From: a virus
Reading direction: 5' to 3' (one strand)
DNA: 64,000 nucleotides
IMG/VR virus record: IMGVR_UViG_3300025141_016306
Span: 18,617 to 82,616 of that record
Positions 1 through 64,000 of the stretch are shown here, in pieces. The position numbers were made by a program, and so were the translations under genes. A model generated the notes under the pieces. That model was not told where the DNA came from and made no database searches. It saw only the letters and a program-made list of their open reading frames with translations. Positions within the stretch are counted from its first letter, which is position 1. Each line of letters starts with the position of its first letter.

Positions 1-1
1 T

Positions 2-136
2 AATGGAGGCGCTCGGTTTTCCCGGCTGTTCGGTGTAAAGATCAGTAAACCCGGGCTGTTTTTGCCCTTCCGACTTGCTGTCCTCTATCAAAACCTTGCT
101 TATGTATGGCTTCGGTACTTGTGTTAATCCTTTCAT
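2..136 (-). CDS. 5' part of a gene running off the left edge (MKGLTQVPKPYISKVLIED...), probably a further structural-module protein
   Basis: ATG at 136 overlaps the TGA of the upstream gene (TGATG coupling); the frame stays open to the window edge. Confidence 0.55.
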   Translation of the reverse strand, partial: MKGLTQVPKPYISKVLIEDSKSEGQKQPGFTDLYTEQPGKPSASI

Positions 137-1260
137 CAGCAAACATCCTCTGTGTCGACGGGTTCTAAGTCATAAATGCCGGTATCCGCGGACCCCGGGA
201 GATCCGAGCCGGCGCAATCAAAGACGTCAGTAGTATAAATATTCTTAGTTTTAAGATCTTTTGCTTTATTGATATGAAAACATGCCAGGGACCGGTCGAT
301 TTCAGTGTCAAGTTGGATGTCAAACATATCATCTACTGCATCGGATGTAAGTCCTGTGGTGTCTTCCCCGTTAAACGTCATCTTTTTAAGACCCTGGATA
401 TCGTCAGTTTCAGTTATCTCATAGACTTCCAATAAAAAGTTCTCTTCTTCAAAGTCGACGTTCGCCTCCTCAAAAGACACAAGCAAGTAATCTTTTTCGA
501 TCACTACGGATCCGGTGGGAAGTTCGGCTGTCCACACAAGATCGTCAAACATCTCCATGTTCCCAACCCCATGGGGCGTCTCGATGCCGCCGGTGGTGTC
601 CAGGTCGTCCAATTCGTCTGCGCCGAGCGCTAGCTCTAGCTTTGTTCTTAGAGTTGGCTCCACTTCATATATATCCATCTCCGGCGGGACGCGATAAAGG
701 GTGTCCTTAATCGAGGCGCTTAATTGGGGAATTGGGGCAGCAATACCGTTGTGCTGGTAGGCGCGTGCAGAGCTTGAAATCTGCCCGTTATAGAAGAGCA
801 CATTCCACGCCGGCGCCTTATTATTAAAGTAGCGCTTTTGGCCGAGGAGATTGATTAAAAGCTTCTCATTGTCCGCGAAGTCAGGGTCTAATTTCAATCT
901 TCCGGTTTTATATTCTTCTAGCTCTTTTAAATCTTGCAGGTCTCCGCCCAGATTAAACAAATCAATCATATTTTTTTCAAGGGCATATGAAGAAATATCC
1001 GCCGTGTTAAATATTGTACGTTCGGAGCCGACTTTGGAATTGAGAGTTTCAATTCGGGGGGTTTCTTCCTGAATTCTTTTTTCAACGAGCCACTGCTCTT
1101 CAGTGTGAGTTGATCCTGATACCCAGCGCGTGTCATAAATGATGCCGTCATCAGAGAAAGCATAGAAAACCGGGTTGAACTCGCCGACGGAGAGGAGTTG
1201 GCGGCCATAACGCGTCAGCTTAAGGTTTATAACATCTTGTTTTTTATCAAAAAATTCCAT
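136..1260 (-). CDS. Hypothetical protein, probable virion/baseplate-associated protein
   Basis: 374-aa ORF, AGGAG about 10 nt upstream, co-oriented at the end of the baseplate cluster; function inferred from context only. Confidence 0.6.
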   Translation of the reverse strand: MEFFDKKQDVINLKLTRYGRQLLSVGEFNPVFYAFSDDGIIYDTRWVSGSTHTEEQWLVEKRIQEETPRIETLNSKVGSERTIFNTADISSYALEKNMIDLFNLGGDLQDLKELEEYKTGRLKLDPDFADNEKLLINLLGQKRYFNNKAPAWNVLFYNGQISSSARAYQHNGIAAPIPQLSASIKDTLYRVPPEMDIYEVEPTLRTKLELALGADELDDLDTTGGIETPHGVGNMEMFDDLVWTAELPTGSVVIEKDYLLVSFEEANVDFEEENFLLEVYEITETDDIQGLKKMTFNGEDTTGLTSDAVDDMFDIQLDTEIDRSLACFHINKAKDLKTKNIYTTDVFDCAGSDLPGSADTGIYDLEPVDTEDVC

Positions 1261-1298
1261 TGTCTATGCTGCTCCTACGCTATACCTCCTAGGGTTAT

Positions 1299-4200
1299 TT
1301 AAAGGCCGCCTTTTCCCATCCACTCCGCGAATGCTTTGGAGACACATTGAAGCTGACCCTTCTTGGGCCCGGACTTCGGAATCCAGGCCACTAGGCCGTC
1401 CGGACATGGCGATTGTACCATGCCAGTGGTGTAGTTATTGGCTCCTAATGCCGCGGCAATAGAGCTAACTACGCCGGCTGGCGTGGCCGTTAGGGTTCCT
1501 GCGTCTTCTGCAAGGGCGGCGGCGACGGCAGAAAGATTATTGGGTGCTAAAGCTGCCGCGGCGCCACCTTCCGCGCGCGGGTTAAACACCGTGGTTGCTG
1601 TTGTCTTGCTTAACTCTATCAGCGAGAAAAAGTCATTCGGCCAGTTATAAGAAAAGGCAAAGTCATGGGGGTGAGCCACATCGCTGCGCACATACTCTTT
1701 GCCGTCAATTGACTGTCGTCCCACCACGTTCGCATAATTATTTCGCGCCCGTTTCTTAACCTTAAAGACTGCCCATCTCGTTTTGTCAGGATCGAAGATC
1801 TCTTCAAAATACGGATGCGGGGGGACGCCCTTCTGTGACGCCTCGGGTCCAGTATCTGCTTCTAATGCACGAGTTGGGAGCACATGTGTAATTACATCGC
1901 TGGTAGCTTTTATTGCTTTTCTTGCCATCGTTGGCTCGATGCCCTGCCAGATGTTTTGTAGGTCCTCTGTTCCTAGTTTAACCTCAAACTCCCACATATA
2001 AGCCACAAATGGCTCTACATCCTCAAAATGTAAAAAGTCAAACTGGGGCGGCATCACATATTTTCTCATTAATCTCAATAGGTTATAAATCCCCTGATCA
2101 ACTCCCGCGGGGGCTTCTAGTGGTATCTGTTTTCTGTAGTCCTTAACCAGACCTTGGGTGGCTGCGATGGCTGTGCTCTCCTTGAAGATCGGCTCTTTCA
2201 CAGTGGTATTGGTCGTTGTGGCTTCGCAGTTCTTTGCCGCATCTACCGCGCTCTTGTTCATTTTATAAAGCATTGTGCGGTTAGTGTTATTGAAATATTT
2301 AAAGGGTATCGCCACAATAGCTTCGGAGAGCATGCGCTCTGTGGCCAAGCTCCCAATTTTGGACTCGCGGTTAGATGGGCCAAAGCTTAAAAGACTTGCA
2401 AGAGATTGAGCGTCGGCATCTTCGCCGGCAGCGCGCATATAAAAGCTCGGGTCTTGCACAGCCATGGTGATTCCCTCCGACGCGGAAGGAAGTGCTCCGT
2501 ATTGATGCCACATGCCCACTGGGGCGTTACCGCTCACCGTTTGAGGGGTCGGGGTAAGCGAGGAGGTCGCATGGCTAGAGAAATCCAGGACGGGTGTTTC
2601 AAACTTGGGATGGACGATGAGGCGTTGGTCGGTCTTGTCCCTCTCATTGTAAAAAATCCATTCGCCCGTGGCGGAGTCGCCTTGCAATCCCTTGGGTTGC
2701 CCAAAATTCAAAGATGCGGATATTTGCATGGCGTTTGCTTGCGCGCAAGATCCGCCGCCCCAATTGGCCACGTTTTGGGCGGCGCCGGTGGGGCCTTTTG
2801 CAAAGATAGACATGCCCGGGTTCCAAGTTTTCATTCTATCATATGACTGAGATATCTCAGCCATAAGCTCGCTAACAAGTTTTGAACCTTTATCTAGGCC
2901 CACCATCAAGCGGCAATAACTATAGCCATCATAATATGGAGGAGTGTAAGGCTCAAAAGAGGCAACGTTGCCTAGCCAATTATCAAGACCTCCCGTAGGC
3001 GCGAGACCCGACGGTCCAGCAAACCAAAGTGAAAACGGGCCCGAATTAACTGGTGGGCCGAATGAGGATCCATATGTATGAACGTCTGTTGTATATCCAC
3101 TATTGGCGCGCGAATACATTGTGATACTAGAAGTATTATAAAGAAGACTTGAGCCCCACAGATACGTAGCTGTGCCATATACCCAATTTGATGCATCAGA
3201 GTGAAAAAAGCTGCTCGTTTCATAATATGACTGGTAATCTACCATATTGCGAGAATTTCTCAGCACCACATCGAGATAGTAATTTCCAGAGACAGGAACC
3301 GCGACAGTATCCTGGATTGGGAGAGGCATGCTAGTAATAGAAGACACCGCCCCCTCTTCTAAGAAAAAGTCTACGCTCTCGGCCAAAAAGTTGTTCATTG
3401 CAAATTTATAGGCCGGTGCCACGACGCGGTAGCTAGCTGTCGAATCCAGACGCGCGTCCATCATTCCTTCCATGTCGCGCAGGGCCAAGGCGGGGGCTGG
3501 ATCGTAAATCTGCTCAAAGTTAATCCGCTGATTAAAGTTTCCGCTAATCATTGAATTCGAGCCCCATACGTCCCTATCGCTTCCCACCCAGTCCAAGGTC
3601 GTCGAATCCGCGTTGTGAACCGGGTAGTCCACAGCCAGGCCTGACTTAACACTGTTGTATAAAATGCCGGGGGCGAAGAAGGGCTGCAACAGCGTGCGCA
3701 GCTTCCCGTTGTCCGCAGGTGCGCCCGCGGACTCTAATTTAACGCCTTGCAACGATGAGGAGAAAAGCGTGCCCAATTGAACTGTTCTTTCTGATGGATA
3801 AAAGCCATTATAGGGTAAAAACTTTATGATTGCTTCGCAGCCTAGGCTGAGACGCGGCGTTTTTATTTTGCCAAAAGTTTGGCCGGCGCTGGTATCTCCG
3901 AACCCCTTCTGGAAAAGCTTAAAATGTTCGTAGAAGTCCGAGTATACGTGTCTCTTCAAGAAATCGTCTACTCGATTAGATGAGTCCGTGGCAGCGCCGG
4001 TGAGTGACAACATTCCATTTTTAACGCCAAGACCTGTAGTGTTGGTTAGATTTTTAAAGTACGGGTAAGTGGGCTTCTCTAAACTCCAATTAGATCCCTT
4101 GCGCGCAGCGATAAAGTCTCCCATTTTTTCCGAAATTCTAAACTCTGGAAGAATCGTAGAATCTTGGGCCATGGCCGAAAGACCATCGGCGTAATCATCG

Positions 4201-7200
4201 TAAGTATCATAAAATGGAGCGGTGCCAGCGTTGTTGCTTCCTGTAGCGACCCATTGGCCGTGGCCAACAGACGCCGTGAATTGGATTAAGTAGGCAACCT
4301 CTCGGGCCCGGGCGGTGTCCACAACGCTCCCTTGCCACCCGACGTAGCCTAGGGAACCGGCGTAGCTATACGGAAGTCCAAACGAGGCTGTTCGAGAATA
4401 ACTGCCAGACCAAATTGGAAGCTGGTCGGAAGAGCCAAAATCCGAACTCCACGCAGTCGTCGGAGAAGCGGCGAGGAGCGGGATTCGACGAATATAACTG
4501 CATGCCGGCATAATATTGGAGGCGGTGCCGTAATGGAACAAGCTATATGTATTCTGAAGTTCGCCAACTCCGCTGCCTGTGGGCATTGAAGCAGAATAGG
4601 GGGCGTGCGAACCGTAAGTGATGTAGTCGAGCGCTTGGTCTGCGCCGTATTCGCTTGTTGCGTCCAGCTTCCAAAGGCTGGCTGTCCCGATAAGTTCTCC
4701 CATCGAATTGGGAAGGCCGGTGACGCTAGCCCCGCCTGTTCGGTTTCGATTCGCGCGCGTTGATCTCCAGAAGTCATTAACAAATGTCTCTCTCTTTCGA
4801 CTGCCTGAAAGATATGTAAATTGTTCTTTCGGGTAAATAACCTCTGTGTAGGCGGCTTGTGTGTCTGCCTTCTTCCCGGTTTTCTCCACCAATGTCTTGA
4901 TGGCCAAATACGGGGAATAGGTTTTTGTGAATAGATTTTTATTGTTTGGGTCGTGTTTCGTCAACAGGACATCTAGGGCAGCGCCATCTTGACTGTGGTC
5001 GGTAAATAGCACATTCTGGTTGCCATAAGTCATGACAATCTTAGCGTAATCGTTTTCATTATCGCCTGTCGGTAGATATATCTGCAAGGGCTTATATTTG
5101 CCGCTAGCTACCGGTTCCGTATAGTTAACGATTGTCTTCGAAAATAAACCTGAGAATCCGGGGGTCCCTAGGGGATTCTCTCTGTCTTGGCCAACCATGG
5201 CCGTAACCGCCTCTTCTTTAACGTATCCAATTTCATTATATCTTCTCTGGTATCTTACAATCGGATGTTGATCGCCTCGAATTTGTTTCCAAGAAGGCCA
5301 TCCGTAAGGGCCTTGACGGTGAAGAATTAATCCATTTAAAACTCTTGGGAAACCTCCGCCTGGTAAACTCCCCACAGAAGTGGCCCGAGTAACAAGGCCT
5401 CCTTTATAGGGATATGTAGCCCTGTCGGTGGCGTCCAATGGATTGAGGTTGACCATTCCGCCCGGATATCCCAACATATTCGTACTCGCAGTAAGCGCTT
5501 CCTGAATATTCATGTTTAATCCTGCAAAGTCTACAGGAATAAAGTTTGGAGAGTCGGGTGCCATCCCTGCTATGGCGCCGGCCAACTCCTCACCATAATA
5601 TCGATTCGCGCCGCCCCACGAGCCGACCGTGCTAGCGCTACAAAAAGTAATATCAGTTGACGCCTCATCTCCGCGGGCAAAGTTTCTTTGTTCATATCCC
5701 AATAAGATGTCGCCAGTTTGCAATACGCTGGCCGTGATCCAAGAATATTGAAAGTCTGACTGTGGAATCGGATGCGAAACCATGGCGTTATCGTAATGGG
5801 AGGCAGTAATAATTGTTGCTTGATCTCCCTCGTATTGATTTCCATATTGGACTCTTTTCCGGGCATTTCGATTAACTTTGTGGAAAGAAGCCGTCGCATC
5901 CGTATAGCCAACCATGGCGTAATACGACCCCGCGTTGACGGAACCGCTTGTGCCGGGATAGGCCTGCCCCGCGCGGACATAACTGGCCGAGTTAAAAGCG
6001 TCACTGAAATATCCGAACTGCTTTGAGTGATCCGAAAGAAGCACATCTAAAGGCTGTCGCACTTCAAGGTTTCTGAAGGGAAGCGCATTGTAAACCGAAT
6101 ATTCGGCGGCCTCGATGTCAAGGAATCCTAAACTATTGACCTCTGGGCCGCCGGGAGCAGAGAAGCGATTCACAATCACAAACTGATTGCGTGCGCGCAC
6201 GGGAAGCGTATAATCAACGGTGCCGCTAATCAGGCTCTCCACAGAAGATCCAGTAATACTTCCTGTCTCCACCAAATATATGTTGTTAGCCGTACGGCTA
6301 TTTGTCAACACTACATCATAGTCATTACTATAGTTGCCAATATTGGTAATGTTAGACGCTGTAGTCTGTTGGATATTCTTAATGTTTATGGGGCGCTTAG
6401 CCATTGGCTCGCGGAAAAAGACGGCGCGTGGGAGGTTATTATTTATATTCCCCACAGGATCACCGGGTCGGGATGCCGGATTAAGAAGCGTTATGCCGTT
6501 ATCCGTGAACGCGCCGCCCTCTTGATCAACCGTCCACACTTCACCTCGATTTGTTTGATTGGCGCTGCCAGTGTTTAATTTTTGGTGTCTATGTTGATTA
6601 CCACCCACATATTTTTCTGTAAACAACCCTTGCATGGGGTGTTCATAGTCGGGCCCGTAGACGTCATGGTGGATATTGGTCAGACGCGCGTTGCTGGGCA
6701 AGTCCGCAAGTCCGCTTTGAGGCCCCAGCGAAGAACTGATGATGTTGAATGGTGCCAACAAACTCGCATCGGCGCGATTGTATGTATCGTTGTTGAAAGA
6801 CCAATTTACGGTGCCCGCTGGCAGAATCGTTTTTTGGTTTGACCCTGAGAGCCATGGCTTCTGTGTCCCTTCTATACAGTCGGCGGAACTGCTTAATGTT
6901 GTAACGATGGCAAGATCGGCAGATCCGCCGCCTGCTGCATAGAAGCGCTTCATCGTTTCTTTGTAATAGGTCACTTTTTTATTGCGATGAAAATTGATGC
7001 CGCCTTTATAGTGCTCACTTATATCACCCGCAGTTCGATAAGGTTTGGCGTGCCTTAAGGCATATGTTGAACCAGAATATTGTGTAGACGAGCCGCTATC
7101 ATATAAAGTATAGTTGGGGGCGTTGTTTTCGTTATTAATAGAATCTAATATATCTTGCTTGTTGGTATTGACTCCAGTAACTGCCGAGTAAATAACCGTA

Positions 7201-10200
7201 TTGGTTCGGAGCGCTCTATTCCGCCACCACAAACATTTCTCTTTTTGAGAGCTATTCAGCGGGGCATGCCCAAGCCTCCAATTGTATAGAAGCTCGTTAA
7301 CACCGAGCACTTGCGCATTAAAATCTGGAATTTCTTCGCGGATGACTGGCGCCTTGTGCTGAAATTTATTGCGATCCCCAAGGACAAAGTTTTCCACAAT
7401 GGTGGAAACGCCCTCTTTGAGCACTCCCATCGAAGCTGGGATTAAATTGGCAATATATTGGCTCATTGCATAATCAATAAACTTGAAGTATTCTACATAC
7501 TTATCGAAATCATAGTCATTGTCAACCTTCTCGAAGAACAGGTCTGACATCTTAATAAGTTCTTTATAATTGCCGCGGAAACGATTGACGTTGGCACCGA
7601 TGAGGGTGTTTAAGTACCCGGCCGTGGCGAACATTCCGAGCATTTCTTCGGATACATCTTGAAATAAGTTTTTCTCTATTGAAAGATTATAAGTGGTCGG
7701 TCGCGCGTTGCGCGTATAAAAATCGTCTGATTGGTTCTCCACAATATTAACTAAGTTGGAATCCAGAAGAACTTCTGGTACTTGCTGTTGCAGGGTGCCG
7801 CGAGACAGCTTCTGTACAGGCGCACTGCTCGATATGCTAAAAAAGCTGCCGCTAGCTGTGTGGCGACGGCTGACAAGGCCGCTAAACCAATCAAAACGAT
7901 CATCAGTGGCGCTTCCAGAGGAGGCATCTTCAACTGAAAACTGGCCATACGCGTCCGATCCCGTGACCGAGGCAAAATTCCAGCGCAAAGCAAGCGTTTC
8001 TATTTCTGATACATCGGTGCCCTTAATTGCGTCTTGGTAGAGGAACGCCCTCCTAGAAGGAGACGCCGGGCCGTAGCTGCCAATTTTCATATTGTGCTGG
8101 TCAATAGAGGATGTTGCAATATCGGCATACCATGCTTTAACTTCGCTTATTTTTGTATCTGCGAACTGCAGCACAGCGCCTGTAAAGTTAGTTCTATGCG
8201 CTCCGGCGTAAACTCTTTTATGACTAGCTAAAATTTTGCGCCCTTCTTCAACACTGAGGGAAGCTGTCAATATAAATTCGTTCCGCTTTAAATCGCCAAT
8301 ATGATTAGAACCGTAAAATCGGACCTTGTATCCGTTCAATTCAGAGCCGTCTGGCTCGTTAATCTGAGGATAGGTGTTCGGCTTGACGGTTACAGCAAAT
8401 GTCCAGAGATCATCGTCGTAGACATTCTCAAAAAACGAGGAGGTTAGCTCGGGGGTGATGAAGCCGCCGGCGGATCCCGTTAAGACAAATTTAGCGTTGC
8501 TAGAGAATCTATTGTCTTTGACGGCAAAGACCTGGAAGTTGGCGTAGTCATTTGTTGCCCATGTTAGGTCATTTTCTGTACCATTAGCGGTGTGTAAACC
8601 GAAGAGAGAAGAAGAAACGACGAGAGGATACAGATTCTCATAAGAACTGCTTGTGCCTCGCTTAAGTGTCGCATACTCACCAATTGAAACTCGATTGGGT
8701 AGCACTATATCGCTCTCTAGGGTAAAAGAGAGTCCTGAGCCTTCATAGTCACCATCATAATCGGAGGTGCCAGAGATGAAGGAAGTAGCATTTGAGTCGG
8801 TGCGATACTGGTAGACGCTCGCATCCTGGCTGCCTGTTTTATTGAAATTTATATAATTTGTAACCTTTGTTATTTCGCGCGTGTTGTCTTGGAGTTTGTA
8901 GGCTCCGTTGTTCGCGTAAATATTGAATTTTAAGGCATTGTCTCCTAGCCCGAAACAGCGGAAAAGGTTTCTCATCGCCTTTTCGGTGCCCTTGGCCTTG
9001 TTAATATAAGTGAGATTGTTGTAAATGTTCTGGTAAATGGTGTTTTTAATCTCTTGGAGCGTTTCCTCGAACTTTAAAGTATCACTGCGATTTTCAAATT
9101 GCTCCAAGAGATCTGCGTTTATGAACAAGTCAGAAGCAATCATGCCCCGTGACTCTATAAAGTGCTTATTAAATGGCGGCGGGTTTGTGTCGCCGGCGTA
9201 GTATTTCTCGTGTTTCAGTTCTGGAAGTTTTTGAACAAGAAGCGCTGCTGAGTCAAAATAACTTCCCATAATTTGCAACGCATTTAATAGTTCATTTTTA
9301 TTTAGATTGGACGGATCCGTTTCGTTCTCGCTCAACATCCACTGCGGAACAAACGAATCCATTTTGTTTGCGTTTACATCATCATGGACGCGCCCTTCCA
9401 GTTTTTTCTCGTTCTTGTAGCCCAAAACGGTTGGATGGAAAGAATATAAAATGGGATCCTGGAATTCCGTTGGGCTCGCAGATGAAGAAACAATCGCCGA
9501 TCCCGTGTTACGAGAATAGGTAGCGGAATATCCTGTCCATGCGCCATTGGTGATACGACCGGAATAGTCAAGCACCACCGCATCAATTGAAGCTGTTTGC
9601 GTGATTCCTGCATTAAACTTATAATAAACACCTAGATCGGTGTTGGCAGGGTCGCTATTGGTGCCGCCGCCGACTTGGCCAAACCAATATCGTTGAAGCT
9701 TCTCAGAACTTCTGTATGTCTTCCAATATCGGAGTTCATCCAATGATCCCGATAACTTAGCATAACCGCGGTCTGGTCCATCGTGATAAATATTTCCCGA
9801 GGGAGACTGCCCCAATGCAGCGATGGTGGCGCACAGAGCGCCGCTCACGTAGCCAACGGACGAACCGGTAACAATCCTATCGTTGTGTTCGCCATCTATA
9901 AAGAGATCTGCGACAACCGTGCTGCCCGTATTCTTTAACCTAAAAGCATAATGATGCCACGTGTCATCTGCGACAGTGGCTGCTGTTATGGAGTCACCGA
10001 TGCTTTGCGTTGCAAAACCCGTGGCTCCGGACATATAGGTGAGCAAGAAGGGGCTACCGGTGGCGGCGCCTGTCATCTCAATGCGGAAGCGTCCATAGTC
10101 GACTGAACTGCTTAGGGTACCCGTAACAAAGACGTCAAGAATTACCTCTTTTTCGGTTGCCGCGGCGGAAAAAGCATCTTTGGAAAGCCAAAACTCGACT

Positions 10201-10769
10201 GTGTTTCCGTCGATGCCGCCAATTTTAAGATTGTTTTCACGATTATTGTCTAAATCATATATATTTGCATCTTTCCGATAAACCGCCTTATCCTGTTTAT
10301 AGTCATAGTAAACCTTTAGACCGGTACCGGCGTTGGGTCCGCCTTTGACAAGAATGTATTCATAGGAGGAGGTTCCGGCGGCGCCGTAACCATTGTACAT
10401 GTCGGTGGCAGTTAAACTGGCCGTCGTGAATGTTGCATAGCCAGTAGTGCGGGGATACCCATTTTCAAAAATGTATAAATCTAGGTAGGAGGAACTAATT
10501 TCCCATTGGATCTTTTCTTTTAATGATCCGTCATAAGGATACGTATCATATATTCTCGTGATCGTATCTTCGTAGTATTTTTCAGCGGAACCGAAACGAG
10601 CAAAAGATTTTGGTTCAGAGAAGTGCTCAAGGGGTAGAAAACGCGCGTTGTTTTCCTTGACGGCTCGCATATAATCAAATGATTCTACCTGGCTATCAAT
10701 CTCTTGTTTGGTTAGAGGCTCAGCACCGCTGTTGCCCTTCCCCTCATTAAATAAATCTTTAAGTGACAT
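1299..10769 (-). CDS. Giant virion/baseplate protein (3156 aa) with LamG/concanavalin-A-like domains and a P2 gpI/T4 gp7-like wedge segment
   Basis: LamG-type motifs TVEFWL...WHHYAF...LFIDG...LSGSLDELRYWK and a second similar repeat (LWTFAVTV...ISEVKAW); YINKAKGTEKAMRNLFRCFG resembles the KGT helix of P2 gpI-like wedge proteins; follows gp25/gp6-like genes. Confidence 0.7.
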   Translation of the reverse strand: MSLKDLFNEGKGNSGAEPLTKQEIDSQVESFDYMRAVKENNARFLPLEHFSEPKSFARFGSAEKYYEDTITRIYDTYPYDGSLKEKIQWEISSSYLDLYIFENGYPRTTGYATFTTASLTATDMYNGYGAAGTSSYEYILVKGGPNAGTGLKVYYDYKQDKAVYRKDANIYDLDNNRENNLKIGGIDGNTVEFWLSKDAFSAAATEKEVILDVFVTGTLSSSVDYGRFRIEMTGAATGSPFLLTYMSGATGFATQSIGDSITAATVADDTWHHYAFRLKNTGSTVVADLFIDGEHNDRIVTGSSVGYVSGALCATIAALGQSPSGNIYHDGPDRGYAKLSGSLDELRYWKTYRSSEKLQRYWFGQVGGGTNSDPANTDLGVYYKFNAGITQTASIDAVVLDYSGRITNGAWTGYSATYSRNTGSAIVSSSASPTEFQDPILYSFHPTVLGYKNEKKLEGRVHDDVNANKMDSFVPQWMLSENETDPSNLNKNELLNALQIMGSYFDSAALLVQKLPELKHEKYYAGDTNPPPFNKHFIESRGMIASDLFINADLLEQFENRSDTLKFEETLQEIKNTIYQNIYNNLTYINKAKGTEKAMRNLFRCFGLGDNALKFNIYANNGAYKLQDNTREITKVTNYINFNKTGSQDASVYQYRTDSNATSFISGTSDYDGDYEGSGLSFTLESDIVLPNRVSIGEYATLKRGTSSSYENLYPLVVSSSLFGLHTANGTENDLTWATNDYANFQVFAVKDNRFSSNAKFVLTGSAGGFITPELTSSFFENVYDDDLWTFAVTVKPNTYPQINEPDGSELNGYKVRFYGSNHIGDLKRNEFILTASLSVEEGRKILASHKRVYAGAHRTNFTGAVLQFADTKISEVKAWYADIATSSIDQHNMKIGSYGPASPSRRAFLYQDAIKGTDVSEIETLALRWNFASVTGSDAYGQFSVEDASSGSATDDRFDWFSGLVSRRHTASGSFFSISSSAPVQKLSRGTLQQQVPEVLLDSNLVNIVENQSDDFYTRNARPTTYNLSIEKNLFQDVSEEMLGMFATAGYLNTLIGANVNRFRGNYKELIKMSDLFFEKVDNDYDFDKYVEYFKFIDYAMSQYIANLIPASMGVLKEGVSTIVENFVLGDRNKFQHKAPVIREEIPDFNAQVLGVNELLYNWRLGHAPLNSSQKEKCLWWRNRALRTNTVIYSAVTGVNTNKQDILDSINNENNAPNYTLYDSGSSTQYSGSTYALRHAKPYRTAGDISEHYKGGINFHRNKKVTYYKETMKRFYAAGGGSADLAIVTTLSSSADCIEGTQKPWLSGSNQKTILPAGTVNWSFNNDTYNRADASLLAPFNIISSSLGPQSGLADLPSNARLTNIHHDVYGPDYEHPMQGLFTEKYVGGNQHRHQKLNTGSANQTNRGEVWTVDQEGGAFTDNGITLLNPASRPGDPVGNINNNLPRAVFFREPMAKRPINIKNIQQTTASNITNIGNYSNDYDVVLTNSRTANNIYLVETGSITGSSVESLISGTVDYTLPVRARNQFVIVNRFSAPGGPEVNSLGFLDIEAAEYSVYNALPFRNLEVRQPLDVLLSDHSKQFGYFSDAFNSASYVRAGQAYPGTSGSVNAGSYYAMVGYTDATASFHKVNRNARKRVQYGNQYEGDQATIITASHYDNAMVSHPIPQSDFQYSWITASVLQTGDILLGYEQRNFARGDEASTDITFCSASTVGSWGGANRYYGEELAGAIAGMAPDSPNFIPVDFAGLNMNIQEALTASTNMLGYPGGMVNLNPLDATDRATYPYKGGLVTRATSVGSLPGGGFPRVLNGLILHRQGPYGWPSWKQIRGDQHPIVRYQRRYNEIGYVKEEAVTAMVGQDRENPLGTPGFSGLFSKTIVNYTEPVASGKYKPLQIYLPTGDNENDYAKIVMTYGNQNVLFTDHSQDGAALDVLLTKHDPNNKNLFTKTYSPYLAIKTLVEKTGKKADTQAAYTEVIYPKEQFTYLSGSRKRETFVNDFWRSTRANRNRTGGASVTGLPNSMGELIGTASLWKLDATSEYGADQALDYITYGSHAPYSASMPTGSGVGELQNTYSLFHYGTASNIMPACSYIRRIPLLAASPTTAWSSDFGSSDQLPIWSGSYSRTASFGLPYSYAGSLGYVGWQGSVVDTARAREVAYLIQFTASVGHGQWVATGSNNAGTAPFYDTYDDYADGLSAMAQDSTILPEFRISEKMGDFIAARKGSNWSLEKPTYPYFKNLTNTTGLGVKNGMLSLTGAATDSSNRVDDFLKRHVYSDFYEHFKLFQKGFGDTSAGQTFGKIKTPRLSLGCEAIIKFLPYNGFYPSERTVQLGTLFSSSLQGVKLESAGAPADNGKLRTLLQPFFAPGILYNSVKSGLAVDYPVHNADSTTLDWVGSDRDVWGSNSMISGNFNQRINFEQIYDPAPALALRDMEGMMDARLDSTASYRVVAPAYKFAMNNFLAESVDFFLEEGAVSSITSMPLPIQDTVAVPVSGNYYLDVVLRNSRNMVDYQSYYETSSFFHSDASNWVYGTATYLWGSSLLYNTSSITMYSRANSGYTTDVHTYGSSFGPPVNSGPFSLWFAGPSGLAPTGGLDNWLGNVASFEPYTPPYYDGYSYCRLMVGLDKGSKLVSELMAEISQSYDRMKTWNPGMSIFAKGPTGAAQNVANWGGGSCAQANAMQISASLNFGQPKGLQGDSATGEWIFYNERDKTDQRLIVHPKFETPVLDFSSHATSSLTPTPQTVSGNAPVGMWHQYGALPSASEGITMAVQDPSFYMRAAGEDADAQSLASLLSFGPSNRESKIGSLATERMLSEAIVAIPFKYFNNTNRTMLYKMNKSAVDAAKNCEATTTNTTVKEPIFKESTAIAATQGLVKDYRKQIPLEAPAGVDQGIYNLLRLMRKYVMPPQFDFLHFEDVEPFVAYMWEFEVKLGTEDLQNIWQGIEPTMARKAIKATSDVITHVLPTRALEADTGPEASQKGVPPHPYFEEIFDPDKTRWAVFKVKKRARNNYANVVGRQSIDGKEYVRSDVAHPHDFAFSYNWPNDFFSLIELSKTTATTVFNPRAEGGAAAALAPNNLSAVAAALAEDAGTLTATPAGVVSSIAAALGANNYTTGMVQSPCPDGLVAWIPKSGPKKGQLQCVSKAFAEWMGKGGL

Positions 10770-10772
10770 GTT

Positions 10773-12254
10773 TTATTCTTCAACTCTAAATCTAAACGTT
10801 TCCGGTTGCTCCGCGTATTTGCCATTAATTTTGTAAGCGAGACCAATAGAATAAACCGTATCTGTCTCTAACATCCCCATATCAAAAGTAAAATAGCTGC
10901 CGCTCGCATCGTAAGACATTTTAGTTTGATTTAAACTACCGGTGCCAAAAGGCGCCACTTTAAACTCATCCGACACTCTTTCTATTTGATAATAGGCATT
11001 TTCGATAAGGTAGTTGGGGATGGCTTTGCTAGCCTTCACATAAATATTAGGAGACCAATTCTTTTTGCGCGTATACACCCTAAAGAAGGCATTTCTCTCT
11101 TGCTGGGTATATGAGCTTTTCATATTTGTAATATTTGATACAAACGTTGGATTGGCGTTATAATCTTCTGAATCAAAAGTTTTAAGAGTTATCGCCGAAC
11201 CAGTGTGGTATTCTACCGAAGCACTGTGCCATAGATCAAAAAGCGTCGTGATGCTCGAAGATGCATATGCAAATGATGCGGTGTAGATTCCTGTTTGAGA
11301 CCATCCACCGGTGACATTAACATCTCCGGTTGTCGCGATGCCTCCACCCACCGGGAGAAATAACTGCGAACCGGAAGGTGTGGTGTTTGTAGCTGAGCCC
11401 GAGTAAATGCTTACATTTATAGTCCCGGTGCCTACATCGGGGATATCCGTCAGTTGTCCTTTCACTATATTGTAAAGATATAGGGTCATGAGATTGTCCG
11501 CGGCGGGGAGAAGCGAAGAACTTAGATAGAAATTTCCTCTATTATCGGTCTTAGAGCTGTCCCAGCGAGCCTCGATAATGGGTCTTTTGAAGAAATACTG
11601 CGATTCTCGCGCAAAGAACATTTTGGTATAATAAGAAACCTCTGCGTCCTCTTGGCTAGCTGTGAGGAAAATACCCAAACCGTTATTGGTTTTGCTTCCT
11701 AGAATATTGCCTGCAGTGTCGAGCCATTGTTCAACAAGAGGGGTAATATTTATTTCCATATCCTCAAAACCTGTGTCAAACGTCTGCTGAAAGGATGAGG
11801 AATTATCGGTGAAATAGTCGCCGCCTTGGGTCGACCACTTTACGGTGGGGCCGTCACTTGCAGTAATCCAGTTGGATGCGTCAATGTCCGAATAGTTTTC
11901 CATGTCAAGACCAAGACCTTCCTGCCAAGCCGTAGAAACCGCGGAGGCGGTCAGCGTAAAATCTTTTGGGGTTGGCTGGGAATGTTCCGCGTTAAACATC
12001 CGCAGATAAAAAGAAACGCTACCGCTAGCTGGTACATCGCCCGCTGTGCGGTCTGTGGCAATATCAGTAATTGGAAATTGAACGAGAATTCGGGCGTTCT
12101 CCGAAGAAGATGAGGCGGCCTGCCCATAAATATGGAACACTTCCAAAATGTCGGATTGGCCCATATTTCCAGAAACGCCGCGCGTGGTAAGATTGGCCTT
12201 ATACGCGTTTGTGATCGTGTTATCTTGGTTTGCTGTGTATCTTTTTATAGCCAT
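10773..12254 (-). CDS. Virion structural protein, beta-rich, possibly a DNRLRE/CBM96-like domain
   Basis: 493 aa; DNTI...RILVQF...YLRMF...WQEG...INITPLVEQWL...NNGL pattern; translationally coupled to the gp6-like gene. Confidence 0.55.
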   Translation of the reverse strand: MAIKRYTANQDNTITNAYKANLTTRGVSGNMGQSDILEVFHIYGQAASSSSENARILVQFPITDIATDRTAGDVPASGSVSFYLRMFNAEHSQPTPKDFTLTASAVSTAWQEGLGLDMENYSDIDASNWITASDGPTVKWSTQGGDYFTDNSSSFQQTFDTGFEDMEINITPLVEQWLDTAGNILGSKTNNGLGIFLTASQEDAEVSYYTKMFFARESQYFFKRPIIEARWDSSKTDNRGNFYLSSSLLPAADNLMTLYLYNIVKGQLTDIPDVGTGTINVSIYSGSATNTTPSGSQLFLPVGGGIATTGDVNVTGGWSQTGIYTASFAYASSSITTLFDLWHSASVEYHTGSAITLKTFDSEDYNANPTFVSNITNMKSSYTQQERNAFFRVYTRKKNWSPNIYVKASKAIPNYLIENAYYQIERVSDEFKVAPFGTGSLNQTKMSYDASGSYFTFDMGMLETDTVYSIGLAYKINGKYAEQPETFRFRVEE

Positions 12255-14044
12255 TATAATACTTCTCCGTCAATATCGGTAAGGGGAGACTTAATTTCGA
12301 AAATAACATTTGATGGTGCCGACAAAAAGCGGCCGCCGTTGCTTATTAATTGGCTATAGGGAAGGCTAAAAGCCGAATAGGCGCCGCCACTTACGGGCTC
12401 CACTATAACATTTTTTACATCCGCGACCGCAGGAATGTTGTTGAGTAATTTATATACTGTTGTAATCTGGAAAGGTTCCCCAATGTCCAGGTACCGAGTT
12501 CCAAAATATTGAGAGAGCGTGCTCAAGCATGTTTCCAAGACATCGTATTTGTTAACGTTCATATTGGCGATGACGCTAAATTGAATCTTTATGTTTTGGA
12601 TATTGGCGTCTAAGATGTCTATGGTATCGCCCAGCATTTTATATTTACTGATCCAAGTTTTTAGATTCTGTTTAATCGTAGAGTTTGTTTGGGTCAGGAG
12701 TCCTGCCTGATCTGTCGAGATTACATACAAATTAAGGTTCTTTCCGTTAAACGAATCCGTGTCGCGCTCAACTTTAGCCTTTTTAACTTGGCCAAAGTTA
12801 GACGGCATATTATAGATCATGTTAACGTAATCTTGCTTTGTAACTGCACGATTCTGCGTACCGTATGCCCCATAGCCTCTCATTTTTATCTCATCAAGAG
12901 ACATATCCGAAACATCCCCTGTTATTGGTGATTCGTTGGTGACCTCCAAACTAGCTCTCACAGTCGCCATTTTTGTGCCAGTGAGGGTGCCCTCGTTGAG
13001 AAACTTGTAAAGAGGGGTCGCCACTTTGGATAAAGCGCCTACGCCCACATTCACCGTAAGAGCGCTATTTCTTCTATAAAGCACTGTTAGAACTGTATTG
13101 GTGGGGGGGACACCCATCTTATCTGTTTGGACAAGAACTGTTGGATCAAAGGCTTTATCGGTGATATAATTTTTCCCAAATATATCCAGTATCACCTCTG
13201 TGGGATCTAGCTCTCGTTCGATGTTGTTATCTGTGCCCGAGCCAAATTGGAGGGTGGTCTTGGAAAAGGTCTGCTCCATCACAAATCGGCGTGGCACTGC
13301 TACGGGTTTTAAAATGTTTTCTACTGTTTTTTTGTTGGCTTTGGTGTTCAGTACCGGCACATACACTGTATCTTGGGTGAGATAATCTACTTCATAGTAG
13401 TTGTTTCCGTCTGCGTCAAAAACAGATATAACTTCGGTCAAGTTGGGGTCCTCTATTTCGATGCGCAAAAACTTTTGATAGTTGCCCACCTCAAATGTTT
13501 CAGACATTAGCTCTCCGGACATTACGAGACCCTTTAATTTGACAGCGTATCGAGAAGGAGTGGTTCCATCAGTATTGGCCGCTGCCACAACTATATCAGT
13601 GGACTCGCTAAAATCTAAGTCGTTAATTAGGGTAAACATTTGGTTAGCCGTGGTGCTAATAGTCGTTCCGCGTTTTAAAATGGGCGCGTATGTCCAATCA
13701 GGGGCGGTGGCGTCGGCTTGGGAAGGTAGCGAGATAAAAAAGCTCGCCTCTCCATGGGATGCGGCATTAGCGCGAAATTTATAACCCAATGCTTTGGAAA
13801 GTTTAATAACGCTCTCAGTTTCGATAGCTGTATTCAAAAACGACTCGTTGGCCTGGTAGTCAACATAGAAAGAAAGCATGTCACCAATATAAGACACCAT
13901 GTCGACCATCAAAGACCCGAACGAAGATTCATTGAAATCTCGATATGTTTCCGGGTAATACTTTTGAGCGTAGTTGAGAAGATCTTCTTTGATAGAGGCA
14001 AAATCTCTAGAGGTGTAGTTTATTAAAGGTTTTTTAATTTTCAT
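12254..14044 (-). CDS. Baseplate wedge subunit (T4 gp6 / baseplate J-like)
   Basis: N-terminal INYTSRDFASIKEDLLNY...DFNESSFG...DMLSFYVD...NESFL and the QNRAVTKQDY motif typical of gp6-like proteins; directly downstream of a gp25-like gene. Confidence 0.85.
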   Translation of the reverse strand: MKIKKPLINYTSRDFASIKEDLLNYAQKYYPETYRDFNESSFGSLMVDMVSYIGDMLSFYVDYQANESFLNTAIETESVIKLSKALGYKFRANAASHGEASFFISLPSQADATAPDWTYAPILKRGTTISTTANQMFTLINDLDFSESTDIVVAAANTDGTTPSRYAVKLKGLVMSGELMSETFEVGNYQKFLRIEIEDPNLTEVISVFDADGNNYYEVDYLTQDTVYVPVLNTKANKKTVENILKPVAVPRRFVMEQTFSKTTLQFGSGTDNNIERELDPTEVILDIFGKNYITDKAFDPTVLVQTDKMGVPPTNTVLTVLYRRNSALTVNVGVGALSKVATPLYKFLNEGTLTGTKMATVRASLEVTNESPITGDVSDMSLDEIKMRGYGAYGTQNRAVTKQDYVNMIYNMPSNFGQVKKAKVERDTDSFNGKNLNLYVISTDQAGLLTQTNSTIKQNLKTWISKYKMLGDTIDILDANIQNIKIQFSVIANMNVNKYDVLETCLSTLSQYFGTRYLDIGEPFQITTVYKLLNNIPAVADVKNVIVEPVSGGAYSAFSLPYSQLISNGGRFLSAPSNVIFEIKSPLTDIDGEVL

Positions 14045-14059
14045 CGTTTAAAAATCTTC

Positions 14060-14464
14060 CTATGCAAATTGTATTTTGGTTACTTCTAATATGTCTGAAA
14101 AATTGAATGCAGGCACTGAATAGTATATCGCCAAATCTAAAGTATACTGTGTCTCCGAAGCCGCATAGTTAGGATTGTGACGCGTAAACTCAATGTTACT
14201 CACTTCAATATAGGGCAAATAGGTTGCGACCTGATTCTCGATTCTGGAAGAGATCTCTGCCTCCACCGTATCATGTTGGTTGCTGAACAAATAGTTTCTC
14301 AGACCCACTCCAAACTCAGGGATCATGACCCTTTCACCGGGAGAGGTCAGCAAGAGATTTTTAAAATTTTGCTTGCTATTGGCGGCGATGGTTTTCGTTA
14401 AAGCGTAATAGCCGTCCTCTTCGCTTCTCTGTAATGGTATAATTGGTGAAAATCCGAAAGCCAA
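14060..14464 (-). CDS. Baseplate wedge protein, gp25/GPW family
   Basis: KQNFKNLLLTSPGERVMIPEFGVGLRNYLF matches the gp25 signature (LLT..GER...PEFG..L); TTG start with GAGAGGG upstream. Confidence 0.88.
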   Translation of the reverse strand: MAFGFSPIIPLQRSEEDGYYALTKTIAANSKQNFKNLLLTSPGERVMIPEFGVGLRNYLFSNQHDTVEAEISSRIENQVATYLPYIEVSNIEFTRHNPNYAASETQYTLDLAIYYSVPAFNFSDILEVTKIQFA

Positions 14465-14483
14465 TGTTCTTTCCCTCTCAAGA

Positions 14484-14495
14484 TATAATTAGGTT
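14484..14495 (-). promoter_or_regulatory. Putative phage-specific (late) promoter motif AACCTAATTATA
   Basis: One of at least six copies of CTA(A/T)TTA found just upstream of gene starts; here about 20 nt before the gp25-like gene. Confidence 0.5.
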
Positions 14496-14546
14496 TCTTG
14501 CCTAGAAATCACTTCATTTTAAGTAATTGTTATTTTGGGCCTTTCT

Positions 14547-17500
14547 CTACGTTTCCTCCGCGGTTGGCGGTGGCGTTTCGTTCGGCGGTTCTGGGGGCGT
14601 CTCTGTGCTGGGTGGCAGCAGAAGGGGTCCGTACTTGATTTGCTTGGCTTCGCCGGCGACTAAGTGGTCGCACGACGGCGGCTCCACTCTCATATCCTGT
14701 GCTGAAGAAAAGTTTGGGTTATAGCCGTTCAGAAGTTTAGCTGCGACACCAATGGGAGTGAAGGGCCCAGGGCCCCCTTTCCATATCCATGGGGTTTTCC
14801 AGAAGGGATCAACAGTATTGGCCATGGCACCTAAAAATGATTTAAGTATGCCTAGACCGATGGCCCCCAGATCAATATTAAACGCCGGCGACCCATCCCC
14901 CGCGGCGGGGGTTCTTTGGTAATCTCCGGTCGCGACCGCGACTGCTGACAAGAGTGTTTCTGTGGCCGCGGCGGTGGTGCCATCAAAATTGTATTCGACA
15001 GCGGGGTAGTATTTTTCAAGCAAAATTCGGAACATGAGCGTTAAAATTGTTGACTGTTCCTTCACGAAAAAGCTTTGCAGCAGTTTCGTAAAGAATTCTC
15101 TTTTTTCGCAGGGGGCGCCTTCGATCATTTTGCCCATAAACTCTTCGGGTCCTACCTTTTTGTCCGCAAACTTAGCAGTTAATGTATAGATATCTTTTTT
15201 AATTTCATTTTTGTCAAATAATACATCTTTAATATCGGCAATTTGGTCAAAAGCCGGAGCGTTGTATTCGTAAGGATAAACGCGGGTGTTGCCCAGGACA
15301 TCAAGCAGTGTCCCCTCTGCATTCTGGAACCCAAAAAACTCTGCTAGAGTGTTAGACTTCCAGGTCAGGAGGTCGGCGCCCCCGCCTACGTTCGCATCCC
15401 AAGCGTTGCCACCGGTGCCTGTGGTTGACCAGTCGCTCTTTTTAATATATTGCAATTCATTATAAGCAGTGAGCGATGTTACCTCCTCATCGTCGAGGTC
15501 TTTCCAAGTTTCCCATTGAGCCCCTGGTCGTATTTTGGCGCACAGGTCAGCCGAGCCCCAATTAGCTTTGGGGTCTGCAAAGTCGGGGAGCGCGACCTTC
15601 ATCAACTCTTCGCCGAACTCGTTCAGTGACAATTGATAGAGGAAATCTTGCACAACTTTGGCATATACGTGCTGGTGGATTGTGAAATCGTACCCATTAT
15701 AGCCCGTTTGCCCCGGCTCGTTGCCTTCGCCATCACCGGGATACCATGGGGCAATTTTGGCCGCGGATACACCATGAGCGCCGACATGTTCAATCATCGC
15801 TAGCTGTTCGTCTATCCATCCGTTTAAACCGTTAATATTAAGGGTCTGCAGATACGAAATGATCTGCACTGCATGCGGTTTGAGGAAATCGAATGACTCT
15901 TTGCCATAAAGAGTTTTACCTAGCGCAGCTAAATAAGCGGTTTTCATATTCTTAAAAATGGCCTCCTTTTTGGCCGATTTTGAGCCGTCGTATCCAGTCG
16001 CGGCGCCGTTGGCCGATGCCCGGATTACATCGTCATTAAAGAAGCAAAGGTTGTTGAGTTTACCCTCGTCGACAATATGGAGCCAGTGCCTCCACCACCA
16101 TTGCGTAAAACGATGATAACCGCGGTATCCGCCATCATAATGGCCACCCGCGTCGTGAGAGGGGGCCAAGTGGAAGTCCGCAGTACTGCTGGACTTCGCT
16201 GGGCCCCAGCCGCTTGTTTTAGAATACGCTACTTCGCGCCATTTCGTCTTTTCTGCCCACCGCGTAATTTGCCGGCCGCGGGGCCAATCCAACTTGCGAA
16301 TCACATCGCTATACCCATAAGGCCCTCTTCGGGTCACAGAATTTAATATGTCCATATGGACACCGGTGGCGTCGTTGTCTTTGCGTTGATCATGCCACTT
16401 CCATTCCACTCCGAACAGCCATGGCCATTCGAATGACACGTCACCGCGGGGATTTTCTTTGTAATTGGCGGCTGAATAGGTGTCATAGATGTTTTTAAAG
16501 TCTTCGTAGTCGGTCTTTTCGATGCCGATAGATTTCATTTTAGCCTCGGAAAAGAAATCATTCCATGTGGGATGCTTGTAGGTCTCTTGGGCGCTCTGTG
16601 TATTTTTCTTATAAATTTTATAAGCAAAATCAAACCAGTTGGACTGAAAGTCGGGCGCTATTTGGGTTTGCACTGTGTAGACTGGAAACGTCACATAGCG
16701 GTGCGGTTTTCCGCCGTCAATTGTGGTCCGGGAATCGATAAGGTCGACCTTTCCTGTCTTTTCGCGCAAAAGGAACATGGCCAATTCGGCTGAGGATTTT
16801 TCGTCGACTGCACCGGCGAGATCCGCGCCAAGAGCGGATGCATCAAAATTATCTCGGATGTCGGGTCGATCAATTTCGGATACGTATTGAGCAACTCTTG
16901 TAGTGAACTTAATCTCCAAAATATCATTTACCGGTTGAGATAAAAACCATGTAAAAAAGTTCACCCGGGTGTGGTGTTCAAGCCCCGGTATTGATTCGAT
17001 TTTATTTTTCTCTTCGTCTGAAAGATATTTCCACCAGGAGCGGTCCTTGTCCGTCTGCGCGGAATGTAGCGCTTCGTCTCCATACTGCTGGAATAAAAGG
17101 GTGTAGAGCGCCTGGGTCTCGGAGTTGGCGTTAGCTGCAGCGAAGCTGGGGTCGAGAATGTTGGTGCCCATCCCGACGGCGCCGACAATGTCCTGTTTGC
17201 GCGGCAGCAAGCTGCCAATATCGCTTAGCGTAAACCCATTTGCATAAGCGTCGCGGAACTTCCAGGCCGTTGAATGGGTTCTAAACAAGTCCGGAGCGTG
17301 GGCCACTCCAGCGGCGTCCACTCCCTTCCCCGCTCTCCATGGGTAAAGAAATTGACTCACCATGGTCTCGAAATCATTAATATAAATCTTGCCCGTCATC
17401 GCCCATTCCATCTCAGGGTATTGTTTCATAAGAGCTACCTTGTCGTCGTCCGTGAAATCAGGGTCAAAATTATACCGGAACACTTTCCAAAACAATGAAT

Positions 17501-20500
17501 GTTCGCGGAGCGGCTCAAACGCGTTCTCCCATCGTCCTCCCGCCAGTCCTCCCTGGGCATAGTTCCATGCAGACCCTAGTGGGGTATAATAATGCCTGTC
17601 CGACTCGATGCTGCCATTGGTTTCGATTAACGTATAATCTTTATGCAAAAGAGGCCTAATCTGAGGGAAAAGCAGTATTAGCTTCGTTTCATTAAGAAAG
17701 TTTGCCACTTGTTTGCGCGGCAGCGCTTGGTTCGAGACGGCTGCGCTTTCCCACATTGCGAATTCGTTACGTAACAGGTTTCTCTGCTTTTCCGTCAACT
17801 TGGTGAAAAAGTTTTGCCTATAATTCAATTCTACAAGCTTCTCGGTTACAAAGCCCGAATTGACTCCGCCCAACGCCTTTTCTAGATCATTGGTTTTTAT
17901 TGCAGTGGGGGGATTTGCTGAGAAATTGCGCATGGGTTCATGATGGCGTCTTTGGAATGTAAATTGATTGGACGTTTTGGTCTGACCGGCGGTCTCATCT
18001 ATCAGGTCAAAAAAGAGCATCGTTTCTTCGTGGTGCCATGCCGAAAGGCCTACCCCGCCCTCCTCCGTGAGATCTTTCGAGGTGCTGTCGGCGACGGCTT
18101 CCATGGCGTCGCCGATGTCGGCCCAAAGGCCCCCAAACGCGCCTTCATCCAGCACGGTGTCGAGCAGCTCACTCGCTTCCAGCTCGAAGCTGCCTAATTC
18201 TTCGGCATATGGGCTCTTTGTGCCGGTGTGGAGAGCGTACGCTCCGCCATGGCCATCTTCCAAGGGCACCGTGAGATCGATTTCCCATGCGTCTCCCATT
18301 CCGTTGAGATAAGAGGTTAATTGTTCGTTTTGCAAAACCTTTAATTGGTCGGATTTTTCAATCACATCCAACAACTTCAAATGAGTCTCGTTCGCGGTTG
18401 TCCCTGCTTTGGTACCCGGGTCTGTGATTGCCACCTGCTGAACCAATCGTCTATCAAAATATCCGGGAGTGTTGTCAAGTTCTTCAGGCATGCCTTTGAA
18501 AAGCATATTTTTCACATACTGCACCTGCTCATGAATGAGAATGTCCAAGGCCGTTCGAGTGCTCATCGTTTCGTCCATATAGACAATACGGGAAATGTCG
18601 CGAATGAACTCTTCCATAATTTCAGTATAAAAGTCGTCAATACCGCTGCCGGCAACTGTTTTAAACTGTCTTTGCAAGGCTCTCTCAATTTCTTCAAAAA
18701 GATAGACATCAAAGAAGGCCTGACGTTTTAACGGCGAGCCTGCTACGGATTTGGCCATCTCGGTGGCGTATTGACCCTCTGTGTTGGCAAAGCCAAAGAT
18801 AAAAAGACTTTTCATTACCTCTTTAACGACGATGGAGCGCACCACGCAATCCAATGCAATTTTAATATAGGCAAGATTGGTTGCGTTTTTCTGGACCGCC
18901 ATTGGGTTGACGCACTTGAGCGCATCAGTCAAATTTTGAACCTGGGCGTTTAGCACCTTGTGATTGAAAAACCCGAGGAAACATTCCCCTGCGGCGGTTT
19001 GTGGAATTGCCTTTGTTAGCCTCAATTTCTCAAATATTTGAAGATTGAGGTTGATGGGCTGCCCCTGCTGTTGACGCACATCTAAAAATAAACCGTTCCG
19101 GGACGTTGAAGTCAACAAGTCATGAAACATGTCATTTAATGCTGACATATAAAGATCATTGTCTCGAACAAACTTTTCCAAATTTATTGAATGTGTGTTG
19201 GTTGAGTCACTCATACGACGTCCCGCATAAAACGAGCCTGAAACATATTTGCTCTGGAAATGTTCAAGAACAGGCGGTTTTTCTGTGGCGTATGTATACA
19301 CAGACGAGCCCTCGGCGCCTAGAACAGATAAAACCAAATTCGCCTGATTCGACTCTGGGAAGTAAAGATCCAACTCCGCAACAGCGTCTTCCGCTAGCGC
19401 GGCGGCGGATTCGGCGGCAGCTTCTGCTGCAACCTCCGCTTTGGATGGCGCGCCGGGAAGCCAAGATTCCGATTGATTGTGAAGGTAGAGGCAGACAGCG
19501 TTCATTTTTGCCCAGCGCTCTTCTTTAATTTTCTTCCTTCGTATGGCCTCCCACAGAGTGTCGCTGTATGGTGAGCCCATGCCCTCAAAATATTCTATAT
19601 CTAGAGGGCCGGTGTTTATCCAGGCTTTGACCTGATCATAAATCTCCAGCATGACCGGCCAATCCTCGTAGGTAATGCCCGTCACCGCGGTGGAGTCCTC
19701 GGGGTAGAGAACGCTGCCCCATTTGGATGCTGGGTTTACCGCAAGCTTGTTTGCGCATGCTGCGAATTTTTGTTTATATTCTGTTTGCAATGTGGGCAGT
19801 GATTCCTGAAAGTCGCTTATCTGCGTGGCCGTCGGAACATACTCATCCAGCGGGACGTCTACGGTGACGTTATAATACGTCTGTGTCGACTGGTTGAGGG
19901 CCTCCACCTGCTTTTTGGGGTCCAAGTGCATATGCATCGCTTTTCGAATCTTTTCGGTATCAGAAGGGGGGGAGCCAGGAACAGAAGAGGCGTCGACAAT
20001 GAGTTTTGCATTCTCCCAGCGCCTAACGCAGCTGCTGTCCTGGTCCGCGATGCCCATCAGCACGAAATTTTTGCCGTACCAAATCTGGTGTACTGAGGCT
20101 GCTATAGCGAAGCCCCATTTTTGCGCCTCTTCGTCATCCCAGCCCGTCTCCGAATCCAACAGATATTGGAATTGGCTGACCTGTGGGTCTTGAAACACAT
20201 ATGAGCCGACTTGCATCGTCAGGGTCGTCTGCAACAGCGGCGCAATCGCAGGGAAGGGTGTATTCGCGTAGAAAAACTGAATGCGTCTATCGATATCCAT
20301 GCCATCAGGAAGCGCGCTAGGGTCAAAACTGAACATGATGCGTTTGCCGTCGGGAGACGCCGTAAAAAAGGCTGTTTTTGCTGCCGCATCTTCAGGGTTA
20401 AGCATAGAAATAATAGCACTTTGAAGCCTTGAGGCTGCAATGCCTGAATTTCTGCGCTCTGCGGTAGGCAAAAGCGCGATGCGCATCGCCTCGATTTCAT

Positions 20501-23500
20501 CGTCATCCGAGTCCGGGCCGGCAATCCTATTCGCGTTATATGGGGGCACCACGGATATCCCACCTTGTTCCCCGATAAACCCATATAAGTCTCTATATAT
20601 ATCTTTGATGCGACTTATTTCTATCTCAAAAACATTCTCCAAGTTCCCAAAAATAGCGTTGGCCGCCTGGGCGCTGGCAAACTTTTGGGATTCATGGTAT
20701 GGATCAATAGACGGTTTGCTTTCGTCGTTATCATCATCGGAACAAGTCTGAGTGGGCGTCATTGGACCGCCCAAAATGTCCCCAACGTTGTTAAGTGCTT
20801 GATTTAACAGGCTTCTGCGGTTTGCGTCTGCATCCGACATGGCTTTCATAAGCTCTTCTGGGGTCATGTATTTCGACAACTCTAACTTCTTGATGTCTTC
20901 GTTTGTTGCCCCGCAGAGGTTTAAAATTATTTTTCTCTGCCTATCGTATGCGTTTCTAGCTGCAATGAGCAGAGCGGGATCGATGTCTTTGGCAAGCATC
21001 TCAACAAAAGCATATACACCGTTCTCGTTAACATAGTATTCATAAAACTGCGTGCCTTGAAGGTATTGCAAAGATTTCAACAAATCCAACAATTTATAAT
21101 GGAGGCGGTTGGAGCCCGTTTGACGCAGCAATGCCACCATTTCGTTAATGGTAAAAGCAGCCGAGATATCAGCCAATAATTTCTTGTATTCTGCCAAGGT
21201 TAACTTTGTGGCGGCGGAGATCTCAATGAACCCTTTGCTGTTTTTAACGCTGCCGGAGCGGGCGCTAGCGTTCATAAACTCGCTAAGATCTATTTTTCCG
21301 AGGGGAGTTTCAGGTGCATTGGCTTTTTCTGAATCTGAACACGCTGACATTAAACTTCTCATAATATACATGATGCCATTTACGATCAGATCTCGAACCA
21401 AATTCATGGCCAAGTCATAAAGCGCTTCTTTGAACCCCTCCAGGATATCCAGAACAGGGAAATCAGTCTGCAAGAACATCTCCACCCTGCGCTCTGCCGC
21501 TTCCGCAACCTTTTCGGCATCTTCTCCGATCTTTTTGGCAACTTCCTCTGCATTAGAGATTAAGTAATAGAGTGCATAAAGCGCGGCGGGTACAATAGCA
21601 AAAATCGCTGCGCAGATCAAAAGGCCGTCGTCCGGATCGTTAAAGAGATCGTCCAAGACCCCCTCTGCCGCTTGTTTGCCGCCCTTCATTTCAAAGCTTT
21701 TCTTAAAGGTGGCCATGGCACCTGTGTCGATCTTTTCAATATGCGCCAAAATTAGACCGCAAAGAGGGCGCAAATCGTTTTGGAAATGCTTCTGCCGCTC
21801 TTTCTTTTTCAGACCGGTCCAGTAGCCCGTCAATCCCAGTGTCTTTTTTGCGTCGTTGTATTTTGTGAGCACTTCTGGTCCGAAAGTTGTAATTGCGCGA
21901 TGGGATGATGCGCCACCGTCGCCTAATTTTAGAAAACGTTCGATTGCGCCGACTTCGTTGGTTTGGCTCAGCGCAACACCGGGCGGTGCTTCAGAAAAGG
22001 GATTCACTGTGGCCAAAATGGGGATGAACGTGTTGATGAGGAATTCATAGGCGTCGACTTGTTTCTGAATTGCGCCTGACGCTTCTTCTAATTCGTCAAT
22101 CTCCCCTGTTAACTCAGAAAGTTCTGCTTGGTAGGTCTCTAAGAGATGGCGCTCGTTGGGTGGCACTTTATTTTTACCCAGTAATTTCTCTCGTTCCTGC
22201 TGCTCGGTGATTCGAGCTTCGAGCGCTTGCACGCGTTTTGCCTTGCGCGCAATTTTATTATCCAAATTTGGGCTGACAAAAGAGTCGTCGGCTGGTTTGT
22301 CTTGACGCGCGGCTTGTGCCCTTTTCGCGGCCCATTGTTCGTTCAAGTCTACAAGAAAAAGTTCCAAATTCTCTTTCTTTTGCCATGTGGACAGTTGATT
22401 ACCGACAGAGATGGATTCCCCGATTTTCTTCGCGCCCCAAGCTGCTGCGCTAGCGACGCCATCTTGCAGCCCTTTATCCAAAGTTTCCATGGCAGCAGAT
22501 AATTTCGCTGCTATCGCTTGGCCCTGCGGGCCCTGTTTTGCGACAGCGTCGACAATTTCATCCTGATAAGACCGATACTTCATAATGGCGCTGCGGCAAA
22601 ATTGCCTCTTAAGTTCATCAATGCCCAAAAGCTGCATGAGGCATTGCGCCGACATTTTTATCAAGTGTGGGATCGAAATATGATTTAGCACCGACTTATA
22701 AAGATCATCGATGTCATCAATATTCTCAAATTTCCCCATCATAAAATTGTCGCCAAGGACATCGCCAATTTTCTCATATTGCGTGGCGACTTCTGCCCGG
22801 GCATTTTGTTTCGCCATCTCGTTTATGCTAGCCTTCGAGGGGCGCGTCTTTTTATAAAAATCATCATCCAAAAGCCGCACATCCCCAATAAGAAACTCTT
22901 CAATTATCGTTTTGGTTACCGCGGAGTGAGTAAAATAAGGCATCGGATAGATATATTTCCGAAGAAACTTTTCGCAATCTTCCGGCTTTTTAAAAGGAGA
23001 ATTCGCCGTGACAGTGTATTTTGCAAAAATTTCTTTTAAATGTACAATCAGCGCGTTGGTGGTTGGGTTGAGGAAAAGCCGATGGTTGACGAGAGAGTCC
23101 TGTCGCAAGGATTGTGCAAATTCCTCCTCTGATTTCCAGGCGCCGGCGGAAAGGCGTTGCCATTCCCATGTTTTCTTCGAATCTTTGGGCTCAAACACTG
23201 CGATGGGGGCGCCTGGATGTCGATGGCTGCCTACTTTTAGATCAGTTAAACTGAAGCTCATGTCGAATTTAAAGTTTATCATTGTTGAGGGAGGGATCTT
23301 TGGCTTCCCGCTGGCACCTGCTGGGAGCGCGTTTCTCACAACCGTCCCAATATCCGTTTGTAATGCGACTAATCGGTCAATTTGAAGTTGCAAGTTAAGG
23401 GGCTTTTCAAGCTTTATACCATAAGCCCTTATTCTATTATCCAAGTCGGTGAGAACTTTAGTCGCGAGATCTGCGTATGCTTTTAACCCTTGAAGAGAGT

Positions 23501-24245
23501 AATTAACCGAATAGTAGTCATAGACCTCTTTGCCGACTTTCTTAGATATTTTTCTTGAACTTTCCTTTTTCATTGTTACGGTTTGGGGGGGCGCTGTGCT
23601 TTGTATCGTCTTTTTCTGTTTTACCGTATTTGTCCGCGGATCGTCCTTCGCGGCTTTCTGAATCTTTTCTTGTTTTTTCTGGTTGGTGGCAGCCTCTGCA
23701 TATTGACCAGCGTCGGAAGGGTTGTTCTCAAGCAGCGCTTTCTTATTCCAATATCTCATGAAAACGGCTGGTAAAATAGACACTTCGTACATGATATCAG
23801 AAGGCGTGATGCCGGGGTGAACCGGCGCAATCTTTTGAAGATTTAGTATGCTGGAGGCCGCTTTAAGGTCGTTGAATGCGGCGGTTGTGAGTTTCTTTTT
23901 AGATTTGGCTTTCAAATAGTTGCCATCGATCAAATCAAGAATGAATTTTTCCAACACCATTTCGATACGGCCATATTCCCCTTCTGTCGGGCTCGTGTCA
24001 ATTTTTGATGCTTTATCATAATCTTTTTGATCAAATTCAAGGACTCCCAACATAATGAAGGGAGTCGGCTTTTTAAGCCCTCCTGACCAGCCTTTGCCCT
24101 CGGTGTATCCTACGTCATACTCGGATCGCCAAAGTTGCTTATAAAAAGGAAAATTGTGGAACCGATTGTTCTGCGCAAACACCGCGAAAGCCTCAAATTT
24201 GGGCTCGCGGCTGGCTGCATACATTTTTATTACAGGAGGTTTCAT
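14547..24245 (-). CDS. Giant hypothetical protein (3232 aa), probably virion-associated
   Basis: Uninterrupted ORF with AAGGA RBS, between the spike and gp25 genes; helical/coiled-coil character, an internal hydrophobic segment and a Pro-rich C-terminus; no recognisable catalytic motif. Confidence 0.6.
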   Translation of the reverse strand: MKPPVIKMYAASREPKFEAFAVFAQNNRFHNFPFYKQLWRSEYDVGYTEGKGWSGGLKKPTPFIMLGVLEFDQKDYDKASKIDTSPTEGEYGRIEMVLEKFILDLIDGNYLKAKSKKKLTTAAFNDLKAASSILNLQKIAPVHPGITPSDIMYEVSILPAVFMRYWNKKALLENNPSDAGQYAEAATNQKKQEKIQKAAKDDPRTNTVKQKKTIQSTAPPQTVTMKKESSRKISKKVGKEVYDYYSVNYSLQGLKAYADLATKVLTDLDNRIRAYGIKLEKPLNLQLQIDRLVALQTDIGTVVRNALPAGASGKPKIPPSTMINFKFDMSFSLTDLKVGSHRHPGAPIAVFEPKDSKKTWEWQRLSAGAWKSEEEFAQSLRQDSLVNHRLFLNPTTNALIVHLKEIFAKYTVTANSPFKKPEDCEKFLRKYIYPMPYFTHSAVTKTIIEEFLIGDVRLLDDDFYKKTRPSKASINEMAKQNARAEVATQYEKIGDVLGDNFMMGKFENIDDIDDLYKSVLNHISIPHLIKMSAQCLMQLLGIDELKRQFCRSAIMKYRSYQDEIVDAVAKQGPQGQAIAAKLSAAMETLDKGLQDGVASAAAWGAKKIGESISVGNQLSTWQKKENLELFLVDLNEQWAAKRAQAARQDKPADDSFVSPNLDNKIARKAKRVQALEARITEQQEREKLLGKNKVPPNERHLLETYQAELSELTGEIDELEEASGAIQKQVDAYEFLINTFIPILATVNPFSEAPPGVALSQTNEVGAIERFLKLGDGGASSHRAITTFGPEVLTKYNDAKKTLGLTGYWTGLKKKERQKHFQNDLRPLCGLILAHIEKIDTGAMATFKKSFEMKGGKQAAEGVLDDLFNDPDDGLLICAAIFAIVPAALYALYYLISNAEEVAKKIGEDAEKVAEAAERRVEMFLQTDFPVLDILEGFKEALYDLAMNLVRDLIVNGIMYIMRSLMSACSDSEKANAPETPLGKIDLSEFMNASARSGSVKNSKGFIEISAATKLTLAEYKKLLADISAAFTINEMVALLRQTGSNRLHYKLLDLLKSLQYLQGTQFYEYYVNENGVYAFVEMLAKDIDPALLIAARNAYDRQRKIILNLCGATNEDIKKLELSKYMTPEELMKAMSDADANRRSLLNQALNNVGDILGGPMTPTQTCSDDDNDESKPSIDPYHESQKFASAQAANAIFGNLENVFEIEISRIKDIYRDLYGFIGEQGGISVVPPYNANRIAGPDSDDDEIEAMRIALLPTAERRNSGIAASRLQSAIISMLNPEDAAAKTAFFTASPDGKRIMFSFDPSALPDGMDIDRRIQFFYANTPFPAIAPLLQTTLTMQVGSYVFQDPQVSQFQYLLDSETGWDDEEAQKWGFAIAASVHQIWYGKNFVLMGIADQDSSCVRRWENAKLIVDASSVPGSPPSDTEKIRKAMHMHLDPKKQVEALNQSTQTYYNVTVDVPLDEYVPTATQISDFQESLPTLQTEYKQKFAACANKLAVNPASKWGSVLYPEDSTAVTGITYEDWPVMLEIYDQVKAWINTGPLDIEYFEGMGSPYSDTLWEAIRRKKIKEERWAKMNAVCLYLHNQSESWLPGAPSKAEVAAEAAAESAAALAEDAVAELDLYFPESNQANLVLSVLGAEGSSVYTYATEKPPVLEHFQSKYVSGSFYAGRRMSDSTNTHSINLEKFVRDNDLYMSALNDMFHDLLTSTSRNGLFLDVRQQQGQPINLNLQIFEKLRLTKAIPQTAAGECFLGFFNHKVLNAQVQNLTDALKCVNPMAVQKNATNLAYIKIALDCVVRSIVVKEVMKSLFIFGFANTEGQYATEMAKSVAGSPLKRQAFFDVYLFEEIERALQRQFKTVAGSGIDDFYTEIMEEFIRDISRIVYMDETMSTRTALDILIHEQVQYVKNMLFKGMPEELDNTPGYFDRRLVQQVAITDPGTKAGTTANETHLKLLDVIEKSDQLKVLQNEQLTSYLNGMGDAWEIDLTVPLEDGHGGAYALHTGTKSPYAEELGSFELEASELLDTVLDEGAFGGLWADIGDAMEAVADSTSKDLTEEGGVGLSAWHHEETMLFFDLIDETAGQTKTSNQFTFQRRHHEPMRNFSANPPTAIKTNDLEKALGGVNSGFVTEKLVELNYRQNFFTKLTEKQRNLLRNEFAMWESAAVSNQALPRKQVANFLNETKLILLFPQIRPLLHKDYTLIETNGSIESDRHYYTPLGSAWNYAQGGLAGGRWENAFEPLREHSLFWKVFRYNFDPDFTDDDKVALMKQYPEMEWAMTGKIYINDFETMVSQFLYPWRAGKGVDAAGVAHAPDLFRTHSTAWKFRDAYANGFTLSDIGSLLPRKQDIVGAVGMGTNILDPSFAAANANSETQALYTLLFQQYGDEALHSAQTDKDRSWWKYLSDEEKNKIESIPGLEHHTRVNFFTWFLSQPVNDILEIKFTTRVAQYVSEIDRPDIRDNFDASALGADLAGAVDEKSSAELAMFLLREKTGKVDLIDSRTTIDGGKPHRYVTFPVYTVQTQIAPDFQSNWFDFAYKIYKKNTQSAQETYKHPTWNDFFSEAKMKSIGIEKTDYEDFKNIYDTYSAANYKENPRGDVSFEWPWLFGVEWKWHDQRKDNDATGVHMDILNSVTRRGPYGYSDVIRKLDWPRGRQITRWAEKTKWREVAYSKTSGWGPAKSSSTADFHLAPSHDAGGHYDGGYRGYHRFTQWWWRHWLHIVDEGKLNNLCFFNDDVIRASANGAATGYDGSKSAKKEAIFKNMKTAYLAALGKTLYGKESFDFLKPHAVQIISYLQTLNINGLNGWIDEQLAMIEHVGAHGVSAAKIAPWYPGDGEGNEPGQTGYNGYDFTIHQHVYAKVVQDFLYQLSLNEFGEELMKVALPDFADPKANWGSADLCAKIRPGAQWETWKDLDDEEVTSLTAYNELQYIKKSDWSTTGTGGNAWDANVGGGADLLTWKSNTLAEFFGFQNAEGTLLDVLGNTRVYPYEYNAPAFDQIADIKDVLFDKNEIKKDIYTLTAKFADKKVGPEEFMGKMIEGAPCEKREFFTKLLQSFFVKEQSTILTLMFRILLEKYYPAVEYNFDGTTAAATETLLSAVAVATGDYQRTPAAGDGSPAFNIDLGAIGLGILKSFLGAMANTVDPFWKTPWIWKGGPGPFTPIGVAAKLLNGYNPNFSSAQDMRVEPPSCDHLVAGEAKQIKYGPLLLPPSTETPPEPPNETPPPTAEET

Positions 24246-24261
24246 TTTTTATTCCTTCGAA

Positions 24262-25776
24262 TTAATTGGTTCTATTCTTCTCGCTAAGAATGCTGTAGGC
24301 TCCGATCTTCTCTAGTGCGTTGAAATCATTATTAATTCTATTAAAAGTTTGGCTTATTGCGCCTTGCATTTGCTGTAGACCCTCTAGAAGAACTTTGGCG
24401 CCGCCCATCATCCCGCCTTGAGACGGTAGGTTTTGACCGCCCAAGACGGCCGTTGGGTTGCCAGTGCCCATCGTGCCGAGCAAAATTGTAAAAGGATCAT
24501 AATGGCGGTGCATGGCCATTTGCCCATTAAACACTCCTTGCGCAGTAATATGCTGATATACCACAGACGAGAGATTGTCGACGACCTTGGAGAGGGATTT
24601 TAAATATTGCAGCAAATTATAGCCCTTTACGAGCGGCTGCAAGTCTCTGTCGTTATTGCCGGCGATTAAATCGATGCCGTAGTGCGCAGCAATATCACCT
24701 CCTCTAGAATTTGTAGAGTTTGTTCCGGTGATCAAGCGGATACCGGATTCGCGAGACATCAAAACAACGTCATCGGCTTTGATAGCTGCTAAAGATTGGG
24801 GTCGGCGTTTGCCGGCAACCTTTTTATAAGTGCCACCGGTAACGCCGAGCAGTGTTTTTGAATCTGACTTCTGAGATAGATAAACGTATGCAGCATCTTC
24901 TTTCAAGTTGTTAGGGGTCCGTAAAACAATATCATCTCCGGCTGGTTCGCCGGCTTCTTCGGTTCCGGCATCCGTGCTTTTGCCGGCATAGAGATAACAT
25001 GAACCGCAACTGGTGTGACCTTTAAAGCGATATATTTCGTCGCGACTTACTTGTAGGCCGGCGTTTGCCTCTCCGGATACCAATTTGTCTCCAGGGTAGA
25101 GCATGGGCACAGGAACTTTTTCGATTAAGCGGTCCCCGTTGATTCCGTCGAATTTGGAAGAAACATCGGATGGGAGACCCCCAATTTGGGCTTTTTGACG
25201 CTCCGTTAGATTTTTTTCTTGTACCGCGCGGTTTTTCTTATCACTAGGCTTTGTCGAGGAACGGGCCTGCGCGGCGGGGTTGAAACTGCTCGCTCCGGGA
25301 TCGCTGACGGCGGTGCTTATATCCTCGTCCGCCGCGTCGGCGGGCAATTTTACGAAGCGCTCATTGTATTCTTCCAGCCGTTGTTGGGCCGCGGCCCTTC
25401 TTTGGGCCGCAAAAGCCTTAAAATCTTCTTCCTGTTGTTGGATTATGTCGGCGATGGCCGCGGTGTCATATTTAAATATAGAATCATATTGTGTGTTGAT
25501 TTCCTCAACGTTCGCCAAGCGATAATTCAGACTCAGCGTATAATCCAGGAACTCTTTTTTGAATTCTTTCTTGCCGGCGGCACCGCTAAATCTTGAAGGT
25601 ATGATATCTTCTTCGCGGTTGTAGATCTCGTCGAGCAAGTTAACAAAAGCTGCGCGGTCGTTGGGAAGAAGGAAGTACTTCTTCTCCTGCGATGCAAGGT
25701 CATGATTAATATTAAAAATTATATTTAAATTATTCTGTCCTACTTTTTCTGCTTCGCAGTCTAATATTAAAGTCAT
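24262..25776 (-). CDS. Baseplate central spike-like protein (gp5-C / P2 gpV-like)
   Basis: Beta-repeat-like segment AAYVYLSQKSD...IKADDVVLMSRESGIRLITG, QPLVKG..L, and an HxH motif (MHRH) near the C-terminus as in metal-binding spike apices; next to a gp5-like lysin. Confidence 0.6.
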   Translation of the reverse strand: MTLILDCEAEKVGQNNLNIIFNINHDLASQEKKYFLLPNDRAAFVNLLDEIYNREEDIIPSRFSGAAGKKEFKKEFLDYTLSLNYRLANVEEINTQYDSIFKYDTAAIADIIQQQEEDFKAFAAQRRAAAQQRLEEYNERFVKLPADAADEDISTAVSDPGASSFNPAAQARSSTKPSDKKNRAVQEKNLTERQKAQIGGLPSDVSSKFDGINGDRLIEKVPVPMLYPGDKLVSGEANAGLQVSRDEIYRFKGHTSCGSCYLYAGKSTDAGTEEAGEPAGDDIVLRTPNNLKEDAAYVYLSQKSDSKTLLGVTGGTYKKVAGKRRPQSLAAIKADDVVLMSRESGIRLITGTNSTNSRGGDIAAHYGIDLIAGNNDRDLQPLVKGYNLLQYLKSLSKVVDNLSSVVYQHITAQGVFNGQMAMHRHYDPFTILLGTMGTGNPTAVLGGQNLPSQGGMMGGAKVLLEGLQQMQGAISQTFNRINNDFNALEKIGAYSILSEKNRTN

Positions 25777-25788
25777 AATGGATTAATC

Positions 25789-27282
25789 CTACAGAAATAC
25801 GCCGTGGCCCGGCTTTGGACCCGTCGATGCAAGACCCAAGAGGATTGGACCACTCGGTATCGTGCGGCTCGGGTATTTACCGGTAGAAACCCATTTGGCG
25901 GCTAATTGATTCATATTGTCCAGCACGCGATTATAGGCTGCGGCGTGGGACAACCCTTTCACCATGCGCAGCCACAGATAATATACCGTTACGCGGCCAT
26001 CAGATTTAGCGGCAAGTTGGCCGTGAGCCACAATGCCGGTAGAATTCGCGGGCGCTTTGCCAAAATACATCCCTCCACTTCTGACACCTGGAAACTTTAG
26101 GGGAATATTTGGCTTGGCTTTTCGGATGGCCTTGACGGTGTTGTATGCAGCTTTCATGGCTATGGCGTTGGGGATAACCAGTTGTTTGCCCCAGCCAAAG
26201 GGAAAAAACGCAACGCGCTGGTTTTTGGGGTCCCTCAATCCGTCGCTCTTTTTTGGCATTGAGGGTGCCTTTTTCATTCCTGGTTTATAGGAGGTCTTCG
26301 TCCATTGGCACCGTACGGCCATATCTATGCCGATTGAGCGCGGATTCCAGTTCCCAGCATGCCAGGTTTGACGATCTATAGAAACATATTGTTTCACATT
26401 CCCATTGGCGCTTATGCTGAGATGCGTTCCTAATCCTCTGTTGTTCAACACCCTCACCATTCCCTCTGCTGTGGACGTGCAAGAATCATGAATAATGATA
26501 AGATCAATGTTCCTTCGTCTTTTAGAACTTCCGAACCTCTTCTCTTTCGTTATCCACGAAGCTAAAACTTCCGGGATTTCGTGCGTTGTTATCTCCGCAA
26601 CTGTTGGGTGGGGCTTTTCTTTGGGGGTTGATGCTGCCTCTCTCTTTGCTTTGGCGGCCGCTTTGGCTTTCTCTTCCGCTGACGGCGCAGGATCTAACTC
26701 TGGGGCGCCCCAGCCGGCTGAAGTAGGAGCGCGGGGACCCTCCCCGTCATTAGCCGCTTTGCTAACATCCGGATCGTCATGAGGATTATCCGGGTTGTCG
26801 GTGCCCGCGGGACTGGGAGTAAGAAGACTTATTATACGTATTAATTTGGGCGCTGAAAAATTGGCACTATCGCCGAAGGACACCTCCACCTCGGAACCGG
26901 CCGGGATAGAATCTAGCGCCGTGTGGGTAAGAGGGTCTTTAAGCACGTCGTCCTCAGACGTAAATGCAGGGTACGACATCATACGTGCAAAGTCGCGCGG
27001 CGATTCTGGTAGCGGCAGAAGGGCATGCAACTCAGGTATTCGGGCTAATACTCGCACCGACGTTTTATCCTCAACCTTGATTGAGGGAAGCTGTGCCAAT
27101 ACGATGGCCGTGTACTTAGTCTGTGACTTTAATTTGTTGGGTTCAAAAGTGTCAATCATCGCCTTGCGAAGTTGATTTATCGAACCCTCCAGTTTGGGAT
27201 CAAAAAGAATGCGCTCCGACTGGAATTTCGCTATATTGTTGTTCACCGTCTGATTATATATGCTTTCTAATTCCTTGGCCAT
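25789..27282 (-). CDS. Tail-associated N-acetylmuramoyl-L-alanine amidase (Amidase_2) with a gp5-like N-terminal domain
   Basis: IIIHDS...THLSI...GNVKQYV...TWHAG.WN.RSIGIDM...IVAH...KSD amidase pattern; N-terminal VRVLARIPELH...P.GSEVEVSF resembles a gp5 OB-fold; Pro/Ala-rich linker. Confidence 0.78.
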   Translation of the reverse strand: MAKELESIYNQTVNNNIAKFQSERILFDPKLEGSINQLRKAMIDTFEPNKLKSQTKYTAIVLAQLPSIKVEDKTSVRVLARIPELHALLPLPESPRDFARMMSYPAFTSEDDVLKDPLTHTALDSIPAGSEVEVSFGDSANFSAPKLIRIISLLTPSPAGTDNPDNPHDDPDVSKAANDGEGPRAPTSAGWGAPELDPAPSAEEKAKAAAKAKREAASTPKEKPHPTVAEITTHEIPEVLASWITKEKRFGSSKRRRNIDLIIIHDSCTSTAEGMVRVLNNRGLGTHLSISANGNVKQYVSIDRQTWHAGNWNPRSIGIDMAVRCQWTKTSYKPGMKKAPSMPKKSDGLRDPKNQRVAFFPFGWGKQLVIPNAIAMKAAYNTVKAIRKAKPNIPLKFPGVRSGGMYFGKAPANSTGIVAHGQLAAKSDGRVTVYYLWLRMVKGLSHAAAYNRVLDNMNQLAAKWVSTGKYPSRTIPSGPILLGLASTGPKPGHGVFL

Positions 27283-27587
27283 TACTTCTTATCTCCCTGA
27301 ATCATATCGAGAAGTTTTTCTTTATCGGTCTCGCCTAATGAAGCTGGTTCTGATCGATTTTTATTAATTATAGAGGTGAGCTTGACAAGCTGCTCGTTCG
27401 AGCGCTGAAGGGTCTCCACATATTTCGAGGCAATAAGCCCCAAGTTTTTGTGGGTTTCAATATCGTTATTTTTCTTTAGCTCTTGGAATAAATCCGTCAA
27501 GAGCGCGGAAGTAATTGCGCGGTCGTTGCGAATATTGGAAATCGCTTCACCCACATATTCTTCTAGATCTTTTATATCTCGTCCCAT
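27282..27587 (-). CDS. Hypothetical protein (helical)
   Basis: 101-aa ORF overlapping both neighbours. Confidence 0.6.
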   Translation of the reverse strand: MGRDIKDLEEYVGEAISNIRNDRAITSALLTDLFQELKKNNDIETHKNLGLIASKYVETLQRSNEQLVKLTSIINKNRSEPASLGETDKEKLLDMIQGDKK

Positions 27588-28264
27588 CCCTTTTTAAACT
27601 CTCTATACCTTTTTCTTATACGATTCAAAGAACTTACAACTTGTTTGGTATTCAAGCCGGTGATCTCGCGTATGTATAGATAAATAGCCTTTTTATTGAA
27701 AATTTCTATTTTTTCAGCGTCATCAAAAAGCACTTGAATTGCCTGTACTGTTTTCTTTTCATTGGGCTTTAGGGGAAGCGTGTGCCATGAGTCGATTTCC
27801 TTCTTTAGATTCAAAAAAAATTCTAATTTAATGCTGTCTTCAATGATTGTATTTTGTTCGACCAAGGACGGATCTGTTTTTTCGTCTCCTGATCTTTTAT
27901 CGATATAGAAGTCTTCCAGCAAAATCTCTTTGCGTGCCTTTTTACTCGTTTTTTTAACCTGGGCGATAAACCAGTTTTTCGTAACCACGCTAAAATATGT
28001 AAAAGCTTTGGAACCCTTGTTGGGGTCATATTTATTTAAAATTGTAATGAGCCAGTTTTTACAGTCATCTCGCAGGGCGTCACAATTGGGTAAAGTGTTG
28101 AACTTATAAGTGAAAACAATTTTATCTACCATCTCGTCAAAGACGGGGCCTATAAACTCTTTATATAGGTCATTTCTAATTTTCGAATCTTCAGTGTTAC
28201 AGTATCCCACAATCGCGTCTTCATGATCTTGTGTGAAATAATAATTTTTGCGGTTACTCGCCAT
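27572..28264 (-). CDS. Phage RNA polymerase sigma factor-like protein
   Basis: KYDPNKGSKAFTYFS matches sigma region 2 (FDP.KG..FSTY); C-terminal HTH-like IREITGLNTKQVVSSLNRIR; start reassigned to ATG 28264 behind GAGG. Confidence 0.68.
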   Translation of the reverse strand: MASNRKNYYFTQDHEDAIVGYCNTEDSKIRNDLYKEFIGPVFDEMVDKIVFTYKFNTLPNCDALRDDCKNWLITILNKYDPNKGSKAFTYFSVVTKNWFIAQVKKTSKKARKEILLEDFYIDKRSGDEKTDPSLVEQNTIIEDSIKLEFFLNLKKEIDSWHTLPLKPNEKKTVQAIQVLFDDAEKIEIFNKKAIYLYIREITGLNTKQVVSSLNRIRKRYREFKKGWDEI

Positions 28265-28580
28265 AATTTGTTTCTTCCTCTGGTTCTTCTTCTTGAATCT
28301 CATCGGTTTCAGTCAAATAAAACTCCTTGAAGCTGTCGCATTCGGCGGCGATACCCTTAGAATGCTCTAAAAGATTTCCGAGTGTGGGATCTCCCAAAAA
28401 GTTCTCCATATTATATACGATATCAACATGCTCAGCGTATTCTTGGATTTTATCCATAAAGCCATCTAGCTGGTCTTGGAAATGAAGGAAGCGCTTGAGA
28501 AGTTGTATAATGTACCACATAAGTACAAAATTCAACAGTCCCGACACGACAAGCAATATTGCAGTAACATCTATAATCAT
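28254..28580 (-). CDS. Hypothetical membrane-anchored protein
   Basis: N-terminal hydrophobic helix, acidic tail, overlapping neighbours. Confidence 0.6.
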   Translation of the reverse strand: MIIDVTAILLVVSGLLNFVLMWYIIQLLKRFLHFQDQLDGFMDKIQEYAEHVDIVYNMENFLGDPTLGNLLEHSKGIAAECDSFKEFYLTETDEIQEEEPEEETNYGE

Positions 28581-28825
28581 CTTTTTTCCTTAAGCTCCTC
28601 GATTTGAGTCTTCAAATCATCTTTGGAGTTCTCAATGAACTCTTTGGTTACGTCCCCTACCTTTGCTGCGGCATGCTTTTGTTTTGAAAGATTGGTGAAG
28701 GTGGAGACCTTTCTCTCTATGGTATTCGAACCGCATAAAGTGCAACATTCACAGGTTTCGGACATACCATGTCGCACTTTGAAGACTTCTTCACAAGTAG
28801 CGCACTCATAGAGATAAATAGGCAT
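28577..28825 (-). CDS. FmdB-family zinc-ribbon protein
   Basis: MPIYLYECATC...CTLCGS. Confidence 0.85.
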   Translation of the reverse strand: MPIYLYECATCEEVFKVRHGMSETCECCTLCGSNTIERKVSTFTNLSKQKHAAAKVGDVTKEFIENSKDDLKTQIEELKEKR

Positions 28826-29068
28826 TTAAGCGCTCTCAGATGTTGCATTCTGTTGTGTCGATTCCCCTTCTTCCGTCTCATCCTCAAAATCCACTACTTC
28901 CTCATTATATTTAACCAAAGGTGGGTTTAGAACCACCAAACCTTCGTCCGAAAGTTTAACTCTAAAGCCCTCAAAAACTGGTACAATGTCTGTTTGTTCC
29001 ATTAGGCTCTTTTGTAGTGCCATCATGATGGCCCCAATCGCTTGTTTTGATAAATTCATTTCACTCAT
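28826..29068 (-). CDS. Hypothetical protein
   Basis: 80-aa ORF with AGGAG RBS, abutting neighbours. Confidence 0.65.
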   Translation of the reverse strand: MSEMNLSKQAIGAIMMALQKSLMEQTDIVPVFEGFRVKLSDEGLVVLNPPLVKYNEEVVDFEDETEEGESTQQNATSESA

Positions 29069-29069
29069 T

Positions 29070-29429
29070 TTAATCTCCTTTTATAATTCTATAGCTATCC
29101 GAATCAAAATGTTGAGTAGAAAATTCGAATAACTCAGTGTCTTCTAGTGCGACCATTTGGTGGCGTAAACCGCGGTAAACATGGAAACTGTCGCCTTTTT
29201 CCAATATAAGCTCATTAGCTTCTGCAAGGTCATCATCGTCGGAATATTTAACTACAAGCTTTCCAGACTGAATGTAAAATACCTCGTCTTTGAGCTTGTG
29301 GTGATGCCACGAGCATCGTCGACCCTTCACAAAATATAGCAGCTTTCCGCAATATTCTTCACAGTTGACGATCCACTTTTCAAAGCCCCAGCCCTTGGGA
29401 ACTAACTTAGTTTCTAAAGAAGTCTTCAT
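29070..29429 (-). CDS. Cupin-domain protein (sugar isomerase-like)
   Basis: KGWGFE...SWHHHKLKDEVF...G.RH cupin metal-binding motifs. Confidence 0.8.
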   Translation of the reverse strand: MKTSLETKLVPKGWGFEKWIVNCEEYCGKLLYFVKGRRCSWHHHKLKDEVFYIQSGKLVVKYSDDDDLAEANELILEKGDSFHVYRGLRHQMVALEDTELFEFSTQHFDSDSYRIIKGD

Positions 29430-30138
29430 GGTTTATTCCCTTGTCGTCGATGTAATGATCTCCGGCTGGTTTGCCTAGGATCAATCGGTGGTGTTTGATG
29501 CCCCATGAGTCGACCTGTTGCAAGGTCATATCAAAAAACATGCGAATGGCTTCTTTGGATTGATTGGCTGTGCGCCCCATTCCGCGAGCAGTAAATAGTA
29601 TTATTGTATGACCTTCATCATATAAGCGATTAACTTTTTTTATGCGCGCTTTATGTGGCGACGCGTTTTCATAATTTCCGTCTGTTAAAGAGCACAAAGT
29701 TCCATCAATATCAAAAACATAGGTTTCACCGGTGCCTTCGAACTTTGAGGGGCTTCTTTTTTGATTTTCTAAAATAGAGGTGGTGGAAAACCCCGTGATA
29801 TAGTTGAAGATTTGCACATCCGCGATGTCATTTCCAACCACTTCGTGGGGCTTATAATCGCCGCCTTTGACAATTAAGTCGGGCTGCAGTTCTTTAATCA
29901 AGGCGTATGGTGTATCTTCGGAAAACACAATCACGTCATCAACGTATTTGCAAGATCGAAGCATGTATTCTCTATCCTCTTGAGGGAAGAAGGGGCGGTT
30001 TTTTCCTTTTAGCTTGCGCACGCTGCTGTCACTATTAAGCCCTACGACGACTCGGCCGAGTGACTTGCAATGTCTTAAAAGTTCAACATGGCCTCGATGA
30101 AGAATGTCAAAGCACCCATTAGTAAAAATTGTTTTCAT
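29407..30138 (-). CDS. Fusion: RfaE/HldE domain II-like (heptose-1-phosphate) nucleotidyltransferase plus HAD phosphatase
   Basis: TNGCFDILHRGH, VGLNSD.SV..LKG..RP, VKGGDY, GFSTT; then VFDIDGT...LFTAR...GKP..D.YIDDK (HAD motifs I-IV); start set at ATG 30138 (ATGA overlap). Confidence 0.85.
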   Translation of the reverse strand: MKTIFTNGCFDILHRGHVELLRHCKSLGRVVVGLNSDSSVRKLKGKNRPFFPQEDREYMLRSCKYVDDVIVFSEDTPYALIKELQPDLIVKGGDYKPHEVVGNDIADVQIFNYITGFSTTSILENQKRSPSKFEGTGETYVFDIDGTLCSLTDGNYENASPHKARIKKVNRLYDEGHTIILFTARGMGRTANQSKEAIRMFFDMTLQQVDSWGIKHHRLILGKPAGDHYIDDKGINHEDFFRN

Positions 30139-30866
30139 AGAGTGTTGACGCCTCTTCGCTGAACCACATTTGTGGCACAACTATTTGCAAAGGTGATTGC
30201 TTTCTCTATATCTGTGGTCTGAAGGTATTCTACTGCTAGGCCAGCGATGAAGGTGTCGCCCGCCCCTGAGACATCCTTAATTTCTACTGAATTAACGGGA
30301 TAAACTTTTCCCAAGTGTCTGCAACCTTTTTCTCCCAGTGTAACGATTAATTTCGAGCGGATGGTATCTGTTAAATAATCTTCGGATCTTTGGTATTCTC
30401 CATTGTTTATTTTAATATAGGTAACGGTATCGCACCAGGGCCCCAACTGTTTTTTAGTGTCCAAGAATACACACTCGTGATTCTCTCCGATCCAACGAAT
30501 ATCTTCTTGTGCTAAAAATCCTTTACAGTAATCAGAAACAATCACCATATCGTAATCTTTTAAGGGCAAATCCTTTACATCACATCTTTCTATACTATCA
30601 TCATTTTCGTCAATTCTTAAGAACATTTGATTAGTGATTTTATGAATATAGCGTGTTTTAATAATTTTTTCCCAGTTCTTATTGGTAACGATATCGCAGT
30701 CGCATCCGAGCGAAAGTATATTTTGCTGAACGTTCATGGCCATGCCCGGGTTGGTGACAGTATTAAAAGGTACAAAAACTGGTGCGGGAGCTTCGGGAGC
30801 AAGGCGTTCGCTCTTCCCGTAACAAAAGACATCTTTGCATGTTTCACCGATTACTAAAATTTTCAT
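30135..30866 (-). CDS. PfkB-family kinase, RfaE/HldE domain I-like (heptose-7-phosphate kinase)
   Basis: RLAPEAPAPV, VSDYCKG, VTLGEKG, DVSGAGDTF. Confidence 0.85.
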   Translation of the reverse strand: MKILVIGETCKDVFCYGKSERLAPEAPAPVFVPFNTVTNPGMAMNVQQNILSLGCDCDIVTNKNWEKIIKTRYIHKITNQMFLRIDENDDSIERCDVKDLPLKDYDMVIVSDYCKGFLAQEDIRWIGENHECVFLDTKKQLGPWCDTVTYIKINNGEYQRSEDYLTDTIRSKLIVTLGEKGCRHLGKVYPVNSVEIKDVSGAGDTFIAGLAVEYLQTTDIEKAITFANSCATNVVQRRGVNTL

Positions 30867-30888
30867 ATATTACTCAATTTGACACAAG

Positions 30889-31896
30889 TCATCGAGACAT
30901 AAAATGATTTTCGTTTTCTACCCTTTTTCTCCAATAGTTTAACAAATCAATCATAGTCTTTTCAAAAGAGATCTGCGGTTCCCATCCTGTATGATGTTTA
31001 AACTTAGACGTATCTGGTACCTGCAAGTCAGCATCTATCGGTCTCAGGCGAGACGGATCCACTTCTACTTTTATTTCCTCAATATTGGCTTGGGAAATAA
31101 GAAAATTTAACATATCTCGTACCGAGCACGTATATTGACCTCCGATATTATAATACTCACCCGCTGTGGGGTTAATTGTAACAAGCATATAATATGCTCT
31201 TACGGCGTCCCGGACATCTGCCCAAGTTCGCAAAGAATCTAAATTTCCTACCTTTATAACTGGGGGCAAAAGGCCCTTTTCTATCATGGCGATTTGTTTA
31301 GCAAAGCTGGACTCCGCAAAAACGTCGCCGCGGCGTGGACCCGTATGGGTGAACATTCGCGTGGTAATCGCTTTAATTCCGTAAGCCTCTCCATAATAAC
31401 GCCCTAGGAGATCCGTTCCTACTTTTGATATAGCATAAGGAGATGCAGGGTGAAATGTGCAATCCTCATCGATGGGAAGCTTATCTTGAGGAACCCTTCC
31501 AAAGACTTCAGAGGAGGCACACACGTGCGCCACTGGGTCGATACCTAAAGTTCTGATAGATTCCAATAGATTGGCTGTGCCGATAATATTAGTTTGTAGG
31601 GTTTCAAGCGGGGCTGAGAAGCTGGTTTTGGGATAGCTTTGCGCGGCTAAATGAAAAATATAATCGGGATTAGCGTCTTTGAGTGCGTGCAGGACCGAGG
31701 CGTAATCGTTTAGATCTCCGTAGGTTAGGTGTATGCGGTCATGATTGTTTATGCGATCAAAAAGATGTTTGATGTTTGAAAAATCATCATTCCATCTACA
31801 AAAACCATAAACGTGCCAATCAGTGTTTTCCAGAAGAAAGTCGGACAAATGTGAACCAACCATCCCCGTAATTCCTGTTATAAAGGCGCTAGTCAT
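30889..31896 (-). CDS. GDP-mannose 4,6-dehydratase / Rmd-like extended SDR
   Basis: FITGITGMVGSHL, HLAAQS, ASSEVFG, SPYAISK, VGNLDS.R, RLRP.D. Confidence 0.8.
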   Translation of the reverse strand: MTSAFITGITGMVGSHLSDFLLENTDWHVYGFCRWNDDFSNIKHLFDRINNHDRIHLTYGDLNDYASVLHALKDANPDYIFHLAAQSYPKTSFSAPLETLQTNIIGTANLLESIRTLGIDPVAHVCASSEVFGRVPQDKLPIDEDCTFHPASPYAISKVGTDLLGRYYGEAYGIKAITTRMFTHTGPRRGDVFAESSFAKQIAMIEKGLLPPVIKVGNLDSLRTWADVRDAVRAYYMLVTINPTAGEYYNIGGQYTCSVRDMLNFLISQANIEEIKVEVDPSRLRPIDADLQVPDTSKFKHHTGWEPQISFEKTMIDLLNYWRKRVENENHFMSR

Positions 31897-32684
31897 TAAG
31901 CAAAATCCTTCGAATCATAACGGCCTAACAACTCTCTTTTGGCCGTCCAGCCGGGCCAAAAGGGCTCACCTTCTCTAATATAGACACTATAAATTGTCCT
32001 TCGCCAGCGCGTCGGGTGAGTGTTTCTATCGGCTTTATGCAACAAAAGGCCGTTAACCACAAGTACGTCTCCGGCCTTATACTCAAGCTGAAGGGTTGGA
32101 AGATCGTCCGACAGGGGGTTTCCGTCGGAATCCGTATAATCGCTCAGTTTGTAAGCGTCTCCGATCGGGGCAATCTGATATCGGTTTCCATCTGCGTCGG
32201 CTGAAAAGTTTGGGGAGGGGGCAAAGGCCAGCATTCCCAACCTATGACTACCAGGAATAACAATAAGAGATCCATTTGTGGAATCGGCGTCGTCGACCAC
32301 CAAGGCCAAATTCAAATAATGGTTCCCGTTGGGGGCCATAGGAGCGAAATTATCTTGATGCCATATCGATCCCAACTCCTTCTCATTGTTAGGTTTGCAA
32401 AAAAATGTGGTGGTTGCGAGTGGAATAGCGCGGCCACCGCAAATGGCGTCCCCTATATCACACATCTTTTTACCTCTATGCGCCTGCTTGATGCTGGCAT
32501 GATGATGCATATCCAGTCGTACAGTAATATTATCGCGGGCATAATGGTCTAAATCTTGGCGGATAATGTCTACTTCATCTTTATTCCACACTCCCGGAAT
32601 TAGTAAGTACCCGTTTTCATTATAAGAGTTTAGCTGTTCTTCAGTAAGAGTGAAGCTGTCCATGTGAGTCTTGAGTTCGGTCAT
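31896..32684 (-). CDS. Phytanoyl-CoA dioxygenase (PhyH) family Fe(II)/2OG oxygenase
   Basis: YNENGYL, WHQD, NGSLIVIPGSH, AGD......LLH...N....R. Confidence 0.85.
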   Translation of the reverse strand: MTELKTHMDSFTLTEEQLNSYNENGYLLIPGVWNKDEVDIIRQDLDHYARDNITVRLDMHHHASIKQAHRGKKMCDIGDAICGGRAIPLATTTFFCKPNNEKELGSIWHQDNFAPMAPNGNHYLNLALVVDDADSTNGSLIVIPGSHRLGMLAFAPSPNFSADADGNRYQIAPIGDAYKLSDYTDSDGNPLSDDLPTLQLEYKAGDVLVVNGLLLHKADRNTHPTRWRRTIYSVYIREGEPFWPGWTAKRELLGRYDSKDFA

Positions 32685-33631
32685 TTAATATTCTCCTTAT
32701 ACCAAGATAATGTATTTTTAATACCACTATCTAAAGAAATTTGAGGGTGCCATTTCAACACCTCTTTTGCCTTCGTGATGTCCACTGCTAATTTAGTTTT
32801 AATAGTTGGTTTGGTTTCGTCATATTTTATTTGCAAATTCTTCCCCGATGCTGTAACAATCGATTGTACAAGATTTGAAATAGATATCGACTCCCCTAGG
32901 CCAACATTTACTAGTTCATACGGGGTTTCTTGTTTCTCAAGAGCGGCTTCTACACACGTAACCAAATCATTAACGTGGAGCAAATCGCGCTCTTCTTCTC
33001 CTGTGCCCCATACAATTACCTCTTTCTCCGCTTCCATCACTTTTACCACTGTGGCGCCAAAAACGTGACCCTTTTTTAAATCATACTTATCGTGAGGGCC
33101 ATAAATGTTAGACTGTCGAAGCACTGTGTGCTTGGTTCTTCCAAAACCTGCGAAAAACTCACACATCTTTTCCAAATAAACTTTTGTGTTTCCAGCACCA
33201 AAATACTTCGGAAGTATGCCAGTAGACTCGTCGAAGTCGGCTTCTCTTACTGGGGAATCGCTCGATTGATACATGATTGTACAACTGGGCATTATAAAAT
33301 GTTCTATCCCTTGCTCGAAAGCCTCTCGCAAAAGTAGAGAGGTCATAACTGCATTATCAGTTACGTGAATATAAGGTTTAGATACAATGTCGGCGGCGCC
33401 TGTGGTAGTTGCTGCGTAATGAAGGATGACATCCACTCCGTCGATGACTCGGGCGACCTCGCTCGCATTTCGCAAATCGGTGACTATCCACTCCACATTT
33501 TCAGGACAGTCACCAGGGTGACAGTTGGTGCGAATTTGATCAACCGCTCTTATGTTATAGGTGGACGCAAAATGCCCCACCAAGTTTCGCCCAATAAAAC
33601 CATTGGCGCCGCATATTAACATCTTTTTCAT
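32681..33631 (-). CDS. NAD-dependent epimerase/reductase (GDP-L-fucose synthase-like)
   Basis: GANGFIG, NIYGPHD, VWGTGEEERDLLHV. Confidence 0.8.
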   Translation of the reverse strand: MKKMLICGANGFIGRNLVGHFASTYNIRAVDQIRTNCHPGDCPENVEWIVTDLRNASEVARVIDGVDVILHYAATTTGAADIVSKPYIHVTDNAVMTSLLLREAFEQGIEHFIMPSCTIMYQSSDSPVREADFDESTGILPKYFGAGNTKVYLEKMCEFFAGFGRTKHTVLRQSNIYGPHDKYDLKKGHVFGATVVKVMEAEKEVIVWGTGEEERDLLHVNDLVTCVEAALEKQETPYELVNVGLGESISISNLVQSIVTASGKNLQIKYDETKPTIKTKLAVDITKAKEVLKWHPQISLDSGIKNTLSWYKENIK

Positions 33632-34209
33632 TGAAGTCTCCCATCCAGTATCAATTCGGATTCATTTAGACTATATGCTTTGTAGATCTCATTAACTACC
33701 ATATCAACATCCATTGCATTCTCTCTATCGGGCGTTGTTTTTATATTAGTGGGGTAAACGTCCATGATAGACAACGAAGGGTTTTCTTTTTTTAAACTAT
33801 TAGAAAAACCTCGCAGCCCCCACTTTGTTGCAGAATATAAAGTTCGAGGCTGTTTAACCTCCAAACCGACCATTGAATTTATATTTATTATCCCTTTCAA
33901 GTAGGGTAGCAGATAATGTGTAAGCAATATCGGAGCCTTTAGATTCACTTCTATCATATCACATATTTGCGCAATTGTATAATTATTTAATGTAATATTT
34001 GGACAAACAATGGCAGCGTTATTTACCAATACCTCGACCCCCTCGCTAATAGCTTCAAAGGCCAAATTTTTAACTCCTTGCACTCGGGCTAGATTATGAT
34101 GTTTGTGTCCATTGTGGCGTAAAACAGGATGTCCGCTTTCCTCAAACTTTTTTGCCAAGTGGATACCAAGACCCGATGACGCGCCTGTTATTAAAACCTT
34201 GGGTTTCAT
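33628..34209 (-). CDS. Short-chain dehydrogenase/reductase
   Basis: ITGASSGLG, LVNNAA, YSATK. Confidence 0.85.
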   Translation of the reverse strand: MKPKVLITGASSGLGIHLAKKFEESGHPVLRHNGHKHHNLARVQGVKNLAFEAISEGVEVLVNNAAIVCPNITLNNYTIAQICDMIEVNLKAPILLTHYLLPYLKGIININSMVGLEVKQPRTLYSATKWGLRGFSNSLKKENPSLSIMDVYPTNIKTTPDRENAMDVDMVVNEIYKAYSLNESELILDGRLQ

Positions 34210-34219
34210 TATAAATTAC

Positions 34220-35104
34220 CTATTGTCCTTTTATGGTAGCCATATGGTGCTCCGGGGCAAACTTGCCAACACCGCGAGGCTCATCCATAATATCTTTGTA
34301 ATGATGAAATATCTGAGTTGCTACTTTTCGTGCTACTGGTTTGATGATAGCAAAATCTTCCTTTCGCGCCCATTGAGCAAAATATTGATCGCGGTTCATA
34401 CCGTTCACTAGGACTTTAACTGTATTATTATCGTTGCTTAGGTCTTTATAGTGTACTCCGGCCTCCATCAGACGTGAATAGCCATAAATGCGACTCAAAA
34501 TATGAGCCAAAGCAGCACAAATAAAGACGTGATCTGGTCCTTTCCAGTTCTCGTCATACAGATCTTTAAGAGCCATTCTCCACTTTTTCGTGCAGATGGG
34601 GAGCATCTCATGATAATGATAGATAAGGAAAGCAGGATCACTCTCAAGGGGTTTTAAGTGGCCATCGAACGGGTGTCGGCCAATGCGAAACTGCGTGGTG
34701 AGGGCATTCAGATTGCGCCCAACAGGGTTAGTTGTGAACAAGGTAAAGAAGCCGTCGTCATAGACTCCCTTTTTACTCAATATTGCAGCGTCCCAGCCTT
34801 TGGCGAGACCCCAGAAATCGTCACACAGGCACCAATTAAAATAATAATTACTCTGCTCGATAAAATCAAACTGCAGTTGGGTGATTCCAGGCGAATTGGG
34901 GCCGCCATGAGCAGGATGCTGGTATATAATGTCGGGATATTTTTCCATCACTTCGCCATATAATTCCAATTGATCGTCGTCTATGATCGCCAATATATCA
35001 AAATTATCTTTGGAATCCGCCGTTGTATAAAGCATGTTAATAGTTTCGTCGAATTTTTCTGGGTTGTCGCGTGTGGGCAACAAAAGTATTAGATCTTTAC
35101 TCAT
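34220..35104 (-). CDS. Putative GT-A fold glycosyltransferase / hypothetical protein
   Basis: LLLPTR...IIDDD...CDD pattern resembles a GT2-like N-terminus with DxD; lies within the sugar cluster. Confidence 0.5.
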   Translation of the reverse strand: MSKDLILLLPTRDNPEKFDETINMLYTTADSKDNFDILAIIDDDQLELYGEVMEKYPDIIYQHPAHGGPNSPGITQLQFDFIEQSNYYFNWCLCDDFWGLAKGWDAAILSKKGVYDDGFFTLFTTNPVGRNLNALTTQFRIGRHPFDGHLKPLESDPAFLIYHYHEMLPICTKKWRMALKDLYDENWKGPDHVFICAALAHILSRIYGYSRLMEAGVHYKDLSNDNNTVKVLVNGMNRDQYFAQWARKEDFAIIKPVARKVATQIFHHYKDIMDEPRGVGKFAPEHHMATIKGQ

Positions 35105-35105
35105 A

Positions 35106-36083
35106 TTAGATTGCTCCTTTTAGGGCCTTGAAAACGTCCTTAGAGGTGTTGGCCACCTCTTGGTTCTCAAGATACCACTCAATGGTATTTTTAATGCCCT
35201 CTTCTATCGATATTTGGGGTTTAAAGCCCAGTTTATCGGCGCGGGACATGTCGAATACTCGTCTCGCGTCGCCTGTGGGCTTGCTTGTGTCCCACTCGAT
35301 GGGTATATTTGCGGCATGGGCGATGGTTTCCGCGATTCTTTTGATAGAAATTTCGTCCCCAGAACCCAAATTAAGGGGCTCGGTGATTTTATTTTCTACT
35401 ACGAACAGCATTCCGCGAGCGACATCTTTGGCATGGATGAAATCGCGGATGGCAGATCCGTCGCCCCAGACCTCAAGCTTGCCATTGGTGAAAGCTTTGC
35501 GTATCAGAGAGGGAATAACCATGGCGCTGTCGGGATCAAATGTATCATGTGGGCCATAAACGTTGGCTGGTCTTACAATACTGCATTTTCCTTGTCCATA
35601 TTGTCGTTCGTAGGCCTGGCATTGAAGTTCTCCCATGCGTTTGGCCCATCCGCCAAACCAATCGTTTTTTGATGGTTGTGTTTTCCACACATCGTCTTCA
35701 CGAAGGACTTCTGCGGGTTCATATACTCCTACGGTGCTTGTATAGAGGTACCACTCGACATTCTGCTTCATCGCAGCTTCAAGCATATTGGTGTTGAATT
35801 GCAGCATTGGGCCCATAATGCTCGCTGGTTCTTCGATACAGACGCGAGGAGAGCATTTGATGCCCACCAAATTGAAAACAAAGTCAATATTTTCGCACAC
35901 TTGTAGGCACGAATCGTAGCTGCGCAGATCGACCTCGTGAAAAAGAATTTTATCCGACATGCCCGTGGGCTTTTTAATATCTGCCACGTGAACGATGGCG
36001 TTTCTCTCAAGAAGCAACGCTACAAGCTGACGTCCAATCATCCCTGCTCCGCCTGTTACTAACACATTTTTATTTTCAAACAT
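35106..36083 (-). CDS. NAD-dependent epimerase/reductase (GDP-L-fucose/colitose synthase-like)
   Basis: VTGGAGMIG, RPANVYGP.D, VIPSLI, VWGDGS..RDFIH; directly downstream of the ColD-like gene. Confidence 0.8.
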   Translation of the reverse strand: MFENKNVLVTGGAGMIGRQLVALLLERNAIVHVADIKKPTGMSDKILFHEVDLRSYDSCLQVCENIDFVFNLVGIKCSPRVCIEEPASIMGPMLQFNTNMLEAAMKQNVEWYLYTSTVGVYEPAEVLREDDVWKTQPSKNDWFGGWAKRMGELQCQAYERQYGQGKCSIVRPANVYGPHDTFDPDSAMVIPSLIRKAFTNGKLEVWGDGSAIRDFIHAKDVARGMLFVVENKITEPLNLGSGDEISIKRIAETIAHAANIPIEWDTSKPTGDARRVFDMSRADKLGFKPQISIEEGIKNTIEWYLENQEVANTSKDVFKALKGAI

Positions 36084-37239
36084 CGTTTAAACCTCTGCAA
36101 AGCGCAACTATTTGCTCTTTGCTTAATTCTGTGTGATTACCAATATATAGACTATTCTCGTGTATATAGTCTGCGTTGGCTAGGTCGTCGGCCTGTCTAA
36201 AAGAATACTTTTTCAAATAAGGCTGGCGCGCCTGGTTTCCTCCGCCGGCGGTACCTAATCTATATTCTACACCTTCTGTCTCCAAAAAGTTGCATATGTT
36301 AGAAAGAGCCATTGCGTCTGGTTTTGCTAAAATCAAAGGGAGGGCGAAATTGCTATTCCCCTTTGTGTCGAAAGCCGTAAAATACTTTTCACTATCCAGA
36401 TTGTCGAGCCAAACAGCCAGATTTTCTTTTCTACAATCGATATTAAAATCAAGCCTGTGCATTTGCTGGAGTCCCAATACTGCATTTAACTCCGTGCTTC
36501 TCATATTATAGCCGGGAACGCCGAAAGTAAACATAGGGTTGAGGCCTTCTTCATAATAATGGTCATGGGTTTCTTGCGACACTTCACGCGTCATACCATG
36601 AGAGCGGAAAAGCTTGGCGAGTTGGTATATCTCGTAATTATCTGTGCATACCATTCCACCTTCGATGGTGGTTATGTGGTGCCCAAAATAAAAGGAGAAG
36701 CAAGACATGTCTCCCCAGCTACCCACGCGGTCTTCCTTGAAGATGGCGCCATGGGACTCACAGCAATCTTCTATAAGCAATAAATTATGAGTTAGCGCAA
36801 GCTGAATTATTTTTTCATTTAACCCATTAAAACCCAAACAATGAACCAGCACGATAGCTTTGGTTTCTTCGGTAATGGCATTTTTAATATTTTCATACGC
36901 AATGGACATATTGCTTTTGTCTACGTCCACGAAAACCGGTGTCAACCCTGTATTGATGACGGACGCTACATCGGATACCCACCCGATGGGGGGTACAATA
37001 ACTTCCCCCTGTTGTCCTTTTAGTTCGCGAGTGATGGCCATTGTTATATAATTTGCGGAGGCACCAGAATTAACAAAGACGCTATGCTTAACGCCCAACC
37101 ATTCAGACCATTTTTTTTCAAATTCTCGAACTCTTTCTCCTTGTGTAAGACGAACATTCGGAATCTTTAAAAAATCAATTAAGGCATTTTTATCTTCGGC
37201 TGTAATGTTATCATTTATTAAAGGCCACTTAAATGTCAT
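36076..37239 (-). CDS. DegT/DnrJ-family PLP enzyme, ColD-like 4-keto-6-deoxyhexose 3-dehydratase
   Basis: VNSGASAN, LIEDCCESHGA, FSFYFGHHITTIEGG with His at the usual Schiff-base Lys position; start set at ATG 37239. Confidence 0.8.
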   Translation of the reverse strand: MTFKWPLINDNITAEDKNALIDFLKIPNVRLTQGERVREFEKKWSEWLGVKHSVFVNSGASANYITMAITRELKGQQGEVIVPPIGWVSDVASVINTGLTPVFVDVDKSNMSIAYENIKNAITEETKAIVLVHCLGFNGLNEKIIQLALTHNLLLIEDCCESHGAIFKEDRVGSWGDMSCFSFYFGHHITTIEGGMVCTDNYEIYQLAKLFRSHGMTREVSQETHDHYYEEGLNPMFTFGVPGYNMRSTELNAVLGLQQMHRLDFNIDCRKENLAVWLDNLDSEKYFTAFDTKGNSNFALPLILAKPDAMALSNICNFLETEGVEYRLGTAGGGNQARQPYLKKYSFRQADDLANADYIHENSLYIGNHTELSKEQIVALCRGLNDV

Positions 37240-37240
37240 A

Positions 37241-37750
37241 TCATTTATCTCTTTTCTGTAGGGTTGGGTTGTCTGTTGGCCAGTCAATGTTTAAATTCTC
37301 ATCATTCCATTTTAAAGTAAACTGGTCTTCAACATCCGGGTATGATCCTTCGTACAACCACTTATAATAAAAAACAGCATCATCGCTCATGACATAAAAA
37401 CCGTTTCCATATCCCGGTGGAACCAACACCATTTTTCTGTTTTTTGATGTCAGCATTGTCCAATCCCAGTGATTGTATGTGGATGAATTTTTTCTATTGT
37501 CAACAACTACAAAATATATTTCTCCATGGAGGCATGTCACTAACTTTGTAGACTTAAAGTCGCCGTGAATTCCTCGAAGAACATGCTTTCTAGAAGTCGA
37601 AACTTTATCATGGTTAAAATTTATTTCTTTGAAAACTTTTCCCTTCTCCCACAGAGTCCACAAGTCTCCCCTATAGTCAGAATAACAATCTGGTGACAGA
37701 ATTTTAACCTCAGAAAATTTCATGCTTTGTATAACATTGCTGGAATTCAT
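37241..37750 (-). CDS. rmlC: dTDP-4-dehydrorhamnose 3,5-epimerase family protein (copy 1)
   Basis: D.RG, S.S...VLRGIH, KLVTC..GEI..V.VD.R..S.T, VPPGYGNGF. Confidence 0.82.
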   Translation of the reverse strand: MNSSNVIQSMKFSEVKILSPDCYSDYRGDLWTLWEKGKVFKEINFNHDKVSTSRKHVLRGIHGDFKSTKLVTCLHGEIYFVVVDNRKNSSTYNHWDWTMLTSKNRKMVLVPPGYGNGFYVMSDDAVFYYKWLYEGSYPDVEDQFTLKWNDENLNIDWPTDNPTLQKRDK

Positions 37751-39093
37751 TAGCCGTTTTCCTCGTCACTATAACCTACCGGGCCGTATCCATGACTCTT
37801 AACAAGATCTTGAAGCTTTAAATAGTTGTTGATGATTACTTCACTTTTTTCTCCCTTTCCCCAGGGAGTATTTTCATCATATTCAAAGGTCAGTGTGGGT
37901 AGCTCTTCTTCGTATCTACTATACATGTGCATCGTGTTTTCCCATGATGTTTTAACCTCTTTGATTCCGAATTTTTTTGGATTATCATAAACAGGAGTGC
38001 CTGGGCGGACCGTAAAAAGTGATAAATAAACAGCATCCGGACCGGTCTCTTGTATAAAATCCCAAGTTTTATCAACAATGTCAGTAGGTTCTCCAGGTAG
38101 GCCCAGAATCATATAAATTCGTGTTTCAATTCCAGCTTTTTTAAGAAGTTTTATACTTTTCCTTGCTCTCTCAACTTTGATTTTTTTATTAATAATGTCC
38201 AGCGATTGCTGAGAAACACTCTCAACACCCATGCACATTATAATACAGCCGGCGTCTTTAGACAGGCTGGCTATCTCTGGCGTGACCGAATCAACACGAC
38301 ACTGTGCCTTCCAGACCACCCCGGTACTTCCTATCGCCTCTAAGTGAGGTATGGCTTTGCTTTTTTTGAGAGGCATACAAATTTCATCTACCATACTGAT
38401 TCCACACACACCATACTCTCGCTTAAGATACTCAATCTCCTCTTTAATGAGTTCCGGGGATCGAAATCTTATACCCGGACTGAATTGTTTTGATGCCGGC
38501 ATTGCGCAAAATGAACAGCTGTACGGACACCCACGACTAAACATTGTAGTTGTTCCTACGATCTTGTCGTATCCGGGAGTATTCTTTAATGTTAATAATC
38601 CTGGTCTAGCTATTGTTAATTTTGGCAAATATTTTCGAAGAGGATACGGATGATCGTTAATGTTCGTGCTTTTGCTAATATACCTTTTTTTTAACTTTGA
38701 ATCGCGAATATCTTCAATAACCTGGATGATTGATTGTTCTCCATCACCTAACACAATTGCATCAAAAACCTCTAGTGTCTTCTCTTGAAAAGCTGTTGCA
38801 TGCGGACCCCCTGCAATATGAAGTGCTGTCGGGTACCTCTGTTTCAATTGCTCAACAATTGACTCTTGTTCATAGAGGTCTAGGGTATAAAGAGAATGAA
38901 GATAAACATCACATTCTTGAATATGATAAATTGCAAATCTTTTTTTTATGCCCCTTAAATCTATTAAGGATACATCAACCTCAGAACCGAAATGAGATTC
39001 AAGAATTGTGAGTATTTGAAAATGTGTGTGTGGATCTCCCCGGAAGGGATCATGTAAATACTCACTACTTGGAAAAATAAATCCAATTTTCAT
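37750..39093 (-). CDS. B12-binding domain radical SAM protein
   Basis: IAGGPHAT...GDGE (cobalamin-binding domain), SRGCPYSCSFC (CxxxCxxC), MGVES, ILGLPGE, RPGT. Confidence 0.88.
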   Translation of the reverse strand: MKIGFIFPSSEYLHDPFRGDPHTHFQILTILESHFGSEVDVSLIDLRGIKKRFAIYHIQECDVYLHSLYTLDLYEQESIVEQLKQRYPTALHIAGGPHATAFQEKTLEVFDAIVLGDGEQSIIQVIEDIRDSKLKKRYISKSTNINDHPYPLRKYLPKLTIARPGLLTLKNTPGYDKIVGTTTMFSRGCPYSCSFCAMPASKQFSPGIRFRSPELIKEEIEYLKREYGVCGISMVDEICMPLKKSKAIPHLEAIGSTGVVWKAQCRVDSVTPEIASLSKDAGCIIMCMGVESVSQQSLDIINKKIKVERARKSIKLLKKAGIETRIYMILGLPGEPTDIVDKTWDFIQETGPDAVYLSLFTVRPGTPVYDNPKKFGIKEVKTSWENTMHMYSRYEEELPTLTFEYDENTPWGKGEKSEVIINNYLKLQDLVKSHGYGPVGYSDEENG

Positions 39094-39106
39094 TTTTATT
39101 TCCTCT

Positions 39107-40018
39107 TTATTGTGTCGACGAGCAGCATTCCCTTACTTTCTTTACTATCTCCGACGCAGAAGGTGGCAAGTTATCTACTCTCGGATGAAAGCCGGCTGTT
39201 CGATGTTTCAGTGCCATTGTGTGAATCGGTTTATTAGATTTCAGCATGATGCGATGTGCTATGCTGCTAGCAGCACCTTCCTCATAGTCATCATCTAATA
39301 CAATTCCTCCAAATTTAGAAGATTTTAATGCTGTCAAAGACTCTTCACTCAAGTTAAAGGGCTTGATCCACAAAATATGATCCACATTTACCCTATAACC
39401 CTCTGACTCTAAAGATCTGCAGGCTTCTTCTGCAGCAAACCTAGTAATAGATATCGGAAACAAAGTGATGTCTGATTCTTCATGAAACGTATTCGGTAAT
39501 TCTTCAGTGTTGTCATAGCTCTTTCGGTGTTCTGAGATGTAATAAACACAGTCGTCTTTCATGAAACTGTTATAAACACTTCTGTATTCTTCTGGTGTCA
39601 TTGGAGCTGCTATCTTGACTCCCGGCATTCTTTGATAAATTGAGTGGTGGGAAGAGCCGGCCACCGGGCCGATACCGCCTTCCATGGCGATACTTCTAAC
39701 CATGAGGGGACATGGGCGTTGCCAAATCTCTTGTGATTTCATGGCGTAATTGGCGATAATGGGCGAATTATACCATTGGAATCCTTGATATCTAACGACA
39801 TAAATTGGTCGTTCGCCAGCTAGCGCTAAACCGGTGACAATACCTCCGCCTGCAACATCTGCCATTGAAAGTTCAACCATGCCATCTTCTTCATAGAGTT
39901 CAGGAAGGGTTCCACCAACCCAGCCGACGGCTGTGAGACATTGGCCAAAGCAACGGCTGCCGTTCGCAAGGTGGGTGCGAGTTATTTCTTTTATTGTGTC
40001 TCTAACTGTTTTTGCCAT
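39107..40018 (-). CDS. TPP-dependent dehydrogenase E1 beta / transketolase C-terminal-like subunit
   Basis: GLALAGERP, HHS, PGVKIAAP.TP; paired with the E1-alpha gene. Confidence 0.75.
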   Translation of the reverse strand: MAKTVRDTIKEITRTHLANGSRCFGQCLTAVGWVGGTLPELYEEDGMVELSMADVAGGGIVTGLALAGERPIYVVRYQGFQWYNSPIIANYAMKSQEIWQRPCPLMVRSIAMEGGIGPVAGSSHHSIYQRMPGVKIAAPMTPEEYRSVYNSFMKDDCVYYISEHRKSYDNTEELPNTFHEESDITLFPISITRFAAEEACRSLESEGYRVNVDHILWIKPFNLSEESLTALKSSKFGGIVLDDDYEEGAASSIAHRIMLKSNKPIHTMALKHRTAGFHPRVDNLPPSASEIVKKVRECCSSTQ

Positions 40019-40830
40019 ATCTCTTCTACTTTTTGCTTCGTTTGTTTATCAATCGCGCTGGCCTCTTCGCCTAAATCATCCATTTCTACCTGATATCTGT
40101 CAAAAATGTTCTCGTCGTCGATTCCCGCACCCGAATGCCAAAATTTTCTATGCGTGTTCACATTCAACAGAACAGGGCCATCAGAGAATGGATTTTTCAG
40201 GAAAGATGCCAACTCCAGCGGATCATCGCTGGTGTCAAAACCTTTCATTTTAAACCCCTTCGCCACGTCGGGCAATTCCCAATTGCGCCGCATCTTCTTT
40301 TCGGTTAAAATGGAAAGATTGTTATCCTCCACCACAAAGATCATTGGAAGATTTTTGGTGGAAGCCCAGCCTAGGGCGCCGAACACGTAGTCTTCTTCGG
40401 CAGATGCGTCTCCCAAATGCACAATAGTGGGGTGTTGGGTACTGTAACAATGGCCAACGGCGATTGGGGCTTGAGAGCCCATGAGGCCGTCATGACCAAA
40501 TATATTTTTTTCTTTGGAGTGAATCGAAGCGGATCCGCCCATCCCGTAAGCGCAGCCTGTAGAGCGCCCAAGCAACTCGTCTACAAGCGCTTCAGGCGGT
40601 GCGTCATAAGATAAATATGTCGAGTGGCCGCGGTGTTGAATAAAGATATTGGGGTTAATTTTTTTCTGGTGTAGCACCTGGGCTATAGTCGCAGAAATAT
40701 ACTCTTGACCCGCAGAGAGGTAGATAGGAAACTTAAACATTTTACTCTGAATTCCGTTAAATACATATTGTTCAAAATTTCGACACAATGACGCCCTTTT
40801 GAAAACGTTTATTCTAAAATCCCTGCTCAT
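39991..40830 (-). CDS. TPP-dependent dehydrogenase E1 alpha-like subunit
   Basis: YLSAGQE, HRGH, G.GGS..I, TPP motif GDAS...(x~24)...DNN, HSG. Confidence 0.85.
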   Translation of the reverse strand: MSRDFRINVFKRASLCRNFEQYVFNGIQSKMFKFPIYLSAGQEYISATIAQVLHQKKINPNIFIQHRGHSTYLSYDAPPEALVDELLGRSTGCAYGMGGSASIHSKEKNIFGHDGLMGSQAPIAVGHCYSTQHPTIVHLGDASAEEDYVFGALGWASTKNLPMIFVVEDNNLSILTEKKMRRNWELPDVAKGFKMKGFDTSDDPLELASFLKNPFSDGPVLLNVNTHRKFWHSGAGIDDENIFDRYQVEMDDLGEEASAIDKQTKQKVEEIWQKQLETQ

Positions 40831-41339
40831 AGAATGCTCTCCCAGCAGTCAAAACTATTGCGATCTATTGCTTTGACGCCCCCTATCGAGGCTGCTTCGG
40901 TCAAATCTTTTTCATTGTCATCGAAAAAAACGTATTCTCCGCAAACATCCGCAATTTCTTTTATATTATACAGCTTTAGGTCTGTTTTGTAAAGTAAAAT
41001 CTTCTTATAATTGAAAAATTCGTATATTCCAAACCTCTTTAACAAGAGGACCGACGGTTGCTTTTCATACTCGACTTCGTATATGCCACCGCGGGAAAGA
41101 AACCCAATGTTTTTACCCAAAGCCTGTAACTTTTCTAGAACAGGACGGATGCCGGCGTGTAGCGAACATGTGGAGAAAACATCATCAATAATAGTATCCG
41201 ACCATTCTCCCTCAATAGTATAAGGTAAGAGCATTTGTTTTGCCCATATGGGCTCCCCGGTTTTGGAATTTGTATCCCAGACGGTGCGATCTAAATCAAA
41301 AATAAAAGTATCATACCGCGCTGCTAGGTCCGCTATCAT
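40827..41339 (-). CDS. HAD-superfamily phosphatase (subfamily IIIC / MDP-1-like)
   Basis: FDLDRTVW, LSR, K, FFDD. Confidence 0.8.
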   Translation of the reverse strand: MIADLAARYDTFIFDLDRTVWDTNSKTGEPIWAKQMLLPYTIEGEWSDTIIDDVFSTCSLHAGIRPVLEKLQALGKNIGFLSRGGIYEVEYEKQPSVLLLKRFGIYEFFNYKKILLYKTDLKLYNIKEIADVCGEYVFFDDNEKDLTEAASIGGVKAIDRNSFDCWESIL

Positions 41340-42006
41340 TCTTTTTCTCCACAATCATGGTGACGGTGTCGGTGACCACGTCCTTAAACACAGTCATCAA
41401 CTTCTTAAGAACTGCTCCGGACACAATGTCGCCCGGGCCAGCGACGGTTGTTGCGTAATCTGTGATGAGACCGCCCCTTAGAAAAGTAACATGTGTATCG
41501 TCGGGCAAATCGGCGAAATAAGAGGAGCTATCAACGCTCGTTAAATGAATATTGCAATTTGCAAAATCATAAGTCACGGTCTGTGATGGGGGCGGATCTT
41601 CAAGCCATAAGCAGTCGTCTTTTTTGGGCGCTTCGAAAGTGTTATCCTCATAAGGCTTTCCCTCGCGACCGTAAAAATCTTTGAAACGTACCAAATCATG
41701 TTTATCGACGGGTGTTTCGATCTCCATTACCCATGCGCCTGGTTGGCTCACCGCCTGAGTGGAGTGAAAAAGGCCTTTTCTAATCATCATTTTCCCGCAA
41801 GTTTCGACAAAAAACTTATTACTGAGAAATGATATCTGCACATCCCCGTCAAGCACCATCAGTCCAGTGGTTTTGTTGGGGTGACAGTGCATTGATGTCG
41901 CTTGCTTGTGGGCAATATATAAAAACCAAAGACCTACGTGTTCATTTTCGTAGGCCAGGTATTCATAGCCCCAGGGCTTCTTAACTATGGTGTCTTCATA
42001 GCTCAT
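41311..42006 (-). CDS. Cupin-domain protein
   Basis: KKPWGYE, TSMHCHP.K, G.FHST, EIETP. Confidence 0.72.
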   Translation of the reverse strand: MSYEDTIVKKPWGYEYLAYENEHVGLWFLYIAHKQATSMHCHPNKTTGLMVLDGDVQISFLSNKFFVETCGKMMIRKGLFHSTQAVSQPGAWVMEIETPVDKHDLVRFKDFYGREGKPYEDNTFEAPKKDDCLWLEDPPPSQTVTYDFANCNIHLTSVDSSSYFADLPDDTHVTFLRGGLITDYATTVAGPGDIVSGAVLKKLMTVFKDVVTDTVTMIVEKKNDSGPSSAV

Positions 42007-42542
42007 TTCCCTCTTTTCTCTAAAACTTCATATCCAGTTCTCATCCACTCGCCCATAAAGTCATAATGAGGGGAGGAAACTATATTGCTATCAACAACAA
42101 CCGGGCCTCTATGATAAGTTGCCCCAGCGTTGTTGATGTCAGCTTCAATGGCATAATAACCCGACACTGTTTTGCCTCTAAGAACATCTGCCGTAATCAA
42201 TAATTGGGCGCCATTGCATAGAGAGAAAATAGTTTTGTCTAACGCATTCCACTCGCGTACAAATTCAACTACCCCCTCCTCTAATCTTAATTTTTCCAAA
42301 GCCTTAACGCCTCCTGGGACTATCAATAGATCATATTGCAGGTACTTTTCTCTAGTCTCGGAATCATTAAAATCAGACGTCAATACGTCACCAACCATGT
42401 GACATCCTAAAATTCCATAGAATCTTCCCAACTGATTGGCTACAATTGTAACCTCAAAGTTGTTTTCCTTTAAGCTGTGATAAGGGTATATTAACTCGTG
42501 GTCTTGAAAACCGGCATGAGTAAGGATAAGTGCTTTTTTCAT
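42003..42542 (-). CDS. DJ-1/PfpI family protein
   Basis: GFQDHE, YDLLIVPGG, nucleophile elbow SLCNGAQLL, VVVDSNIVSS. Confidence 0.85.
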   Translation of the reverse strand: MKKALILTHAGFQDHELIYPYHSLKENNFEVTIVANQLGRFYGILGCHMVGDVLTSDFNDSETREKYLQYDLLIVPGGVKALEKLRLEEGVVEFVREWNALDKTIFSLCNGAQLLITADVLRGKTVSGYYAIEADINNAGATYHRGPVVVDSNIVSSPHYDFMGEWMRTGYEVLEKRGK

Positions 42543-43051
42543 ATTTTAATTCCTCTTTTGTCTCTGACCTGTAAGATTGGATTCTCAATAGGCCAATTAA
42601 TTCTAAGTGTGGGGTTGTCCCACGATAACGTAAATTGTTCTGACACGTCCGGGTAATCGCCCGGATATGCCCATTTATAGTGAAAGACGGATTGTTCGCT
42701 TAAAACCACAAAGCCGTTGCCCACGCCGGGAGGTATTAAAACCTGTTTGCGAGTGCGATCATCTAATACAATCCAATCCCATTGTCGAAACGTGTCCGAG
42801 TTGGGCCGGTTGTCGGCAACGACGAAATAAAGCTCTCCATATAAGCAGGTTACCAATTTCCAGGACTTAAAATCCCCATGAATCCCCCGGAGAACGTTTT
42901 TCCGCGATGTCGATACTTTATCATGATTGAACTCTAAATTAAAATTGTTTGTGTCTTTGTGCCATAAAGTCCAAAGGTCGCCGCGGTAATCAGTATATAT
43001 ATCCGGGGTGTACACCTGTACATCTTTTATTTTTTCCAACTGATTTTCCAA
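42539..43051 (-). CDS. rmlC: dTDP-4-dehydrorhamnose 3,5-epimerase family protein (copy 2)
   Basis: Same RmlC motifs; clearly paralogous to 37241..37750. Confidence 0.82.
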   Translation of the reverse strand: MENQLEKIKDVQVYTPDIYTDYRGDLWTLWHKDTNNFNLEFNHDKVSTSRKNVLRGIHGDFKSWKLVTCLYGELYFVVADNRPNSDTFRQWDWIVLDDRTRKQVLIPPGVGNGFVVLSEQSVFHYKWAYPGDYPDVSEQFTLSWDNPTLRINWPIENPILQVRDKRGIKI

Positions 43052-43443
43052 TCTTTAAACTCTGCGGCCAAGCAATCAATTTTATAATCCTTTCGGCCGC
43101 CAACTACCTCTTGTATGCGATTTTTAGCTGTGTTTCGGATCCCATTTAAACCATGGGTAAGTTCAAGATCGTTGCCGTCCTTGATTCCTTTCCGATAGTT
43201 GGATTCGTTGTGCCATATATGCAGATTCATTTGCGATAATACAACCACAGCCCGTAACACTTCTGCGTTCAGTATAGCATCTTTACTGGTTAAAATTAAA
43301 TTGATATCGTGCAGAATAGCGGCTATCTCTTCCGCATATTCTTCTTTGTGTTCCGGTATGAAAACTTCTTTAAGTTGGGCTATGGAGAGTCTGTCAATTA
43401 ACTCTGATAAGGTGGGAAGGTACTTTCTTTCTGCGCTGCTCAT
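43027..43443 (-). CDS. Hypothetical helical protein of the sugar cluster
   Basis: 138-aa ORF with GAGG RBS; SELIDRLSI..LK N-terminal motif. Confidence 0.6.
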   Translation of the reverse strand: MSSAERKYLPTLSELIDRLSIAQLKEVFIPEHKEEYAEEIAAILHDINLILTSKDAILNAEVLRAVVVLSQMNLHIWHNESNYRKGIKDGNDLELTHGLNGIRNTAKNRIQEVVGGRKDYKIDCLAAEFKDWKISWKK

Positions 43444-43461
43444 TTCTTGCCTCTTATTTGG

Positions 43462-44247
43462 TTACTTGGAACAAAGCAGCACATAATTTTTTATTTCATT
43501 GGTGGGAGGGTTCTCCTCCTCCAGGACCACATTGGAAAATATTTTATTTAACTCGTCGATCATCCACTGCTGTTTGTTCTCGTCTCTAAAGTTTATCAAA
43601 AAATAGCCATAATTGCAAGTTTTAATTACATTATCGATATAAAATTTTATTCCTTTGCGATCCAACTCAGACAAGCACCAGTTAGAAACAACAAGATCGT
43701 ATTCTTTAAGCTCGATGGACTCGGTATCATGGAGAGATACATTGGGATGCTTGTACAGGCTTAAATATTTTTTAGCCAACCCCAAGGTTTGCGCGCGATC
43801 AATCAAGTCCATGGATTTAACCCCATATTTCAAAATAATATTGGCTTGGCCGCCATATCCACTCCCAATCTCGCAAACGCTTTTGCCGTGAGGGTCGACC
43901 AATCGAGTCTTGATGTCCTGAAGAACCGACAAGAAGCATAAAGTGCCGGGACTAATCATTCCAGTTTTTTCATAGTGATAAAACAATGGGTTGCCGACGG
44001 CGTCATTGTTTTTATATTTGTCGATGCTCTCCATTAGTTCTGTGTCTTTAAGGAAATTGTACCATACATCCGCGATATTCTTGTGCCGGATATCATTCCC
44101 AATAACTTTGCAAAAAATATTATTTCTTTTGAAATTCAAAAGCTTTTGTTTATCATGGCAAATATTAACACATTCTTGCAAGAATGCATCCTCCAGGTTA
44201 GCTACGATCCCGGCATGCCACTCGCCGTCAAATTTTAATTGTGTCAT
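43462..44247 (-). CDS. Putative sugar O-methyltransferase (class I SAM-dependent)
   Basis: K.ND.VGNP, VCEIGSGYGGQA, DLVVSNWCLSEL. Confidence 0.8.
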   Translation of the reverse strand: MTQLKFDGEWHAGIVANLEDAFLQECVNICHDKQKLLNFKRNNIFCKVIGNDIRHKNIADVWYNFLKDTELMESIDKYKNNDAVGNPLFYHYEKTGMISPGTLCFLSVLQDIKTRLVDPHGKSVCEIGSGYGGQANIILKYGVKSMDLIDRAQTLGLAKKYLSLYKHPNVSLHDTESIELKEYDLVVSNWCLSELDRKGIKFYIDNVIKTCNYGYFLINFRDENKQQWMIDELNKIFSNVVLEEENPPTNEIKNYVLLCSK

Positions 44248-46028
44248 TTTACTCCCCTTGCTTGTGGATTTAATTTGTCAAAATCAACAACCTTGTGAAT
44301 CAAATCAGCTAGTTGGTCATCGGCTCTCCAATAATTCTTGGCGAGTTCAAAGTTCTTCTTCACTGATTCTAGACGCGAATAATAATCTTCTTCAGTCAAA
44401 TTCGATAAGATTTCATCCAACTCTTCATAAGTGTCAAAAAAGATAACCCCGTTTTCATCAAAATATTTACCAACTTCACGAGTTCCCCAAAAAATAGGGA
44501 TGGTGCCTGTAATTAAAGGATCGATAAAGTCCGTGAAAAAAGTATCCAATTGGCAATTCTGGATTATAATGCTAAACATGTGATCTTTTAGGGCCAATAT
44601 CTTGCCGTGCTGTGGAAAGCGTTTAAACCCGCCGCCCCATAGCTCAATATTGTGCTTTTCAGCCAACTCATCTGCCACGCGATGTCTTAAAATGTGGCCA
44701 GGAGCCCATTTTTTCTCGCTCGCAACCATTGAAACGAGCTTGCTTTTTTCATGGACTCCCCAGTCATCATGGTGTACGCGTAAAAAACAAAACGGGAAGA
44801 GATGGCATTTTTCATATTTGTCCGCGAGTTCTTGGCTGAAAGAGAATAAATAATCTAGTTCTGGTAGCACTTCGGGCACTGCGTCAAAAGCCCATTGATG
44901 GACAACGGGAGGCTCCATAATCCAGCCTATCTTGATGGGGGAATTAACCGCTTTAATAACCCCGGGCCTCAAGAATCGATCCGTAAAAATAGTAATGCCT
45001 GAATATTCGTGAAAGTATCTCTTGCCCTCGACATAGCGCAATTTTTTGCCGCGTGGTGCTTTTTCGCCTTGTGTCGTTATATAGCCGAAATCCGGATGAT
45101 CCTGGGTGTGGATAAAGTTGTTGTCAAAAAGATTAACAGTCAGCAACGGTGATTCGGGATCGTCGTATATACAATTATATTCCTCAAAATGTGTAGGGGA
45201 GGTAGGGTGAAAATCTAGAAAGGAGGGGTGAAATTCATAACCCTCTTTTTCAAAAAACCTCGGGGGATTGTTCGCATGTTGACCCCAAATTAAATCTCTC
45301 TCCTCAAGGAACCCTTCTTTTACAAGCTCCTTGATCGTTTCCGGTTGCAGTCCCAATACATTATATTTGTCGGGGTTAAAGCGCGATACGGCGCCTTTTG
45401 CTGTGGTGCGCAGAGGATATTGGCACAGGTCTCTATCGTAAAAAGCCACCGTCTGGTTGGGCATCTTTTCGATACTAGCTTTTTGGGAACCTTTAATTTC
45501 GAAGTCCCACGGGCTCCAATCATTATCCAGGAATTTAAGAAGAAATTCGCGATTCCAAACCGCGGGTTGCGTAGAAATACGATAGGGCGCATCTGGCTTT
45601 TTATGAACTACCATAAAATTATTAACTTGGCCCATGGGGGCAATATTGCCCTCAATTTGTGTATCAAATGTAAGGTCAAAGCGGCCGATTTTAGAAGTTC
45701 TGTGCATCAACCCTAACGCTGTCTGTATCATTTCCAGATCTGGTGCCCCGCAGAGCAAATAATCATCCAAAGAAAATATTACAAAGTCCTCTGGTATATC
45801 TTTCATAAAGTCGTGGATGTAACGAGTCCACGACGAGGCGCCTCCGACTTGTTCGGGGGCTAAAGAGTGGAAGGTGTGGTTTTCATTGTAAAAATCGAAC
45901 TCGGGTGCGGCAAATCCTAAAAAATGGACTTGGGCCTTTGGCCAAAATTTATTATATAAATAAGAGCTTATTTTAACAATAGGAAGGGAGGCGTCGCAAC
46001 AAGGGATGTATATAGCTGGTGTGTCCAT
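44244..46028 (-). CDS. Two-domain glycosyltransferase: GT-A-like N-terminus plus GT10 (fucosyltransferase)-like C-terminus
   Basis: N-terminal FSLDDY...QPAVW...SPWDFE; C-terminal KSKLVSMVAS.K....GH.LRH...FSIIIQN...TGTIPIFWG. Confidence 0.7.
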   Translation of the reverse strand: MDTPAIYIPCCDASLPIVKISSYLYNKFWPKAQVHFLGFAAPEFDFYNENHTFHSLAPEQVGGASSWTRYIHDFMKDIPEDFVIFSLDDYLLCGAPDLEMIQTALGLMHRTSKIGRFDLTFDTQIEGNIAPMGQVNNFMVVHKKPDAPYRISTQPAVWNREFLLKFLDNDWSPWDFEIKGSQKASIEKMPNQTVAFYDRDLCQYPLRTTAKGAVSRFNPDKYNVLGLQPETIKELVKEGFLEERDLIWGQHANNPPRFFEKEGYEFHPSFLDFHPTSPTHFEEYNCIYDDPESPLLTVNLFDNNFIHTQDHPDFGYITTQGEKAPRGKKLRYVEGKRYFHEYSGITIFTDRFLRPGVIKAVNSPIKIGWIMEPPVVHQWAFDAVPEVLPELDYLFSFSQELADKYEKCHLFPFCFLRVHHDDWGVHEKSKLVSMVASEKKWAPGHILRHRVADELAEKHNIELWGGGFKRFPQHGKILALKDHMFSIIIQNCQLDTFFTDFIDPLITGTIPIFWGTREVGKYFDENGVIFFDTYEELDEILSNLTEEDYYSRLESVKKNFELAKNYWRADDQLADLIHKVVDFDKLNPQARGVK

Positions 46029-46035
46029 CGGATTT

Positions 46036-46902
46036 TTAGATTTTCTCCAATATTTCAGGAATGGTGAAGCGCTCTACTTCGTTTGAATATTTGCCATCAG
46101 CTAAAATCTTTTCATGAAGATTTTCGCCGGGCTGTAGACCAATAGTTTTAATCTTTAATGTTTCGCCGGCAGGTAAATACTTTTCGGCCATGGCTCCTAA
46201 AAGGCTCTTAATGTCCATAGATTTCATGTCGGGCACATACGGCGCAGAACATGTGGCTGTGGCGAGACATTCAAAAATCAAAGCCACTGCTTCGTCGCGC
46301 GTCCAAAAGAATCTTGTAGCTTCTGCGTCTGTGACGACGACTTCTTCGCCCTCTTGGAGCAGTTTTTGCCATTTACATAAAACGGAGCCCGTCGAATAAA
46401 TTACATTCCCATATCTAACAATTCGATATTGGGTTTTAGGGTTTAAAGTCTCATATTGAACAAAAAGGCTCTCCATGAGATATTTGGTGGCGCCATATAC
46501 GCCAGATACTTGTGCCGCTTTATCAGTGCTAATACCCAGCACAAAATCAAACTTGTTGTCGCGCCGCAGAGATTCTTGTAGGATATTCATGGAGGCGATA
46601 ACATTCGACTGAGTGCATTCATAAGAGAACTTTTCTGCTAAGCCTACATGCTTATAAGCAGCCAGGTGATATACACCGTCAATCCCTTGACATGCTTGAT
46701 GCGCAATGAAGGGATCGCACACATCGCCAGTATATATCTCGATAGAAGGGTGCTTCTGTTTAAGTTCGATTAATTTGCCTTCGTTTCTGGCTATAATGCG
46801 CAGACGCAGGCCTTTCGCCAACAGTGCCTCTACTAGTTTTTCCCCGAGGAAGCCGGTACCGCCGGTAATAAGATATTTTTTATTCGTATCAAAATAATTC
46901 AA
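46036..46902 (-). CDS. Polysaccharide biosynthesis protein, UDP-GlcNAc 4,6-dehydratase (PseB/CapD-like)
   Basis: ITGGTGFLG, HLAAYKHV, ISTDKA, YGATK, VRYGNV, TRFF, GLQPGENLHE. Confidence 0.85.
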   Translation of the reverse strand: MNYFDTNKKYLITGGTGFLGEKLVEALLAKGLRLRIIARNEGKLIELKQKHPSIEIYTGDVCDPFIAHQACQGIDGVYHLAAYKHVGLAEKFSYECTQSNVIASMNILQESLRRDNKFDFVLGISTDKAAQVSGVYGATKYLMESLFVQYETLNPKTQYRIVRYGNVIYSTGSVLCKWQKLLQEGEEVVVTDAEATRFFWTRDEAVALIFECLATATCSAPYVPDMKSMDIKSLLGAMAEKYLPAGETLKIKTIGLQPGENLHEKILADGKYSNEVERFTIPEILEKI

Positions 46903-46904
46903 TT

Positions 46905-47651
46905 TTACTCCTCCTCCAAAGTCTCGTATACTTTTCCTTGTCGGAGCTTGGCCTCAATCCGAAGCTGCTCCGAATGGTCTATTTTGTCTTCATTTAAAGG
47001 GTTTGCGCGATTATATACATAGACAACATCTTCGACATATTCTATTTTGGGGCCGGCCATTTCTAACATAGGATACATAGCTGCAATGTCTCCAGCCCTT
47101 TTATAGAGTTTTCCATCATCATCACATAAATCTTCTCTATTGATGTTTTTCCACAATTTGTATTTAAAAGTTCTCATGTGGCTTGTCATCCATTCCGATT
47201 CTCTAAACAGTTTCCTCTGGATAATGAACTCGGGGACTTGCTTTGCAAATTTGCCGCGAACTTTCTGCGGATATTCGACGTAGCTACCGTATGTTAAGGA
47301 GCATTTCTTTTCTTCGTAAGTTTTGGCTAGAATTTCCAGGCTTTCCTTGCGCGCAAACCAATCGTCCCCGTCAAGTACAGCAATTACGTCTTCGTCCTCT
47401 ATCATAGCACTGTTAATGGCGAAATTTAAGCTCCCGAGGGGATATCCTCGCTCTTCAGGCTCCAATAAGCGTATTTGGTATGAATCGCCTATTTCGCGCT
47501 TAATGATTTCTCTGGTCAAGTCTGTGGAAAAATCGTCGACCACCAAGCATTCATAGTTTCTATAGGTCTGGGCCTTAATGCTGCGCAAACAAAGTGCTAT
47601 CCATTCTTCCGCGTTATACACGGGCACCACAATTTTAAAATGCGTTTTCAT
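46905..47651 (-). CDS. Glycosyltransferase family 2
   Basis: VVPVYNAE...SI..Q.Y......VDDFSTD...LDGDD. Confidence 0.88.
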   Translation of the reverse strand: MKTHFKIVVPVYNAEEWIALCLRSIKAQTYRNYECLVVDDFSTDLTREIIKREIGDSYQIRLLEPEERGYPLGSLNFAINSAMIEDEDVIAVLDGDDWFARKESLEILAKTYEEKKCSLTYGSYVEYPQKVRGKFAKQVPEFIIQRKLFRESEWMTSHMRTFKYKLWKNINREDLCDDDGKLYKRAGDIAAMYPMLEMAGPKIEYVEDVVYVYNRANPLNEDKIDHSEQLRIEAKLRQGKVYETLEEE

Positions 47652-47653
47652 TG

Positions 47654-48490
47654 TTAGTACGTCTCTACCACTTTTTTCACGATTTCGCCGCGTTTCTCGC
47701 GCATATATTTAATGAGTGGTGCGCCTTTAAGAGAAAACCACTCTTCTTGGGCAGCACCGACATTCCCATTGGTTATGACAGACATTCCCATCATGCGCGC
47801 TTCAACTATAACCCGCGAAAGAGTTTCGGGAGTTTTAGGAAAAAACACAAATGTTTTATTATCACTCAATTGGTCCAAAAATTCCTCGTAAGGGCTCGGG
47901 GGAATTATATGATATTCCATATTGTTGCTTTGACAGTATAATTTCGCACCCTCTGTGTTCTTATGGGGCGTCGCTGAAAACATTATAGAGGCAGCGTCTC
48001 TTTTTTCCTTGGAGGCGAATTCTAGCATTTTATCTAAAGACTTGAGACTCCACAAGTTGCCGCTTAAATTCACGACGTTCTCGATATTGAGATTTTTCTT
48101 AACAATGTTGGAATGAAACGCGCTTTGGCAAAAAACAGCTTTTGCGTTTTTATAGAACTCCACATTAATCAATACCCCTTTAGGAGCTATATAATCCTTA
48201 TATATGGCGGGGTTTCTATTTCGTAAATATTTATGATCATGCTCATAGATAATATATTCACACTCTTTTTGCAAAAATGTTTTGCATTGTGGTGATAAAT
48301 TTACAAAATTTGAAATTATGAAACGATCGTCTTTATGATCTTGGAGAGAGTCTAGGGTAACAAATGGGGAATTGATTTTTTTTATGGCGTCTGATTCGCC
48401 GAGTTCATCGATCAACTCTTCATTATTAAGTTCGCCACCGCCTAAAACCTGATCAACAAAAAAATCGGCAATAAAGAAATATTTACTCAT
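47654..48490 (-). CDS. Putative glycosyltransferase (GT-B)
   Basis: GGGE N-terminus, ETLSRVIVEARMMG (E-x7-E); start set at ATG 48490. Confidence 0.65.
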   Translation of the reverse strand: MSKYFFIADFFVDQVLGGGELNNEELIDELGESDAIKKINSPFVTLDSLQDHKDDRFIISNFVNLSPQCKTFLQKECEYIIYEHDHKYLRNRNPAIYKDYIAPKGVLINVEFYKNAKAVFCQSAFHSNIVKKNLNIENVVNLSGNLWSLKSLDKMLEFASKEKRDAASIMFSATPHKNTEGAKLYCQSNNMEYHIIPPSPYEEFLDQLSDNKTFVFFPKTPETLSRVIVEARMMGMSVITNGNVGAAQEEWFSLKGAPLIKYMREKRGEIVKKVVETY

Positions 48491-49787
48491 ACGCGATGGC
48501 GGTATTTTCCAATTCAGCCACCCATTCATCTAGATCCAACTCGTCGGCGCCGCCAACATTATGCCAAGTAATGTGATCCTTAAAGATGCTAATCATTTTC
48601 TCGCATTGCTGTTCTTTCGAAAAGTTCTCATGAATCCATTTCTGAAGCGCTGTTGCGTCCTTCTGGAAGCGCCCGTGATCTTTATATACCTCTCGCAAGC
48701 GCATTTTATAAGAGCCTTGGTCAGCATATGCCCACATAGACTCCGCTTGTAGCACTCCGTCCCATACCGCATGCGGCTGAATTGGACTTATCTCATAATC
48801 AACGGTTGCAAAGTAGGGCTTTACTTTTGTTTTCCCTTTTTTGTTTGTTTTGGGCATGCACAAGAAATCCAAGTACCCGCTCCATTCAGGTGCGACCACT
48901 GGAAGTCCCGAATAGGCAGCCTCAAAATGCGGCAATCCGAAACCTTCGCCATGAGTTAAAGAGACAAAAGCCTTTATTTGCGAGTCTTTATAGAGAGAAT
49001 GCATCTCTTCTTCTGACATGTCGCCATGGAGCAAATAAACCTTGCATTGTCGATGAGGGTATTTCTCTAAAAGTTGCGTAAGAGTATTTTCGGCGCGGAT
49101 TCTGTCGATGATAGATCCGCCCTTGGCAAATGTTTTTACCACCAAGCCAACATCCGGATTATCAACAAATTCTTCCACAAACCATTGGATTGTTACTTCT
49201 AGGTTTTTGCGGGGGCCCCATTGTGCCACCGTCAAAAAATTAAATTTTGTGTCTAATTCAAACCCTAGATCAACCTCGTCGTAATGTTTCACTGGATAAT
49301 GTATAACTTCAATTGGTGTTTCACACTTTAAAGCTATGCGCTGGCCCGTTTGCTTATGTACGCCTTCGTATACGGTGTTGAGAAAACCAGACTTGGAGTG
49401 TTCGGAAATAGTGAGCACTCTGTCCATCATGTTGACCTTTTCAAGCCAAATGGGCGCCACCTTAGTGGTTTCGATACCTGCCGTGATGCCTATATTAATT
49501 GGAGCGAATTTCTGCCATTCATTGGGAATGCCGACTTGGATACTCAAATCATAATGAGGGTTGCCTTCGGCGCCGTATGCGGCTGTTTTTTCTATTAAGC
49601 CGTCGAGCCATTCGCGCTCCTCATCGTTTTCCCAAATCCATCCGGATTGTCCCCACTGAGTGGGTACTACAAAAATATCCACACCATCAATCATTCTCAG
49701 GGCGCGCAAAACGGAGCGCGCATGTTCCCCGTATCCCGTACGGGTGAGCATTGGACCCCTTACTATAACTTTTGTTGTAAATTCCAT
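48483..49787 (-). CDS. Glycosyltransferase family 4
   Basis: TGYG, RKN, GEGFGLPHFEAAYSGLPVV. Confidence 0.88.
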   Translation of the reverse strand: MEFTTKVIVRGPMLTRTGYGEHARSVLRALRMIDGVDIFVVPTQWGQSGWIWENDEEREWLDGLIEKTAAYGAEGNPHYDLSIQVGIPNEWQKFAPINIGITAGIETTKVAPIWLEKVNMMDRVLTISEHSKSGFLNTVYEGVHKQTGQRIALKCETPIEVIHYPVKHYDEVDLGFELDTKFNFLTVAQWGPRKNLEVTIQWFVEEFVDNPDVGLVVKTFAKGGSIIDRIRAENTLTQLLEKYPHRQCKVYLLHGDMSEEEMHSLYKDSQIKAFVSLTHGEGFGLPHFEAAYSGLPVVAPEWSGYLDFLCMPKTNKKGKTKVKPYFATVDYEISPIQPHAVWDGVLQAESMWAYADQGSYKMRLREVYKDHGRFQKDATALQKWIHENFSKEQQCEKMISIFKDHITWHNVGGADELDLDEWVAELENTAIAYE

Positions 49788-51053
49788 CTACGCCACCTCC
49801 TTAATGATCCAACTCTTTGGCGCTTTACGCGTGTCCCAGGAACCCAATCGTTCATGGATATCCGTAAAGATCTCATCCCATCTTTTGCCGAAGTCTTCAA
49901 AATTATAATTTTTTAGTACGTGGCCTCTGCCGGCTGCGCCTAGGGCCTCCCTTTCTTCTTTGGTTTTATTATAGATTTCTGTTAGCGCGCCGACAACGGC
50001 TTCTTCAGAAAGCCTATCTTCATAAATATAAGGAATAGCCTGTGAGCCGATTATTGCCTTAGAAGTGGGTGTAAGCCCTATGCCAAACCAGTTTTCGCCG
50101 TCAGTGACTTGTTCTTGTAATCCGCCCGTCATATTCACAATAATAGGGGTCTCGCATGCCAGGGACTCAAGCGTAGCTAAGCCGAAACCTTCCGCATCAG
50201 AGATATTAATCGTGCAGTCGGCCACATTATACATTAACGCTAAGCGCGCTGGGTCGACCTTTTCTTGGCTAAAATATATTTCACCATTAGTGAGTCCCAG
50301 GTTCTTAACAATAGCATCAAGATTTTGACCGTTAGGATCTTTAATCTCTGTGTGCATAATAAGCGTCGCTTTGTCCTTACCCACTTTGTCTAGAAATTTT
50401 GCAAACCAATGAATTAGCGAGCCGCTCTGCTTTCTCCGCGCATTCCTATTATTCCAGAAAAATATAAGCTTGTCTTTGTCGTACTCATCGCCCAGCACTT
50501 TAGTTTTAAATTCTTCAACATGCTCGGAATCCAACTTTTTGAATATCTCAGTATCGACAGAGTGTGGAACATATTTGCATTCTACTCCCGGTGAAACCGT
50601 CGTTACAACGTCTTCCGTAAGTTTGGATATCGCTAAAATCACGTCATTCGAGTCGTAAAATGGTTTATTGTAATTGGGGTAAGGGTGGTTGTCCCATACA
50701 TGATAATAAACCATAGGAATATGGGGCCGTATCTCGTTTTCCATTTCCCATAACCATCCCCAGAAGCGCGGATCCGTCATAAACCACAATATATCTGGCT
50801 TTTCAGTGCGCAAAAGAGAACGAATCATATCTTGGGTACCATAAGCGTCGACTGGGAGAATCATCCAATCGTCTTTCCACTTCTCGGTGCGAATAGGGTC
50901 GTATTTAGGATGTTTTATTGCGCCGCCTAGACTTATGATCTGATATTTGCCGGTTTCCAGGAGTGCCTCGATCATGTATTTGGTTTGCGTGCCCACTCCG
51001 GATGGAGATAAGGGCATATCGCTAATTGTTAGGATTTTAATTTTTTTGCTCAT
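49788..51053 (-). CDS. Glycosyltransferase family 4
   Basis: SGVG, PHSVDT..F, RNARRK, EGFGLATLESLACETPII. Confidence 0.88.
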   Translation of the reverse strand: MSKKIKILTISDMPLSPSGVGTQTKYMIEALLETGKYQIISLGGAIKHPKYDPIRTEKWKDDWMILPVDAYGTQDMIRSLLRTEKPDILWFMTDPRFWGWLWEMENEIRPHIPMVYYHVWDNHPYPNYNKPFYDSNDVILAISKLTEDVVTTVSPGVECKYVPHSVDTEIFKKLDSEHVEEFKTKVLGDEYDKDKLIFFWNNRNARRKQSGSLIHWFAKFLDKVGKDKATLIMHTEIKDPNGQNLDAIVKNLGLTNGEIYFSQEKVDPARLALMYNVADCTINISDAEGFGLATLESLACETPIIVNMTGGLQEQVTDGENWFGIGLTPTSKAIIGSQAIPYIYEDRLSEEAVVGALTEIYNKTKEEREALGAAGRGHVLKNYNFEDFGKRWDEIFTDIHERLGSWDTRKAPKSWIIKEVA

Positions 51054-51060
51054 TTACGCC

Positions 51061-51861
51061 TCATGTACAATGTTTGGTTTTATAATATTCGCACTTGCCA
51101 AATTTACCATAACAGGAAAGCTTGTTCTTGATAGAGTTGGACTTCTTAATATTATAGAGGGCTTTGTTTAACAATTTAAGAGCATTTTGAACTTTTTTTG
51201 CACCATTGGATACTTCAAATATTTCTACTAGATTAGATTTTGCAGTTCTCTTTAGCAGCGCAAAGTGGGTTTGGGCCGTGGAAGGGTCAACACCGTGTTT
51301 TTCACACCAAAAATGCTTGTAAAGGGTTAATTGGTAAGTAACAAGCTTATCTGATCTCCGACGGCTGTCCCAACCCCAAGAACAGGTTTTCCAATCAATT
51401 ATATGGGTAATTCCATCCTTTGTCTTAATAACCAGATCAATAAAGCCTTTAAAATTGAGATCAGTTCCTTCGATTGGGTCATAAAGCGCTTCTTCCACCG
51501 ACACCAATTCAAAGGCGCCGAAAGTTTTCTTAAGACCAGGCAAAATATAATCGGTCAAAGTCTCTCCTTGAGTGCGCATGCTCATTATAAGATCACCCCT
51601 ATATTCGATCTCCGGGCTTTCAGCCTTTATTTTTTGGAGGTTTTTTAAGAACTCGTCCTGAAACATTTTCTTAGGCTCAAACGCTGGTGCGGCATCCGTG
51701 CTATGGAACTGAACTAGATTTTCGCACACTGTATGCAGCGCTGTGCCAAAAGCTGTGTACTCATTTCCTTTGAATTCTCTAAGGCCTTCAATATAGTTAA
51801 GTTTATGCTTCCATGGGCAAGTTACCCACTCTTTTAATTCGGAATATGAAATATGTGCCAT
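51061..51861 (-). CDS. PD-(D/E)XK exonuclease, Cas4/RecB-like
   Basis: ISYS.L.....CP, FGTALH, E...GFIDL...IIDWKT, QL..Y, three C-terminal Cys (1+3 Cys Fe-S arrangement). Confidence 0.82.
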   Translation of the reverse strand: MAHISYSELKEWVTCPWKHKLNYIEGLREFKGNEYTAFGTALHTVCENLVQFHSTDAAPAFEPKKMFQDEFLKNLQKIKAESPEIEYRGDLIMSMRTQGETLTDYILPGLKKTFGAFELVSVEEALYDPIEGTDLNFKGFIDLVIKTKDGITHIIDWKTCSWGWDSRRRSDKLVTYQLTLYKHFWCEKHGVDPSTAQTHFALLKRTAKSNLVEIFEVSNGAKKVQNALKLLNKALYNIKKSNSIKNKLSCYGKFGKCEYYKTKHCT

Positions 51862-51872
51862 GCTACAATTCT

Positions 51873-52208
51873 CTAATTATTTTCTTTTTTGTTCTTGGCG
51901 GGTGAAGATGCGCCGTACTTTGGCACCGGTGCCTTTGGTGGTGGTGACTTTACGGGTGGGGCCTTCGGTGGTGACTTTTTAACCGGAAGGGAAAAAATCC
52001 AAGTCCCTGTTCTCTGTTCTTTGAGCGCAGCATTGTGGGCGCTCCCGGCCTGTATAAGATCTAATTTCTTATACTTAGAGTGATTTTGAGCAAGCCATTT
52101 CAAAATATCACCGGTCGTTATTCGCCCCGGGGCGGAATTCTTTGTTGCCGCCCCAATTGTAGCGGTTACAATTAACTTGCCATCGCTTTCCTTTATTTTA
52201 CAATCCAT
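51873..52208 (-). CDS. Hypothetical basic protein with a Pro/Lys-rich repeat tail
   Basis: AAGGA RBS before ATG 52208; repeats PVK(K)SPP(P)KAP. Confidence 0.55.
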   Translation of the reverse strand: MDCKIKESDGKLIVTATIGAATKNSAPGRITTGDILKWLAQNHSKYKKLDLIQAGSAHNAALKEQRTGTWIFSLPVKKSPPKAPPVKSPPPKAPVPKYGASSPAKNKKENN

Positions 52209-52893
52209 CTTTTTCTTCCTTCTTATTATCAACAAGAGTTTTAATTTTGTGGTATAATGCGGGACTCAAATCCTTGAGTCTCCCCCTATCTTTTAAAAAA
52301 TAATTTTCAAAACCATTTGCCCAGTATTCCTTAAGCGCGGTGATGGCATAGGGAGAGTAAAACAAATCAGAGGTTAAAGATCTCAATGTTTCATACCCGA
52401 CATCCCTATAAAGATACATATCAAACTGTTCATCATAGCTGGGATTTAAAAAATACACCATATTGGCTCTTTTGTCAAGAGGTAATATATGATGTAAAAA
52501 TTTCCTTTTGCCTAAAAACTCGTTTTCAAGTGTTTGGTCTCCGTAGATCTCTTCGCGATTTCTTTCTTCTAATGAGTGAGCGATCTCATGTATAATATCG
52601 TCCAGCATGTCTTCTTCATTATCTTGTGAGTTGGAGACATATATGGTGCCGTCCTTATATATAGCATTAAAATTCTTTCCGTTACGTGAGAAATCTTCGA
52701 ATGTTCCGATATAAATATTATCAAAATTAGCGGTTAAAGAAGCCGGAACTTTTGATTCGATATCGTGCAACACTTTATCTAAAGAAACCCCAGCAGAGAT
52801 AGGGTTGATTACATATACCGGCTTGTCGAACAGTTTATATTCTTTAAACTCACTTTTATTTTGGGCGCTATTTTCCAGAATGTATTTCTTCAT
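52198..52893 (-). CDS. Zincin-like metallopeptidase domain protein
   Basis: IIHEIAH and a downstream EYWA third-ligand motif. Confidence 0.65.
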   Translation of the reverse strand: MKKYILENSAQNKSEFKEYKLFDKPVYVINPISAGVSLDKVLHDIESKVPASLTANFDNIYIGTFEDFSRNGKNFNAIYKDGTIYVSNSQDNEEDMLDDIIHEIAHSLEERNREEIYGDQTLENEFLGKRKFLHHILPLDKRANMVYFLNPSYDEQFDMYLYRDVGYETLRSLTSDLFYSPYAITALKEYWANGFENYFLKDRGRLKDLSPALYHKIKTLVDNKKEEKDGL

Positions 52894-53152
52894 TATATTC
52901 TCTAAAAAGCTTTTCGCCTTCTTCTACATCCGCTAGGCCCTGTTGATAGCCGCGGATGAAGTTCTCCTCGGCGACAGCTAAAAGGAATTCGGGGAATTCT
53001 TCCGCCAGCACCTTAATTATCATTTCAACATTAACTTCATCATCTTCAGGTTGATGTTTCTCGCCAACATAGTTAACGAGCCACTTTTTAAGTTCCGTGT
53101 CTTGCTCCACTTTTTGCAAAAGATCCGGGTTTTCATCACTATTATAGCTCAT
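52868..53152 (-). CDS. Hypothetical acidic protein
   Basis: GGAGG RBS 5 nt before ATG 53152. Confidence 0.7.
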   Translation of the reverse strand: MSYNSDENPDLLQKVEQDTELKKWLVNYVGEKHQPEDDEVNVEMIIKVLAEEFPEFLLAVAEENFIRGYQQGLADVEEGEKLFREYNEEIHSGK

Positions 53153-53176
53153 ATTTTCCTCCAAGTCAATATAAAT

Positions 53177-53205
53177 ATTATATTTATTTCTGATTATTAT
53201 TTAAA
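53177..53205 (-). promoter_or_regulatory. Putative sigma70-type promoter TTTAAA-N17-TATAAT
   Basis: Perfect -10, 4/6 -35 and 17-nt spacer in the AT-rich gap between phoH and the long downstream gene run. Confidence 0.45.
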
Positions 53206-54526
53206 GTATTTTTGCGGCGATGGATGCAACTTTGGAGCGCTCACCCTTTATAAGCGCCACGTGGCCTGATATTTCATAGGATTTGAATTTTTCTACAGCA
53301 TGGGTTAGGCCATTTGAGGTTTCATCTATATAAACATTGTCGATTTGTTCGATGTCCCCGGTTAAAATTATTTTAGTATTTTCACCAACTCGTGTGATGA
53401 TTGTTTTAAGCTCATGAGCGGTAAGATTTTGCGCTTCATCGATTATGATAAAGGCATTAGAAATAGATCTTCCGCGTATATAAGTGAGCGCCTCAACCTC
53501 AATCGTGCCGTTATCCATATACATTCCCAAAGCCGCCTTGTCATTGCCCAGCAAAAATTGAAGATTATCTTGGATCGGGGCGATCCATGGAAGCATTTTT
53601 TCTTCCATTGTGCCCGGAAGGAATCCAATATCTTTCCCCAGTGGTTGAATGGGCCGTGATATTACCAATCTTCGATAGGCTTCTTCTTCCATCACTTGAT
53701 GCAAACCAGCGGCTATAGCTAGCAGTGTCTTTCCTGAACCAGCTTTTCCCACTAAAGTGATCACGTCGATGGATTTGTCGTGAAGAAGATCCAGCGCGAA
53801 CCTTTGTTCTTTATTTCTAGGTTTTACACCCCATAGCGGTTTTTTGTGTTTTCCGTTGATTCTTCTTAATGGTGTAGTATAGTTTATAAAGCGTGCCAGC
53901 CCGGTTTTCTTTTCATTCTGGTTAGAGACCAACATGATAAACTGATTTGGCATCAGGGGCAGTTCATCTTCTTCAATAAAAATTTCTTCCCCAGCGTAAA
54001 ATCTATCAAGTACGGGCTCGTCAACTAAGTGCTCCACAAAACCTGTATATATATGACTTGTGTCTTTAATGACCTGATCGGTGAGGTAATCTTCGGTGGC
54101 TAATCCTAGCGCATCGCACTTAACACGCATGTTAATATCGCGAGTAACCACAATTACCTTGGTCCGGGGGTGCGCTGACTTTTGGTTCAATGCTACCCCT
54201 ATAATCTCGTTATCTGGGATAGATGTGTCTAAATCGCTTGGCAAATCATCGCCGACGCACAACTTAACGTAGAGTTTCCCGCGGCCGGTTCCAAGTTTGA
54301 CGCCCTTGTAGAGGCTTCCAGATTCCCGCAAGTTGTCGAGGCGTCGAATAACCTCGCGAGCATTAACGCCAACGCTATCTTGTCTTTTTTTGTGCCTGTC
54401 AATCTCTTCGAGTACTTTCAAGGGCAGCACAACATCATTTTCGCCGAAAGCCCTAATACTATTGGAATCAGTAAGGCACGCGCTGGTGTCTAAAACATAT
54501 ATATTTTTAGCCATAATCGGTCTCAT
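53201..54526 (-). CDS. phoH: PhoH-family ATPase with N-terminal PIN domain
   Basis: PIN: YVLDTS...VLEEID...DNEI...VTRDINMRVK; PhoH: GKAGSGKT, IGFLPG..EEK, RGRS, IIDEAQN, GDIEQID, ERS. Confidence 0.92.
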   Translation of the reverse strand: MRPIMAKNIYVLDTSACLTDSNSIRAFGENDVVLPLKVLEEIDRHKKRQDSVGVNAREVIRRLDNLRESGSLYKGVKLGTGRGKLYVKLCVGDDLPSDLDTSIPDNEIIGVALNQKSAHPRTKVIVVTRDINMRVKCDALGLATEDYLTDQVIKDTSHIYTGFVEHLVDEPVLDRFYAGEEIFIEEDELPLMPNQFIMLVSNQNEKKTGLARFINYTTPLRRINGKHKKPLWGVKPRNKEQRFALDLLHDKSIDVITLVGKAGSGKTLLAIAAGLHQVMEEEAYRRLVISRPIQPLGKDIGFLPGTMEEKMLPWIAPIQDNLQFLLGNDKAALGMYMDNGTIEVEALTYIRGRSISNAFIIIDEAQNLTAHELKTIITRVGENTKIILTGDIEQIDNVYIDETSNGLTHAVEKFKSYEISGHVALIKGERSKVASIAAKIL

Positions 54527-54606
54527 GAATAAATAGTTTCGGTTTTTTTATATAAAAACAAAACAATTGTTTTTTTTTCTCATAGTTATTATATGAGGGA
54601 CCTTGC

Positions 54607-55440
54607 GTGATTGGAGGCAAAGCCAAATTCAAAAGCATCAGTTTACTGCTAGCTTTTGTATTGGTTTTCTCCACATCCTGTGCCACGTCTGCTGCGACCT
54701 CTCCCACCATGTTGCAAAAGGCGCGACAGTCTTTTCTGTACCTGCAAAAGAAAGTTGAATTAGAACAATGCGGTGATCATAAATGTCTGACCCATGAGAT
54801 GCGGTCGATGGCGTCCGGATTTATCATTAAAATCGACCAAGGAGGTTCTTATGGCATTACCGCGGCGCACTTTTGCGAAACAGAGGTCCCACCGGTTACG
54901 CCGGCGATAGTCTATAAAAACTTTTTCACCGCAACCAGTTTAGACGGGGATGAATATAAGGCCACAGTGTTGGCATCCGATATCGACAATGATATTTGTT
55001 TAATATATATCAAAGGCCTCGTTGACGTTCCCGCGATTAAAATCTCGCGAGAGGCACCGAAGCCCGGAGAGAAAGTATATAATATTGCTGCACCGCGTGG
55101 AATTTGGCAACCGCACATGGTACCCTTATTTGAGGGAATGTACGATGGAAGCTCGGGAAAATATGCCTTTTATTCTTTGCCCGCAAACCCCGGAAGCAGC
55201 GGGTCAATGATTTTAAACGTGAAAGGTGAATTGATCGGAGTGCTACATTCGGTTTATATTCGCTTCCCTCAAATTGCTCTTTCGTCTCGACATGGCAAAC
55301 TCCTGGATTTTATATATAAAAATATCAAAAAATATGAAACTTATAAAACAGTAATGAAGCTTCTAGAGTTAGAAGACTTATTTTCTCCGATTGAAAAGAA
55401 AACTGATGTGGATGTCGCAGCGACTAGCGAGTCCAAATAG
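54607..55440 (+). CDS. Trypsin-like serine protease with an N-terminal signal/lipoprotein-like peptide
   Basis: ASGFII, TAAHFC (His), NDICLI (Asp), PGSSGS (Ser); hydrophobic leader ending STSC; GAGGG RBS before GTG. Confidence 0.85.
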   Translation: MIGGKAKFKSISLLLAFVLVFSTSCATSAATSPTMLQKARQSFLYLQKKVELEQCGDHKCLTHEMRSMASGFIIKIDQGGSYGITAAHFCETEVPPVTPAIVYKNFFTATSLDGDEYKATVLASDIDNDICLIYIKGLVDVPAIKISREAPKPGEKVYNIAAPRGIWQPHMVPLFEGMYDGSSGKYAFYSLPANPGSSGSMILNVKGELIGVLHSVYIRFPQIALSSRHGKLLDFIYKNIKKYETYKTVMKLLELEDLFSPIEKKTDVDVAATSESK

Positions 55441-55756
55441 TCACACCGGCTTTGGTGGAGACTGCCTGTATCGTCCTATAAATATATTTTGCTTTTAAAT
55501 AGTCTTTATCCGCCACACTGTTGGCAAAAATCTCCTCAGAAACGGTCCGGAAAAACATATTACAAATTTGAGTGGTAAAGTCGTGCATGTAGCGCTTATC
55601 TGATACAGGCGCGGTGCGAAAATAACGGCTGAAAGCTGGAGCGTTATCAATAAAAAAAGTTATCTTGTTGCCAGCGCGCTGGGGGATATATTCTACCTTG
55701 ATAGATAAATTGCCCGGAGTGCCTACATAATCTTGATTGCGAACATTGCCCCTCAT
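55424..55756 (-). CDS. Hypothetical protein
   Basis: 110-aa ORF coupled (ATGA) to the GAPDH-like gene. Confidence 0.55.
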   Translation of the reverse strand: MRGNVRNQDYVGTPGNLSIKVEYIPQRAGNKITFFIDNAPAFSRYFRTAPVSDKRYMHDFTTQICNMFFRTVSEEIFANSVADKDYLKAKYIYRTIQAVSTKAGVTIWTR

Positions 55757-56811
55757 ATATTAGTAAATAGATATTTATCAAAGGAGTCCATCATTTTCTT
55801 GTATTTTTTACCGTATGCGGCCCACATCGCTGCAGCACAACTGCTTAGTAAAGAATTTCCATCTTGAGGGGTGAAGCAAAATCCTGAAACAATAGTGGTT
55901 CCTGCGCACTGTTGGAGGTGCAGTGATGGAATTGAGAGGACGGTATGATTAAAGATTCTACCGTAATAGCCATGATCACGGCCGAAGGAAAACACTCTAT
56001 TGGCCGACGTCTTATGGGTAACAGCAGTAAACTTATTCTCTTGGAAACGACGTAGAATGTTTTCTCTTGAGGGAGATCCCTTGATCTTCACGCTAAATCG
56101 AATAATGTGCATATATTGAGTATTCAACTTCATAGCGCTAGAAAACAAATTTAAATGTTCCCCGCGAGTCGCAAACACATCTTGAGCGTCTCTCGCATGG
56201 TGAGTGCCGAAAATCGCATCTGAGTGTTGGCCAACCTCCGGGGAAGGAACAAATGAGCTTTTTTGGCTAATATCGTTGGATCTTCTTATACAAACGAAGT
56301 CGGCGGCAAGCAAGTCTTTCGGTGTGTCTACAAGTGTATTAATTAACGCGCATATATTGTGAGTATTGCAGCTTACCACTTGAATAAAGGGAGGTTTTTT
56401 ATCGAGGACCCCATCGTTGATGCCATGCGCGTAAGGCACTCCAAAATTCTTTTCGCTTCCCTGGGCTATAAAAATCTTGCCCGGGTGTTCGGCATAGTGC
56501 TTCTTTTTATGTTCATTACCAGCGGGGGTGCAATCAATTACAATATCCGCGGCCTTTAAAGCTGTCTGAAAATTATACTGTACCTCGTGACCTAGTTCTC
56601 CAAAAGCTGGAATCATATCTTCATTTGCTGCGAGTCGAGCGCCTCTTTTTATTAGACTGTTGACTTTTGCCACTTCATCTACCAGGGGAGTGCGCTTATG
56701 AAAAATGACATGTCCAAGATTTAACTTTTCTCGGAAATCTGAAAGTATTCCAATTAGTGGCTCGCCAATTGTACCAGTCCCCACTACTAATATATGTTTT
56801 TTAGTTGCCAT
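55753..56811 (-). CDS. Type II (archaeal-type) glyceraldehyde-3-phosphate dehydrogenase-like protein
   Basis: VVGTGTIG, DIVIDCTP, AQG, catalytic VVSCNTH, RRSND, HHARD, MH. Confidence 0.75.
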   Translation of the reverse strand: MATKKHILVVGTGTIGEPLIGILSDFREKLNLGHVIFHKRTPLVDEVAKVNSLIKRGARLAANEDMIPAFGELGHEVQYNFQTALKAADIVIDCTPAGNEHKKKHYAEHPGKIFIAQGSEKNFGVPYAHGINDGVLDKKPPFIQVVSCNTHNICALINTLVDTPKDLLAADFVCIRRSNDISQKSSFVPSPEVGQHSDAIFGTHHARDAQDVFATRGEHLNLFSSAMKLNTQYMHIIRFSVKIKGSPSRENILRRFQENKFTAVTHKTSANRVFSFGRDHGYYGRIFNHTVLSIPSLHLQQCAGTTIVSGFCFTPQDGNSLLSSCAAAMWAAYGKKYKKMMDSFDKYLFTNI

Positions 56812-56818
56812 GTTTCCC

Positions 56819-57025
56819 TTATTTCTTCTTGGTTTTCTTTTTGTTGGGCTTCGCGGTCGGTTCCGTCCATGTCTTGATCTTGAATTGGTTCCCGCCGGGG
56901 CCAGAACGCCTAATCTTCACCAAATCAAATTTATCTACTATTCCCATTTTTTCTGCGGACGCGTCTTCGTAAGTATCAAAAACGCCATAAGTCTTCCATG
57001 TTTTCTTTGGATTTTCTTCCATCAC
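56819..57025 (-). CDS. Small basic hypothetical protein
   Basis: 68 aa, GAGGTG RBS, TATAAT about 25 nt upstream. Confidence 0.6.
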   Translation of the reverse strand: MMEENPKKTWKTYGVFDTYEDASAEKMGIVDKFDLVKIRRSGPGGNQFKIKTWTEPTAKPNKKKTKKK

Positions 57026-57083
57026 ACACCTCTATAGCTTGTTACATAGATTATACAACATGTTTAGATTAAAATTAAGAAAA

Positions 57084-58238
57084 TTACATGCCGCCGAGAA
57101 GCGTCATTGCTACCAATCCAGGGAGAGGCTCTTTTATATAAACCCCTGAAAAAAGTGTTTCGGCTCTTCCGCCAACATATGAAAAAGCAGCTTCTAATTG
57201 GTTGCTGATTATAGGATCATTAGCCATTTCAGGAGTGGTAACCAAGAGCAGCACACCCATTTTGGGGTGCCGCGAAGGTTTAGAGCACGGGGAGGAATTT
57301 AAACATCCTTGAAGAACTGTTGCACCTAGATCTGAAATACGAGGATTACGGACTACAGTGCTTCCTAGAAGTATGCGTCCTGGCGCGTACAAGCACTTTT
57401 CAAGATCTTTTGAGTCAAATGCTTGGATTGGAGAAGCCTCCGTCGCAAGTTTGAGGATCTGCGCGAACAGTTTGGCAAAATTCAAGTTGGCCGCTGGGTA
57501 CATATTAAGCATCCCGACTTTTCCGCGCAGAAGATGGAGTTGTTTTTCGTTATCAATAACAATATGCGGCTCTTTTTTAACATCTTGCAACGCTTTATTT
57601 GAATTTGCTTTAATGGTAGGGTTTAGAAGTTCCTGCGCAGAGGGTTTACTAATAATATAAATGACTCTCCCGGTGGCCTCTATCGAAGACAGATAACGGG
57701 TTAAACACTTATGAAGCTCATAGGATGCGCTACCAGTTCCACCGCCACCTCCGACCAGTACAAACAGCCAGTCAACTTTACCAATTCGAGTCCTTAAGGC
57801 ATCCTCCACTAGTGCGCTATTGTCACCTAGAACTTGCTTTCCAAGTTGGATATCTTTACCAACACCGTCGGCACCCGGGATTAAAAGAAAATTTTCCGGA
57901 TCGATGCCGGGCGGCTGGTCTTTTTCCGTGGTATTGATTAGAAGAGTTTTATGAAACCCTAAATCCAAAAAGGCTTTCGCCATCTTTCCACCACCACCGC
58001 CTAGGCCAAGGAAAGCACATTTAATGGCGCTTGGTGCGGAGTTCTCCGGTAACATTTTTTCGTCAGGAGAGGGGTCGTCGCTGTACGCTTCAGCAAAATC
58101 AAAGTTATCGTAACCTAACGCGTCCTCCGTGGGCATATCCCAGCTACTAGTGGTTGACTCTTCATCTAGTTCTTCCGCGGGGGCCTCTACAGACTCCTCT
58201 TCATATTCTTCGTATTCTTGTTGATCGTCATCGCTCAT
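57084..58238 (-). CDS. Tubulin/FtsZ-family GTPase with an acidic N-terminal extension
   Basis: GLGGGGGK, INT...D, G.GK....G, signature GGGGGTGS, IVIDN, T7-loop-like FDSKDL; AGGAG RBS. Confidence 0.85.
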   Translation of the reverse strand: MSDDDQQEYEEYEEESVEAPAEELDEESTTSSWDMPTEDALGYDNFDFAEAYSDDPSPDEKMLPENSAPSAIKCAFLGLGGGGGKMAKAFLDLGFHKTLLINTTEKDQPPGIDPENFLLIPGADGVGKDIQLGKQVLGDNSALVEDALRTRIGKVDWLFVLVGGGGGTGSASYELHKCLTRYLSSIEATGRVIYIISKPSAQELLNPTIKANSNKALQDVKKEPHIVIDNEKQLHLLRGKVGMLNMYPAANLNFAKLFAQILKLATEASPIQAFDSKDLEKCLYAPGRILLGSTVVRNPRISDLGATVLQGCLNSSPCSKPSRHPKMGVLLLVTTPEMANDPIISNQLEAAFSYVGGRAETLFSGVYIKEPLPGLVAMTLLGGM

Positions 58239-58294
58239 ATGAGATCTCCTATATATTTAACATAATTAGTCGCCAGGTAGGTAAAAATTAAATT

Positions 58295-58651
58295 TGGTGG
58301 AGACGTTGGGAGTCGAACCCAAGTCCAGAAAAGTTAACTGTTAACGTCATTCACAAGAATAGATGCAATCACCGCCGTTGCACCAGCCACCCAACATCCT
58401 ATCGGGGAATCCATTTGCCACTCTTAAAGGTGTTGGCTACCAAAATTATTTAGTTAATAACTAAATAAAGTTCCCTTTTTTTCTAATTTTTGATATCAAG
58501 GCAGTTAGAAAGCCCCGTGATTAAGCCGCTAGGGCGTAATCAAATTCAACGTTATCGTTGGCTTTTATAAAGGTTGAGTATTTTGGCTGTGTTACTCACA
58601 CAGTCTTGCACGCTAGTCAGATCCGTTTTCTGTCGAAACCGTTTCGTCCCC
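58295..58651 (-). ncRNA. ssrA: tmRNA (one-piece, 357 nt), tag peptide ANDNVEFDYALAA encoded at 58562..58521
   Basis: 5' GGGGACG...TTCGAC and 3' TTGGG-TTCGACT-CCCAA-CGTCTCC-A-CCA form the tRNA-like domain with the G3:U alanine identity pair and encoded CCA; internal frame GCC AAC GAT AAC ... GCC CTA GCG GCT TAA ends in the ALAA degron. Confidence 0.96.
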
Positions 58652-59011
58652 ATGTCTTTCCTTTTCAAAAAACGATTCAATATCGAATTTCTTAATTAGT
58701 TTTCTGAAGTCAGTATAGTCGATTCCTAGGAACTTTGCGCTTTCTTTCTTGGAGCGACATACACTAACGGCTGTTTTCAATACAGCGTCCTGAGTAATAT
58801 CCCGCATAGAATGCCACAAAGGTATACCGTAGAACTTACCGCCTAAAAATCTGGTAGAGAGTTCTAATTTAATAGCTATTAAATCTTCCAATGGAATATT
58901 GTTAATAGTATTAAGCGCTTCTTTATTTAAGATGTCTTCTTTAGTTAGTTTGTTTATTATACTATAATTCTTATAAAGACCGTAGTATTTATTTCTTTTA
59001 TTCCAAGACAT
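58613..59011 (-). CDS. Putative transcription regulator with a C-terminal Fis-like HTH; last 12 codons and stop lie inside the tmRNA
   Basis: DAVLKTAVSVCRSKKESAKFLGIDYTDFRKLIKKFDI resembles the Fis/NtrC HTH; 132 aa. Confidence 0.65.
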   Translation of the reverse strand: MSWNKRNKYYGLYKNYSIINKLTKEDILNKEALNTINNIPLEDLIAIKLELSTRFLGGKFYGIPLWHSMRDITQDAVLKTAVSVCRSKKESAKFLGIDYTDFRKLIKKFDIESFFEKERHGDETVSTENGSD

Positions 59012-59051
59012 ATAAATTAATATTACTTAATAATAATAAGTATTTATATAG

Positions 59052-59080
59052 ATTATATCATATTTGAAGGGATAAGTAAA
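59052..59080 (-). promoter_or_regulatory. Putative sigma70 promoter TTTACT-N17-TATAAT with extended -10 (TGnTATAAT)
   Basis: Seen directly upstream of the HTH/tmRNA unit. Confidence 0.6.
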
Positions 59081-59083
59081 GAA

Positions 59084-59878
59084 CTAAATTGCAAGTTCAT
59101 CAGTTTCTTCGCCTGCAACGTCAAGCGGGGCGCCGGCGCCTTCGTAATCAGGAGAATCTGGTTCATCGCTAGAGACTTGAAGTTCTTCTTCAAATTTATC
59201 GAAATACAGTTTAAGATTGGTAAGTAAATAATCATAGAATAGATCGCGATCTTCAGTATTTGCCAGGCTCTCAAAAGCATCTATAATTTGTTTTTCTACT
59301 TTATTGAAAGTGATGGAAGCAAAATTTCTTCCCGTGAGGTCTTCGCCGGCAATTGTGAAGGTATCTTCGTCTTCCTCTTCTGGTTCTTCGTCTTCCATGT
59401 CAATGTCTCGTACCGGGATGAATTTGTCCTCGACGGCTTCTTCTTCGTCGACATTGATGGTGACATCCTGTTCTTCTAAGGCTTCTGCAGCTTCTTCGGT
59501 ATCTAGATCTGCCACCACTTCAACCGGCTTGAGAGTGTTTTCAATGGCATTTAGAATATGAGATCGAAAAGACGTGCGCTGTTCTGTAGCACTAGTAAGC
59601 GCTTTATAACCTTCTTCGACAATTGGGATAATATTTCTCAGAAGATCTTCCAGCACATTGATGCCTGTGTTTTCATGAGGCTGGGCATCAGGAACGTCGG
59701 TCTTCGCGGCTTCAACAATCAACTTGCGAACAAGAGACCGCAAACGTTCTTCTGCTTTGCCTTCTTGCAGGCTCTGCGCCTTCTTGTTTTCCAAAAAGCG
59801 CTTTAAATCTTTTCGAATGAGTTGGCGCAAGCGCTTTTCTTCTTTTATTTCGTTAATCATTTCATCACGATTGATCAT
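59084..59878 (-). CDS. Acidic hypothetical protein
   Basis: 264 aa, GAGGG RBS, promoter-like AACTATTTACT about 22 nt upstream. Confidence 0.65.
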   Translation of the reverse strand: MINRDEMINEIKEEKRLRQLIRKDLKRFLENKKAQSLQEGKAEERLRSLVRKLIVEAAKTDVPDAQPHENTGINVLEDLLRNIIPIVEEGYKALTSATEQRTSFRSHILNAIENTLKPVEVVADLDTEEAAEALEEQDVTINVDEEEAVEDKFIPVRDIDMEDEEPEEEDEDTFTIAGEDLTGRNFASITFNKVEKQIIDAFESLANTEDRDLFYDYLLTNLKLYFDKFEEELQVSSDEPDSPDYEGAGAPLDVAGEETDELAI

Positions 59879-59881
59879 ATT

Positions 59882-62026
59882 TTATCCCTCAAGGTTGTTT
59901 AGTAAATAGTTGCAGAATTCATTAACAATTTCATCTTCTTCTAGTTTTTTTCGGCGCGGTCTCCGTCGACTCTGAGACGGGTAATGCGCGGCCCCGGCGG
60001 CATTGGCTGAAATTTCTTCCAAATCTTCTTCTTCTGTCTCGTCGCCGTCGTCATCTCTGTGACCGGAAACACGGTGTTCGCCGCGGCCAACGATACCGAT
60101 AGAGGGCAAGCCAAAGCCTTCCTCTAAAACTTCTTCCATCAACCCACGAAAGATGCCCAGATGATACCGGGCCTCCTCCAAGCTAGTTTGCCCCAGCTTT
60201 CCTTTAATTATATCATATATCTGAGCATCATAAAAGCCCATTATTTTTTCAAACGTTTCTTCATCGGCATTTTCTAAGGCGTTACGCAGATTCGTTCCCG
60301 ACATTTCCCCAACTTCGGGGATATCAATTGAAACATGTGGAGCAATTGCTATATAGCCATGTTCCCCCCAACCCTTTAGATCTTCGCCATTGTGGTATTC
60401 GCGAAAATAGCGGGGAGAGCCGTCCTTCTTAACGCCGCCCAAAGCTGCGAAGCGAGGATCTTCGGCCATATCTTTAGCTCCCACATAATATATAACGGCC
60501 GTAGTCTTGGGATTAAAATCCTCAAGAATTTCTAGTGCCCTATAAGGGTTTTTAGTGTTAACCACCCGAGAAGAGGCAATATCGTGCTGAGACGCAATTA
60601 CTTGTTTATCTGAGAAATCAAAAGGAGAGCGGGGTGGCGAGACTTTGTCCGACGTAGCTATAAAGGCATGGTCGTATCCTCTTTCGTCTTGAATTTTTCG
60701 AAAAACTTCCGCATGGTGACGCCCCATGGGCTGAAATCTTCCAGGGTAAATGCCCACAATGTTTTCTATTCTATCAGTCTGCTCGTTTAGATTCATTGGA
60801 GGCATTTTACCTCTACCGTACTTGAATAAGCCTAATAACTGATTAATAGGGGCGAAGTTGCCGGTAAATTTATACATGGCGCAATCACCGCCTTTGTGGC
60901 AGTATTGAAAGGCAAATCCTTCCACCACAGTGTCGACATTATCATGATGTTTTAATTTTTCTAATTGGCGACGTAATATGTCATGAGCCTCGTCCTTATA
61001 GGGCCCTTGATACTTTTGAATTGCGCGAATCGCGGCTTCAACTTCTGTTTTTAACTTCTCCACTTCATGCTCGTTGTCTAAAACATAAGCGCTGTGCAGG
61101 CCACGCAACAATTCTACGGTAAAATCATGTATTGCTGCCTCAATTGGCCACATTTTTTCCTTAATGATTTCAGGGGCTTTTTCTTTAACGAATAAAGTGA
61201 TTTGATCTTTAATATCTCGACCAAGACCTTTTCCGATTTGAGTTAAACTTAAGTGGCCTTCTCTTTTTAAGATTCGCGCGGCCAGTTGTTGTTGCTTTTC
61301 TGCAGAAAGGTCGGAAATGTGTGATTTGATTTGTCGTAATAGTTCTCTTTCTAGTAAATCGTCGATTGTAATATCGCCAGCCAGGCCGGCCGCCTGGATG
61401 CGCGCCAAAGTATCATCGACAACGCGTTCATCAGTAATTTTATTAAGTTCCAAAAACGCGGTGCGGCGCACATTGAAAGGCTCAGTGGCTAGGACTGCCT
61501 CAAACCTATCGATAAGAGCGTCGAGGGCAGCCGATTCTTTTTCGTTATCGACCACTTCGAGTTGATTGTTGTCATGATTGTATCGTTTATGACCCATCCG
61601 ATGAATATTGATAACATTATCATCATAGTTGATCACATTGGCGGCCAATGGTCCTTGGATTTCAGCGTTATAAAATATTTCGCCGTCTTCCCCGAAAATA
61701 GAAGCAATTTCTTTTTCTGAAAGGGTGTGGGCGGCCTTAGCATACGCATCAAAAGCTTCCACGTATGCACGACGCGCTTTCTCGCCGCCTTGAAACTTTC
61801 GAGCTAGCAGGTCATCAAAAGTCATGCCGCCTTTGGCCATATCACCTTTGTTTCTAGCTGCCCGAGGCTCTCCGTTCACATAGCCCAAAAAGATATTAAA
61901 TCCATCAGTCTTCTCGGTACCTACAAGTTCGCCCGCCGCGGCCTTCATTAGGATGTCAGCGATATCATCATAAGTTAAATCTCTATTGTCATAGAGATGA
62001 TTTAAATGTCCGGAAACGCCGCCCAT
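59882..62026 (-). CDS. Fusion: polynucleotide ligase-fold nucleotidyltransferase plus HIGH-class (cytidylyltransferase-like) domain
   Basis: TEKTDG (motif I), NAE (III), EGFAF (IV), YKFTG (V); then IYPGRFQPMGRHH...P.DF..K...VGAKD...MSGT.LR. Confidence 0.65.
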   Translation of the reverse strand: MGGVSGHLNHLYDNRDLTYDDIADILMKAAAGELVGTEKTDGFNIFLGYVNGEPRAARNKGDMAKGGMTFDDLLARKFQGGEKARRAYVEAFDAYAKAAHTLSEKEIASIFGEDGEIFYNAEIQGPLAANVINYDDNVINIHRMGHKRYNHDNNQLEVVDNEKESAALDALIDRFEAVLATEPFNVRRTAFLELNKITDERVVDDTLARIQAAGLAGDITIDDLLERELLRQIKSHISDLSAEKQQQLAARILKREGHLSLTQIGKGLGRDIKDQITLFVKEKAPEIIKEKMWPIEAAIHDFTVELLRGLHSAYVLDNEHEVEKLKTEVEAAIRAIQKYQGPYKDEAHDILRRQLEKLKHHDNVDTVVEGFAFQYCHKGGDCAMYKFTGNFAPINQLLGLFKYGRGKMPPMNLNEQTDRIENIVGIYPGRFQPMGRHHAEVFRKIQDERGYDHAFIATSDKVSPPRSPFDFSDKQVIASQHDIASSRVVNTKNPYRALEILEDFNPKTTAVIYYVGAKDMAEDPRFAALGGVKKDGSPRYFREYHNGEDLKGWGEHGYIAIAPHVSIDIPEVGEMSGTNLRNALENADEETFEKIMGFYDAQIYDIIKGKLGQTSLEEARYHLGIFRGLMEEVLEEGFGLPSIGIVGRGEHRVSGHRDDDGDETEEEDLEEISANAAGAAHYPSQSRRRPRRKKLEEDEIVNEFCNYLLNNLEG

Positions 62027-62287
62027 TTACTTCCCCTCTTCTAATACCTTTACTTGTTCTTCCAAAAGCGTGATTTTTTCTTCCAGCTTGCGGTTTAATT
62101 TTTTTATTTCGTTGAGATGCTGTCGCGCAACGCTTAGTTGACGACTTTCGCGCTGGCTTTTAGGAATAAATTGTTCTAGGATGTTAACAATGGACTCTAC
62201 ATAAGCGCGTACGCTCGGGCGGCTCTTAGCCTCCCCCAATAAGAATCGTTTTGTTAGCTTGTTAAGATCAACCTTCACTTTTTTCAC
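62027..62287 (-). CDS. Hypothetical coiled-coil protein
   Basis: 86 aa, heptad-rich C-terminus, abuts neighbours. Confidence 0.6.
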   Translation of the reverse strand: MKKVKVDLNKLTKRFLLGEAKSRPSVRAYVESIVNILEQFIPKSQRESRQLSVARQHLNEIKKLNRKLEEKITLLEEQVKVLEEGK

Positions 62288-63047
62288 TCAAGATGTCTTG
62301 AATTACACCAGAAACCATCTCACGCAAAGCGGCCTCTTCGTCTTCTTCTAGATCGCGTATACGCGCTTGAGGGTCAATAGGATGGGGATCAGCTTTAAGT
62401 TGAGCTTCCTCTTCTTCTTCCAAAGCTTCTTCGCTAGGGTATTCTTTCTGAACCCCTTCGTAGTTGTCGATAACATTAACCACCGGTACCACGTCTTCAC
62501 TAAGCTCTTGTTTTTCGGGCGCTTTAAAGCCCCATTTTTCCATCAAGAGTGTGTTGAGTTCTTGATTTTTCCAATCTTTTGTCGACATTGATCGATCTCC
62601 TTTGTTTTTAGTGCTTCTATAAATAGTTTCATAAAGTTGAATATTGCTGCTCTTTAAATTGTCTTCCCAATCGCGAAAAAATAAATTTCCACATTCGTAA
62701 GCTTCTCTTTCCATTTCTCGCAAATGTTCGTTGCTCTGTGCGTAACCTTCTTCAGTGGTGCCATGTTCAGATCCTAAATCTCCGCGGCAATTTTGCATAT
62801 GATGAACCAGTTCATGTGACAACGAGCGCAATATATCTTTAGGATGACGCCCCGTTGTATATACCATTATTTTCATCGTGCCGGGTTCATAGGCCGCAGT
62901 GCGCCCCAATGGGTTCTCACTATTCTGGGCATCTTCTAAAAACTCAACAGCGGGTTTCTCTGTGAGGGTAAATTTATCTATAAAAGAAGCAACCAGATTA
63001 TTAGACAATTTTTGTAAATTTTGCATAGAAACCCTGTATTGTGACAT
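62268..63047 (-). CDS. HEXXH metallopeptidase-like protein with an acidic C-terminal part (possible internal start at 62588)
   Basis: TAAY.P...I..Y..GRH.KDILRSLSHELVHH.Q...EREA. Confidence 0.7.
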   Translation of the reverse strand: MSQYRVSMQNLQKLSNNLVASFIDKFTLTEKPAVEFLEDAQNSENPLGRTAAYEPGTMKIMVYTTGRHPKDILRSLSHELVHHMQNCRGDLGSEHGTTEEGYAQSNEHLREMEREAYECGNLFFRDWEDNLKSSNIQLYETIYRSTKNKGDRSMSTKDWKNQELNTLLMEKWGFKAPEKQELSEDVVPVVNVIDNYEGVQKEYPSEEALEEEEEAQLKADPHPIDPQARIRDLEEDEEAALREMVSGVIQDILSEKSEG

Positions 63048-63101
63048 CAATAATTAGTTATATTCTAGGGTTACTGCTCGAAATAAGAAGATTTAAGTAG
63101 A

Positions 63102-63494
63102 TTACCAATGTCCGCTTGTTATCTCACCGATGGCGTTATGAAAACAAATCACTTCATACGCGATACAGGCATGTTTATAGAAAATATACCCGTACGTGAT
63201 CAAACAAACAGCCAATGCATACTTGGCGAGAGGATATTGGCGGATTTTCCACAAGATAATCCCGCTAAGAAAGGTTACCCCCAATTTCACATACATAAAA
63301 AGGCTTAAATCCACATCCATCAGCGCCGCCATCAGGGGGTTGGCTTCACCAGCGTAATGATGATTAACCCAGAGAGCGGACGCAAACGCATCAATTATAC
63401 AAAATCCCATCAAAAAAACCAAAAGGCCCCCGAAGATCTGATCGTAATACTTAGTTTTCACTGTTTTCACTGAAAGCGTCCTCCTCGCAGACAT
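63102..63494 (-). CDS. Integral membrane protein (DUF5658-like)
   Basis: Three hydrophobic helices with D..S...EANPLM...K motif; start set at ATG 63494. Confidence 0.6.
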   Translation of the reverse strand: MSARRTLSVKTVKTKYYDQIFGGLLVFLMGFCIIDAFASALWVNHHYAGEANPLMAALMDVDLSLFMYVKLGVTFLSGIILWKIRQYPLAKYALAVCLITYGYIFYKHACIAYEVICFHNAIGEITSGHW

Positions 63495-63696
63495 GGTTTG
63501 TGTCACCTTCCATTTGTTGAAGGTGTGCAATTAGTTCTAGAAGATCTTCGGTGGTGAGGCACGCGCCCTCTAACCCCTCTAAAGCCTCGGATACAATACT
63601 TTCACACTTGCTGGTTGCATTGTCTATCCTTTTTTCTATACCACACCCTATAAGAAGAAACATCGAAAATAGAACCGCTAAAGTGCCATATTTCAT
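63451..63696 (-). CDS. Small lipoprotein
   Basis: MKYG + hydrophobic stretch + lipobox LIGC; ATGA overlap with the upstream stop. Confidence 0.65.
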   Translation of the reverse strand: MKYGTLAVLFSMFLLIGCGIEKRIDNATSKCESIVSEALEGLEGACLTTEDLLELIAHLQQMEGDTNHVCEEDAFSENSEN

Positions 63697-63998
63697 GGTG
63701 TCTCTGGTGCCTCCTCTCCGCATGCTGTTTCATTCAATATTTCGGACAGATGATTGTAGATTTCCGTTGTAGATGTGGACAGGGGATACCATTTGCCTTT
63801 ATCACTGGCGATTGAAAGCGCTTCCCACCCCGCATTACCGGTTTTATAATAAGAGGGGGAAAAGGTATATATTGACAGGCGTGGATCTTGAGGGATTAAG
63901 TTCACGAGAATGTTTTGGTTAATGTAACCACCATAGGGCCCTCCGGAATTGGGATTGACAGGTGCCACTACATCAGATGTTAGATAACTTTGCCCCTG
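63693..63998 (-). CDS. 3' part of a gene entering from the right edge (...QGQSYLTSDVVAPVN...)
   Basis: The frame of the 63693..63968 ORF stays open to the window end. Confidence 0.55.
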   Translation of the reverse strand, partial: QGQSYLTSDVVAPVNPNSGGPYGGYINQNILVNLIPQDPRLSIYTFSPSYYKTGNAGWEALSIASDKGKWYPLSTSTTEIYNHLSEILNETACGEEAPETP

Positions 63999-64000
63999 CT

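Follow-up and report, generated by a model that had tools for sequence, protein, structure and literature searches.

A putative Fis-like gene of a marine jumbo phage reads into the tmRNA gene behind it

Introduction

What happens to a regulator when the end of its gene is also the beginning of a tmRNA? The question is raised by a locus of an uncultured marine jumbo phage, in which the open reading frame (ORF) of a small protein with a putative Fis-type helix-turn-helix (HTH) enters the downstream tmRNA gene without meeting a stop codon. The maturation of tmRNA by RNase P and the tagging of the products of non-stop messages are both established (PMC3985003, PMC3989581), and an overlap of this kind would bring the two together on one transcript. 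A first-pass annotation of the locus had seen in it a possible sensor of trans-translation resembling that of arfA. On the comparisons set out below, tight packing of the genes accounts best for the layout, and the non-stop side-effect that would come with it may or may not serve regulation.

The window, the whole stretch of 64,000 nucleotides that was analysed, comes from a viral contig of 82.6 kb in IMG/VR. CheckV rates this contig as 26% complete, and the phage must therefore be jumbo-sized. Nearly all genes of the window lie on its minus strand, the HTH gene and the tmRNA among them (Table 1).

Results

The ORF ends inside the tmRNA

Both ends of the tmRNA are placed identically by ARAGORN and by the Rfam model RF00023, against which it scores 94.4 bits (cut-off 47) over model positions 1–374 of 374. 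The acceptor stem pairs GGGGACG with CGUCUCC, including a G3:U pair, the T-arm is formed by GGGUUCGACUCCC, the 3′ CCA is present and the tag ends in the hydrophobic ..ALAA, so that the features of a one-piece tmRNA are all found. The tag itself is kept throughout the clade. A search for SmpB found no gene for it on the contig of the window or in five relatives, among them a complete genome of 186 kb, and rescue would therefore depend on the SmpB of the host. Searches with Rfam gave no known RNA family, the glutamine riboswitch included, either here or in the spacers of the relatives.

Table 1. Features of the HTH–tmRNA locus, in window coordinates.
Feature	Position	Strand	Basis
Sigma-70-type promoter TTTACT-17-TATAAT, extended −10 (TG)	59052–59080	−	10/12 matches plus TG
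Inverted repeat TACTTA-N7-TAAGTA in the 5′ leader	59024–59042	−	Present, not above chance
HTH gene, 132 codons, stop TAG (58615–58613) inside the tmRNA	58613–59011	−	ORF and tmRNA coordinates
Residues 17–51, including the invariant LEDLIAIKLELS motif; predicted homodimer interface	58859–58963	−	Alignment and dimer model
Predicted long helix and Fis/NtrC-type HTH, residues 68–112	58676–58810	−	pLDDT ~90, structure match
Dual-use stretch, tmRNA nt 1–39 = codons 121–132 (GDETVSTENGSD) and TAG	58613–58651	−	tmRNA and ORF coordinates
One-piece tmRNA, CCA encoded	58295–58651	−	ARAGORN and Rfam RF00023
Tag reading frame of the tmRNA, ANDNVEFDYALAA and stop	58521–58562	−	ARAGORN, coding part nt 90–131

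The first-pass annotation had placed the 5′ end of the tmRNA exactly on the boundary between His120 and Gly121 of the ORF and had assigned the last 12 codons and the TAG to the first 39 nucleotides of the tmRNA. Both assignments are exact in the coordinates obtained from ARAGORN, RF00023 and the count of the ORF: codon 120 (CAT) occupies 58654–58652 and codon 121 (GGG) begins at 58651, which is tmRNA +1, with the RNase P cut predicted between 58652 and 58651. In RNA terms the dual-use stretch comprises the acceptor strand, the D-loop analogue and the start of helix P2. The arrangement is that of a CDS–t(m)RNA overlap, with the coding sequence upstream and in the same orientation, no stop before +1 and the stop inside. 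Across 39 distinct loci the commonest base at position −1 is U (24 loci), which fits substrates of RNase P. It had also been noted that the protein's folded part is complete before the cut, and in the structural model the HTH and the last helix (residues 111–119) do end ahead of it, the tail of residues 121–132 being disordered. The exact codon boundary was considered as a signal in its own right and discarded, as it would arise by chance in one case in three and related phages show entry in frame 2 or a TAG divided by the tmRNA end. It is the conservation across the clade, described below, that raises the overlap above chance.

A gene under purifying selection encodes a protein with a predicted Fis-like fold

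Pairwise dN/dS values of 0.05–0.19 show that the ORF is a real gene under purifying selection, as its earlier treatment as a translated gene had presupposed; pS is at least 0.6 even for the closest pairs, with synonymous sites near saturation. Its relatives number 118 when clustered at 90%, and the family comprises 534 clusters at 50% identity, all of them small stand-alone proteins from marine metagenomes. Among GenBank phages there was neither a DNA match for the region nor a protein match for the HTH gene, PHROG gave no match for the protein, and no Pfam family was found at E ≤ 0.1 apart from one unrelated weak hit, with HTH_8 (PF02954) unmatched. No Shine–Dalgarno sequence is seen ahead of the gene, while 27 of the 49 genes of the window have one.

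The AlphaFold model of the protein is helical, with a pLDDT of 75.6. Residues 68–112 superpose on residues 53–98 of Fis with a Z of 6.5 and an rmsd of 1.0 Å over 45 residues, a Z that is modest for a small helical domain, and the superposition on NtrC1 gives a Z of 6.0. Fis chains top the Foldseek list with probabilities of 0.94–0.96, but with E ~0.4, and a profile of the family finds PDB entries weakly, namely the DNA-binding domain of NtrC1 (4l5e, E 0.049) and Fis (1fip, E 0.39). The Fis-like HTH proposed in the first-pass annotation is recovered by fold, through the superposition and the weak profile hits, but not by sequence models, as neither Pfam nor PHROG recognises it; as a label for a modelled fold it seems reasonable.

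The protein is predicted to form a homodimer through residues 17–51 and 65–84. The model of the dimer scored 0.43, the best of three controls reaching 0.00; a score of this size is attained by 20 of 30 solved one-chain pairs and by 1 of 23 solved single chains. The runs share at least 78% of their contacts, with a partner pLDDT of at least 61. Since Fis dimers are already solved, this result may reflect likeness only.

The gene and the tmRNA are likely to be co-transcribed

The sigma-70-type promoter that the first-pass annotation placed upstream of both genes is well supported, with its 10 of 12 matches and extended −10. It lies 40 nt upstream of the ATG, is kept in four relatives (L004–L007) and is likely to be the start of the HTH–tmRNA unit. 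A near-twin of it (TGTTGTATAATCTATGTAA) stands upstream of the ORF at 55753–56811. The earlier proposal also presupposes that the tmRNA is not transcribed from a promoter of its own within the ORF. The promoter scan listed no promoter-like site there; the best candidate that can be picked out, TTCAGA-18-GATATT at 27 nt before +1, has 8 of 12 matches and is not conserved, reading GACATT in L004. No terminator is present between the ORF and the tmRNA. With no conserved promoter inside the ORF and a strong one upstream instead, the pattern of motifs suggests that the two genes are likely to be co-transcribed in the window. In more distant relatives the HTH gene is preceded by a TTGACA-17 promoter and the tmRNA by none, and the operon layout therefore appears ancestral.

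The alternative would be that the tmRNA is transcribed separately, from a weak or phage-specific promoter in the 3′ end of the ORF, with the regulator mRNA a minor read-through product and the overlap of little effect on either. Promoters belonging to the tmRNA do exist nearby in the tree. In close outgroups with short spacers (L047 and L202/L203) a TTGACA-17-TATAGT or TATATT promoter lies 26–42 nt before +1, straddling the end of the ORF, and L024 has a TATAAT 11 nt before tmRNA +1. In the window a weak promoter of this sort is possible, and TTCAGA-18-GATATT would have to supply it, but its poor match, its absence from the scan and its change in L004 all speak against it, as does the missing terminator. 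Moreover, even then a transcript begun upstream would fold and be cut, provided that it extended across the entire tmRNA. Separate transcription seems to us very unlikely.

The inverted repeat in the leader, to which the first-pass annotation had drawn attention, is present, but at chance level: 1197 of 2000 shuffles (60%) of the 72-nt spacer yield a repeat of at least 6 bp, and among the relatives only L004 and L005, with their near-identical leaders, retain it. It was accordingly dropped as a candidate operator. At the other end of the message, the 3′ end that the predicted cut would leave consists of an AU-rich hairpin followed by a 12-nt single-stranded tail; judged by eye, the hairpin near the 3′ end of the ORF is not conserved in the T1 sub-clade. 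A metatranscriptome run (4% of sampled words) returned contig pieces 85–95% alike that are confined to the body of the tmRNA, none bridging 58651 and none on the ORF. These are fragments of related tmRNAs, and they say nothing on transcription.

Read-in arose once and has stayed in one frame

Eighty IMG/VR loci encoding relatives of the protein were analysed with ARAGORN and for reading frame. A tmRNA follows on the same strand in 47 of them, and gene and tmRNA therefore form a conserved module. In 21 of the 80, as in the window and in L201, the ORF reaches tmRNA +1 without a stop; all of these read-in loci enter the tmRNA in frame 0 and stop at its nucleotide 33 or 39. They are the closest relatives, at 51–89% identity. 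The expectation of the first-pass annotation that homologs would likewise lack a stop before the tmRNA holds for this closest clade, down to about 51% identity and in the same frame, but fails in more distant relatives, 26 loci in which the ORF stops 35–1000 nt upstream. A further sub-clade of 26 loci is without a tmRNA: its proteins end in the tail FFEEEEKEVI, the next ORF overlaps the stop, and no tmRNA was present on contigs of this sub-clade that are 73% and 78% complete. The HTH gene is retained there.

A tree of the protein core indicates that read-in arose once, that a stop of its own was regained in P0018, P0019, P0024 and P0045/P0086 (the L024 type), and that the tmRNA was also lost. 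At the protein level, 51 of the 118 clusters have the C-terminus G[DG]E.[VA]ST, as results when the start of the tmRNA is read in frame 0, and no frame-1 or frame-2 tail was found among the 118 clusters or among 148 more distant cluster representatives. A tail of the frame-0 kind occurs just once in the latter, in P0259 (GGATVST, 37% identity to the query), where the sequence would be compatible with a possible second read-in event. The linker that follows FFx in the read-in clade is 1, 2, 3 or 4 residues long, the result of four indel events that are all in frame; four out of four has a p of ~0.012 if the frame is neutral, although four events are few.

The HTH gene is not the only one to end in this way. 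In the relatives two other genes, unrelated to it, end inside a tmRNA: a 78-aa ORF that enters in frame 0 in L064, L066, L068 and L070 and in frame 2 in L071, and whose stop in L079 lies 1 nt before tmRNA +1, and a DUF2061 membrane protein (Pfam E 2.5e-7) in L051. In a broader sample of 32 IMG/VR tmRNAs, two large ORFs end in a TAG of which the G is tmRNA +1. Repeated endings of this kind fit a tight packing that is tolerated in compact phage genomes.

They would also fit a purely neutral account of the locus, that the spacer was deleted, the ORF then ran on to the next in-frame stop, and neither the tail nor the non-stop fraction is of any consequence. With the HTH gene, three unrelated upstream genes in the lineage end inside tmRNAs, in frames 0 and 2, and the TAG stops that share their G with tmRNA +1 come from two other phages. 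The stop needed no invention either, since related tmRNAs without read-in already have one in frame 0 at nt 27–33, for which reason the stop inside the tmRNA was not accepted as an adaptation. Against a neutral by-product stands the behaviour of the HTH gene itself: its linker indels are in frame in every case, frame-1 and frame-2 tails are missing from all 118 and 148 family members, and frame 0 alone gives a tail like that of the family. We therefore think it unlikely, if not negligibly so, that the overlap is without consequence.

Frame 0 alone provides the acidic tail of the family

Translated in frame 0, the 5′ end of the tmRNA gives a tail of 10–12 aa with a median charge of −4, acidic in all 17 of the read-in loci examined. 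Frame 1 would give a tail of median 9 aa with a charge of 0 to +4, and frame 2 one of ~33 aa with a charge of +5 to +11. Homologs with their own stop have a median of 8 aa after the FF, with a median charge of −3, and 94% of them are net acidic. Only frame 0, then, yields an acidic tail like the one that is usual in the family.

It would seem from this comparison that the frame has probably been kept for the sake of the acidic tail. Selection on the frame is sensible only if ribosomes enter the tmRNA on the uncut precursor, because the tail has to be translated, and the tail is thus probably made from unprocessed precursor. Conservation of frame 0 together with the acidic tail therefore points to a full-length protein made from uncut RNA. 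The first-pass annotation had stated that every matured tmRNA leaves a stop-less mRNA behind. As a predicted consequence of the RNase P cut this stands, but the frame and the tail imply that uncut messages are translated too.

Discussion

The reading that we favour, with a probability of about 0.55, is that of a compact unit in which the 5′ end of the tmRNA has been co-opted as coding sequence, with the non-stop message as a side-effect. The upstream promoter (59080–59052) would drive a compact early unit, made up of the gene for a homodimeric DNA-binding protein of the Fis/NtrC type and then the tmRNA. In the read-in clade the spacer between the two would have been lost, so that tmRNA nt 1–39 now supply the HTH gene with its acidic C-terminal tail and stop. 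Ribosomes following close behind the polymerase would finish at the internal TAG and release the full 132-aa protein. They would get there before the 3′ strand of the acceptor stem is made, ~350 nt further on, and since RNase P needs the acceptor stem, early ribosomes could terminate first. Once the tRNA-like domain folds, the RNase P of the host would cut between 58652 and 58651, leaving a regulator mRNA that ends at codon 120 and has no stop. Later ribosomes would stall at codon 120 and be served by trans-translation, with the SmpB of the host and the tmRNA of either host or phage, and the tag would send their product to degradation. Each transcript would in effect carry an inherent limit on the regulator it yields, tied to the maturation of the tmRNA. 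It may also be that the cut mRNA is rapidly degraded and not translated.

The same steps could have been put to use. As an adaptive sensor in the manner of arfA, the proposal from which this work began, the locus would have its missing stop under selection: maturation of the tmRNA would make the mRNA of the Fis-like factor non-stop, and the abundance of the factor would report the capacity for trans-translation or RNase P cleavage. The 120-aa form would build up untagged only once rescue was saturated, and would then act back on its own promoter or on those of other early genes; the near-twin promoter in the window could be a common target. In a fuller version the factor would read out this capacity of the host and tune early phage promoters, and the acidic tail would distinguish the protein translated ahead of processing. 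ArfA and BrfA show that such a circuit can operate in cells (PMC3989581, PMC6881298). Overlaps with an upstream CDS are rare in bacteria (250 of 115,660 t(m)RNA genes, PMC4131195), yet they recur in this phage lineage, and the layout without a stop has endured, with none newly arisen in the linker, while synonymous sites diverged to saturation.

The closest clade is indeed predicted to have a stop-less message, but beyond this the sensor fares less well. The conserved frame and the acidic tail matter only if uncut RNA is translated. Most of the family of 534 clusters has its own stop, distant relatives included, and within the clade itself own stops have returned (the L024 type, P0018, P0019 and P0024). 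One sub-clade has lost the tmRNA and retained the HTH gene, in some relatives the spacer contains a canonical promoter for the tmRNA, and the unrelated DUF2061 and 78-aa ORFs read into tmRNAs as well. The proposed operator is at chance level, and the product, with its Fis-like HTH fold, is not a ribosome-rescue factor. We consider it quite unlikely that the missing stop was selected as a sensor, and would give equally little credence to the fuller version in which factor abundance tunes early promoters and the tail marks the pre-processing fraction.

If the non-stop fraction is used, the phage would have a simple means of coupling gene regulation to the translation quality control of its host, and the HTH protein would become the first example of a transcription factor linked to the status of ribosome rescue. 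If it is merely tolerated, the locus still lends itself to studying how RNase P processing competes with translation on one transcript. In either event the comparisons define an extensive family of Fis-like phage proteins that had no annotation and is genetically linked to tmRNA.

A message whose 3′ end is set by the removal of a tRNA-like element is familiar from the tRNA punctuation of animal mitochondria, where excision makes the preceding mRNA end at its final codon or inside it and polyadenylation completes the stop. We know of no such repair of stop codons in bacteria, and the product here would be a substrate for rescue.

The predicted protein resembles Fis and the C-terminal domains of the NtrC family (PDB 3iv5, 4l5e and 3e7l) in its long helix followed by an HTH, and a homodimer is predicted for it. 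It differs from them in an N-terminal half, with LEDLIAIKLELS, that has no counterpart there and in an extra C-terminal helix and acidic tail, and identity is ~20%. Among phage tmRNAs, that of the OM43 phage Melnitz is similarly placed, just 3′ of an early promoter and in an operon with a transcription-related gene, again with no smpB (PMC9004378). The Melnitz tmRNA is, however, in two pieces and preceded by a glutamine riboswitch, with no CDS read-in reported (PMC9004378), whereas that of the window is in one piece.

With E. coli arfA and B. subtilis brfA the locus shares the logic of a non-stop mRNA (PMC3989581, PMC6881298). The arfA and brfA mRNAs lose their stop through processing by RNase III or through an internal terminator, and tmRNA tags their proteins, which build up only if trans-translation fails (PMC3989581, PMC6881298). 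In the phage it would instead be RNase P that cuts, at the 5′ end of a tmRNA. ArfA and BrfA are, moreover, rescue factors whose regulation has been demonstrated by experiment, and they are the only proteins for which non-stop control by trans-translation is proven, whereas the phage product is a predicted DNA-binding protein known from sequence.

The nearest parallel in geometry is smpB–ssrA of Candidatus Carsonella ruddii, in which a CDS upstream and in the same orientation also extends into the tmRNA gene (PMC4131195). Hudson, Lau and Williams (2014) pointed out that the overlap with ssrA would make the smpB message non-stop on maturation and explicitly proposed a feedback on the protein that it encodes (PMC4131195). 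There the CDS is that of SmpB itself, in the degenerate genome of an endosymbiont, while in the phage it is that of a Fis-like HTH gene. The Carsonella overlap, the only CDS–tmRNA overlap described, occurs in only half of the strains, gives 'apparently random' extensions and looks like genome decay; the phage overlap runs through a deep clade of abundant marine phages, where the same geometry has long been kept in one frame, with an acidic tail that is like that of the family and looks functional. The idea of non-stop feedback is thus already published for Carsonella, and what is new here is a conserved phage case in which the 5′ end of a tmRNA is also the acidic tail and the stop of a regulator.

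Genes ending in or at tmRNAs

Each of L182 and L196, loci from a broad sample of 32 IMG/VR tmRNAs, has a large ORF (420 open codons in the first, 376 in the second) that terminates in a TA|G whose G is the predicted 5' end of the tmRNA (+1), so that cleavage by RNase P would take away the stop codon. At the related locus L051, the gene for a DUF2061 membrane protein enters a phage tmRNA for 36 nt in frame 0, the frame of the Fis-like HTH gene of the window.

In the more distant phages of L064, L066, L068, L070, L071 and L079, a second small ORF, unrelated to the HTH gene, lies between that gene and the tmRNA. It encodes 78 residues beginning MWKVYK, and neither Pfam nor PHROG gave a match to it. 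In four loci this ORF runs into the tmRNA in frame 0 and has its stop there, and L071 shows the same in frame 2. At L079 its stop falls 1 nt before tmRNA +1.

In the window itself the residues SFFE are encoded immediately 5' of the tmRNA as UCG UUU UUU GAA, and it is pure speculation that ribosomes might slip on this U-run into a frame ending at tmRNA nucleotide 8 or 35.

Features at or near the tmRNAs
Feature	Location	Strand	Pfam
ORF of 78 residues, MWKVYK start (also L066, L068, L070, L071, L079)	L064:2945-3181		no match
DUF2061 membrane-protein gene	L051:2869-3090		E 2.5e-7
Divergent tubulin/PhuZ-like protein gene	window 57084-58238	-	Tubulin, E 1.5e-4, below cut-off
U-run (SFFE codons)	window 58652-58690	-	
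Promoter with extended motif	window 56812-57083	-	
Promoter with extended motif	window 59052-59083	-	

Surroundings of the tmRNA and promoter motifs

The tubulin/PhuZ-like gene is the next gene directly 3' of the window tmRNA, with no terminator-like site between the two. Elsewhere the spacers between HTH gene and tmRNA are conserved, GC-richer and structured-looking, in one set about 200 nt before the tmRNA (L054, L056, L065 and L072) and in a second about 120 nt before it (L061, L063 and L076). One of these spacers carries a 9-bp GC hairpin 17 nt before tmRNA +1; no Rfam family reached its gathering score in them.

A sub-clade of 26 loci (L017-L042 and others) has lost the tmRNA, none being found on contigs 73-78% complete. 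The HTH gene is kept there with an acidic tail of its own, and its stop is overlapped by the next ORF in ATGA. In another sub-clade (L053 and L057-L059) a tRNA-Gly(UCC) stands in place of the tmRNA, about 150 nt 3' of the HTH gene.

The two window promoters have in common the extended motif TG.TATAATCTAT[AG]TAA and may represent a promoter class of the phage. The TATAAT promoter is absent from the more distant of the loci whose HTH gene reads into the tmRNA (within L009-L033). At a distance of 25-35 nt 5' of the start codon of the HTH gene they share T[TA]TATCA[TC]A, a motif that follows AATATAA and may be a different, phage-specific promoter.
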